Shown here: positions 1 to 64,000 of the stretch, in pieces
Layout of the letters: each line of letters begins with the position of its first letter
Position numbering within the stretch: position 1 is the first letter of the stretch
Origin: Octopus vulgaris
Lineage: Eukaryota
Reading direction: 5' to 3'
Length of the DNA: 64,000 nucleotides
Assembly: GCA_951406725.2 (NCBI GenBank)
Contig: OX597827.1
Location: 80,848,001-80,912,000, forward strand
Notes under the pieces: generated by a model
Told to the model about the DNA's origin: nothing
What the model saw: only the letters and a program-made list of their open reading frames with translations
Database searches by the model: none
Made by a program: the position numbers and the translations under genes

Positions 1-1
1 T

Positions 2-385
2 AATAAAACCTCAACAAAACTGAACTCTGCTCATCTCCCGTCGGACAATACCGTCGATGCCACCATGCTGATTATCATTGTAGTCGCAGCTGTGATAGTA
101 TCTATAGTTGTGGTGGTATCTGTTACATTGTGTATTGTGAGATGCAACAATGGCCAAAGTAACCAGGCCAGACCCGGAGTGAGCACAGCCATCCCTTGTA
201 ACCGCGAAAAAAGCCACTATACAACACAGACGAAAAAAACCATTCCTGCACCTCGGCATTCGGTGGAGATGCGCAACAGGAATATTCTGTTGATGGAATC
301 CAACAATGAGTTTTATCCACAGTATGAGTCGCAAAATGACTGGATAATACCTTCCACAGAAAGGAAGTCTCCTTCAACATTATTG
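2..385 (+). CDS. 3' part of a large coding exon of a probable (octopus-type) protocadherin: juxtamembrane region, TM helix, proximal cytoplasmic tail; starts upstream of the window
   Basis: The frame is open from base 2: NKTSTKLNSAHLPSDNTVDATMLIIIVVAAVIVSIVVVVSVTLCIVRCNN...ERKSPSTLL. The NKTS..LN...LIIIV.AV....V...CI.RCN pattern matches what I recall of cephalopod protocadherin C-terminal halves. It ends at a phase-0 GTAAGT donor. No cadherin repeat lies inside the window, so the family call rests on this pattern only. Confidence 0.72.
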
Positions 386-391
386 GTAAGT
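386..391 (+). other. 5' splice donor site
   Basis: TTG|GTAAGT, a perfect donor consensus directly after codon TTG (383-385); an in-frame stop follows at 392-394. Confidence 0.75.
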
Positions 392-1248
392 TAAATTCTT
401 AATGAAAATATCTTTTATTCTTTGATGCTTCCTTCCTTGGTTCAGGGATGAAGCAAAAACTGGTAAAAACGAACAAAAACACTTCGGAATTTTTTTCCTG
501 GATTTTATGTTAACCTTCTTTATCACTAAACAGGTAGAGTTGTGTGTCTTGTTGAAGGACTGAAGGTAAATGCAACCAGGAGATTGGACAGCTGGGAAGT
601 GAACTCGCGTATTGACCCTTAGCTTTACTGAGTAGGAAACGAAGGTGGTGGGGGAAGACAACGGTTGGGATCTGTCCGGCTGTCTGTATGTTTATCGAGA
701 GAGAGAGGGGGAGGGGGTGGAGGGAGATAAACAGAGAGGGAGAAATGAAAATATAAGAGAACGATATCAGAGAAATGAGTAAAGAGGAGGAGAGACAGAG
801 GGGGAGTGAAAAAGCAATATGGTGGATAGAGGAAGAGAGGTGGAGGAGGAGCAATATAAGAAAATAAAAGAGAAAAGATAAAGGGGAGAGAGAGAGGAAG
901 AGAGAGAAAGAAAGAACCAAAGAAATAATGGAAGAGTGGAGAGGATGAGAGATGACAATAATGAAAGGGAGACATCTGAGCGATTCAATTGCAATGTTGA
1001 TATAAATTTGAGAGTAGAGGACATTGAACGGACGTTTCCTTTTGTATCAGCTGTCACTGTTAGGTCACTCAAATTACTAGAAATAGAAGTAAACTCCTCT
1101 TCAAATAAGGTTCTACTGACTTATGAAGAAAAGGCATGAAATCTTATTTGAAAAAATAAATGGAAAGAAACAGGCTGGTCATGGGTGGTCATGGGTGGAT
1201 CATGTCTTACGAAAGGTCTGTCAGATGTGAGTGCAATGTCAAAATATA

Positions 1249-1477
1249 CCTATTTCTTTATTACCCACAAGGGGCTAAACACAGAGGGGACAAACAAGGA
1301 CAGACATAGGTATTAAGTAGATTACATCGACCCCAGTGCGTAACTGGTACTTAATTTATCGACCCCGAAAGGATGAAAGGCAAAGTCGACCTCGGCGGAA
1401 TTTGAACTCACAACGTAACCCAGACGAAATACCGCTAAGCATTTCGCCCGGCATGCTAACGTTTCTGCCAGCTCGCC
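1249..1477 (-). mobile_element. tRNA-derived SINE, family A (core CCTTTCATCCTTTCGGGGTCGATAAA; tail ending AAGAAATAGG)
   Basis: The minus strand has an A-box-like TGGCAGAAACGTT and a B-box GTTCAAATTCC. Near-identical copies lie at 22868, 38130 and 63105. The core resembles the Meta-domain type SINE core (inference). Confidence 0.85.
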
Positions 1478-1594
1478 GATGAGGTAGACAACGGCAAGCA
1501 ACGTTTAAGTCAGACCAACAACGAGAAGGGAAACATAAAACGATTGTTTTGAAATGGGACGACACAACAGAATCTCAGTTAGAATTATATATAA

Positions 1595-1973
1595 CTAGCA
1601 GTATCGACCAGCGTTGCTCGGGTTTGTAAGGGAAATAACTATATAAGCATTTTTAGAGAGTTATAGCCAAAAAATAGCAAAAAAATGATGGTAAATTTTT
1701 TTTTAAATCGTTGACTCATCGTAGACATTTTTAGAGAGTTACTTCCCTTATATAATAGCGAAAAAATGCATTAAAATGGAAAAAAATTATGGTAAATTTT
1801 TTTTTGAATCGTAGACTCATCGTAGACGCGCGCTAATACCCAGAAGGGCTCTATATGAATCACGACTATAAGATACCCGGTTTTGGTTAAACTGCACCGC
1901 AAAATGTGGGAGTAGTTAGGAATCTAAATCGTAGGAGACAGACAGCACACAACCTCTCTTTTATATATAAAGA
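1595..1973 (-). mobile_element. Non-autonomous Helitron-like element
   Basis: The minus strand starts TC(TTTATATATAAAA) and ends CTAG, inserted between A and T with no TSD. It has a subterminal GC-rich hairpin remnant and an internal duplicated subunit. A second copy lies at 17214-17508. Confidence 0.8.
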
Positions 1974-4589
1974 TGTAATGATGGTGGTGCTAGTGTTGGC
2001 GATGGCGGTAGTGGTGGTGGTGGTGGTGAGCTTGAGCTCAGGGTTGGCAGACGAAGGGGAATAACTCTGGATATGTTTTGTTAAAGACGTCGTAAGATGA
2101 CAAACGGCGAGGAATCATTTATGAGAGGAGTCTGGGAGTGTCTCGTCTCTTGGTAAATTTTAGTCGAGCACCGAAGTTTACCAAAGTCTAAGGACCAACA
2201 CAAACGCCACGAAATGTCATCTTTTATTTGCCATGACGAAAGGGTTTGGTCTTTTTTTTTTTAATGTTCAATTCCGTAGTGAGAGGGATCACCTACAGTC
2301 CCCTTTTTTAGGACCCCACCGAGACTGGTGGAGGGAAAGGGGAGGGGTAGGTGATCGAAGCAGAGTGGACTTAGGTTTAAGGTATCCAGGGACTAGGAAT
2401 GGACAGGGTGACTGGTTAATTTTATTGCTTAAGAACAGATATTGCCCCAGGGGTGACTTTCCACTGAGGCCCTCACGCAAGGCTTTGGTTGATCTGATGC
2501 TATGGTTGAGATCAGCTCAAAGTGTCACAGTGTAGGATTGAACCCAAAACCATATCGCTGTGAAAAAAAAACTTCTTAATTACACAGCCAAGCCTGTAAA
2601 TATCTTTGTAAAGCAGAACATCTGTATAGAGTTACTGCTGCTGCTGTTTAGCCATAGGTCAGTGCCCTTGGCCAGAATATTCCATCTGTGACCATTCCGT
2701 CTTTTCATTTGCGAAGGACTGTACTCTTCCTTGAAGACTGAATATAGAGATACATCTTGGCGGTGGTTGTCATCGTTGTCTAGCCCCAGTCCCACCCTAA
2801 TCCACCAGAACTAAACCCAAAGACTTCTTAGCATAACCATCACTTTATATTTTCAAACACATATCTATCTAGGCCCACCTGGTCCAATATCCCCTTTTTC
2901 AGTTGTTAAATTGGGATCTGAGGGAAATTTAGCTACTCTATCCAAAAGATGACGCAACAACTTACAATCTTATGACTTTCTGAAAAACACACGTTTTTAA
3001 ATGAAATTTTGCAGAGATAAATGCAAATACAGAAATGAAAAATCTCAAATCTCTTTAATTTAATTATATTTTAGGGTAATATATAATTTTCTTTTGGAAA
3101 TTCGTTCTACTTTCGTCATTTTGTATAAGCAATTACAGTTATTGTATGTACATGTATTGTATGTTGTAGGATAACTTATAAACAATAATCCATGGTGTAC
3201 ATTATGATATCAACAGTTCAGTTGGTATTAATTCAGTTTTCTATTGAAACATTATTATTTAAACAAGTAAAGCAATTCTATATTGACAAATCTCAATACA
3301 AAGGACTGAAGTTAGAAAATATTGGCTACAAATTATTTGCTTGTTTTAGTGTCACGTCTGGTTTCAGGTTTTCTCATCATTATTTTTGTGTCAGTGCTGG
3401 TAGTTGTGTAGTAGTACCTAGTGGTATTCTGCACTAGTGTAATGTACTAGTGTTGTTATTTATAATGAAGTTGGTGATTTCAGTCAGTGATGTCTATATA
3501 TCAATTAACAAATCATGATATTTAATTATTAAAAATAGGTATGTAATGAACACACCTGTGTTTTTTCCTAATACAAAATATTTAGAATATAGAATACATA
3601 CATACATACATGCATGCATGTATGCATGCATCCAAACATACATACATACACACATACATACATACATGATACATATATACACGCACGCACGCACTCACTC
3701 ACTCACATATATATATACATAGGTGTGTGTATATGTGTTTATTAGGGACACAGTAATGTATATATGCATCTGCTTTTCACAGCTGACCGACCGAACTCCA
3801 AGATCTGAAATATACTCTATGAAGGCGGCTTGACCAAAGGATATATATATATAAATGGTAGGTTTATACACAATAACTATATATATACATATATACACAT
3901 ACACCAACTAGAGTGGAATGGTTGTACAATTGCTTAATCTGCTAGAAATACTAGTCATCCTCCTTTAAGCACTTAATGACTTGAGAATGAAGGACATAAT
4001 GGTAGGGAGAGTGTTTGAATAAAAGAACCCAATAAGTTCTGTAACAGGACCGTCATGGCTGGAACGTCTTTAACCATAGGTTTATTCTATCCAAAGCGTA
4101 ACAGTAACTATAATAATTTAATATTTAAAGTAATTTGCAGCTGTCAAGGGAGATAATTTTTAGACGAGTTACCTACCTTGAATATACTGCGGCGATATTT
4201 TTAAATAAGGGATTTTATCAGTTTGTGACAATAACATAAAGTAATTTCGTTTTAGGACGATTCGTTCGTTAATTTGAAGTAATTAATTTCCAATTAACAT
4301 TAGAATAGAAAGAAGACATTGCAAGTGATTAATATCAAGTGTCTGAATCAAAATGTGTGGACGGTTCCGCTTGCTTAACACCGACACATTTTGATCATCT
4401 CAATGAAAGATAATGTGTGGGGGATTACCTTACTAGATTATAGGATTATAAGGGGGACTGCGAGCAAGACACACACTCACACGTGTGTGAGTATATACCA
4501 CAACGACCACCATCAACACCACCACCCACTCCCCGTCCTCTCCTTTTACCCCATCTACCCCTCCTCTTCTCCCTCTTCCTCCTCATTTT

Positions 4590-5250
4590 TACGTCCATTT
4601 TTCCATGCTTGCATTGGCCGGATGAGTCTTTTCCAACACAACATTCTTGCATTTCTTTGTCATCTCTTTCGTGCTGTTCTACTTCCTGGGATCAACCTTC
4701 ACTACTTCTGCCCATCTCTTCCTTGGTCAGCTTTCCTCTTCATCTTCTGACGGTTTCCTTTCAAAGGAATCTCTAACTATCTCTCCATCCCCTTCTCACC
4801 ATTTATACGCATTACACATCCATACAAGTGTAACTCTTATTCTTGAAATACAACAACTGATCCCTCTTGGACCCAGTTTTTTCTCCTCATCTATGCCTTG
4901 TCATTCAGTGGAGCATGGATACCTCACCCCCCCCCCCAACATATATTCATCCTCTGCATCCAATGTCCATGCAGCATCACAGTTTGTCCACATGTCTCAT
5001 ACAATTTGTCTTTTGCTAAGAGAGAGAATCTTCTTGCAGTTAGCAGAGATAATAGCTCTGTGAATGTTCCTACCCCATTCTTATTCCAGCCATGACCATC
5101 CTCCCCCACTATTGATCAAATACTTTAGATAACAGACGCCATCAATTACTTCCGTAGACTCCTTCAGTATTACCACAAATGTATTTTATTGAACCACAAC
5201 TGACCACACTTACGCCTCGGCCACAAAATCTTTATTTACTGTCAGTCTGC
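4590..5250 (-). mobile_element. Degenerate 3' portion of an RTE-type LINE
   Basis: Minus-strand fragments such as FTELLSLLTARRFSLLAKDKLYETC match the better-preserved copy at 52320 (FRKLLPLLVTKGLSLRVKCRLYDAC). It shares the tail CGTCCATTTTTCCATGC. Confidence 0.6.
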
Positions 5251-5360
5251 TTACTCTGGCCCTCTTGGGTTACCATAGAGCACAATGGGTAGATTATTTG
5301 CCATTTCTATCTTACTCTTTTTCTCTATATTGTTTATTGGCCATTTTCTTGTTGTATGCA

Positions 5361-5410
<50 letters not shown>

Positions 5411-5416
<6 letters not shown>

Positions 5417-5626
5417 CAAAATGGGACAAGAACGCAAAACATCCAGATAGACGATACGAAAAAACAAGGACAGGTCATTCAAAGCCTTTAATCTTCAGTC
5501 AAGAACCGGATCATCCTCGCAATTTCGGCTGGTTCTGGACTGAAGATTAAAGGCTTCGAATGACCTGTCCTTGTTTTTTGTATCATCTATCTGGATGTTT
5601 TGTGTTCTTGTCCCATTTTGTATTTT
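5411..5626. repeat. Foldback (long inverted repeat) element inside (TA)n; Penelope-like terminus
   Basis: Arms of about 95 bp (5411-5507 and 5531-5626) with a few mismatches and a 23-bp loop. A single arm of the same family occurs at about 34195-34310. Confidence 0.85.
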
Positions 5627-5686
5627 TTATATATACATATATATATACAGCAGCATACATACACTTTATTCTCTTTCTCTCTCTCT

Positions 5687-5736
<50 letters not shown>

Positions 5737-7066
5737 GCACATATATGTGTATATATATATATATGAATGTATGCATTATATGTACACACACATTATGTGT
5801 GTGTGAGTATGTATGGTCATGTGGTTAGGAATCTGCCTTTGTAATAACATATTTCAGGGTTCATTCCCAATGTGTGGCTCTGTGGAGAGAATTCTGGTTC
5901 TTTGGCCCCAGACCAGCCAATTATCCTTTACAGTAGAATTTAGTAGAGAGAAAGAGTTTGAAGTCCATTCTCTTCCAATCCTTCCTTCTCTTACTGTTCG
6001 ATTCTCTTCCTTCTTTTATTCCCAGTAGTTCTTCATTCCTCTCTTTTATCGTATTACCATTGTCCCCAAATGGTGGTGGAAGAGGAGGGGTGGGTTCCCA
6101 TTTGTCAAATTTTGGAATTAAAGATGCAACAGGTTTCCTCATTCTTCATGGTGCTGGAGCTAATATTGTTGTGGACCATTCTCCTCCTCCTCCTCTTCCT
6201 CTTCTCTTGTCCCCACTGACCAATGATTGTGGACATTTGGTCTTCACCTTCTTGGTCTTGCTGCTACAAAACTAACAGCTGACCCCAACTCTTCTTTGCA
6301 CCATCAGTCTCAGCCTCTTACTTCCTGGGTCCATCATGTGACAGATCTCAGCAATGGTTCTGTGGTCTTCACATAATGAATGACTTAAAAATCATTACTG
6401 CTCCCCCCACCCCAGACCCTGTGTTCTTTTTCATGATCTCCATAGTAACCACCCTTCAACATTGCTCCCTAAAAACATAAACAAACTAGAGCTGAATGTC
6501 CCTTGCTGCCAGCTTTGCATTGTGTGGGTTCATAGATTGGGGTCACAGTCAATGTTTGGTGATTTCTGTTTTCCATTCTGTCTTTGCTTTATTCTTGAAG
6601 GGCCAAATGATGGCCCCATTTCATTTGCTTCAGACAATGAATGCAATGATGCCCAACACATCATCCAGGGGCTTCTCTCAAGCACCTCTTTGAGGGTACA
6701 TGCCAATTCTCTCCCAGTTTGCTCCTACATAAAATTCCTCAGGCAAGAAAACAGGGGCAGTTTATTAGGGCAGAGTCTTAGTTTGGACCCTACACAAATT
6801 CAGCCAAAACGATTCCTTCTCACTCATGTTGCTGCACAAAGTTTGAGATTGTGATGTGAGTGCTTCTGTTGTTGTTGTTATTGCTATCGTTACTGAAGTT
6901 GTTGTTATTGTTGTTGCTGTTGTTACTGTTGTTGCTGCTGCTGTCTTTTACTATCAAGCCTGGCATTAAAGTCTTTTATGTTTCAAAAGTCCTGAAGTTT
7001 TCATTCTTCAAAATCTCTTCATACCAAAGTAAAATATTTGTGTTTTATAATATTTATTGTTTGATC

Positions 7067-7148
7067 TTTGTAGAAATATTGATGTTGTTGTTTTTGTAGA
7101 AATATTGATGTTGTTGTTTTTGTAGAAATATTGATGTTGTTGTTTTTG
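7067..7148. repeat. 26-bp tandem repeat, 3 copies
   Basis: TTTGTAGAAATATTGATGTTGTTGTT repeated; GTAGAAA starts at 7070, 7096 and 7122. Confidence 0.9.
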
Positions 7149-8007
7149 CCACTGGATTCTTAAAAACAATGACAGAATTGAACAACCAGTCTAACCAACA
7201 AAGTTCTCTTCTGTTATCTTTTTGTGGCCCCAGCTACTTTTTAAACTGGTTCTCCATTGGTTATGATGACGAGGCTTCCAGTTGATCCGATCAATAGAAT
7301 GGTCTAAATCCTTAAATCCTGAAAAATGTTCTAGCCCGAAGGCTGCGGCCACGCTGGGGCACCACCGCTGATCATAACATTAACATGAAATTGGCTGAGT
7401 ACACCAGAGACATATATACCCATGCTAAAGTTCTCAGGGAGGTTCGATGAAACATTGCATGTGACAAGGTGTGTGTGTGTGTGGGGGGGTGCTCTTTTGA
7501 ATTGCAGGAAGAACTCCTTTTTGCCAGCTGAGTGGACTGGAGCAATGAGAGATAGAGTGTTTTACTCAAAGACACAATGCACTGCCGAGGCTTGAACTCA
7601 CAACGTTATGATTGTAAGCCAAATACCCTAACCACTAAGCCACAATCCTCCACTCAAACATTTCCCACACAAAACACAAGTTTTCAGGGTTTAAAACCAG
7701 TTTGTGAATTCTAATTTGTGGATATCACAATAACCTGTCTCGACAGACAAGAATAATAGATTTTGATTCAGGTCTGGAACCAATAAACTGAGTGGCGGGG
7801 GGGGGGGGTAGTCAATACTTTTGAGCCCATTATATGACTGGTATTTGTTTTATTCACCCTAAAAAGATGAAAAGCTAAGTTAATCTCACTGGGATTTGAA
7901 CTCAAAGAATAAAAACGTGGAATTCTGAATGACATTCTGTCAGAGACTCTAAGGATTTTGCCATCTTGTCATCCTCATAATAATAACAAAAGTAATAATA
8001 AATAATG

Positions 8008-8054
<47 letters not shown>

Positions 8055-8231
8055 TTTTTCTACTAAAGGCACAAAGCTTGAAATTTGTGAAGAGGAGACT
8101 AGTCAATTACATCAACCCCAGTGTTTTACTGGTACTTAATTTATTGACCCCAAAAGGATGAAAGGCAAAGTTGCCGTTGGTGGAATTTGAACTGACAACA
8201 TAGCAACAGGTGCAAAAATAAAATAGCTATG

Positions 8232-8269
<38 letters not shown>

Positions 8270-8470
8270 CCTTTCTATTATGAGCAGAAAAATTTGGAGG
8301 GAGGGCAGTAGTTGATTATATTGACCCCAGTGCTTGACTGGTACTTATTTTATCGACTCCTAAAGAATGAAAGGCAAAGTTGATGCCAGTGGAATTTGAA
8401 TTTAGAATATAAAGATGGACAAAATGCTTCGTGACATTTTGTCCAGCATGTTAATGGCTCGGCCAGCTTG
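8055..8470 (-). mobile_element. Two partial family-A SINE copies with the alternative (TAT)n-ending tail
   Basis: Both carry the family-A core (GACCCC...GGATGAAAGGCAAAG...GGAATTTGAA) and each is preceded by an (AAT)n tract. Confidence 0.75.
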
Positions 8471-8474
8471 CTGA

Positions 8475-10033
8475 GGGTTTCTTTATTAGCTTCCAGGTGT
8501 CAGGCAAAAGCAAGGTCATTGCAAGTTACAAAAAACCAGAGGTGGGGGTTGGATGTAAGCAAATTGTAAACAAAGACAAGCATATGAATGATAAAATTTC
8601 AATCATAGGAAATTCCCCAATTTTGGCGGTGGGGGAAACTTTGAAGGTTTCTCATGGAAACCTCACAAGAATAGGGTCACTCCAATTACAAAGGCAAGCA
8701 CCATGTCCGAGCTATATTCTTTCAATTCAAACAACACACGCTCGGAACAAGCCCAATCACTCATAAACCATTCTTGGTACCATCATCCATCTTCCAACGA
8801 ATTTGCTGGAAAGTAACACTTTTCTCTTTGTCCTCACTTTTTCTTATCAAGTGAAACTTGAAAAAGTTGATGACAGCTTGAAGAGGGGAAAATATTCCAT
8901 TTTGAGCCCTTTCAATCTGGTCCACTACACAACCGCTTTTGCCGTGGTCATCAGACAGATAAAAGCTGTTGACACTTCTTGGCCAAAGAAAGGCAGTGGG
9001 GTGCTCTTTACAGTGGATTCCCTGATAGGCTGATCCATCCTACATGGGGCAGGGCCCACTTAACATAACTGTACAAGTCAGCAATACTCAGGCAGAAGAC
9101 CATTGTCACTGGGTTTGCAACTCGGACAGGCTCAGCTGATGTCACTGTCCCATGCCTGGACAGTTTACCAGGAAGCACCAATACCTCTCAGTAGCGTTGC
9201 TAGGCCAGAAATTTCTGGAAATTACCCATAGTTCCCAGCTTGAATGTCCTCCTTTATGGGATTAATTTTGGTCCCTTTTACCAGTTCTCGTGTCCAACAC
9301 TATGATGGTGATGTCATGCGTGTCTGCTGATACAAATCTTCTGCATCTTAGTTCATTTGGGATGCCCCTCAAAGTCTCTAGTCTCCGCAGTAGTGGCTCT
9401 AGAGTTAGCACATAGAGAAGAGATGAGATGGGGAGGACATTGATGGGCTGAGAGCATGATACTAAATGGTCTCGATAGGTGGCTATTAATTCTGACCACT
9501 GAATAGATGTTGCTTTACATTGCTGTGATTCAACCCCTGAAGACGGGACCAACACTGGTTGTTGGGTGGACAGCCACCAAGTATTGCTGGTTGGCCCTTT
9601 TGAAGGTTTTTGATTGATTTAAGTTGATCAGATCCCCACCCATGTCATATTCCTTGTCCATCCTCTCTATCATGTTTCACATGAGGTGGGTGTTGACATA
9701 GATAGATCTGTTGTGGATAGCACAGTTCTGTGTATCACTGACCAGACTACCAACAACAAGCACCAAACTCTTTGCTAACAACTTAGTCAAAATCTTGAAG
9801 TCTCCATTTAATAGGATGATGGACCAAAAATTATCAATGGGGTCCACCTTGCTCAGGTCTTTCCTCCACAGCTCTACCACTCCTCAGCTCATAGAAATAG
9901 AAATTCTTTCATTCTCTTACAAGTTAATACAGTTCTATAGTTAAGAGATGAGGAATTATGCCCACGGGCATATGGCATAGTGATTAAGAGCGCTTAATTA
10001 GTGATTCCGAGTTCGATTCCAGGCACTGACCTG

Positions 10034-10077
<44 letters not shown>

Positions 10078-10860
10078 AAACAACATCATCATCATCATCA
10101 AAAAATACCTTAGGAATGAGAACCCAGGTTTGAAATTTCCCCAAGACACCTGATGAAGGCTGGAGGGTATATCAACCGAAACTGTGTGTTGATAACAAAC
10201 AAGATGAGGACAAATATCCATCAAAATCTGGTTTCACTGATGGCCACCACATCTACATCTAGGGACCTGAAGTCATCGAGTGGGTTGCCTTGTTTCCAAA
10301 GAAACCTCAGGCCACATTCATTTATACTGTTTATTTTGAATAAGGCCATGATGGGTAGAAAAGGAGGAAAGTGTAAAGAACCACCCACCTAATTCCCATG
10401 GAAGAACAGGTGTATTGTTCTTCCACCTAGTTATGGAAATTTCCATGAGTAGGTCTTTGCAGAACATTTTGTGAATATTCCCTCAGAAACCACCATTGAG
10501 ATATTTGGCCTTTAAAAACTTGCATATATTTTGATGCTAGTATGCTATCTGTTTGTGTTCTCAGTTCCACCTTAGGAGTAGCAACCCCCTTGATTTGTTC
10601 CTTTAGGTTTTCCTGCCAAGAATGCAATTAAATCGCTGTTACGGCCACTTATGTGGCATCTGGGCCTTCCTTTCGGCACCATTTACAGGACACAACTCTG
10701 GTATTGTTCTGTATGTCGATGGTGGCCCACCTGACCTTCTCTTCTCCATCACCAAAAATAACACTAGTATTGATCACTTGCCCATACCAGGCCATGAAAC
10801 TGACCATGAGTCAAAGGTCAACATCAACACCAATGGATCAGATGGTGACCCTTAAGTTCC
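8475..10860 (-). mobile_element. Degenerate L1/Tx1-like LINE (RT fragments), interrupted by a SINE-like insertion
   Basis: 9677-9880 reads NFWSIILLNGDFKILTKLLAKSL...TQNCAIHNRSI (L1/Tx1 N.RPI.LLN.D.KI..K motif). 9262-9555 reads LYVLTLEPLLRRL...VSADTHDITI (degenerate YADD region). Outer limits are approximate. Confidence 0.7.
9966..10225 (+). mobile_element. tRNA-headed SINE-like element carrying a hammerhead-ribozyme-like motif
   Basis: A-box-like TGGCATAGTG, B-box GTTCGATTCC (10011-10020) and an (AAC)n spacer, followed by GACAC-CTGATGA-A-GGCTG...CAACC-GAAAC-TGT-GTGTT at 10145-10190. Confidence 0.6.
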
Positions 10861-11498
10861 TCTTTCCCAAATATGGAAAATTTCTTGTATTTAAGTAAAA
10901 TATCTCTGTAGACAGAAAAATAGAGATCAGGTTTCAATATTGTTGAAAGATTTGAACCTGACAAACAATTACAGTCACCTCCCCAATGATGATGATGATG
11001 ATGATGGCGGTGTTGGTGATGGGTTGATAGTGGTGGTGGTGGTGGTGGTGGTGGTGGTGGTGACTTTTATGTTGCTTGCATTAAGTGACTCATTAGTGAA
11101 ATCACTCATCAACCCTCCTCTAACACTTTTGCGACCTCTCCCCTCATCCCACCGCCCGCTACAGCTTGTTAGAATCTTGCACCTCTCCTCCCTGCCTTCC
11201 TGCTGCACCTCACTGGACATCATTGCAATAAACTGTTGCACCATAACAACTGCACTACTGGAATCCGCATCAGTCTACCTCTGCAATTGCTCTCCGGTAA
11301 CTGATATCAATGATCAGCGTTGATGTACCTGGGTACATTTAGGGTCACACAAGTACTGTCTCGTTAGAATGTTAATTATAGAATCAGAAAACACTTTCTG
11401 CACTGATTAATGTATGCAACAGGGTGCATTAACGGCAGGTTGTTGACTTTTCTCTGATATATTGGCTGTGTGTGTGTGTGTGTACATATGCATATATG

Positions 11499-11798
<300 letters not shown>

Positions 11799-11821
11799 TG
11801 TATATATATTATATGTGTGTG

Positions 11822-11857
<36 letters not shown>

Positions 11858-11931
11858 TATATAAATACATACACACACACATTATAAATATATATACACA
11901 CATACACATGCACATATATAAATATAAATGC

Positions 11932-11963
<32 letters not shown>

Positions 11964-11968
11964 ATACA

Positions 11969-12002
<34 letters not shown>

Positions 12003-12125
12003 CACATACACAAATACATATTTGGTGATTAGTATTTGGAGTTTAAATTTGACAATATATTTATGGACGCCAAAGTTACAGACATTCCTTATAGCATATG
12101 TGTGTGTGTATATATGTATATATAT

Positions 12126-12164
<39 letters not shown>

Positions 12165-12349
12165 GGAGAGATAAAGAGAGCAAGAAAGACAGAGATAGTT
12201 AACTAATTAGAAAGATATATAAACTTCCATTGATTCACCGAGAAGTGATAAATTAGAAAGCTCACTACACAAATGTAGAGTGTGTGTTTGTATGTATGTA
12301 CATATATATTTACATATACGCATACGTGTATATATGTATACATACATAT

Positions 12350-12391
<42 letters not shown>

Positions 12392-12834
12392 GTGTGTGTG
12401 TGTGTACACACTCATATATGCTTGTATATATATATGTACATACACACTCAAATGCATTCATATGTATGAGCAGAGAGAAATGTGGATCTACATGCCCACG
12501 CATACATATAACTACGTACACACACACATAAACACACATACACACACGCGTAAATGTTGGTGGTGAGAAAACCTAAACAAGAATAATTGAAAAACGGCTG
12601 TGGCTGAAGAGAGGGAGTTCTGTGGTTCAATGTTCACCATAGTTTACGTAAACAATGAACAAACGATGAACAATGAATGACCAGCACAAGTGAACAGCCA
12701 AGGAAGACTGAATGAGAAAATGTGCAACATACACACACACACATATATATACACATATATACATATATATACATATATATACATATATATACATATATAT
12801 ACATATATATACATATATATAATATGTGTGTACT

Positions 12835-13068
12835 TTTATTCTTTTCTTTTACTTGTTCCAGTCATTTGACTGCGGCCATGCTGGAGCACCCCCTTGAAGG
12901 GTTTTAGTCAAACAAATTGACCCCTGGACTTCTTCTTTAAGCCTAGTACTTATTCTATTGCTCTCTTTTGCTGAACCTCTAAGTTATGGGGACGTAAACA
13001 CACCAGCATCAGTTGTAAAGTGGTGGTGATGGGGACAAATGCAAACACAACAACACAAACACACACAG

Positions 13069-13107
<39 letters not shown>

Positions 13108-13680
13108 GGTCTTCTTTCAGTTTACATCTACCAAATCCACAAGGCTTTGGTTGGCCCGGGGCTATAACAGAAGACACTTGCCCAAGGTGCCATGAAGTGG
13201 GACTGAACCTGGACTTGTCTGGTTGGGGAGCAAGCTTCTTACTACACAGCAATGTCTGCATTCATATACTCTTTTACTCTTTTACTTGTTTCAGTCATTT
13301 GACAGCGGCCATGCTGGAGCACCACCTTTAATCGAGCTACTCGACCCCGGGACTTATTCTTTTGTAAGCCCAGTACTTATTCTATCGGTCTCTTTTGCCA
13401 AACCGCTAAGTAACGGGGACGTAAACACATCAGCATCGGTTGTCAAGCAATGCTAGGGGGACACACACAGACATACAAACACACACATGCATATATATAT
13501 ATATATATACATATATACGATGGGCTTCTTTTAGTTTCCGTCTACCAAATCCACTCACAAGGCTTTGGTTGGCCCGAGGCTATAGTAGAAGACACTTGCC
13601 CAAGATGCCATGTAGTGGGACTGAACCCGGAACCATGTGGTTGGTAAGCAAGCTACTTACTACACAGCCACTCCTGCGCC
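12835..13680 (-). mobile_element. Two tandem tRNA-derived SINEs, family B (CORE-like ACCTTGGGCAAG; octopus OR2-like)
   Basis: The minus-strand head reads GGCGCAGGAGTGGCTGTGT.GTAAG...GGTTCAGTCCC, with an internal (CA)n/(TA)n tract and a tail GACTGAAACAAGTAAAAGAG. Related copies occur at 30830-31444, 34765-35020, 42880-43060, 48305-48500, 49160-49305 and 49965-50350. Confidence 0.8.
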
Positions 13681-13719
13681 TTATACATAGTTTATTGTTT
13701 ATATATATATATATATATC

Positions 13720-14205
13720 ATCCTCATCATTATCGTTTAATGTCTGCTTTCCAAACTGGCATGGGTTAGACGGTTTGACTGAGGACTGGCAAACCAGATG
13801 ACTGCACCATGCTCCAATTTGATCTGGCAGAGTTTCTACAGCTGGATGCCCTTCCTAATGCCATCCACTCTGAGTGTGTAGTGGATGCTTTTATGTGCCA
13901 CCAGCACGAGGGCTAGTCAGGCGGTACTGGTGACGACCACACTCAAATAGTGTATTTTATGTGCCACCTGCACAGGAGCCAGTCCAGCGGCACTGGCAAT
14001 GACCTCGCTCGAATGTTGTTTTTCCCATGCCACCGGCATAAGTGCCAGTAAAGTGACACTGGCAACAAAAACACTCGATTGTGCTTTTTATGTGCAGGCG
14101 CCAGTCAGCGGCCTTGGCAATGATCATGCTTGGATGGTGCTTTTAACGTTCCACTGGCATGGATGCCAGTCAGGCGGTGCTGTCATTGGCTATGTCAGCA
14201 AATTT
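13720..14205 (-). mobile_element. 5'-truncated RTE LINE 3' end with internal GTGCCAC.GGCAC subrepeats and (GAT)n tail
   Basis: Same sequence as the 3' UTR downstream of the RTE ORF at 52320-53258. Other copies lie at 18369-18600, 25030-25700, 27440-27630, 33905-34050, 48530-48810 and 57825-58170. Confidence 0.75.
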
Positions 14206-14236
14206 GATATATATGTATATATATATATATATATTA

Positions 14237-14741
14237 TTAGCTTGAGGAAAAAGTTTGTGTGCCAAACTTGTGCTGAATGGTCAAGTCATAAACGCTGAAC
14301 TTTACTGCAAGCAACTTGATTGAGTCCATGATGCGCTGGTTGAAAAGTACCTAAGACTTGTTCGTCGAAAACGTGCTTTGTTTCAACAAGTCAGTGCAAA
14401 GCCGTATACTGCCAGAAAGAGCAGCAACAAAATTGAAGAATTGGACGGTGTGGAAGTTCTACCACATCCAGCCTATAGTCCAGACATTGCTCCATCTGAC
14501 TACGGACTGTTCCGATCAAGTCAGCAATTTGAATTGTGAAGTTGAAGAAGCCTGTCAAGAAATTTTCGACTCAAAGCAGAAGGATTGGTACTCTGACCAA
14601 ATCTCTAGGTTGCAGATCATCGGCAGAAGGTTGTGGAAGAAAATGGTCTTCATTTTGAAGAATAGTTGTTGATTTTGAATAAATTCTTGCATAAAAAATC
14701 ATTATTTTAACACGGCACACAAACATTTTCCTCAACCTAGA
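14237..14741 (+). mobile_element. Internally deleted mariner element
   Basis: Imperfect 27-bp TIRs TTAG(C/G)TTGAGGAAAA.GTTTGTGTGCC with TA at the left edge. The transposase remnant INAELYCKQLD*...EVLPHPAYSPDIAPSDYGLFRS contains the YSPD.AP.D mariner motif. Confidence 0.88.
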
Positions 14742-14785
14742 ATATATATTATTTCTTTGTTTGTATGTATGTATGTATGTATGTA

Positions 14786-14864
<79 letters not shown>

Positions 14865-15039
14865 TTGTATGTATGTATCAAAACAGGAAAATGGAAAACA
14901 TTTTTGCTATACTTTATTCACCATCACATGTTTCATTTTGCAACAGGAGTTACAAGGTGTCCATGTAGAATGAAGATGTAGGGTACCTATCAGGAATTTG
15001 TCAGTAACATATATATTTTTAGAAATGAAGAAAAATACA

Positions 15040-15358
15040 TGTGGCTTAGTGTTTTGGGTACTTGGTTCACAATTGTAAGGCCATGAGTTCAATTCCTGGT
15101 GGTGTTTTGTGTCCTCAAGCAAGACACTTTATTTCACGTTACTCCAGTCCACTCAGCTGGCAAAAGTGAGTTGTACCTGTATTTCAAAGGGCTAGCATGG
15201 TCACATTCGGTGTCTTGTTGAATCTCCCTAAGAACTACATTAAGGGTACACATGTCTGTGGAGTACTCAGCCACTTGCACGTTAATTTCATAAGCAGACT
15301 GTTCCGTTGATCGGATCAACTGGGACCCTCTTTGTTGTCATAACTGATGGAATGCCAG
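15040..15358 (+). mobile_element. tRNA-derived SINE sharing the family-C 3' region
   Basis: Head GTGGCTTAGTG...GAGTTCAATTCC; the 3' part GTACCTGTATTTCAAAGGG...GTTCCGTTGATCGGATCAACTGG is shared with 49574-49955. Confidence 0.7.
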
Positions 15359-15686
15359 TAAATACACACACACACACACACACACATACACAGTTATATA
15401 GGTAGAGATACATTCATTCACACACACACACATACACACACACACACAGTTATATGCATATCTCATGAGGGGGGAGAGAGAAAGAGTGGGAAGAGAGAGG
15501 GAGTGATGAGAAGCCGTGTTTATATGAAGGAAAGAAATGAATAGATAATTAATTGCAGTGAAGTAAGTGTAGTTAATGAATTAGTTAATTAGCAGGGATG
15601 CAGGTGTGTGTCTGCTGAATATGTGAGGGTGGAGGTGACTGACACCGGACACTGCATTACTTTGACAAGATCATGAAGTGTAATAT

Positions 15687-15905
15687 TCTTTTCTACTCTA
15701 GGCACAAGGCCCGAAATTTTTTGGGGGGGTGGAGGGCCAGTCGTTTAAATCAACCTCAGTATGCAACTGGTACTTAATTTATCAACCCCAAAAGAATGAA
15801 AGGCAAAGTTGACCTTGGTGGAATTTGAACTCAGAAAGTAAAGACAGACGAAAACTGCAAAGCATTTTGCCCAGCATGCTAATGTTTCTGCCAGCTTGCT
15901 GCCTT
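15687..15905 (-). mobile_element. Family-A SINE with alternative tail
   Basis: Head and core as at 1249-1477, but the tail ends AAATTTCGGGCCTTGTGCCTAGAGTAGAAAAGAAT. Confidence 0.78.
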
Positions 15906-16579
15906 CATGAAATGTAATATTGTGGGTTGGATAGGTCCATATAACATATGTTGTTGTTTAGCCCATGGTCAGTCCTGATAGGGCAGACATATGATCAAAG
16001 ACATGCCAGCTGTGACCATCTTGACTTTGTGATTTTATATTCACAACAACCTAGAACTTTCTTATTCAACATGTCCTTTCATTTTCAAAAGGACATGGTG
16101 TGATTTAAGGGAGATTTGGTTGCTATTTCTTGCAGGTCTCTTGCTATTTTGCTTGTATGTTACACATAGAACAGAAATGAGAATGGTGTATAGTTGTAGT
16201 TTGTTGTAGAGAACATGTGTGGGTAGGATAGATCTGTACAACCCCAAATCAGTCCTGATCGTTCAACCAGATGATAAGATTACTTCCAGCTATGACCATC
16301 CCATCTTTTACCTTTATACAATCAACTTTGGAGCACATTATCCAATGTATCTGATTTATTATGATAGGGAGTGAAGTGAGGAAGATTTGGCTCTTATTTC
16401 TACCATATCAAGCAACCACATAGCAGTTCCTTTGCTGGTTAGGTTAGGGTTAGGGTGACCAGAGTTTACGTCACACATCTTTTTCACACATACATATATA
16501 CATATGCACACATGGACACACACACATGCACACACACATACACACACGCATGCATATACACATGCATATACACACTTGC

Positions 16580-16918
16580 CACAGGAAGATAAAAAGCAGT
16601 CACAACTGAATGTGTGTCGTGAATTGAAAGAACAATTGGAAGTTGATCTGGACCTTTTTCCGAAGGTCATCACTGATGATGGAAGCTGGTGCTACGGAAT
16701 TTGCAGATGTGGAAGAGGTGAAGAAGAAAACAAGTGAGGCGTTAAAAGGCATTACTTTGTAAAAGTTCCAGGACTGCTTTGAACAGCGGAAAATGCATCC
16801 GGACTGATGCTTTGCTTCGAATGGAGAATATTTTGGAGGTGATAAAAGTGTAAACATGTAAAACTAAGGGAATAAAATAATATTGCAAAATTCCAGTTTG
16901 TCTTGGGTACCCCCTCAT
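16580..16918 (+). mobile_element. Deleted mariner remnant (right end retained)
   Basis: KVITDDGSWCYG (first catalytic D region, cf. ITGDE.W.YGY) is joined to FADVEEVKKK...FQDCFEQ...CFASNGEYF. The right end resembles a TIR, TTCCAGTTTGTCTTGGGTACCCCCTC. Confidence 0.75.
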
Positions 16919-17213
16919 CTGTATGTGTATCTTTCATCTTTTACTTATTTCAATCACTGAACTGTGGCCATACTGGAGCACTGCCTTCAAGGGTTTAGTT
17001 GAATAAATTGACCTCAGGATTTATTTTTGTAAGCCTAGCACTTATTCTATTGGTCTCTTTTGTCAGACTGCTAAGAGATAAGGATGTTAACAAACCAACA
17101 CTGGTTGTTAAATGGTGGTGATGGTAGTGGGGCAAATATGAGCACAAAGATGCACACACACACATATATATACTTATATACAATGTATTTAAATATATAT
17201 ATATATATATATA

Positions 17214-17508
17214 CTAGCAGTATCGCCCGGCGTTGCTCGGGTTTGTAAGGGAAATAACTATATAAGCATTTTTAGCGAGTTACTTCCCTTATATAACCCG
17301 AGCAAAAATCATTAAAAATGCGGAAAAATGATGGTAAATTGTTTTTAAAAATCGTAGACTCATCGTAGACATGCGCTAATACCCAGAAGGGCTCGATATG
17401 AATGATGACTATAAGATACCCGCTTTTGGTTAAATGTGGGAGTAGTTACGAATCTAAATCGGAGGAGACAGAGTCTCACACACACAACTTCAATTTTATA
17501 TATAAAGA
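17214..17508 (-). mobile_element. Non-autonomous Helitron-like element, inserted in (TA)n
   Basis: Minus strand A|TC...CCCGAGCAACGCCGGG hairpin...CTAG|T; homologous to 1595-1973. Confidence 0.82.
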
Positions 17509-17812
17509 TATATATATATACATATATACAAGCAGCACACACAAAGCAATAGCATACAAACACTCACCAATTTTTCACATCTAATTAACCAACAATTTTT
17601 ACCAAAGAACATAAGAAAACATTTTTGCCATCCTTTCCTTCCTTCCCCCACTGCATAAATCCCATAAACAAAGATTATCTGGTTCAATCTACCCTCCGAC
17701 ATGCAAGTCTCCACACCAATAATAGCCAGTCTCTATTTTCAAAACTCTTCAAAAACACTTTTCCCCCCTTAACCACAAATATCATAAACTGATAAACATG
17801 AAAAGAGTAAAT

Positions 17813-17845
<33 letters not shown>

Positions 17846-18280
17846 GTATAGAAAGAATGATAGAAGTTGGAAAATGTTCCACGTAGAGTAAACCAAGTCC
17901 CAATGAGATGACAGCAAATGCGTCAAAAATTGGAAGTCGCATACATTTTCAAATTTCCTATGTAAAAATAAATAAATACGGCACTCTGTTAGAGAGTATT
18001 TCGTGATCCTCCAATTTCATGATTCATTGTTTTTAGGTAATAATATGAATATACATACATACATATATACATATATATATATAAATTGACAGAATGAGAT
18101 AAAAAAAAACCAAGGCATTCTGTCAATTTATATATATGCATGGAAGTACATGGCCCACGATGGACTCCTCACTCCAATTATTATCGATTCTGGAGCTTAA
18201 CCATGGTCTATCCATAGCACTTACTTAGTGTTTACCCGATACCTTTTGGGTCTTCCTGACACCAATACCTTTCATACCCT

Positions 18281-18370
<90 letters not shown>

Positions 18371-19393
18371 TCATCATCATCATCATCATCGTTTAACGTC
18401 TGCTTTCCATGCTAGCATGGGTTGGACGGTTCAACTGAGGTCTGGGAAGCCCGAAGGCTGCACCAGGCTCCAGTCAGATCTGGTAGTGCTTCTACAGCTG
18501 GATGCCCTTCGATGCGGTGCTGGCTACGGCCATGTTCAGATGGTTCTCTTATGTACTACCGGCACTGGTATCACAACTACAAATTCCATTGATGTTGATA
18601 TATATATATAGATAGATAGATACATAGATAGATATATACATACATATATAAGACAAGTGGTGTAGACAACAAACAGATGTATTAGTATAATGCTTGGGAA
18701 CTGAAAAAGTCTTTAATATTTTGAGCCTATGCTCTTCCACAGAAAGGAACACAGAAAGAAACAAGGAGAGAAAATAAAGAATGTGTAGTGGCTAGCGATC
18801 TATAATGACGAATGCCGGACAGAAGGGTCACACAGGAGAGCTATGGAGAAGGGGAGATAATAAAGAAGTGGTGATCCCAAAATGAAGGTGTGCTTGTATG
18901 TATGGAAGAAGGCTGGTGATCTTGACGTGTGCGTGTGTGCATGTGTAGGTGTGAAAATGTGGGTCTAGGAAGTGGTCAGTGCTGATGTGTGTGTGGTGGT
19001 GTGTTGTGATGTGTGGTATGGTGGTGTAAGGTGTAGTGGTGTTAGGGTGTTGGGAAGTGGGGGAGGCAAGGACTGTGTCTGTATATGAATATATATATAT
19101 CTGTACATGCATATATATAATATATATGTGTGTGCATATATATATATATATATATGTATATACATATATATACATACACATATGTATATGTGTATATGTG
19201 TATACACATATGTATATGTGTATATGTGTATATATATATATAATTATATATATATGTGTGTGTGTGTGTATATATATATGCGTGTGTGTGTGTGTGTATG
19301 TATATATATATATATAAATGTTCCAGAGTAACCACATAAATGTGAAATAAGGTGGAAAAATTAGTACTCAAATACCAGAGGTAGAGTAATATG

Positions 19394-19539
19394 CTTTATT
19401 AAAAAGCAGCAAAATTATCAAAACAAAACTGTTACCCATTCGTAGGACAGTTTTGTTTACAAACAAAACTGTCCGATGAATGGGACCGTGAAACTCTGAG
19501 TAACAGTTTTTGTGATGGTTTTGCTGCTTTTTAATAAAG
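19394..19539. repeat. Foldback element with hammerhead motif on + arm (19465-19510)
   Basis: Inverted arms start CTTTATTAAAAAGCAGC. The + arm reads AAAACTGT-CCGATGA-ATGG(GA)CCGT-GAAA-CTCTGAG-TA-ACAGTTTT. Same family as 57339-57515. Confidence 0.78.
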
Positions 19540-19587
19540 TATATACATACAAATATACATGTATAGATACATATATATACATATATA

Positions 19588-19618
<31 letters not shown>

Positions 19619-19661
19619 AATATATATATATACATATATATATACATATATATACATATAT

Positions 19662-19750
<89 letters not shown>

Positions 19751-20057
19751 TAAGAGTATTCTGTATGTTCTTTGCCTGTTATATTTAATGTCCATTCCCC
19801 CTGTTTGTTTAATTCCCATAAAACATAAAATCATAGCACCGACAACTGGTTGAGTTGTTGTGCACACATAATGATTAACTAACTCGCTTAGGTGAGCTAA
19901 AATTGCACTGCCTAAATTCATGTACGTACATGTATATACCAGTGTGTATGTATACATACATATATGTGTGTATATGTATGTGTGTGTGTGTTTGTGTGTT
20001 TATGTGTATGTCTATATGTGTATGCATATATATGTGTGTGTGTGCGGCATATGTATG

Positions 20058-20089
<32 letters not shown>

Positions 20090-20111
20090 CTCACATACAT
20101 ATACATACACA

Positions 20112-20145
<34 letters not shown>

Positions 20146-20167
20146 CTCACATACATATACATACACA

Positions 20168-20208
<41 letters not shown>

Positions 20209-20398
20209 TCACATACATATACATACACATGTACATATATATATATATATTGACATACACATTCATAGTCGTACACCGCAACACACATTGAAAGAGAACA
20301 AAGAATTTGTTTGAAGTGCCAACACAACAGCACCTTACCAGTGCAGTGTGTGTGTATATTCGTATATATACATATATATACATGTATATATATGTATA

Positions 20399-20449
<51 letters not shown>

Positions 20450-21589
20450 ATGTATATATATGTGTATATATATACATATATATATATATATACATATATA
20501 TATATTTGTATGTGTATATATATATATGTATGTAGATGTGTGAGTGTTTCCATATATATATATATATATGCAAATGTTTTAACGTGTGCATGTGTGTACG
20601 TGTGTGTGTGTTTTTGTGTGTGTGCGTTGCACTGTTGTACAGTAGTAGATGGCATCAGATGGGTGCATCATTAATTCGCATCGAAGCGTGCATCATTGAA
20701 GCAATTATGTATGGTTGGAGGTAAAAGTGTTTACCTTGGTGTGTAGTTAGGGAGGAAGGAGGAGGAGGAAGGAGAGAGTGAGCAAAGAAGAAGAGGAGGA
20801 GGGCTAAGGGTGAAAGTGGAGGGAAGGGGGGGGGGGCGGTGGAGGTGATGCTGGTGTGTGGCCATTGCTGGACAATCAATAAAATAGCCAGGATTCATTG
20901 AGACATACCACTCCCCTCCCAATCAACCTTTCTCACTCAGCCACCTCTCCTTCTTTCTCTTTTACTCTATCTACTTATTGCTCTCTCTCTCTCTCTCTCT
21001 TCTCACTGTGTGTCTCCCTCTGTTTCCCTTTCTCTCCCTATCTACCATGTCTTTAGACTCTCCATCCCCCTCCCCCCTTCCCTAATACTGCTGATCTCCT
21101 TTCTACTCAGTATTTTGTTCCCTTTTGTTCTTGCAGTCAGTGTTGTGGTGCTGGTGGTGCTGGTGGTGGTGCTGGTGGTGGTTAGATGTGGTAGTAATAT
21201 TGGTAGTTCTAGTCATGTACCAATTGTGGTGGTAATGGGGCTGATGATTATGATGATGCTCATCATCCTTGTCTTCTTCTTCTTCTTCTTCTTCTCCTTC
21301 CTCCTCCTCCTCTTCCTCCTTCTTTCTTCTTCTTCTTCTACCTCCTCCTCCTCTGCCCTTTTCTTTTTTCCTCTTCTTCTGCTTCTTCTTCCTCCTCCTC
21401 CTCCTTTTTCTTCTCCTTGTTCCTCCTCCTCCCCCGTCTTCTTCTTCTCCCCCTCCTTCTTTTTCTTCTTGTTCCTCCTCCTCCGTCTTCTTCTTCTTCT
21501 CCCTCCTCCTTCCTTTTCTTCTCTGTCTTCTTCTCCCTCCCCTCCTCCTCCCTCTTCTCCCATTCCATGGTAGAAGACAGTATGTTCGA

Positions 21590-22400
21590 AGTAGTTGGAA
21601 ACAAGTGCAAGATAGTTCCTTAGGTGTCATTGGTGATGTGTCAGGTTGGAGAGGAGACCATCATGATACTGGGGGATGTGGTGGTGGTGGGATATGAAGG
21701 TGGGGGAAGGATTGGTAAGAAGAAGAAGAGGTTTACTGAATGACAAACAGCGAGGGGTGTGGTAAGAGGAGAGGGAGGAAATGAATGTTAACGGGTGGCT
21801 AAAAAGGGAGGAAGGAGGTAAGGGATGCATAGGGGAGAGCAAAGATTGAAGGGAGGGTCTGAGAAACTTGTTTAAGCTTCCAGAGCAAGTAGTTAGAAAG
21901 TGGACTGGTTGAGGGCTGAGGTGAGACATATTGTTGTGGCTTCAACTAGAATTAAGGGGAAGGTAAGAGACGGATGTGGAGGTTGTTGGAAGTGAAGGGT
22001 GGATGGGTTGGCAAAGTTTGAGATTTATCCAGTTGTGGGATTGAAATGGGGGATGACTGAGGAAATGGAAAGATTAATGAAGAGAAGAATAGCCAAGAGG
22101 GGGAGGGGTAAGACTGACAGAAGTTGTGGGAGAAACTGGGAAGAAAATGATAGAAACTTGTGGGTTGGTAATGAAGGAAGACCATATTCCAGTGGATTAG
22201 GGATTGAGTTCTCTCATTCCTTTGTATAAGGGGGACGATAATCCATTCGTAGATTGTTGCTTGAATATAGCAAAGAAGTTATTGGAGTATGGAATGATGG
22301 CAATGGAAAGAGTGATGGGGAAGTGGTTAAGTAATATGTAGAGATGGATAAAAAGAAATTTCGATTTTTGATTGATAAAGGAGCGACTGATGCAAGTTTT
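21590..22400 (+). mobile_element. Highly degenerate RTE-like RT fragment
   Basis: HIPVD*GLSSLIPLYKG near 22180-22235 (cf. IP.DW..S..IP.YKGKG) and a GATDA-like remnant near 22380; many frameshifts. Confidence 0.4.
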
Positions 22401-22867
22401 AATGAAGGGCATCTAGGGGCAGTGATGAATGTTGTGAAGAGAAATGGGAGGAAAATCATGTGCTGAAGAAGGATGGGAGAAGTAGTGGGAGGCAAAGAAT
22501 AAAGAGGTTGTAGTTGAAGGTGACGGAGGGGGAAAAGGGGGAACAGAGAGTTAGTGAGTGGGGGATGCAGAGGTTGGGGCAAAACAAAGAGGAGTGTCGT
22601 GAGGCAAACAATCGTTGCTGTTGAATGTAAAATGTCTTTAAACTGTTTGAAAATGTAATCATGGAGACACTATATCTTGACAATTGAACAAGATGGAATG
22701 ATCATGGTTGGAATGTCCTTGATCTACTTGATATATGTGACCTGGATTAAACCATAAGCAACACTTATGTCCTGATTTGTGCAAACATATTTCTATGGCT
22801 TCTTTTATTGTTGGTACAAATACTGTGCTTCTTTCATATTTCCTGCTTTGTGTCCTTTGTTCTCTCA

Positions 22868-23280
22868 AGGCAGTGAGCTGGCAGAGTTGTTAGCACGCTG
22901 AGCGAAATGCTTAGTGGTATTTCATCTGTTGCTACGTTCTGAGTTCAAATTCCACTGGGGTTGACTTTACCTTTCATCCTTTCGGGGTCGATTAAATAAG
23001 TACCAGTTACACACTGGGGTCGATGTAATTGACTTAATTCATTTGTCTGTCCTTGTTTGTCCCCTCTGTGTTTAGCCCCTTGTGGGTAGTAAAGAAATAG
23101 GTATTTCGTCAGCTGCTATATTCTGAGTTCAAATTCCACCGAGGTTGACTTTGCTTTACATTTTTTTTTTGTGGGGCGGGGTCGATAAATTAAGTACCAG
23201 TGAAACACTGGGATCAATATAATAGACTAGTCCACTCCCTCAAAATTTCAAGGCTTTGTGCTTTAAATAGAAAGGATTAT
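22868..23280 (+). mobile_element. Family-A SINE joined at GGTATTTC to a second family-A copy (nested or tandem)
   Basis: The tail ...AAGAAATAG joins GTATTTCGTC, which is the internal GGTATTTC site of the family; a second core and the alternative tail follow. Confidence 0.75.
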
Positions 23281-24918
23281 AAACTACTGTACCTTACCTT
23301 GTATAGGTGTCCACTAGAGACTGACCATAGCCCTAATGGACAAATATCTGGAGAGAGAAAACCAAATGACAAGAAACAAACATACTTCTTTCACTAAACA
23401 GCCATTGACAGAAAGCTTTGGCTGTCAGAGATTAGTGACTGAAGGTATTCTTTGATGCTGGCACAGACAACCATTGCAGAATCAGTAACTCGGTAAATGG
23501 CACCAAACCAAGAAAGAAAGACATCCACCTGCAATAACTGTGTCTCAATGGATGACTTCCAAGCAGGAGGTGATGTTTATTCTGTAAACTACAAGGCAAC
23601 CTGTTGAGGAGAATAATAACAACCAAAGTAAAGGTAGGCTTGCTACAGACGTTGGCCCTAGTGGCAGTTGGGGTGGGTATGCTGTAGACCGCTCAATGCA
23701 CACTATAAAGGGCTGGCTGGTAGTAGCAAGGACATTCAGATGTAGAAAGCAGGCCAAAGAAACATATGTAGGACCGAAAAATGGTTGGGGTCTGTGTGTG
23801 TGTGTGTGATGAGGGGCCACAACAAGTGGTGTATCGCTACGTGATCTGTCAATATAGAATAACAGACATCAAATGGAGGCAATGATGGTGATAGTGATGA
23901 TGGTGGTGATGATGATGATGATGAGGGGGAGGAGGATAATGATGACAGTGACAGTTATGATGATGATGATGGGTGATGGAGGTGATACTGATGAGGATGA
24001 TGAGGATGAAGGTGCTGGTGTTGGTGATGATGATGATGGAGATGTTGGTAATATGGATGATGATGGCAATGATGATGATGATGTTGATGATGATGATTAT
24101 GATGATGATGAGGAGGAGGGGGAGAAGAAGGATGAGGATGGTGATAGTGATGATGACAATGATGGCAATGATATCAACAATGATGATGATGATGGTGTTG
24201 ACATCTAATCAATCAATCAAGCTTACAAACACAAACCAAAAAACTGTGGCAGCTAATTATTTGGTGGTTGGATATATAGGAGGGTGTGGTGGTGGTGGTG
24301 ATGGTGGGAGGAGGCATTTAGTCTGCAGAATTGGTGTTGCTATTGTTTGGAACAATCTTGAGAAATGATGAAAGAGTGGAACTGGTCTCCAGAGAATTCC
24401 ACAACTGGAATGGAAACGGTTGTTTTGGGGGAATTACTGTTTCCGCCTTTTTTTATATTTTCAATGTTTATCAGTTGATTACATTGGTGATATTAGATTA
24501 CACACACCCACACACATGTATACATATATACGGGTATATAAGCATATATGTGTGTATGTATGCATAAATTCTCCTCCACCTGCTCCTTGTTATCATCATC
24601 ATCATCATTATTATCTAACGTCCATTTTTCCATGCTGGCATGGATCAGATGAAATTAGTGACGATAGGTTGTCCATGGATGGATGCTCTTGCTGTTCCCA
24701 ATCCTCTCCTGTTTCTTAGCAAAGCGATATTTCTCCTTGCCATTTCCCCATGAACAGCTCATGCTTCCATGGAAGATGGCAAATGAGCTGCACCATTTGT
24801 ACAATGGTAATGTTTGTTCGTTGTTAGCAAGCAAAGTCAAGACAAGGAGACACAAACACACACATGCATTCATATGTGTGTGTGTGTGTGTGTGTGTATG
24901 TGTGTATGTATGTGTGTG

Positions 24919-24967
<49 letters not shown>

Positions 24968-25344
24968 TTATATGTATATATTCAGAAAGAGAGAGAGTCA
25001 AGTAGACAGATATTCATGCACTTCGAACGTTGGGCCTCATGGAGGTAAAGTGGCCAAGCTCCTTTCGTGTGTTGAGCCTCATGGAGGCAACGACCAAGAA
25101 CTTTGGCATTATGTCATACTTGAGAAGACCCATCAAGCCAAGCAAAATTGCAGTCATGGTAGAGACCAGTGGCACGCAAATGGCACCCGTGCTGGTGGCA
25201 CGTAAAAGCACTCATTACACTCTTGGAGTGGTTGGTGTTAGGAAGGGCATCCAGCCATAGAAAACCATGTCAAATCAGACTGGATCCTGGTGCAGCCTTC
25301 CAGTGTTCCAGCGCAGTCAAACTGTTCAACCCATGCCAGTGTGG

Positions 25345-25659
25345 ACACCGTGATCACCATGACCGATCAGGCTATCAGATGTTGCTACACATCGCTGGCC
25401 ACAATGTGCTTCACATTGTTTTTTAGCCTTCAAATGGCGCCATCCTGCTGGCTAAGCGAGCAGGCCAACGGAAGAAAGAGTGAGAGACAGTTGTGGCGAA
25501 AGAGTACAGCAGGGATCGCCATCACCCTCCGCCGGAGCCTCGTGGAGCTTTAGATGTTTTTGCTCAATAAACACTCACAACACCCAGTATGGGAATTGAA
25601 ACCACAATCCTACAACTGCAAGTCCGCTGTCCTAACCATTGGGCCATTGCGCCTCCACA
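25345..25659 (-). mobile_element. tRNA-derived SINE (family-C head) inserted into an RTE 3' end
   Basis: Minus head GGAGGCGCAATGGCCCAATGGTTAGG...GGTTTCAATTCC; flanked by the 9-bp direct repeat CCAGTGTGG (25336-25344 and 25660-25668). Confidence 0.8.
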
Positions 25660-26505
25660 CCAGTGTGGGCAATGGATGTTAAATGATAATGACGACAATG
25701 ATGATAAACCAACATGTATTAAAAATAATCTAAGCAATTATTTTAATGTTGTGAGACTAAAGTTTGTAACACTTATGCTTTGGAAAGTAAACAAATGCAA
25801 ATTCAGAAAAATAAGGAGATTGTCCTGCCATATTTCATGGTTCTTGGTGACTCTTCAGAGTGAAAGCAAACCTCCCTGTTCAGCCTACAAAGAGAACTTC
25901 ATAGCAGTTCCTATTTAAATCAGTCACAAACTTGTACTCAAATGAAATGGCTAAACAAATTCGCATATGGTGCATTAGTTACTGGTGCGATTAAATACTT
26001 AATAATTATTTTTAATCACACACACAAATTTATTGCACTCACGCACATGCATATATTGTCGCTATGCCATATTTATAAGCAATTCTATGGACAAGAACAT
26101 AGTAAAGAGAACTCAATACTTTATATAGAGTAAATCTATTCTGTATATATGTATCTATGTGTGTGGTCAAGGACCAAGTCCTAAATGGTAGCAGACTTTG
26201 GTGGATGGGTTGTTTGGTGGAGGAGAGATGGAATGATTATAGTAGACAGATGGATTGTATCATGGTTCACAGATTGATTGTTCAGAGAAGAAAGAAAACA
26301 AAAACAAAAGAGAATGTTGTAGTAGGAGTAGAAGAATTAGAGAGAGTAGCAAGGTAAACCAGGCCCCACAACACATAGTCTCTCAACATCTGACACAAAG
26401 CATTCTGCCCCTATTAAATACATTTCTACACTCAGTAGTGAGAACAATTTTTTTTCCTGTTTTTTCTTTTCTTTTTTTTTTTTTTATTTCCAGTTTTGCA
26501 AATTA

Positions 26506-27422
26506 TTGGGTCATCCCATAAATAATGCAGTTTTTTTTCAATTGCATGAACTAAAAGTCGGAGGGGGACGGGATAAACTACCTGCAACAACTTGCTATAA
26601 AAGCAGGTAGTAATTATCTTACCATGTCCTTATTCTCTGTACAAGTTTTGAAGAGTGCAGTTCGATTTTAACAGTTATTTTTTCAAAGCTATAATGGAAG
26701 TGACAACGGAGCATATTTGGCATATTTTGCTTTATGAGCTCAATAAAGGCAACAATAAAAAGTGCGAGGAATATTAATGCAGAATACGGGAATTGGACAA
26801 TAAGCGTAAGCCAGTGTCAATGGTGGTTCTAGAAATTCCAAGGCAGAAACTACAGCCTAGAAGACGAGCCTGATCCCGGAAGATCTGTAGAGATTAACGA
26901 AGTTGTCCTGCAAACCCTGGTGGAACAAAATCCCATCGTAACTGTTGAGGAACTGGTAGAGAAGCTTTTATTTGGTCATTCAACCATTCATCGACGCTTG
27001 TACTAGAAGAAAAATGATCATCTTTGGTTTCAAGACAAAAATTGCTCTTCCATCAGGATAATGCTCGGCCACATGCAGCGAGGATGACATTCCAAAGGCT
27101 GGAACAGTTTGAATGGGAAACGATGCCCCATCCACCATATTTGCCAGACATCTGATTATCATTTATTCCACTGTTTTCAAAATCATTTTAGACAGAAAGA
27201 ATATGAATTCTGTAGATGAGGCCAGAACAGTACTGGAGGAGTATTTTCCGCATTGGACAAGTGAATCTTGGAAGAGGGGTCTTGCAAGTCTAGCAGACAG
27301 ATGGAAGAGCATTGCAGAAAATGAAAGAGAGTATATTTTAGATTAAAAAAGAACTTTGCTTATCTTAATTTTGAAAAATAAAAGAAGTATAAAAGAACTG
27401 CATTATTTATGGAATGACCCAA
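26506..27422 (+). mobile_element. Internally deleted mariner with both TIRs and TA TSD
   Basis: TIRs TTGGGTCAT(C/T)CCATAAATAATGCAGTT with TA on both sides. Transposase remnants include MEVTTEHIWHILLYE..., SLEDEPDPGRS, LFHQDNARPH and WETMPHPPY. Confidence 0.92.
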
Positions 27423-28539
27423 TACTTGGCAATCTCACTAGAGCTGGTGCAATGACAAAAAAGAGCATCTAGAACATAGTGTAGAGGGGTTGGTGTCAGG
27501 AAGAGCATCCAGCCATAGAAACCATGTGAAAGCAGACATTGGAGGTCAATGATGTCTTGCAGCTCATTCAATCCTGTCAAACCATCTAACCTCTGATGCC
27601 AGCACAGAAAATGGATGTTAAATGATGATGAGGAATACACACACACACATATACATGCATATATACATATATACGTATAGTGTTGTGTGTGTGTGCATTT
27701 CTATGTGTGCTTATATACACACACACACACACTCACACAAACACACACATATATAGTGCCTATGTGCATATACAGGATCTGTAGTTTGTGTGTGGGGGAA
27801 TATCTGTGTGAGCATGTGTGTGTGTTGATGCCATTTTCTGTGTGATTGTCAGTATGTGTATGTGTGTGTAGACAGTAATCTCCCCACCCCCACACTTCCA
27901 CCGACGAACTTCACAGTGAAAGTGTGTGTGTAGGAATAAAAATGCAGTAATAATCCATTTGATCCATAATAGGATTAATATGTGTGTGTGTGTGTATGTG
28001 TGTGTGTTTGTATATGTGTGTGTCTGTGTGTTTGAGTCTAGGAGATTCTTAGAAGGATTGTGCCTTTGCATGTGAATGTGTGTGTTTGTGTGTGTGTACA
28101 TGAATGTTAGCAATTAGGTGTTTGCGTGTACATTTGTGTGTGAATGTGTGTGTATTCGTGTGTGCCTGGAGAGAAAGAGAGAGAGTAATAAGAGAGAGAC
28201 AGAGGGGGTGAGAGAGAATGAGAGAGAGAGAGAGAGTGGTGGTGGTGGTGCAGGACGAGCCAGTGGTATTGACCATCAAAGCTGTGACAGAACAATTAAC
28301 TGCTACAACCAACCACGACACTCCAATGTGAATCGAGAACACTAATTTAATATCTTCTTCCCAATTCAATCACCATGTGTGTGTGTGTGTGTATGTGTAG
28401 GTATGTGTATGTATATATATATGTGTGTGTGTACATGCATGTGTGTGTATGTGTGTATGCCTGTCTATGTATTTTCCTATGTATGTGTGTATATATACAA
28501 GTGTGTGTGTGTATATATATATGTATATATATATACATA

Positions 28540-28585
<46 letters not shown>

Positions 28586-29222
28586 CACATGTGCATGTCT
28601 ATCTTTCTATCTAAATATATATATATATATATATATGTCTGTGTCTGTGTGTGTTTGTGTGTCTGTTTGCGTGTGTGTGTGTGTGTTGAGTGTGTTTGTG
28701 CATGCCTATGTGTTTGTAAAAGTGTGTATGTGTGTATCTGCGTGTTTGTGTATTTGTATGAGTGACTATGTATGAGCGTGTATGTCCGTATATAGTTCAG
28801 TGTGTGTATGCGTGCATGTGTATGCGTGTGTTCATGTTTATAAACGTCTGCATGTGTGTGTGCGTGTGTGTGTTTGTGTGTGTGTTTATAAATATCTCCA
28901 CGCACGCGCATGTGTGTGTATATATACGTTTATGTATGTGTTGTAAATATGTGTGTGTGTGTGTGTGGAGCTGGTGGTGGTTGTCTTTTGACTGTCTCTA
29001 TTGTTTGGTTGAAGAGGAAGAGGAAGAAGAGGAAGAGGAAGATAGGGGAGAGCAAGGAGGAAGAGGAGGAGGTGGCGGTGGGGAGGGAGGGAGGGAGGGA
29101 GGAGTAGCGGGAGGATCCTTAATCCAACAAGACGTTTACAAAGCACGAGAAGAATCTTAAATTTAATCTGTCGATCAATGAAACACAGTGAGTTTGGTGG
29201 AACTGTTCTGGACATTATTGTG

Positions 29223-29660
29223 TAGTGGTGGTGGTGGTGGTGGTGGTGGTGGTGGTGGTGGCGGCGGTGATGGTGGAGGTGGCGGTGATGGTGGAGGTGG
29301 CAGCGGTGATGGTGATGGTAGTGGTGGTGGCAGCGGTGATGGTGGCGGCGGTGATGGTGGTGGTGGTGGCAGTGATGGTGATGGTAGAGGTGGTGATGGT
29401 GGCGGTGGTGATGGTGGCGGTGGTGATGGTGGCGGTGGTGATGGTGGCGGTGGTGATGGCAGTGATGGTGATGGTAGAGGTGGTGATGGTGGCGGTGGTG
29501 ATGGTGGCGGTGGGGTGGTGATGGTAGAGGTTGTGGTGGTGGCGGCGGTGTTGATGGTGGAGGTGGTGGTGGTGGCAGCAGTGATGGTGGTGGTAGTGGT
29601 GATGGTATTTGTGCTGGTGGTGGTGATTGTGGTGGTAGTGGTAGTGGTGGTGGTGGTGGT
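29223..29660. repeat. Compound (GGT/GAT/GGC)n low-complexity tract
   Basis: Trinucleotide mosaic; gives Gly/Asp, Val/Met and His/Pro pseudo-ORFs. Confidence 0.9.
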
Positions 29661-29982
29661 AGTGCTGTATGCTGTATTGTTGGTGAGTCTGTCAGAATTA
29701 TTCTGGACATTGTGCAGTGGTGGTTTGTGGTGGTGTTATGGTGGCAGTTAGGGTGTGGTTAGGGGTCAGCAGTTTGGTGTAGTGTGAGGTGGTGGTGGCG
29801 GTGGTGGCAGCGGCGGCGGCGGCGGCAGCGGTGGTGGTGTATTGATGTCGGATCAATTGCTATGACCGATTGATGAGATGAGTGTAAGGTGGAAGTAATG
29901 GAGAATTAAATAGTGGCAATGGGGGTGGGGTGGGTAGAAGGAGCCCAGTATTGTGTGGTGGAAGGATTGGTGAATGGGTGGG

Positions 29983-30022
<40 letters not shown>

Positions 30023-31440
30023 GAGGTGCTGGTAATAGTAGTCATAATGTAGGTTTTAAGAAATTGGTTAATGATTAAAGCTGTACAGATTTGATCAGTC
30101 ACCAAATGGAGGTGTGTAGTGTTGAGTGCTTAGACAAGAGACTCATCTCTACCAAACCTACTGTGATTGTTATTGGTGTTATTTACTACTAGATCAACTG
30201 TGATCCAGCAGACACTGACGGTTAAAAATATTCCATCTATGACCATTCCATTGATTTAAAGATGAGGTTAAACTACATTACCTTATGTGACCTTCATTTA
30301 TTTAAGACAGTACAGTGTGATTTGTGGTTCATTTGGCTGCTATTTCTAACAAAGTGAATGACTCCACACAGGCTCTCATGTTGTTGCTCTTCTTATTGTT
30401 TGATCCTCATTCACAATGCAATCCTTACGAATTTTGACACAAAGCCGGTAATTTTGAGGGGAGGGGAAAGTCAATCATATCACCCCCCCCCCCCCAGCTG
30501 AACTGGCACTTAATTCTATTGACCCTGCAAGAACGAAAGGCAAAGTCACCCTCAGCTGAGTTTGAACTCAGAACCTAATGAATTGAAAGAAATGAAGTGA
30601 AGTTAAGAATTCTGCCAGCTCACACATATAATGAAAAGTGTTCCAGCCATGACTGTCCCATCTAACCCGGTTGCTTACAGCTCTATTGTCTACAAACATG
30701 ATTTCAGTAAGGAACTTTTGGTTCCTCCCAGGGTCTTTAATAGTTCCAACACCATTATTGGTTCTGGCCATGCTGAAGTCTCACCTTTTCTACAGAATTT
30801 TGTCTTTCTGCTTTTTTTCTTTATTCTTTCACTTGTTTCAGTCATTAGACTGTGGCCATGCTGGGGCACTGCCTTGAAGAATTTTTAGTCGAATCAATCG
30901 CCCCCCACCCCAGGATATATATTTTTAAAGCCTGCTATTTATTTTGTCGGTCTCTTTTGCTGAGAAACTAAGTTACAGGGACATAAACACACCAGCATTG
31001 GTTGTCAAGCAGTGGTGGAGGACAAACATAGACATATTTATATAAACATACATACATATACATATATATATATATATAAACTCTTTTTACTCTTTTACTT
31101 GTTTCAGTCATTTGACTGCGGCCATGCTGGAGCACCACCTTTAGTCGAGCAAATCGACCCCGGGACTTATTCTTTGTAAGCCCAGTACTTATTCTATCGG
31201 TCTCTTTTTGCCGAACTGCTAAGTGACGGGGACGTAAACACACAGAATGCTAGCGGGACAAACATAGACACACAAACATTTATGACAGGCTTCTTTCAGT
31301 TTCCATCTACCAAATCCACTCACAAGGCATTGGTCGGCCCGGGGCTATAGCAGAAGACACTTGCCCAAGATGCCACGCAGTGGGACTGAACCCGGAACCA
31401 TGTGGTTGGTTAGCAAGCTACTTACCACACAGCCACTCCT

Positions 31441-31485
<45 letters not shown>

Positions 31486-31531
31486 TATATATATGTGTGT
31501 ATATATACATACATATATATATAAACATACA

Positions 31532-31624
<93 letters not shown>

Positions 31625-32950
31625 TATACCAAATCCACTGACAAGGTTTTGGTCAGCCTGAGGCAACAGTATAAAACACTTGCCCAAGGTGCCAAACAGT
31701 GGGACTGAACCCGGAACCATATGGTTGGGAAGCAAATTTTCTCTCCACAAAGCCATGCCTCTGCTTACTATATTTGTATACTTGTGTTTTTTTTAAATTT
31801 TTTTCCTTGTTTTTCTTTACTGAATCAATGTGTTTGTAGAAAGTGATATTACAAGACCATAATTTACGGAAGACGATTGGTCTGTGGAATGAGGGGGAAA
31901 TCTTTGTATTTGATGTTGGAACTCTTTAACAGGTAGCACCATCATGTTTTCTGATTTAATATTAAACAAACTGAGGTCACCTGAAGCAAGAATTCTCTTG
32001 TCAAAGAATGGTTTCACTTGATTCTCATCAGACGAAATCTTTGTGAGTTGACAGTAGATTCTTAATCAATATTCCGTGTCCTCAAGTTTGGTATTTTACT
32101 TTGAAGAGGAATTTTTCAAATATCGACGACTACAATTCTTTCTTGTCTGTCTTTTAGGATAATGGAACTTCAAAGATTCAAGTTGTTCCTTGTAATTTAC
32201 ATCTTTAACTGATTCTGTGTTCTTCGTGAAACACATTTCACAACTTCTGGTAAATATAGTTGTTATAGTTGTGGTTTAACAACAGATCAATTCCGACTGG
32301 GAAGAACTTCAATCAGGCATTCCAATCATGACCATCCTGTCTGTAACTATTCAACACAATATATCCAGGAGTACATTATCTAATGTGTCTTATATTTTAA
32401 AGACAGTAAAATATGATTTGAGTCAGATTTGGCTACTCTTTCTAGCTCTCACCTTACTGCATTTATCCAAAAGTCTGAACAATAACCAATTTGGCACCAA
32501 ATTAAGTGAAAGCAAAACACTTGATTGGTGCATATTGAATATCTCCCTCCTCATATCTCCATCACCTTTTCCATATCCGGCTACCCCTCCTTCTTATTTC
32601 CTCTCAAACATGCTTCCCCGAGAATGCATTGCAGACTGGCAACCTTCACCCTTTCACCCACCTGATTCTTAGATGTCTCCTTGAGGACCAGTTCTGGTGA
32701 CTTCCCATCATTATATCTTGCTTTCTCACTTCTCCCTATCCACCCATATATAACATGGGGCAATTCTACACCTTCCCCTACTCAATTCTTCTCCATCATC
32801 CTTACTCCCTGACCCCTGACACAGATATATATATAATATAATATAATATAATAATAATATGAGGGAATATTATTCCAAACTTACAGGGAAAAATTCAATT
32901 TAGAAATACTAAATCAAATTTCACAAAATATATATATATATATATATATA

Positions 32951-33111
32951 TAAATTAGAAAAAAAAACACCTTTTATCAATTCAATAATGAAAAATTAAA
33001 TTATACCATTTAGAAAAATATTTACATATTATAGATATAATATGTAATTTTTCTAAATGGTATAATTTAATTTTTCACTATTGAATTGATAAAAGGTTTT
33101 TTTTTCTAATT

Positions 33112-33113
<2 letters not shown>
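32951..33113. repeat. Near-perfect AT-rich palindrome inside (TA)n
   Basis: Arms of about 80 bp from TAAATTAGAAAA...TACATATTATA to the reverse complement, centred near 33034, flanked by (TA)n on both sides. Confidence 0.88.
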
Positions 33114-33151
<38 letters not shown>

Positions 33152-34072
33152 TTAATTAATAGTAAGAGATGGATTTTGTATTAGACTTTTATTAGGTACA
33201 ACATAAGTTTTGACCCATCAGTCTGGGTCTGCGGATGACAACAGGTAACCTAAACTGTGGTGGCGCCCTACTCAACACTTAAACATACTAATCGACTTAT
33301 ACTTATTTTTTTCCAAATTACTTATTTTATATATGTATATATATAAATTAATAATAAGGAGAACAGAGATTTATATTTCCAGTTTTATTCTGCAGTGAAT
33401 CACATCTTTCCATTTCTGTACCTACATGTTTCTGTTGCGACTGAGTGCACACTGCAAAACTTTGCACCTTGGTGTGCATCTTGGTGCTAATTGCTGCTTC
33501 TTTAAGGGTGCCATTAACAGCATTTCTGATTCCATCTGAACTAAATACAAGTAATTGATGCGATTGCAGAATGAAACTGGATAAGTAAATCCCTGTTCTC
33601 TTTATTATTAATTTATCATTTCTTCCCCATCGACAGGATGCAGTCTCTATAGACACACATGGATTTATTGATGGGAAGATCTACTGAGGAGAGTAAAATA
33701 AACGAACTGGAATTTTTCTGTACTCACAGGGGTTAGCCAGCATTATTAATTGGTAAAAGTGAATACAGTACCCACTAGGACTGTATATCTCTACCAACTG
33801 AATTTAGAAATTTACCCATCATCATCATCATCATCATCATCATCACCACCACCACCATACCACCACCACCACCACCACCACCACCATCAGCATCATCATC
33901 ATCATCATTTAACATCCATTTTCCCTGCTAGCACAGGTTGAACAGTTCGAGCGGGGTCTGGGAAGCCAGGAGGCTGCACCAGGCTCCAGTCTGATTTGGC
34001 AGTGTTTCTAAAGCTGGATGCCCTTCCTAACGCCAACCACTCCATGAGTGTATATATATATATAAATATATA

Positions 34073-34148
<76 letters not shown>

Positions 34149-34194
34149 AGACCAAAATATACATACGCCACTATATGTACATAAAAAAAGAAAA

Positions 34195-34763
34195 CAAAAA
34201 ATGGGACAAGAACGCAACAGGTGACAACAAAACATCCAGACAGTTGGATGATACAAAAAGGAACATGAAAAAACAAGGACAGGTCATTCAGAGCTTTCTT
34301 TCGTCAGTCGGGTTCCAGATTATCTTTGCAGTTTTGACTGGTTATACTCAAGACTGCTCCAATCTGGTGAGCCCCAAGGAAACTCTAAGCTAAGAGCACT
34401 AGATTCCTTGGAAGAAAGCAACAAATGTATAGTAAAATAAGGATGGAAAAAAAACCGGAGAAATGTTACACAAATACAAAAACAAATAACAGGACATTAA
34501 CAACAGGTGTCTTTCGACTAAGAATGAATCAAATTAAGCTGGCGTGTGTGAAAGTGAAGCCTTACGTCAGGGGCATAAGAGATGACAGGCATCAGACCTC
34601 CCCAATTCTTCTATACCTCTGCCTCTACCTCTCTCCCCTACCTCCACATGACCAGCCAAGCCTGACCTTTCTTTCTTGATTCGACTATCATCCGTGCAAC
34701 ATCTATATTCCTCCCTATGCCTGTCATCTCTTATGCTTCACTTCCACACACACCAGCTTAATT
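34195..34763. mobile_element. Penelope-like terminal fragment with internal inverted repeat
   Basis: 34195-34310 is homologous to the 5411 arm. An inverted repeat runs from AATTAAGCTGG...GCATAAGAGATGACAGGCAT (from 34532) to its reverse complement at 34717-34763. Confidence 0.55.
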
Positions 34764-35204
34764 GCGAGTGGATTTGGTAGACAGAAACTGAAAGAAGCCC
34801 GGTTATATATAATATATACATATGTGTGTGTGTGTCCAACATTGCTTGACAACCAATGCTGGTGTGTTTATGTCCCCGTAACTTAGCATTTCAGCGAAAG
34901 AGACCGCTAGAATAAGTACTAGGCTTACAAAGAAAAAGTCCTGGGATCGATTTTGCTTGACTAAAGGCAATGCTCCAGCATGGCCGCAGTCAAACGACTG
35001 ACACAAGTAAAACAATAAAAGCATACTATGTACATACAGAATATTTTATATCCCTCCCTCTTTCTCCCCCCCCCCAATATATCTTAAACAACACTCATAC
35101 ACACATTCATAAGAGAATCTGTGTATTGTATATTTATCATCACTGAAGTGTTACACATTCAAACACAGCCAAGTTATTATATTTCACAGAACACAATAAG
35201 CTCA

Positions 35205-35345
35205 TTATCATTATTATTATTATCATTATTATTATCATCATTATTATTATTATCATTATTATCATTATTATTATTATCATTATTATCATTATTATTATTA
35301 TCATTATTATTATTATTATAATTATTATTATTATTATTATCATAA

Positions 35346-35387
<42 letters not shown>

Positions 35388-35409
35388 TATTATCATAATC
35401 ATTATTATT

Positions 35410-35444
<35 letters not shown>

Positions 35445-35479
35445 TATCATCATAATTATTATTATCATTATTATTATCA

Positions 35480-35516
<37 letters not shown>

Positions 35517-35548
35517 TATTATTATTATTATTACTATTATTATTATCA

Positions 35549-35606
<58 letters not shown>

Positions 35607-35711
35607 TATCACTATTATTATTATCATTATTATTATCATTATCATTCTTCTTCTTATTATTATAATTATTGTTATTATTTTTATTATTATCATCATTATC
35701 ATTATTATTAT
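35205..35711. repeat. (ATT/ATC)n microsatellite
   Basis: About 500 bp trinucleotide tract; the source of poly-N and poly-I ORFs. Confidence 0.95.
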
Positions 35712-36622
35712 TCTCTTCCTCTAGATTTTCCTTTATCCAACTCACCATGAGATTTTTCTGCTTCTTGTTCCTCTCCCTCCTCCCCACCTCACTCCTTCTC
35801 CTCCCTTACATTCACAATCATCTCCCACCTCGTTTCATTCTTCTCGCATGATCTTCCACACACACCATTATTCCCTCTCTCTCTCTCTCTCTCTTTCTCT
35901 TTTCTGTCAATAGTCAAGACTTCCCATTTAACACCAAAATCTGTTAAAATTCCCTGCCAACTTCTCCTCTCACACCATTCACAGGTTTTCTTGTAGTTGT
36001 GACATAAGTCTTATGGAAGTCAGCCTTTCTTTTATTCAGGATTCATTTGGAAACAGATTTCTTCCAGTGAAGAAATCCTCAGGGGTTCACCCATAGTTTC
36101 AACATCATTGTTGTCATCAATGTCCTCCTCCTCCTTCCCCATTTCTTCTTCTTTGTCCACCCCTCCTCCTCCTCCTCATCTTCTTCTTATTGTCATCGTC
36201 GTCATCGTCACCACCACCACCACCACCATCGCCATAGTCGTATTCATGTGTTATCAACTCGTACCAGTGCAGTCCCAATAATAATCAAAGCTGTGTCATG
36301 GTGGTAAACGAACGTAACGTCGTCGTGTGATGTCGACATGCTACAACAGTTAAACAAATATTCCTGGTTATAATGCCGTTGCTGAAGTTATCAATTCCTT
36401 GGTGACCCCCACATTGGCACCTGAGAATCCCAGATATTGGCATGTTTGTACAGGTGGAATGACATTAAATCTTTAACTGGAGATGTTGACAAGAAGGAGG
36501 AGTCTTCTAGTGAGAAGTGACACTGCTATGAAAGCAGAGGGCTTCCCTCTTTGAGGAACGAATGTCTTGTATCTCTTCATATACAACACGTATATGCAAT
36601 CACATACACCACAACATAGCTA

Positions 36623-36654
<32 letters not shown>

Positions 36655-37629
36655 GTCTATAGTTATCTAATCTATCGATTCATAAATGTACATGCTTCTG
36701 TATGTATGGATGTATGTATCTATCTATAGGTATACATGCATACACATACACACACACACAACACACACACACAAATACACACACACACACGTATCACATA
36801 TATACCAAACTATCTGATGTGGTGTACTAGCAGCTTTTTTTTCCAATGTGCCAAAGATTGGTAATATTTCTTAATAATATTAATTTATACCAGAAACAAT
36901 ATATATAATGAATATAATTAAAGTTGACGATATATTTTACCTCCTATTTATTCTGTAAACAAATAATACAATATTACTTAAGTATTTTATAATCATTTTA
37001 TAATGCTTCTTTCTTCTCTGGAAACTCGCCACACACCGGCAGCTGATGGCTCGTGGACTGGTGCAAGTCTGTCGACCACCATGTTGAGTAGCACTGATTT
37101 AATGTACACCATATAAAGGTACAAGCTACTAATAGTCTCATGAATTGGAGATACAATTCTTGGCAGGTTTTTATAACATGCCTTGTGTCTCAAAGCAATC
37201 TTCAGGCCTTGAGCACATGATCTATACAATTGACATGACAATACACTGGGACAACAGAAATCACAAGATAAAAAACAAGAAGGTTAATGCAAAAAAGTGG
37301 AATGGTGAAAAAATGGAAAAAAGAGAAAAAGAAAAGAAAGAAAATTAAAGTTACATCACCTTTGACCATAAAGCCATTATGAAGCTGGTTGTTGTAGAAT
37401 GATTCAAAAGAGAGGGGTCCAAAGTCTGTGAGACAGCAATTTAATATGGAGAGGGTCCATATTGCCAAAAGAAATTTGTCTATATGTTTGCATTTGCTGG
37501 AAATTTTGGATCTTTAATTCAATACTGTGGTGGAATTCCTAGATCTAAAAAAGAATCTGCAATCTTTCAGCTATGCATAACTTTCATTTCTTAGATTCCT
37601 TAACATGTGGCATGGATTTCTCTACAGTT

Positions 37630-37865
37630 CTCCACATACAGTTGCTGCCTCAATATGAAGAACATTATCACTCACATGCATCGCCAAGAGCCCACTTCCA
37701 GTTTTAACTGCCGAGACCCTGAAGCTGGCCCTCTTGACCAGGTGTGTATGGTCAATTCCATCATATATGAGGCAGAAGTCTCAGCAACACTTCAAGATAA
37801 CCTGACTGGAAAGAAAAATTACATCAAGTTATGTGAAGGTGATTTCAAAAGACATTACAGTAATG
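37630..37865 (+). mobile_element. Penelope-like element GIY-YIG endonuclease remnant
   Basis: TYSCCLNMKNII...FNCRDPEAGPLDQVCMVNSIIYEAEV...NYIKLCEGDFKRHYSN matches the PLE pattern SYSC..NM..II / CNCR...CPL...C....VY.A.V / YIG..E..FK.RY.NH. Confidence 0.72.
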
Positions 37866-38059
37866 TCAGAGAAAAGCCTTGAATCAGTCTTATAAATGAG
37901 TGAACAACTGAAAGTGTCACTCGACAAATTTGGCTGGAGTTACAAGTGTTTAATAAGCAGTTTGAATCAGCTCCACATGACTTAAAGTTTCATGGGTGTA
38001 GAGTTTACATACAGCTCATGAGACGCTTTTGTGTTGTCCAGCAGAATCTGCCTCAGAAC

Positions 38060-38386
38060 ATAAGAAGGGATGAGAGGTGAAGTTGATCTTGGCAGAATTT
38101 GAACTCAGAACATAGTGACGGGTGTAATACCTATTTCTTTACTACCCACAAGGGGCTAAATATAGAGGGGACAAACAAGGACAGACAAATGGATTAAGTC
38201 GATTATATAAACCCCAGTGCATAACTGGTACTTATTTAATCGACCCCGAAAGGATGAAAGGCAAAGTCGACCTTGGCGGAATATGAACCCAGAACGTAGC
38301 GGCATAAGAAATACTGCTTAGCGACGGGTCTAATACCATTAAGCATTTCATCCAGCATACTAACGATTCTGCCAGCTTGCCGCCTT
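38060..38386 (-). mobile_element. Family-A SINE nested inside another family-A SINE
   Basis: The inner copy is flanked by the 15-bp repeat GACGGGT(G/C)TAATACC at 38117-38131 and 38323-38337. Confidence 0.8.
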
Positions 38387-39836
38387 AAATAATAATAATG
38401 ATAATAATAATAATAATAGATTCAAATTTTGCCACAAGGGCAGCAATTTTGTGGGAAGGGTTAGTCAATTATATCGACCTCAGTGTTCAACTGGTACTTA
38501 TTAGATGCCATCCATGGCAGATGCATCCGTGTAAACTTTGAGTAATGCTGAGCTGAGTCAAATTTATTTTATGTATATACATATTCACACACACACACAC
38601 ACGCACGCACACACGTACACACACACACACACCCACACACAATAGTTCAGTCAGTTTGGAGTTGAAAGTTGAAGCCCTCTTCTTAGAAAGCAGGGAGCCA
38701 TATGTTAGCAACATTACAAACTGGAAGACTTCTCACTGTTCTTGTTGAAGTACCAGTCTCAGTATTGTCCAATGTTGTGCCAGTGTGTCAAAAGGTGGAC
38801 AGAGTAAGTATTCCTGTCAGGTGTCCTGGGTTTAGATCAGATCTTTGACTTCACAGGAGGCTTATTATCTCTCATCACAGAACTCACCCATAGTGGTGTA
38901 CAATTCTAGAATAACAAAGAACAAATGAAATATTCTTGTTGGTGAGAGAAAGTTTGTTTGAGAAAATCAAAGATATGAAAGTGTCCAGTTGGTAATTGTG
39001 TCCATTTATGGAACAGCTCTCCTTCCATGCCATTCAGACTGAGAATGTCAAAGTGAGTGAGAATCATATGATTCTTCCATGAATGTATGGAAGTTATTAT
39101 TCTGCCTGAAACAGCACAAGAAGACAACGCACTTGGTGACCCCTGATAGTGGATTAGGCATCCAGCTTTATTTGTTGTTTAAGTCCAGTTCAACACTGAT
39201 AAAGGGGCTGCTGTGTAATCAAAGGTATTCCAGCCATGACTGTCTCTTCTTCTCATTATGTCAAGAAGGACAATGTCTAATACCTTCTCTGTGGGATCTC
39301 TACACCATCATTCACAACTTCTTCATACAATAGATACAATGTCTTTCAAACCTAACAATATCTGGGGTCGTTAACAATACCTAGGGTTGATAATACCCGG
39401 GGTCATTAAAGAAAAGCTTTAGCTATTTTAATTCCATTTCTCACATCATACTCAAGGGAATGGATGGGAGGAAGGCATTTATGTCAAACAGGATGTCCCC
39501 CCCCCCCCACCAACATCCAATGAAAGGCAAAAAGAAAGAGAAAGACTTTATTGGAAGTAAAACCCCGAGAACCAACATACAAACAGAGAAATCTTTACCT
39601 AAAGTCATCGCCCTCATGTTATTTATATTAAATTATTTTAAGGGAAGGGGTAAGTTAGTATCATTGACCCTGGTGCTTAGCTGGCTCTTATTTATTGGCC
39701 CCAAAGGATGAAAGACAAAGTCAACTCTGGCAGGATTTGAACTCAGATCATAAAGACAAATGAAATACTGCTAAGCATTTTACTAGGCATTCTGTTGAGT
39801 CTGCCAGCATGTCACCCATACAATGATAAAAAAATG

Positions 39837-39913
<77 letters not shown>

Positions 39914-40145
39914 GATAATGATAATGATTATGATAATGATTTCTCTTTATTTAAATATTAATGGTTATAGGCTAAAATATAGTTGGTGTGTGTCTCTGTA
40001 TTGAACTGGGAGAACCACAGTTTAGGAAACAGTACTCAATACATATAAATTATAAACTAATTAATATATATATATATATACACATGTTTGTATATATCTA
40101 TCTATCTATCTATCTATATATATATATATATATATGTAAAGATAG

Positions 40146-40526
40146 ATTAAATATAGAGATATTCTATTGACAATCCAATAATTTATTTATATTACAATAT
40201 TACATTAAATCCTAACAAAAATAATTATAAAAAACCATAAAAGGCCAACAGAAATTTAAATTAATTTTTATAAACCCAGCTGTCCTTTTAGACGGGATTT
40301 CGTCTTTCTGAACCAAGGACCCTGAAGTGACTTATATATAATAGAACTGTGATTATGTATATTAGAAACAATATATATTAGTTGAAACAATTTGTTGGCC
40401 TTTGACAGATTTTATAATTATTTATATGATATCATGTTATGTTACATATCATATTCATAGTTTCTAATGTAATATTGTAATATAAGTGAATTATTGAATT
40501 GTCAATAGAATATCTCTATATTTAAT
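40146..40526. repeat. Foldback element flanked by TA-rich microsatellites
   Basis: Outer arms of about 60 bp (ATTAAATATAGAGATATTCTATTGACAAT...) plus an inner inverted segment AATAATTATAAAA...AAAGGCCAACA. Confidence 0.82.
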
Positions 40527-40635
40527 ATATCTTTATTATCGAATTATACCCATATTTATATGGTATCCAACTGAAGTACCAGAGAAATGGATGTTTAACA
40601 CACCCCTTCGAAGGATTTCTTTTCCTCAGTTTATT

Positions 40636-40691
<56 letters not shown>

Positions 40692-40770
40692 CATACATGT
40701 ATATCAATATCTATCAATATATATGTATGTATATATATATATCTATGTCTGTATACAAATATATGTATAT

Positions 40771-42055
40771 ATAGACTAAAATATCTAAATTACAGGATAA
40801 AATATATAAAATATAAAGTAAATTATATAAAATACATGGTAGCATATTTATACTACAGGCTAAAATATCTAAAGTACAGGATAAAATATTTATACTATAG
40901 GCTAAAATATCTAAACTATAGGCTAAATTTCTAAACTATAAGCTAATATATTTATACTACAGGCTAAAATATTTACACTATAGGGTAAGTTATATGAAAT
41001 ATAGGCTAGAGTATTTAACTATAGGCTAAAATATGTAAACTATAGGCTGAAATAGCTAAACTATAGGCTAAAAATCTAAACAATAGGCTAAAAATATTTA
41101 TACCATAGGCTAAAATATGTAAACTATAGTCTAAAATATATAAACTATAGACTAAATTATCTAAACAATAGGCTAAAACATTTTTATTATAGGCTAAAAT
41201 ATTTATACTATAGGCTAAAATATCTAAACTATAGGCTAAATTTCTAAACTATAAGCTAATATATTTATACTACAGGCTAAACTATTTACACTATAGGCTA
41301 AGTTATATGAAATATAGGCTAGAATATTTAACTATAGGCTAAAATATCTAAACAATACACTAAAATATGTAAATTATAGGCTGAAATAGCTAAACTATAG
41401 GCTAAAAATCTAAACAATAGCCTAAAGATATTTATACCATAGGCTAAAATATGTAAACTATAGTCTAAAATATATAAACTATAGACTAAATTATCTAAAC
41501 AATAGGCTAAAACATTTTTATTATAGGCTAAAATATTTATACTATAGGCTAAAATATGCAAACTATAGGCTAAATTTCTAAACTATAAGCTAATATATTT
41601 ATACTACAGGTCAAAATATTTACACTATAGACTAAGTTATATGAAATATAGGCTAGAGTATTTAACTATAGGCTAAAATATCTAAACAATACACTAAAAT
41701 ATGTAAACTATAGGCTGAAATAGCTAAACTATAGGCTAAAAATCTAAACAATAGGCTAAAAATATTTATACCATAGGCTAAATATGTAAACTATAGTCTA
41801 AAATATATAAACTATAGACTAAAGTATCTAAACAATAGGCTAAAACATTTTTATTATAGGCTAAAATATTTATACTATAGGCTAAAATATGCAAACTATA
41901 GTCTGAAATAGCTAAACAATAGGCTAAAATATTTATACTATAGACTAAAATATCTAAACTATAGGCTAAATACGAAAATTATAGGCTAATATCTAAACAA
42001 TAGGCTAAAAGAATTATACTATAATCTAAAATATGTAAACTATAGGGTAAAAAAT
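40771..42055. repeat. 21-bp satellite (consensus about CTATAGGCTAAAATATCTAAA) with higher-order repeat
   Basis: About 60 diverged monomers. The diagnostic variant GGCTAAATTTCTAAACTATAAGCT recurs at 40921, 41234 and 41568. Confidence 0.92.
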
Positions 42056-42219
42056 CTTCTTGCACAGGCATTGCACGATAACAACATTCATTAAGCTTCG
42101 TGCAATGGCCATACTCGATAATGAGGGGGCAGCCACCGTATGCATAATGTACTCCATCTGGTGAGAGATTATGTATTTATGAACTACAAATAGTTTCATA
42201 CATGAGAGACATTGTCTAG

Positions 42220-42805
42220 GCAGGGTTTTATGACATGTCTAGTTAGCTGTCACATGACTTTTAGAGGCCCCCTGCAACTTCAAGGCCCCATCCCTTCAAT
42301 CAAAATTCATAATCTACGCACCATTTATTCATAGCTATATTTTACTTCATTCTATCTGGAGTTCAATATTTTACATTATCCTAAAGAACATCTTTAAAAG
42401 TATGTTACATATCATATTCATAAGTTTGAATAAAAGAACACTTTTATAATCCAGGAACTTTCAAACACAAACATGGTGCACTTTTCCACTTCCCAAAATT
42501 ATTGATCAGTTCAGAATAACTAAGCTGAGAGCTAAGTCCATGTTCAATTGATATCATAGACAATCCACAAAGTCTGGTACACGTTCGGGGTACAATGTGA
42601 TATTTTTACAAGACCTTTTGCTGGTACAATAATATTACCATTTTATTTCTTGATATTTTCAGTTAACGTAGTTTAATTCTTGTTCAACATCTTAACCAAA
42701 GTAAATAGATGACATATCTACCTACTTTGATCTCAACATGGGGCCCCTCAACTGCAAAGGCCCCCTGTGACAGTAGGGGTTGCAGGGGCTTAGCAAAAGC
42801 CTTGC
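42220..42805 (-). mobile_element. hAT transposon remnant (C-terminal dimerisation region)
   Basis: Minus strand 42575-42477 reads RLCGLSMISIEHGLSSQLSYSELINNFGKWKS (cf. RL..L...SIE.......Y..LI..F...K). GGCCCC-rich subterminal motifs occur at both ends. Limits are approximate. Confidence 0.62.
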
Positions 42806-43218
42806 ATCTAGTGTAACTGTTCCTGGTTTATGTCTTATTTGTTAAAATATTTTCTGGACGTAGGGGTAGAATGTTGAGCTAAGGTGCAGACGTGGCTGTG
42901 AGGTAAGAAGCTTGCTTCCCAACCACATGGTTCTGGGTTTAGTCCCACTGCATGGCACCTTGGACAAATATCTTCTACTATAGCGTTGGGCTGGCCAATG
43001 CCTTGTGAATGAATTTGGAAGTTGGAAACTGAAAGACGCCTGTGATGTGTGTCTGTGTGTCTGTGTTTCACCAGTCACTACATTCCGTACCCCAGACTTT
43101 TTGCACTCAGATGAAATCCCAACTTCCTACTCATGCACCCTTGGCAATGCTGATACCCATATCTTGAGGATATGCCCTGACACTTCACCACCATCTCTCT
43201 CCTGCACTCTCACGCTCT

Positions 43219-43264
<46 letters not shown>

Positions 43265-43738
43265 TTCTTGATCACTCACTCTCTCACTTTCTCTTTGTCT
43301 CTGTCTCTCTGTCTTACTCTCTCTCTCTCTCTCCCTCTCCCTCTGACTAGTTAACCACATATCTCCTCTACTGCAAGACAACTGGTTCCATCCCTCCATC
43401 ACACACCAACCTCTCATCAGAAGGTTCAATGGTGCAGGGAGATGGTGTAGGGTTACATCAGTGGGCCTCAACCCTTGGGGGCCCATAGAAGATTTTGCTG
43501 TTGTTGAAAAGAAAGAGAGTAGATTTGGTAGGTTTACTTTAGGCGTGGTGTTGTCGTGGAACCAAGTTTCCTCTGAGTGACTTAAGAAAGGACTCAAGTC
43601 ATGGTGCAATGGTGTCTGGAACAAAGATGGGATTGAGAAGAATTGTCACTGCTGTCTTTGATGCTGTTGTTGTTGTTGAGATGGTAAAAAAATGTATCGT
43701 ATTAGAATAGAAACAAACCTCTGAGAAATGAGAGATAC

Positions 43739-43791
43739 CTATTTCTTTATTACCCACAAGGGGCTAAACATAGAGGGGACAAACAAGGACA
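43739..43791 (-). mobile_element. Extremely 5'-truncated family-A SINE (tail only) with 16-bp TSD
   Basis: GAGAAATGAGAGATAC at 43723-43738 and 43792-43807 brackets about 53 bp of the family-A tail. Confidence 0.82.
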
Positions 43792-44024
43792 GAGAAATGA
43801 GAGATACTTCCACCTCCACCTCCATAACCACACACTCACAAACACACACGCGTGCACACACACACACACACTCTCCCTTTCTTTCTCTCTCCTTGACTCC
43901 ATCATATCTACCTCTTCTGTTATCTACACCAAAACCCCCACCATTACCCCTCACCACACCCACCACCACTACCACCACCACCACTACCACCACCACCACT
44001 ACCACCACCACCACTACCACCACC

Positions 44025-44056
<32 letters not shown>

Positions 44057-45184
44057 CAACGCTCCAGATACCCCCCCCCCCCCGTCCAGATAACAACGCC
44101 ACTGCACCGACCATCGTCCCCTCCCCCATTCTCATAATTACAGTGTAAGTGGACATTAGAAAGAGTAATGTAGGTCAGTTGTGACTGGACAAGTCCAGTA
44201 GTGACCAGCTGGGACTGGACCAAGGGGGACAGAACACACACACACACATGCATAGACACACAAATATAACACACATACACACGTGCATATACATACATAA
44301 ACATATTCATAGAGAAACAGGCACACATATGTACACATACATAGACGCTTGTACATATACACAAACACACACACACACACATACAGATGCATACACACAA
44401 TTAGGGGAAAGGAATAGGATTTTGTTCCAAACTGTGGTGGTGGTGGTGATGGTGGGGTGATGTGGGTTAGAACTGGTGGTTGAGGGTGGAGGAGTGGGGG
44501 GTGGGGTGGGAGGGGGATTTGGAGTTAATATATTGCATAGCAGTAGCACCACCACCACCAACACCACCACCACCACCACCACCACCACCACCACCACCAA
44601 TCCAATGAGAGAAGGGGTTCTCCTTCAACTGGCTAGAAATGACAACCAAATTCCCATTAACCCTCACCCTAATCTGATGGATAATGTGGTCTCGGATTTC
44701 TTGTATATTAAAAAAAGAGACAGGATGGTCATAGATGGAATGTCTTTTCTCATAAGATTGCTCAATTAGAACTGACCTAGTTTTTAAACAACCAGAACAA
44801 CAATATTAGCAACTGCCCCACACCCCTGGCTAACATCCAAACCAATCTTGACCAAATCTTCATTCTTTTAATATCTAATGCTATCACCCTGATCCTCCAC
44901 AAGTCCCTACCTGCAGAGTAGGGGATTCTCCTTGCCCCTTGGCTAATCAGTCCAAGCTCTGCCAACTCTGTGTTAACTATTCTTGGCCACACATGTGTTC
45001 CATCGCTGACCAATCAGAAACAGTTACATGGTTGAGTGAAACCATCATCTTAGGCAAGTGTCTCTACATCTCATGCACAGCAAACACTCATATACTTGAC
45101 TTCCTCAAGTTCTTCCCTCACACCTCAGCTGCTGCAATTGTTCACACAAACAACACTCGGGGAAAATGATTCACCAAATCTTCA

Positions 45185-45583
45185 TTATTATTTATTATTA
45201 TTGTTCGACCGTGGTCAAGACAATGGAATTTACCATGCTACGCCAGACTTCACGGTCCATCATGGCATTACGGAGGTCCTGTTGCTGGATGCCTGTATCC
45301 CTGGAGATTACATCAGGGTAGGAGAGTGTGCGCCCTCTGGTATTGCGAGTAGATGGCTTCCAGAGGAGAAGAGTAGAAATTACCTCTTTTTCAGCTCTAC
45401 AACAATGTCCAGCAAACTGGACTCTCCTACCTTTCACAAGAGATGACACAGGTGGCAGTTTCCCATATATTTGCATTTTGGTTGGATGGCGCTTCCACGA
45501 GAGATTCTGAACTCTCATAAGGAGGCGAGTGTAGGTTCCATCCAACCGCCTCTCAAGCTTCTTTGATAACGTCCAGGTTTCAT
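45185..45583 (-). mobile_element. 3' end of an RTE/RTE-X-like LINE
   Basis: DGTYTRLLMRVQNLSW...RRVQFAGHCCR...LLLWKP...AMMDREVWR, then a stop codon and a (TAA)n tail. Confidence 0.82.
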
Positions 45584-46116
45584 ACCCTCTACCTCATACT
45601 CTCTGCAAATCCCTGCAAGACCATTGTCTAAACTGTGAAGGATGTCTCAATACAACATAAGCAATCCTGTCTTCCCAATCTACAAACGGATCCTTTTGGT
45701 CCAACACAAAAAAGGATTTCTCACAAACCAGGTACAATCTTTCTTTGCTTCACTTCTCAACCATGTCAGTTCTGTAAAGCATTTGCTCCCAACTTTTGCT
45801 ATTGTCTTCACCTCCAAGACCAACACTTCATGCAATTGGAGAATATCTTCCAAAACTAGTCCCTCCCCACCTCCCCTAGTTCCTTATGCTGCACACCTTC
45901 CCATGAAAAATGCAAATATTTCTCATTGCTTCCCACCAACAACGCCACCAGCCCTTACAATATCCCTTCCATCTGCCCCAAAACAATGTACTTTTGTACT
46001 AAATCCAAACTTGCCAAAGCTGTCTGTCTCCCTTTCTCTTTCACTGTTTTTATCTCTTTCCTTCTATCTGTCTCTCTCTCTCTCTTTCTCTTTATGTATG
46101 TGTGTGTGTGTGTGTG

Positions 46117-46169
<53 letters not shown>

Positions 46170-46274
46170 AGTCTCATTCCCAAGACAGGCAACTCCTGAG
46201 ACCCAGCCAATAATCATACTCATCTCCAATATCAAAACAGCCATTAATAATAACCATCTCCAGGAAGAGATGTT

Positions 46275-46328
<54 letters not shown>

Positions 46329-46379
46329 GTCTTCCCTTTCCAGGACTGCTTTCATTAAGCTGGACACAATGCTGACCTT

Positions 46380-46830
46380 TCTTCTGTGTCACTCATCAGT
46401 GGTCTTTTGCCCTTGAGAAATTCGGTAAAAGCAGCACCTTTGACCTCAACACCAATAAAGCTATCTGCAAGTGAATCTCTCATCAAAACTGACCATCTGT
46501 GGCCTTCGTCCATCTTTTGTCACTTGGATTAGGAATTTCTTGTCAAATTGTTGCCCTTGCATTAGGTGTTGATGCAGATCCCTCAGCTCCACAATCTATC
46601 CCTTCAGAGAGGCCCCATGGTTCTTGTTCTCTATAACAACATCCCACTTCTCAGATGATACCCCACTTGGGTCTGTTCCCATCTCAGGACTCCATACAAC
46701 CTTAAACACTTCACACCAAACTAACAACTGACTTGACTCCCTAAACTGAGACCTTAAATCCATCCCCACAACGGTCTTGTATCAATGAAGTGTCTTTCAA
46801 CTCCACCACCACCACCATAACATTTGAACT
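46380..46830 (+). mobile_element. Ancient CR1/Jockey-like RT remnant
   Basis: KLTICGLRPSFVTWIRNFLS (cf. KL...G......WI..FLS.R) and FSDDT (FADD-like). Confidence 0.45.
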
Positions 46831-48268
46831 CAGTAAAATGAATTTGCAGTATTTGTGGTCAGAAGGTTGCTCGGTTCTCTCTCTCTCTCTCTTCCCCCTC
46901 TCTCTCCAGTTGCACCATTTCTATTTCTACTTTACACTTTCCTCTTCACTCCCTCTCTCTTTCTCTCTCATCTCCTTGGTCTGACTCTTTCTATTTCTAC
47001 ACTTCATTTCTCTCTCTCTCTCTCTCTTCTCTTACTACCTTACTCCTTATCTTTACTCCTCACCCACTGTCCCTCCATTCCCCCTCTTTCTCTACTCCAA
47101 CTGCACCCTCTCTCACACTCTTCCCCATATCTCTTCCTCCAACTCCTTTACAATATTCTCTTCAACTTCTCCCCCACACCTTCTCTATCTGTCTTAATAT
47201 TTCTTAAACTCTCTCTCTTTCTCACTGTTTCTCTCTCTCCCCATTCCTCCCCTTGTGTCTTCCTCTCTATCTTTCCTCTGAAATCTTCTTTTCTCCTACT
47301 CATTCATTACACTATTACCCTTCTCTACTCACTCATTCTCTCTAATTCCATCTCTTCTCCCTCTCTCTGCCTCTCTCTCTCTCTACTCAAAATTTCTTTT
47401 CCTCTTCTCATTCTCATCCTCTTTCCTTCTATTTCTCCACCCACCTTATTTTCTCCCTCTTTCTAATACCTTTAGTCTTACACTTTCTTCCACTCCACCA
47501 CATCACACACACACACACACACTCTCTCTTTCTCTCTCCCACTAACACCCATTATTCTTAACCATCCCCTTTCTCCTCTATTGTCTCCTCCCCTTCAATC
47601 ACCCTCTGCTTCTTCTCTATTCTTCTCTTTCCTCTTCTTTCTTTCTCCCTGTCTGCTGCAATCTTCCATCCCCCCCCCCCGTATCCACTGCTTCTTCCCT
47701 CTCCCTTCTCATACTACAACTACTGTACTTTCATTCAATATCTCTCTTTCTCTCTCTCTCACTCCCTCTCTCACTAACTCTATCCTCTTTCTCTCACACA
47801 AACAAAACATCTATTTCTTTCCCTCCTACATACTCCCTCACTATCTCTCCTTACTTCCTCCACCATCACCCTCACATTGTTATTCTATTCTGTCTCCTAC
47901 TTTCCCTCATTATTTTACTGCACTCACGCAATTTCTCCTCCCACCCTCCCTCTTACACTAAGCACCTCCTCTCTCCCTCTCTATACATATAATGACTGCT
48001 GTTTCATACACTTCCTCCCACTCTTACCCTCCTGTTTACTCTCTTTGTTAGTCTTTTTGCCTCCTCCTCCTCCTCCCCCTCTCCCTCTCTCACAATCTTC
48101 ACACCATCACTGCTGATACCAGACGATACACACGCATTGCACGCTCCATCATTCTTCGATCTGTTTCCACTCTGAGTATTCAAGTTGACTGATCAATTAA
48201 ACAATATACTCGTTAAAATAATGAGGATTGCACAGAAACATGTAGTCTTACCGAAATGAACAGCATAT

Positions 48269-48303
<35 letters not shown>

Positions 48304-49573
48304 CTTTTATTTGTTTCAGTCATTTGACTGTGGCCATGCTGGAACACTGCCTTTAGTTGAACAAATCAACCCCAGGACTTATTCTTTGTAAGCCTAGTAC
48401 TTATTCTAGCGGTCTGTTTTGCCGAACCGCTAAGTTACAGGGGACGTAAACACACCAACATTGGTTGTCAAGCAATGGTGGGGGACAAACACAGACACAG
48501 AAGCATATACACACACATACATATATATATCATCATCATCATCATCATCGTTTAACGTCCGTTCTCCATGCTAGCATGGGTTGGACGGTTCGACCGGGGA
48601 TCTGGGAAGCCAGGAGGCTGCACCAGGCTCCAGTCTTATCTGGCAATGCTTCTACAGCTGGATGCCCTTCCTAACGCCAACCACTCCGTGAGTGTAGAGG
48701 GTGCTTTTTACGTGCCACCTGCACAGGTGCCAGGCGAGGCTGGTAACGGCCACGGTCGGATTGGTGTATTTTACGTGCCACCGGCACGGAAGCCAGTCGA
48801 GGCGGCGCTGGCATATATATATATATATTATATTAAATTAGAGATAAAACCACTATTAGGCAAATCAAACAGTGAAAAACATAAGCCAATACATAAAATT
48901 AATTTAAAAATATAAAAGTTAAACATAAAAAATTATTTAAATAATTTAAACTTATAAATTTTATATATATATACAAATAAATATATATATGTATGTATGT
49001 ATATTTTTATATTTATATATTATTTTATTTATTAATTAATTAATTAATTTATTTATTTATTTTATTTTATTTTAAAAAAATTAAAAAAAATTTTTTTAAA
49101 TATCAAAAGTATTTAAATATCAAAAGTATTAAAAGTTTAATAAAAGATAAAGATATATGATGGGCTTCTTCCAGTACCAAATCCATTCACAAGGCTTTCG
49201 GTCGGCCTTCAGTTAAAGTAGAAGACACTTGCCCAAGGTGCCATGTAGTGGGACTGAACCCGGAACCATGTGGTTGGTAAGCAAGCTACTTATCACATAC
49301 CACCTCTGGTGGGTGCAAAAGTAGGAATACAGTTATGAAAAAAGAAAACACGTAAAATTCTCATTTATTTTTATGAAAAAAATTAAAAGTTAGCCTCATT
49401 TTTTTGATATTTTCAGTGTCATTAATCATAATAATACTTTTAAATTGTTTTGATAAAAACAAATAAGTATTGTACATGTCTTCTTCTTTCATAACTTCTT
49501 TCCTACTTTTGCATCTCACCTGTATATATATACATATGTATATATACATATGTATATATATATATCTATAATG

Positions 49574-49955
49574 TGGAGGTGCAATGTCTCAGTGGTTAGG
49601 GCAGCGGACTCGTGGTCGTAGGATTATGGTTTTGATTCCCAGATCAGGCATTGTGAGTGTTTATTGAGAGAAAACACCTAAAGCTCCACGAGGCTCCGGC
49701 AGGGGGTGGTGGCGATCCCTGCTGTACTCTTTCGCTGCAACTTTCTCTCACTCTTTCTTCCTGTTTCTGTTGTACCTGTATTTTCAAAGGGCCAGCCTTG
49801 TCACACTCTGTGTCATGCTGAATCTCCCCGAGAACTACGTTAAGGGTACATGTGTCTGTGGAGTGCTCAGCCACTTGCATGTTAATTTCACGAGCAGGCT
49901 GTTCCGTTGATCGGATCAACTGGGACCCTTGTTGTTGCAACTGACGGAGTGCCAT
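49574..49955 (+). mobile_element. tRNA-derived SINE, family C
   Basis: Head GGAGGTGCAATG..CAGTGGTTAGGGCAGCGGACT...GGTTTTGATTCCC. The body is shared with 25345-25659 and the tail with 15040-15358. Confidence 0.82.
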
Positions 49956-51148
49956 GATATCTATAGGTGCAGGTGTGGGCGTGTTTGGTTCCCAGCTTAC
50001 ATGGTCTTGGGTTCAGCATCACTGCATGACACCTTGGATATCTTCTATTATAGTCTTGGGTTGATTAAAGCCTTGTGAATGGATTAGATAGATGGAAACT
50101 GAAAGAAGCCTGTCATACCCATGCCATGCAAAACGGACTTTAACAGATGATGATGATGATGATGATGATGTTATATATTCGTGTGTGTGTCTTTGTGTCT
50201 GTGTTTGTCACCCACCACTACCTAACAGCAGTTCTTGGTGAGTTTACTGTAACTTAGTGGTTCAGCAAAACAGACAGAATAAAGAACCAGTTAAAAGAAA
50301 AAAAGTAGTCAATCCATTCAGCTAAAGTTCTTTGCATCATAATTATAGTCTAAGGAGTGAAACAAGTAAAAGATAAGACATATATATATGTGTGTGTGTG
50401 TGTGTGTGTATATATAATCAAAATGAGGTAACAATATTTTAATAAAATGATGTAGTATGAAACGATTGTACCAAATTACCGGAGTCATTCTTGTTGCTTA
50501 TTTTGATTATAACCACCCCACGGATTTTTATGGATAACACCATACAAAATTCTGGTGCATCTAAATTAAGTACCATATTCATTTGAATCTAAATTTTTGC
50601 TGAACTTATATATATATGTATGTGTGTGTGTGTGTGTATATATATATGTATGTGTGTGTGTGTGTATATATATATGTATGTGTGTGTGTGTACGTGTATA
50701 TATGTGTGTGTGTGTGTGTGTATAAATAAATGTAAGATCCAAGGATCAAGGTGTAGGAGAAAAGTTTGCTTCAAGCAATCCGTAGTAAATATAAAAAACA
50801 ACTTCCAGGGACAAGAGTGGTTTATTGAGATGGAAGGGTGGGGAATTTTTTTGATAAACTGAAAAATGGTCTTTTTATATTTCACGGTAGGCAACCAGGG
50901 TTGCTGGGTATGTGGATAAGAATACAAGAGTTAAGGAATGGAGTAGATAAGATCCAGACTACATCTATTTTATAGTATGAGTAACCTCCGAAATGGTAAA
51001 TATTCAAGCAAGGTGTATACTGTAGGCTACTCTTCAGGCCAAGGATATCTTGATTAAATGAAAGTTTACATTGCTGTAAGGTGGTACATGTTTACACATG
51101 GAAAATTCAACTGGAATATATATATATATAAATAAAATTGGATTCAAT

Positions 51149-51246
51149 ACATACGCATGTTTCAAAGGACAATACAAATATGTAAGGAAAAAATTATAAT
51201 CATAGTAATTATAATTAAATTTATGCATTGTCATTCTCATCAGTGT
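51149..51246 (-). ncRNA. Type I hammerhead ribozyme motif with extended stem II
   Basis: ACA-CTGATGA-GAA(T)GACAATGC...GTATTGTC(C)TTT-GAAA-C-ATGC-G-TA-TGT. The core is complete with a GUA site; stem I has only 3 bp. Confidence 0.6.
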
Positions 51247-51327
51247 GAGGAATTTTTGAAAGGGCATCAAAAAAGGTTTATTATAAATAAAATAAATTAA
51301 AATAAGATACAATAAGGGAGAATACAA

Positions 51328-51374
<47 letters not shown>

Positions 51375-51699
51375 GGTTGAATTAGATTTGTCTCTCTCAC
51401 GTATTTTCAAATAACTGTTACAGCCTTTAGTTATAGTTAACACCTAACTGGGCTCCCATATCTCTTGCTTTCTCATAAGGATAAATAGGAATCTCCTAGA
51501 TTCTATTCTGCTTTTCCCTTTCTCAAGTCCTTTGTAAAAATTTTGTTTATACTTCTTACTCTAAAGAGTACAGCAATATATAATTAATTTAATTTAATCT
51601 AATTAATTCAATTTATTCTATTCCACCATGAATTTTCATAATTTTTATTATCGCTACATGAATTAAAATTCTCTTTTATATTTTAACATCTCTTTTCCA

Positions 51700-51763
<64 letters not shown>

Positions 51764-51798
51764 TATCCGTAATATATGTGACAATTATTCGGTTGCCA

Positions 51799-51861
51799 TA
51801 ATAAAACTCTGAGTTTTGGATGTCGGGGCGGAAATCTGCTCTGGCATCTCGTCAGTTATTA
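51799..51861 (-). ncRNA. Degenerate type I hammerhead motif
   Basis: TAATAA-CTGACGA-GATG...CATC-C-AAAA-CTCAGAG-TT-TTATTA. It has a 6-bp stem I, but GAAA reads AAAA (probable CpG decay of G12). Confidence 0.55.
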
Positions 51862-51934
51862 AGACAAACAAAAATGCTATGAAAATGAACATTTTTTTTG
51901 TTTGTCTTAACGATGATGATGATGATATATAATA

Positions 51935-52021
<87 letters not shown>

Positions 52022-52276
52022 ATATGTATACATACATATGCATTCCTCTGCCAACTACACTGAATCTTATCATGGCCTTTTGCCTACTGAATTTTGAAGT
52101 ATAGCTTTTAGTTATAATTTAAATGTATGTCCAGGAAACAAAATCCATTATTTGTCCATTCTTCGTGCATTTTTAAAGATATCTGAAGCTCTCATTATTA
52201 TTTTACACACTCACACACACACACATATACATATATATATAATATACATGCATATGTACATACATATGCATATATA

Positions 52277-52318
<42 letters not shown>

Positions 52319-52319
52319 T

Positions 52320-53258
52320 AGTAGTGACCAAGTTAGTAGTGGAGGTGGATGCTCAGAGAGTGTCACCACAAGAATACAAATAGCCTGGGCAAAGTTTAGA
52401 AAGCTTCTACCCCTACTGGTGACAAAGGGTCTCTCGCTCAGAGTAAAATGTAGATTGTATGACGCATGTCTGCGAACTGCCATGAATCACAGCAGTGAAA
52501 CATGGGCTGTGACTGTAGAGGACATGCGTAGGCTTGAAAGAAATGAAGCTAGCATGATCCGCTGGATGTGTAACGTCAGTGTCCATGCACGACAGAGTGT
52601 AAGCACCCTGAGAGAAATGTTGGGCATAAGAAGCATCGGATGTGGCATGCAAGAGAGACATTTGCACTGGTATGGTAATGTACTACGGATGGCTGAGGAG
52701 AGATGTGTGAAGAAGTGCCACTTCCAAACAGTTGAAGGAATCCAGGGTAGAGGCAGACCCAGGAAGACATGAGATGAGGTGGTCAAACATGACCTTCAGA
52801 TGTTGGGTCTCACAGAGGCAATGACGAAAGACTGAGACCTCTGGAGATATGCTGTGACTGCGAAGACATGACAAATAATGTGAGTTCATGGCTGTTTCCT
52901 GCACCAGTTTCACATAGAAGCCCAGCCCATCCATAGTACCTTGGATTGTAGGACAGCCTACTGTGGTTACCTTGGATTGTAGGGCGACCTGCTGTGCTTG
53001 AGGGGGCCTATTGTGTCAAGTACATCAACATCAAATAAAAATCAAATGGAAATTGTAGTTGTGATACCTGTGCCGGTGGCATGTAAAAAGCATCAACCAA
53101 ATATGGCCGATGCCAGTGCCACCTTGACTGGCTTCCATGCCGGTGGCACGTAAAAAGCACCAACCGGTCGTGGCCATTGCCAGCCTCCCCTGGCACCTGT
53201 GCTGGTGGCATGTAAAAAGCACCCACCACACTCACAGAGTGGTTGGTGTTAGGAAGGG
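52320..53258 (+). mobile_element. RTE LINE 3' fragment (C-terminal ORF remnant plus 3' UTR)
   Basis: DQVSSGGGCSESVTTRIQIAWAKFRKLLPLL...SETW...LHWYGNVLRM...VEGIQGRGRPRKT, followed by the UTR seen in many truncated copies. Confidence 0.88.
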
Positions 53259-53299
53259 AAAAATTGACCCTGGTGGAATTTGATCTCAGAATCTAAAGA

Positions 53300-54980
53300 C
53301 AGATGGGTTTGGAAAATTAAGTTGTACAGAATAATGAAAGAATACTAGTCCCAACTAGAGCTACGCAAAAAGTTGACCAAACCAGTAAAAGAATTCTAAG
53401 AAAAAAGGAAGAACAACAGAATAAACAAAGAGAAAGAAATGGAGCTCCATGGCCGATGCCTCCAACAATATATTGCTAGTAAAATTTGCTGGCTGATGGC
53501 TGACATGTGGGAATGTGAGACAAGAGACAGAAGTACTAATTGCAGCTGCTCAGGAACAAACTCTTAGAATAAATGTGACAAAGGTAAAGATCAACGAACC
53601 TCAGTCAGACAACAAATGTAGAATCTTCAGAAAAGGAGATGAAAGTATCATATTTTGAGTGAGTGCAAAATACTGACCAACAAAGGGGTATTCAGGGTGG
53701 GGGAAGCAAAACTTGCATTAAAAGTTACACTAATATTTCACAGAAACCACTACACCAAATGATATGAAATCTAAGGCAGAACAAAGAATGCATTGTCTGC
53801 TAATAATGAACTCCTTTTATGCAGGAATATTGGAGAATGTGACCGTGCAGGAAGACATATGCCAATGAGTATGTGATTTAGTCCATGCACAAGTCGATCC
53901 AAAGAGGATTTCAAGCATAGTTGGAGCATCCTTATGCACAGTTTATAACACCAAGAACAGAATGGACATGGGCAACGGCATTCAGAGGAAGTCTGGCAGT
54001 GGTGGGACCAACAAGAAGTGGAGTCCAAGACTTCATCAACACCCTCAAATCTAAAATTTCTATGGACCCAACCACATCGATGAGGAAGCTGGCTTTTGAA
54101 TTTGAAATGAAACCCAAGACCATCAGAACAGCTATGAATGATGACTCGGGCCTCAAGTCTTACACCAGGACATCAAGACAGAACCTATGAAAGCCAGAAT
54201 ACTGAAGAGATGCAAAAAGGCTCTTAAATACTTCAAGAAGAACGGGTCCACTGTGAAAATCTTCTCTGATAGAAAGATCTTCTCAGTGGATGCTGTTGTG
54301 AACTGCAGAAATGACCAGTACATTGTGGTATCAACAGCTGACATCAGGAACACCTTCAGAACAAAACATCCAGCCCTGGTCATGAAGCATGCCATCAACA
54401 AAACCTCCCAGCCCAACATCAACTCTCTGAAAGCTGCCATCAATGAGGAGTGGGCCAGGATATCGAGTGACTTTGTGGTGAAGAGCTGTGCAGAGTTGTG
54501 GAGGTCATCATTGCAACCAATGGAAGCCACATTGAATAAAGTATTTGTTTTGTAATGATATGTGAATGTTATTAACCTATTTTTGAATCACTAAATGTAT
54601 TGATGTGCGATGAGAGAGTTTCAAATGTTACAGCAATTTTGTAGGGATTTGCTTCCCCAGCCTGTAAGTGGAGACATGACTGTGTAGGTCAAAGAATATA
54701 TTGGAATGTTAGCTTCAAAACAACAGAAAAATGGTATGACCATGAATCAGAGGCTGTGAAAAAACATGAGAATTGCAAGATCTTGTGGGATTTCTCTATA
54801 AAAAACTGAACCTACTCTTGAAGCAAGAAAACCAGATATGATTAGAGAGGATTAAATAAACAAACAGTGTAAGATGATAGATTTTGCAATTTCCTCAGAG
54901 AGCAGTGTCAATTCCAAAGAAATTGCAAAAAAAATTGGGAAATATCAGGACCTAGCCAGAGAGCTGATGAAAATGTGGTA
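53300..54980 (+). mobile_element. R4/Dong-like non-LTR retrotransposon C-terminus (zinc knuckle + restriction-like endonuclease), split by a Tc1/mariner insertion
   Basis: Left part ETEVLIAAAQEQTLR...NKCRIF...ILSEC; right part KWRHD...KILWDFSIK...ARKPDMI...IDFAI...KYQDLARELMKMW. Confidence 0.78.
53693..54664 (+). mobile_element. Internally deleted Tc1/mariner element (DD37D/maT-like)
   Basis: TIRs CAGG(G/C)TGGGG(G)AAGCAAA, with TA on the right and TT on the left. Remnants include SMRKLAFEF...TIR (HTH), KIFSDRKIFSVD...NCRND and SLKAAINEEW. Confidence 0.85.
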
Positions 54981-56070
54981 AAAGGGATTCCAAAAATGAC
55001 CACCCTGTCTGTTTTGATTTCAAACCCTAGGATTGCATTATCTCTCATCTGTTTGCTAAAGCAGTGTGGCATAATTAGAGGCTATCTGGCTGCCATTTCT
55101 AGCCTACTAGCTCCTATTCAGTAATGTACAGTGGTGCCAAGTAATACAATGAGCACCAACCAATAACCTTTATCGTATTCATTAGATAATTGGTGCACAA
55201 AAGTGCACCAATTAGTGCAGTGACCTTGTTGCAGTACTTCCGCTAATTGCTGACTCACAACATTACATTTTAACAATTGCATCTTTGCTGCACATTATTG
55301 GAAGCTTGCACAATATTACAGCCCCTCTCTGTGCTTACTCAGTCTTTTAGAAATAGCAGCTAAATCTCCATCAAACAACACCTCTTTCTTAATTAAGGAG
55401 ATGACACACTGAATACTATTGTCCTACATAACATGATTAAAATATGGGATGGTCATGGCTAGAATGCTTTTGACCATAAGTCTTCTGGGTCAGAATTAAT
55501 CTGGGGCCAAACATCAACAACTCTAGGTCAACGAGGTAAGCCACCTACTAGAAATAACAGCCAGACCTCTTCCAAATCACTCTGCTCTTTTACAATAAAA
55601 GGAAGTACGCATAATATAATCCCGATCAGAGTGTTTTTGATCAGGATCCTCTTCGCTGAGGGCTGACCTAGGGGCTAAATAACAACAACACCCACAACAA
55701 CAACAACAACACTGTGGCTTGATCTAAATGGTACATCAAACAATGGTTTTGTGACACACACACACACACTCATGTGCATGTGTGCTTGCTGCATCGATTT
55801 CTGCCGCCGCTGCAAATAGATTTGTTATGTATGCACACATGGAAATAGATACTTATTTACAACTGAATGCCTCGCTACGGCACAGCTTCTTTATACACGA
55901 ATGCACATCTGCATACAATTGCATTTATTTTGCACCATACATTTCATGTATGTGTGCACATATCTAGATTTACATTTGTGCAACTGCACTGGGAAAAAAA
56001 AAAGACAGCGGTGATGTTTCGTGTATATATATGTTGCAACGTTTGGACATACATACAAATATATACATAC

Positions 56071-56137
<67 letters not shown>

Positions 56138-56188
56138 TCTGTCTGCATATATAAATATGTATATAAATATATATATACATAAATATAA

Positions 56189-56259
<71 letters not shown>

Positions 56260-57368
56260 AATATATATATATATATGTAAATATATATATATACATATAT
56301 ATCTGAGTGTATGTATGTATGTATATGCATCATTGCATTGGGAATGTAAATATCATGTGCATAAATTCTCGCTGCACAACTCCGGTGCACATATCGTGGT
56401 GACAATAATTGAATCTTTTTCTCTACACATGGTTATCCATGGGTGTGGGCATGTTTGTATGCATATGTGTGTATATACATGTGCATATGTGATGATGATG
56501 ATGGTAATGATGACAATATATTCACACACAAATATATATCTATATATAAACATATATATATTACACACACACATGTATATATGTATGTATATATATATAC
56601 ACACATACATACATACATATTCATATATTTATGTATTTATTCACATAGATGTGTGTATGTATATATATAAACACACACATACATATATATATGTACATAT
56701 ATGTATATCTTCATAAATATATACATACATATATACATGTATATATATATATACTAACACACTGATATATATATACTTGTGTATATGTATATGTGGGTGT
56801 GTGTATTTTCCTGTACACACACACACACACGTCCACCTAGGCCTTCAATTTGTGTGCAATAGTGCAAGGGTAAATTTTTGTTTCTAGTTACAAATCTTTT
56901 GAAACAGAATCTTGTTTGATTATTCTCTGGTTGGTGAGATCCCTGGGGTGGGTGGGGATGGGGGGAGAAGACTCCTAGGAGGAGAGACACAATGGGTGGT
57001 GAGACCCCTTCAGAGGGGATACTACATGATATGATGCGTTAACTCTTTGAGGCTCATTTATTAAGAAAGGGTTTTGGAAGATAACTCGCATTTGTTCATA
57101 CATTGTCAGAAAATTAGATACACACACACACACACACATATATACACTTACTTTATTGTGTTTTCACCTGTATACATATATATATATATATACATACACA
57201 CACACACACAGGTGTATAAGTATCTGTCTACCTATCTATCTATCTATCGGTCTGTCTATCTATATATATGAGTAACACATAAATGCAAAGCAAGGAGGGA
57301 GAAAAATGATACTTGAATACCAAAGGTAGAGTAATATGCTTTTATTAAAGCTGCAGGAAATCTTCCCA

Positions 57369-57410
57369 AACTGTTACTCGGAGTTTCACGTTACCGTTCG
57401 TCAGACAGTT
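57369..57410 (-). ncRNA. Complete type I hammerhead ribozyme motif
   Basis: AACTGT-CTGACGA-ACG(GTAA)CGT-GAA-ACT(CCG)AGT-A-ACAGTT: all conserved core bases, stems I-III and a GUA cleavage triplet. Confidence 0.8.
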
Positions 57411-57442
57411 GTGATCATACAGCTTCTTTGCTGTATAATCAC

Positions 57443-57484
57443 AACTGTCTGACGAACGGTAATGTGAAACTCTGAGTAACAGTT
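57443..57484 (+). ncRNA. Complete type I hammerhead ribozyme motif
   Basis: AACTGT-CTGACGA-ACG(GTAA)TGT-GAA-ACT(CTG)AGT-A-ACAGTT; predicted cleavage after A57478. Confidence 0.78.
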
Positions 57485-58188
57485 TGGGAAGATTTTTTTG
57501 CAGCTTTAATAAAAGTATCTGTACATCTATATATATTCTTACGACTCAGAAATTGGACCGATCCAGTGATAACAGAATTTTAAAGAAATTTCTGTCAGCT
57601 TGCTTCAAGACGTATGCTTTTAGTGATGAATTATATGTGGTTATTGACAATCTAAAGTCTATTTCTCAGCATATTTGGTATAAGAATTGTTTTCTTTTGC
57701 CCTTATTTATAAGCTGCTTATAATTTTCATCTTAAAAGGTATTTTTTAAATATGCTGGCCACTGATAAAGTTTTTTGAAAATTTTATCCTATATTAGATG
57801 TGTGTGTATATATATATATTGAAATCTTTCAACATCAATGGAAATTGTAGCTGAGATACCAGTGCCGGTGGCACGTAAGAGAACCATCCAAACGTGGCCG
57901 TTTCCAGCCTCGTCTGGCCCCCGTGCCGGTGACACGTATAAAGCACCATCCGATCTTGGCCGTTTGCCAGCCTCGTCTGGCACCTGTGCAGGTAGCACAT
58001 AAAAAGCACCCACTACACTCTCAGAGTGGTTGGCGTTAGGCAGGGCATCCAGCTGTAGAAATACTGCCAGATCAGACTGGAGCCTAGTGCAGCTTCCTGG
58101 CTTCCCAGACCCCAGTTGAACCGTCCAACCCATGCTAGCATGGAAAACGGACGTTAAACGATGATGATGATAATGATGATACATATAC

Positions 58189-58225
<37 letters not shown>

Positions 58226-58277
58226 TGGATAAATTAAGAAATGGAGTGAAACACAGATGTTATTCAAATCATTTATA

Positions 58278-58368
58278 CTTCCAACATATGTTTCAAAAAG
58301 AGCATTGAGATTATTCTGGAGGGAATAAAAATGATGTAAAACAATGCAATCATCTCATCAAGGGGGAA
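58278..58368 (-). ncRNA. Degenerate hammerhead motif with palindromic stem III
   Basis: CCCC-TTGATGA-...GCATTG...CAATGC...-GAAA-CATATG-TT-GG. C3 is replaced by U; the palindrome is AACATATGTT. Confidence 0.45.
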
Positions 58369-58467
58369 AGAAAGGTAAAAAAATACATCAATAAGCCATT
58401 TTAACCTGATAACTATTTATTTGTTTTTGCCTTGTTATTTGTACACACTGAAAAAATATACATACAG

Positions 58468-58516
<49 letters not shown>

Positions 58517-58793
58517 AAATTAGAGAATGGAGAAACATACTTAAATCAATAAAACATCAACTATCCGATGATACCCAATCAATACTTTAATACACCATTA
58601 CATATGAGTAAAGGCATTATACAAAATGAGATATACAGTAATAGTAAAAAGATAAAGAGATATAAGTAAAAAATTTCAAATATAATATGCAATTAAATCA
58701 AAACTGACAGCTGTTTCGGCAGTGAGGGCAGTCATACCTCATTTAACCTATAAGCCATAAAGGCAGGTTGAATTTTCAACCCCTATCTCATTT

Positions 58794-58831
<38 letters not shown>

Positions 58832-58859
58832 AAGATGAAGATTCAGATAGAATCAGTGA

Positions 58860-60195
58860 CAGACAGGATGTGCAGTGTGTTCGTGTTCTTCATGGATCTG
58901 AGTTTTGGACTGACCACTGCCTAGTACGTGCAAAAGTGAAATTAGTCAGAAATCATAAAATCCGAGCTGTAGGGATTACCCTGCCTAAAAGACTGAATGT
59001 TGATCGTCATATGTGTAATAGTGTGAAGAGAACTTTACGAGAGGAAATGAATGCTACAGATATTGGGGAGGATTGGCTGACCCTTAAAAAGTCAGTTTAT
59101 GATATAGGCAAGAAAGTTCTGGGATTGATACAAAGAAAGCATCAAGATTGGTTTGAAGAAAATGATGAACATATAGATGATTTATTGGCTGATAAAAGAC
59201 GTACTTTGTCACGCTATTTGTCAGCAAAGCCACAGGAAAGGGAAGTGTTGCATAGGGAACTCAAGGACGTAAAATCACGTGTGAGGCAAAGGCTCTCTCA
59301 GATGAGGGATACGTGGCGGAGTAAGAAGGCTGACGAGATACAGGCGGCATCAGATTCCAATAACACAAAGCTGTTGTATGGTCTCTCGCGAGAAGTTTAT
59401 AGACTGACGTCTTCCCTGATGACACCACTTCGAAGCAGGGTTGGTGAAGAACTTCTTCGTGATTCACAAGGAATTCTGCGAAGGTGGCAAAAACACTTTG
59501 ATGAACTTTTGAATCAGCAGTCTGTAGTTAGTGAGGACGTTCTCAATCCCATCCCTGGATTACCTGTGAAGGCAGCACTCGCAGAACCACCAAAGTTGGA
59601 AGAAGTTGCAACGGCTGTCTCAAGGTTGAATAATGGGAAGTCTCCGGGTATGGATGGCATACATGCGGAGTTGTTACAGCATGGTGGTGAGAAACTTCTG
59701 CAGAAACTTCACTCTTTGTTTAGTAAGATATGGACTAGTGAATCTGTACCTGAGGACTGGAGAGATACAGTAATGGTGGTCCTGTATAAGGGAAAGGGCA
59801 ACATGAATGATTGTGGTAATTATAGGGGAGTATCATTGCTGTCTGTCATAGGAAAGGTTTTATGCAGGGTACTTCTGGATCGTCTGCTGAAATATGTTGC
59901 AGATTGTGTTCTTCCAGAAAGTCAATCTGGCTTTCGTGTGGGACGTGGCACTGCTGATATGATCGTTTCAGCTAGACAGCTTCAGGAGAAGTGTGTGGAA
60001 CAGGGTCTGGATTTATATCAGGTTTTTGTCGATCTGACAAAAGCCTTTGATACCGTCAATAGAAAAGCATTGTGGAAAGTCCTCCAGAAACTTGGGTGTC
60101 CTGAAAAGTTCCTTGCTTTGGTTAGGTCCTTTCATGAAGACATGAATGGTATGGTGAATGTTAGAGGGAAAATGTCGGAGCCCATTTCAATACAA
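58860..60195 (+). mobile_element. Internal fragment of an RTE (BovB-like) LINE ORF: end of AP endonuclease to mid reverse transcriptase
   Basis: 445-aa open frame with WTDHCLV, QDWFEEN, GKSPGMDGIHAE, NYRGVSLL, PESQSGFR and FVDLTKAFDTV; it breaks off before the QG and YADD motifs. Confidence 0.93.
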
Positions 60196-60424
60196 AATCT
60201 ACATTGATTTGGCCAATCCCAGAGAAACAAGCAGCCAATCTCTCTCTTTCTCTAATCAGGAAATGGAGAAAAAAACCTCAGATTAACAAACATATCGACT
60301 GGACCATCTTTATAACTTATTTTTTTAATTTTTTAACACAAAGCATGACATAACAAAATAGGTGACGTAGTATACACACATATTTTATCCCTTAGTCGGT
60401 TATAACAACCACTAAGTCTGTTTA

Positions 60425-60493
<69 letters not shown>

Positions 60494-60592
60494 CATACAT
60501 TATACCCAGTAAAATGAGCCTGAATGAAGTAGGTTTCTCTAAGAAGCCTGCAGAACTTTGAGTCACAGAGATGAATCAAACAGTTTTAAATA

Positions 60593-60626
<34 letters not shown>

Positions 60627-60813
60627 AGAGAAAGTGATCCAACCTCTACATTACCTTCATATGTTTCACAGATGTCAGATAATGGGGAACTGAATCCTGT
60701 TTAGAAATACTTTTAATTCACACAACATAGCTTCAATGCTGCTTGTTTCCATTTGTACACCTCTATAATAATTAAAAAAAAACGTATAAAACAGTTATAA
60801 ATACATGTACATC

Positions 60814-60924
<111 letters not shown>

Positions 60925-60975
60925 ATTTATATATGTATCAATCTATATATATACATATGTGTATATATATGTATG

Positions 60976-61012
<37 letters not shown>

Positions 61013-63104
61013 TATATATATGTGTGTGTGTATATAAATGTGTTGTACAGTGCAGTTCTCATTGTTGCGTTCGTTGTAAGTAGTATTGGACATGCAGCCT
61101 GCCTCAAAACCGTCTTTCCACTACCACCTCAACCACTACACCAAAACCAATTGCACCACCATTCCCACCTCAACCGCAACAACGTTATTACAACAACAAA
61201 CGTTATATAACCAGCATTGGCACCCCTTACCTTAACCACCACCGCAATATTTCAAGACAAAAGAAATCTCCGCTACATCCCGTCTCACCACCACCATCAC
61301 CACCACCACCATAACACTAGTTACTATACACAGCTACAATCATTACATTCCTCCCGCATGTCACATCACGGTTACTACAACTATTACAACTAAAACAAGA
61401 GCAACAAAAAAAATCTATTACCACCACCGCCACTACTAAAAGGGCCCTACCCCCTTATTATACCGCACCACCGCTACTGCACCCCCCACTGTTGTTACAC
61501 CAATCTGTCAATCAATTGATTAAAATTCTCGTCTGCTCACACAATGGCCGCCTCGTGCAACATTCTCTATATTTCTACTTCATTGATTCACTTAAATATT
61601 CTTTCATAACGGCCTTTTAGGGTCTAGATTTTCAAGGGAAGTTCGATTAAAAGGTTTCAGGATCGAATTTCAGTGATGACAGCTCTTTGTTTGTGTCTGA
61701 ATACAATGATAATTAAGTTGCTCTCGCTGTTCAGATTGAATTTGAAAACGGAAGTGAGTTAATGGTGGCAAACGGCAATCAAGAATTCTCTACTAACTGT
61801 CGCCTTTTTCACTGCATACACACGAGGACATGCACACAGGCATGTTGACGCATGCATAAATGCACCTACACACACATATATTCACACATGCATACGCATT
61901 CACTCAAAAACAAAGAAACACATTTACATGCAAAAACAGACTCACACGTTTATACACACTTACATAGAAGCACATATATATACACATAGGCACAAGTTTA
62001 CATACATACACATGCATGCACGTCCACCCACATACACACAGATTTACACACAAAGAAAGCACTCATTAACGCATACACACACACACACACGCGCATAGAC
62101 ACACATTTATACACATCCTTATTCAACGACTAACAAAGTCACTCCAGTGAACACACGCCCATTCACACATATACGCACACAGATACACATATGCAACCAC
62201 AAACACACATACACACACTTCACATGAAAACATGTTATTTCAGAGAAAAGACCTTGACTCATCAGAAGGAGCAAACATGAAGGTCTCTTGATATGCTTGA
62301 AAAACCAGCCAAATGTGCTTAATATATTAAAGAGATGGAAACATCGAATACCGTAGTCTTAGATGCACTATGGATTAAAGACGGGATGGTCATAGCTGGA
62401 ACAGCTCTATTTACAGATCTGTTGGATCCTAGGCCTAAACAACACCAAGAAAGACTACATTACATAATGTAGTCTCAGGTACACTGTGGCTGGAGAAAAC
62501 AGCAGGAATCCCTTTGCTGAGTCAGGTGTGAATTTTGAGTAAAGCTACAACCCTGCCTCCTCTCTTTGTGTTTTCTACCACTTCTTTAATGAATTTTGCT
62601 CCTTTGAATTAAACAGTGGTAGATACTTAACCCTCTTCTCTTTCTCTGTTCCTCTCACCCTCGGCCACTTTCTCTTTCTCTATGTCTTTCTACCTGTCTT
62701 ACTCACGATGATATAGTATGGCCTCTGCTCTAAACAATCTGTTAACTCTTCACCTTTCACATCAGTGAGGAAAGCAAGGATCACCCCAGCTTTAAACTGT
62801 CCTTTTTTTTAAATTTGTGTTTCCTGAAGAATGGAGGTTGCCTTATATGGATGGTTAATAGGAGAGTGAATGATGGGCGACCTAAGGTGGCACAGTGGCA
62901 GAGTGTTTTGAATGCTAGGCAGAATACCTCACAGCATTTGTTTCAAGTCTTTATGCTCTGAGTTCGAATCCCACCAAAGTCAATTTTGTCTAGCTTGACC
63001 GATAGAAGCACTGACCTATAGAGAATTATTTCTAAAATAGGGACAACTTGCTTCACCTCTTTTGATTTTCAATCTGTTAATGTTGTTTGGCCCCAGGTAA
63101 TGTA

Positions 63105-63298
63105 CCTATTTCTTTACTACCCACAAGGGGCTAAACACAGAGGGGACAATCAAGGACAGACGTGCGTAACTGGTACTTATTTAATCGACCCCGAAAGGAT
63201 GAAAGGCAAAGTCGGAATTTGAACTCAGAACGTAGTGGCAGAGGAAATACTGCTACGCATTTCGCCCGGCGGGCTAACGTTTCTGCCAGCTTGCCGCC
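63105..63298 (-). mobile_element. Family-A SINE with 17-bp flanking direct repeat
   Basis: GCCCCAGGTAATGTACC at 63090-63106 and 63296-63312. Confidence 0.87.
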
Positions 63299-64000
63299 CC
63301 AGGTAATGTACCATCAAACAAACACATAATCAAAAGCCATCTTGGACTACACTACATAATGGTACTCCTTCAGTTTTTCAAGAAGGTATGGCAAAATTTG
63401 AGGGAGATTTTTAGCTGTTATTTCTAGCAAGCCACACCTTGTTGCTTAATTGTTGTTGTTTGGTCCCAGGGTGGCCCTAATCCAGTAGGCTTATGAATGG
63501 ACACTAGCAATTTCAGCTGTATTCAAACAGCAAATCCACAACATCAAGAGTGTTCTTCATTTTTAAGATTGGTAAAGAGAGATTTGAGGAAGCATTAGCT
63601 ACTATTTCTAAAAGATCTATTGATTGAGTAATAGGTCCCTCATTGGCTCGTGCTGGTTATTATTGTTGCACTCATCAATACCTGGTAGTGTTACTGACAA
63701 CCCCTAACAGTCCATCCCTCCACCAACCCGTACCACAATTTAGTCATCAATAACAAACCAGAAACATCATTAACTGCTCTCCTTCACTGGTTTCCTGTTT
63801 GTAACGATCTATTATTTGGTGGTATTGGTTGGTTGGTGGATGTTGGTGTAATGGTAGAGGTGGCAGTGGTGGCGGTGGTGGTGGTGGATTGTGTTGGAGC
63901 TGATGGAAGTTGTGGCAGTGGTGGTGGGTTGTGGTGGCGTGGTGGTGGTGGCCGTGGTGGTGGTGGCTGTGGTGGTGGTGGTGGTTGTGATGTTGGGGTG

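Follow-up and report, generated by a model that had tools for sequence, protein, structure and literature searches.

Insertions of endonuclease-bearing (EN+) Penelope-like elements (PLEs) have been described as units in which an inverted, 5'-truncated copy adjoins the 5' end, a tail is present at one end and microsatellites serve as targets (PMC8557442, Craig et al. 2021). Inverted pLTRs, a tail, a target-site duplication (TSD) and head-to-head junction palindromes, the last of which were read as products of self-priming, have also been reported for PLEs (PMC3846280, Arkhipova et al. 2013), and the tail lengths given in print are 30-40 bp. For one PLE protein, studied in purified form, nicking and extension of the two strands of the target were shown, and reverse transcription starts at two sites bounding the tail; according to the same account, insertion does not need ribozyme cleavage, and the hammerhead of the element cleaves only in the presence of the protein (PMC11167929). 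More generally, PLE hammerheads are described as cleaving weakly, as dimers or only with protein (PMC6765202, PMC4209133, PMC11167929), dimer-cleaving forms being attributed to Lunse et al. 2017 (via PMC6765202). Pairs of minimal hammerheads lying ~100-700 bp apart on opposite strands were reported in 2014 (PMC4209133), and such close pairs on opposite strands are known from Schistosoma in that report.

Here, we analysed a 64,000-nt stretch of Octopus vulgaris DNA (the window) and identified a 248-bp unit at 57270-57517 that is composed of a palindrome and a 67-bp one-sided tail. These head-to-head, hammerhead-bearing repeat ends and their tail very probably stem from a single abortive event in which a Penelope-like retrotransposon with an endonuclease inserted into a (TA)-rich target. 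According to the predicted folds, neither ribozyme would form in the presence of the hairpin. The earlier note on this DNA had reported a 177-bp foldback with a 6-nt loop, which is indeed present at 57339-57515, while the tail at 57270-57336, the likely TSD and a second copy of the unit had escaped it (Table 1). The arms of the palindrome, 57339-57423 and 57430-57515, flank the loop at 57424-57429, have lengths of 86/85 bp and are 94% identical (80 of 85 aligned columns are the same, plus a 1-nt indel). Its RNA fold reaches -146.4 kcal/mol (z -29), and none of 200 shuffled sequences was equally stable.

Table 1. Coordinates of the insertion unit, its hammerhead motifs and the second copy in the window
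Feature	Positions	Strand	Basis and remarks
Likely target-site duplication, left copy, in (CTAT)n/(TA)n	57251..57269	.	17/19 bases equal to 57518-57536, last 12 exact
3' tail of 67 bp, following the pLTR end of the left arm and missing from the right arm	57270..57336	-	Likeness to the second copy; high family depth
Left arm: 5'-truncated pLTR-like segment, AATAAA at its end, then tail	57337..57423	sense on -	Arm alignments
Minimal type I hammerhead	57369..57410	-	Descriptor; predicted cut 57375/57374; stem III self-duplex -7.8 kcal/mol
Loop of 6 nt where the arms meet head-to-head; lies 13 nt upstream of stem I, with a centre hardly shared by other copies	57424..57429	.	Fold and depth
Right arm: inverted, tail-less, 5'-truncated pLTR-like segment	57430..57517	+	Arm alignments
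Minimal type I hammerhead, mirror copy	57443..57484	+	Descriptor; predicted cut 57478/57479
Likely target-site duplication, right copy	57518..57536	.	Paired with 57251-57269
Second, decayed copy	19322..19541	.	70-bp tail on the left (19322-19391); the palindrome turns ~6 nt upstream of stem I and has 2-4 nt at its centre

The segments 57251-57269 and 57518-57536 form the top-scoring repeat pair around the ends of the unit and are likely a 19-bp TSD. As a control, one of 34 comparable 19-mers ending in (AT)4 had a similar match 200-300 nt downstream, a count that possibly includes the site itself. The duplication is graded as likely rather than proven because its low-complexity 19-mer has 12 matches at two or fewer mismatches within the window; it is therefore supportive of an insertion, not proof of one.

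The second copy was found by BLAST against the window, and its tail and ends were taken from a four-arm alignment. Both window copies have the tail on the left arm only, lack it on the right arm and have (TA)n on their flanks, and their right arms stop at the same base. The tail at 57270-57336 is 80% identical over 71 columns to 19328-19395. The flanks of the second copy show a weak 21-bp match (17/21, 4 mismatches). With the EN+ PLE insertion units described in PMC8557442 and PMC3846280, the points of likeness are the inverted pLTR segments, the tail at one end, the TSD-like flanks, the (TA)n target and the hammerhead within the pLTR. Head-to-head, inverted 5'-truncated pLTR segments occur in both window copies as well as in three contigs of public sequencing runs (X1-1, X1-2 and X8-29), and the (TA)n flanks carry TSD-like pairs (17/19 and 17/21) whose weight is lowered by their low complexity. 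On the other hand, the arms here are shorter than 90 bp and contain no open reading frame, and the one-end tail, at 67-70 bp, exceeds the published range of 30-40 bp.

Under this explanation, the GIY-YIG/RT protein of the element would have nicked the two target strands ~19 nt apart, and cDNA synthesis would have started at the tail end and halted just past the ribozyme, the mirror arm arising in the same event. Fold-back copying of the fresh cDNA is the favoured route to the mirror arm, given the symmetry and very short loops of both window copies and the locus-specific arm identity. Alternatively, the second nick could have primed the mirror arm at the boundary between pLTR and tail, a route that would be favoured by the fact that both tail-less arms end at the same base. 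The copy at 57270-57517 would then have decayed neutrally, leaving 5 substitutions and 1 indel between its arms.

The relationship among the four arms bears on when the mirror arm was made. Identity between arms is 94% within the copy at 57339-57515 and 90% within that at 19322-19541, but 74-78% between copies, and the informative columns group arms by locus at 9 positions and across loci at 0. Since arms resemble their own partner rather than the other copy, a new mirror arm likely formed with every insertion, although later gene conversion could also have produced the within-locus likeness. The centres differ too, in both the length of the loop and its distance from stem I (Table 1). Stems I and III are invariant among the intact arms and stem II is kept with a different loop, and no compensatory changes in the hammerhead stems were found among the four window arms. 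The second copy is less well preserved: the hammerhead of its + arm (19467-19508) carries C instead of U at core position 4 (U4C, at 19474), and its - arm has a 16-bp deletion through the hammerhead core.

Contigs of four public runs were aligned to 57210-57780 (571 bp, a stretch that includes a neighbouring repeat) at 80% likeness, giving 3417, 2621, 277 and 74 related contigs. In run X1, the summed depth of the bin covering the tail and arm end exceeds that of a contig from a single locus by a factor of ~4,800-6,400; this is not a copy number, and we read the family size only as 'thousands'. Depth in this run drops about 100-fold upstream of stem I, from 271,552 in the bin 57450-57469 to 3,064 at 57410-57429, and is ~200-250 at 57422 and 57431, so that the centre has ~0.1% of the peak depth. 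Loose contig ends with low agreement (0.43-0.48) are found at 57438 and 57443. Both the drop and the loose ends fit turn points that vary near stem I, and clipping of diverged subfamilies would have the same effect. X1-1, X1-2 and X8-29 cross both arms with 17, 14 and 9 gap bases, respectively, and 15 of the 99 joints listed run into the right arm from either the tail or the left arm, at many different positions, and some of them may be mapping effects.

These data also bear on whether the palindrome is a self-propagating non-autonomous element of MITE-like or SINE-like type that was copied whole with both ribozymes. Such an element would account for two copies in 64 kb with the same layout and both ends, and for the recurrence of palindromic copies in two organisms, as seen in the public-run contigs. 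However, centres that differ in length and sequence, the nearly private centre here, the heterogeneous joints and the sorting of arms by locus (9 to 0) are not what copying of a whole palindrome predicts, and a one-sided tail is not a feature of DNA transposons. Symmetric terminal inverted repeats with a uniform interior, as in MITEs, were not found. We consider this origin improbable.

Other repeats are present in the window. Directly to the right of the unit, 57545-57780 is a different high-copy repeat with a summed depth of up to 155,000 in X1; contig X19-14 has it twice in opposite orientation, and it may be another inverted-end family, in which the type I descriptor found no canonical hammerhead. 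A SINE-like repeat at 57835-58160 has an internal ~63-bp tandem duplication and six more loci in the window (74-91% identity). A MITE-like hairpin at 5459-5579, which is not a microsatellite, has 49-bp arms and a 23-nt loop, with one related half at 34267-34353.

The earlier note had also placed a full type I hammerhead in each arm, and this was borne out. From the centre outward, each arm presents stem I (6 bp), CUGACGA, stem II (3 bp, capped by GUAA), GAAA, a stem III that is nearly palindromic and the GUA site; the type I elements (CUGANGA, GAAA, NUH and stems I-III in type I order) are thus found on both arms. Within the window, a type I descriptor with a 6-bp stem I found nothing but these two arms (+ core 57449, - core 57404), and it matched none of 100 dinucleotide-shuffled windows; when stem I was shortened to 4 bp, 1 of 100 had a match. 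As the two matches represent one motif and its mirror, they were counted as one event. Rfam, the search that had been suggested for these motifs, returned no hammerhead match at the gathering score, nor among 44 matches at E<=10; this weighs little, since the minimal PLE forms were found by descriptors in the literature. The miRNA-precursor matches in Rfam were below their gathering scores and were rejected as generic hairpins.

Minimal type I hammerheads with a small palindromic helix III have been described from PLEs (PMC4209133, Cervera and de la Pena 2014), and the motifs here share their CUGANGA/GAAA/NUH core and weak stem III. Compared with the PLE consensus in that paper, they differ in the 3-bp stem II, the A10.1-U11.1 pair and the absence of the 9/10.1 bulge. 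The shrimp PLE hammerhead listed there has the same architecture, including the lack of the bulge, A10.1-U11.1 and A at the cut site. Together with the anatomy of the unit, this architecture supports the proposal of the earlier note that Penelope-type minimal hammerheads lie in an inverted pLTR pair. In both arms, stem II has no more than 3 bp, with A-U at 10.1/11.1; the + arm also has one G-U pair, made from G-C by a C-to-T change at 57463. The isolated motifs fold marginally (-1.1 kcal/mol at a probability of 0.0003, and -3.6 kcal/mol at 0.004), and single arms fold no more stably than shuffles (z 0.04-0.71). Stem III can form a self-duplex (8 bp, one mismatch at the centre; -7.9 and -7.8 kcal/mol), and this predicted pairing between two copies is as expected of dimer-type hammerheads.

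Core position 4 sets the copy at 57339-57515 apart from most of its relatives. At 57450 and its mirror 57403, C accounts for 59% (X1), 79% (X8), 92% (X20) and 75% (X19) of the depth (mapping favours the reference letter), and the C majority is present in both organisms covered by the runs. C4 and G5 form a CpG, and one inserted contig string looks like what decay of this CpG on the opposite strand would give. The control CpG in stem II, 57463, reads C in 76-97% of family depth. Judged on 40 of the 134 variant rows, the canonical U4 core here may have arisen from CpG decay in the source copy, or may mark a minority subfamily. U4C was reported to lower hammerhead activity considerably in vitro (PMC3088659), and C at this position is not among the PLE hammerhead rows of PMC4209133 that were compared. 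The earlier note had named a lack of excess core conservation and of stem covariation across family copies among the outcomes that would refute its reading, and the data go part of the way towards it: the family has a U4C majority and varied centres, one arm of the second copy has lost 16 bp through the core, and the four window arms show no compensatory change.

A type I hammerhead in a short, non-coding, high-copy repeat is also characteristic of non-LTR retrozymes (PMC7229834; bioRxiv 10.64898/2026.07.22.740005), which have been proposed as PLE derivatives in the latter work. Two independent or tandem-derived retrozyme monomers could have come to lie head-to-head, their likeness being due to subsequent gene conversion or hairpin repair. 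Retrozymes are defined as 150-450-bp tandem repeats in PMC7229834, whereas the two family loci in the window are 38 kb apart, both inverted and tailed, with no tandem copy. One TSD-like pair encloses the whole unit, and the same layout is found at the second locus. We hold this origin to be very unlikely.

A different proposal concerns function rather than origin. The earlier note suggested a self-silenced ribozyme in which cleavage competes with the hairpin and A-to-I editing tunes the outcome. Its premise is confirmed by the layout, as a read-through transcript in either direction carries the antisense arm first. The canonical core kept in both arms is consistent with function, and perfect hairpins are known ADAR targets, with Penelope repeats heavily edited in lizard (PMC5625713). 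However, forcing the hammerhead on the full palindrome costs 74.8 (+) or 67.9 (-) kcal/mol, with stem I pair probabilities below 1e-42, so the modelled fold leaves no real competition. Nor does editing close this gap of 68-75 kcal/mol: with all 22 or 27 A's of the antisense arm unpairable it is still 41.9 and 33.3 kcal/mol (33-42 after maximal modelled editing), and with them read as G it is 66-68 kcal/mol. The ribozyme itself, with 14 A in 42 nt, would be exposed to editing as well. Moreover, the antisense arm would be made first and zip from the 6-nt loop, the monomer fold is marginal in a class whose members are reported to cleave weakly, as dimers or only with protein, the family majority carries U4C, reported to lower activity considerably, and no host exon was detected nearby by Pfam in 107 frames of at least 70 aa, among which short exons would be missed. 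We therefore hold a working, editing-released ribozyme to be very unlikely. Only a transcript starting within the centre would carry a free motif, which would probably still require a partner (PMC6765202).

A read-through host transcript would instead form a ~87-bp hairpin, a plausible ADAR or RNAi substrate, not a cleaving or switchable ribozyme. The Xenopus Harbinger palindromes described as targets of ADAR hyper-editing (PMC5625713) are similar in being ~200-bp, self-folding repeats with a short loop; they differ in origin, editing is not described there as a ribozyme switch, and the octopus unit is known as a stretch of genome sequence. Two runs that we guessed to be RNA contain family contigs (277 and 74), but strand, RNA ends and expression level are not recorded in contigs, which speak neither for nor against expression. 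Counted on family-level contigs only, the places with A>G and T>C variants are similar in number between these runs (11/10 and 15/8) and the DNA runs (13/9 and 15/6).

An assembly or amplification fold-back artefact is hardly credible: no single public-run contig covers 57339-57515 end to end, but the arms differ at 5 sites and 1 indel between TSD-like flanks, a second copy lies in the window and other palindromic copies in two runs, and contig X1-3 matches the right arm and its flank (57457-57606) with 0 differences, X1 possibly being the source sample.

We regard the unit at 57270-57517 as real and ordinary, and very probably as a member of a known insertion class, with Neptune, Hydra and Penelope/Poseidon as candidate clades. 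No PLE RT or GIY-YIG domain linked to the unit was found by Pfam scan of 107 of the 200 filtered window frames (>=70 aa), and pattern scans of metagenome contigs, viral contigs, prokaryote genomes and plasmids gave no autonomous parent; two metagenome matches lay inside one AT-rich open reading frame lacking hammerhead context and were dismissed as chance. In the Naiad/Hydra consensus file of the PMC8557442 supplement, the published octopus Naiad had no relevant match for five family motifs or four neighbour motifs, short strings for which line breaks may hide matches. The family was not found in searches of the published literature, which lie outside Repbase and Dfam.

In the same Pfam scan, only RVT_1 scored above the cut-off, and short exons would be missed. 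It belongs to a 457-aa LINE reverse transcriptase frame at 58834-60207 (+) (RVT_1 at 58834-60204, E 3.9e-16), which is not a PLE RT; its relatives carry endonuclease domains (36-58% identity), the matches are metazoan, and the named relative with the highest identity comes from an octopus (54% identity, covering 58% of the query). A frame at 54145-54555 (+), with no Pfam match, resembles what we take to be a decayed fragment of a Tc1/mariner-type transposase.

The position of the turn close to stem I raises a further idea, which we put forward only tentatively and think rather unlikely. If cDNA synthesis ends only a few bases from the 5' edge of stem I, the hammerhead would act as a structural landmark for the turn and not as a cutter, and most copies would tolerate C at core position 4 because of this role. 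The outcome would be thousands of ~90-bp hairpins feeding host A-to-I hyper-editing.

By itself, the unit at 57270-57517 matters little, being a decayed stump of a known retroelement class. The family of such stumps is a natural dataset, in which the cDNA start (two fixed ends) and the turn (variable, near stem I) are recorded in each copy. It bears on how PLEs make inverted ends and on what their hammerhead does: a clustering of the turns at stem I, together with an ancestral U4C core, would speak for a role of the motif other than catalysis.
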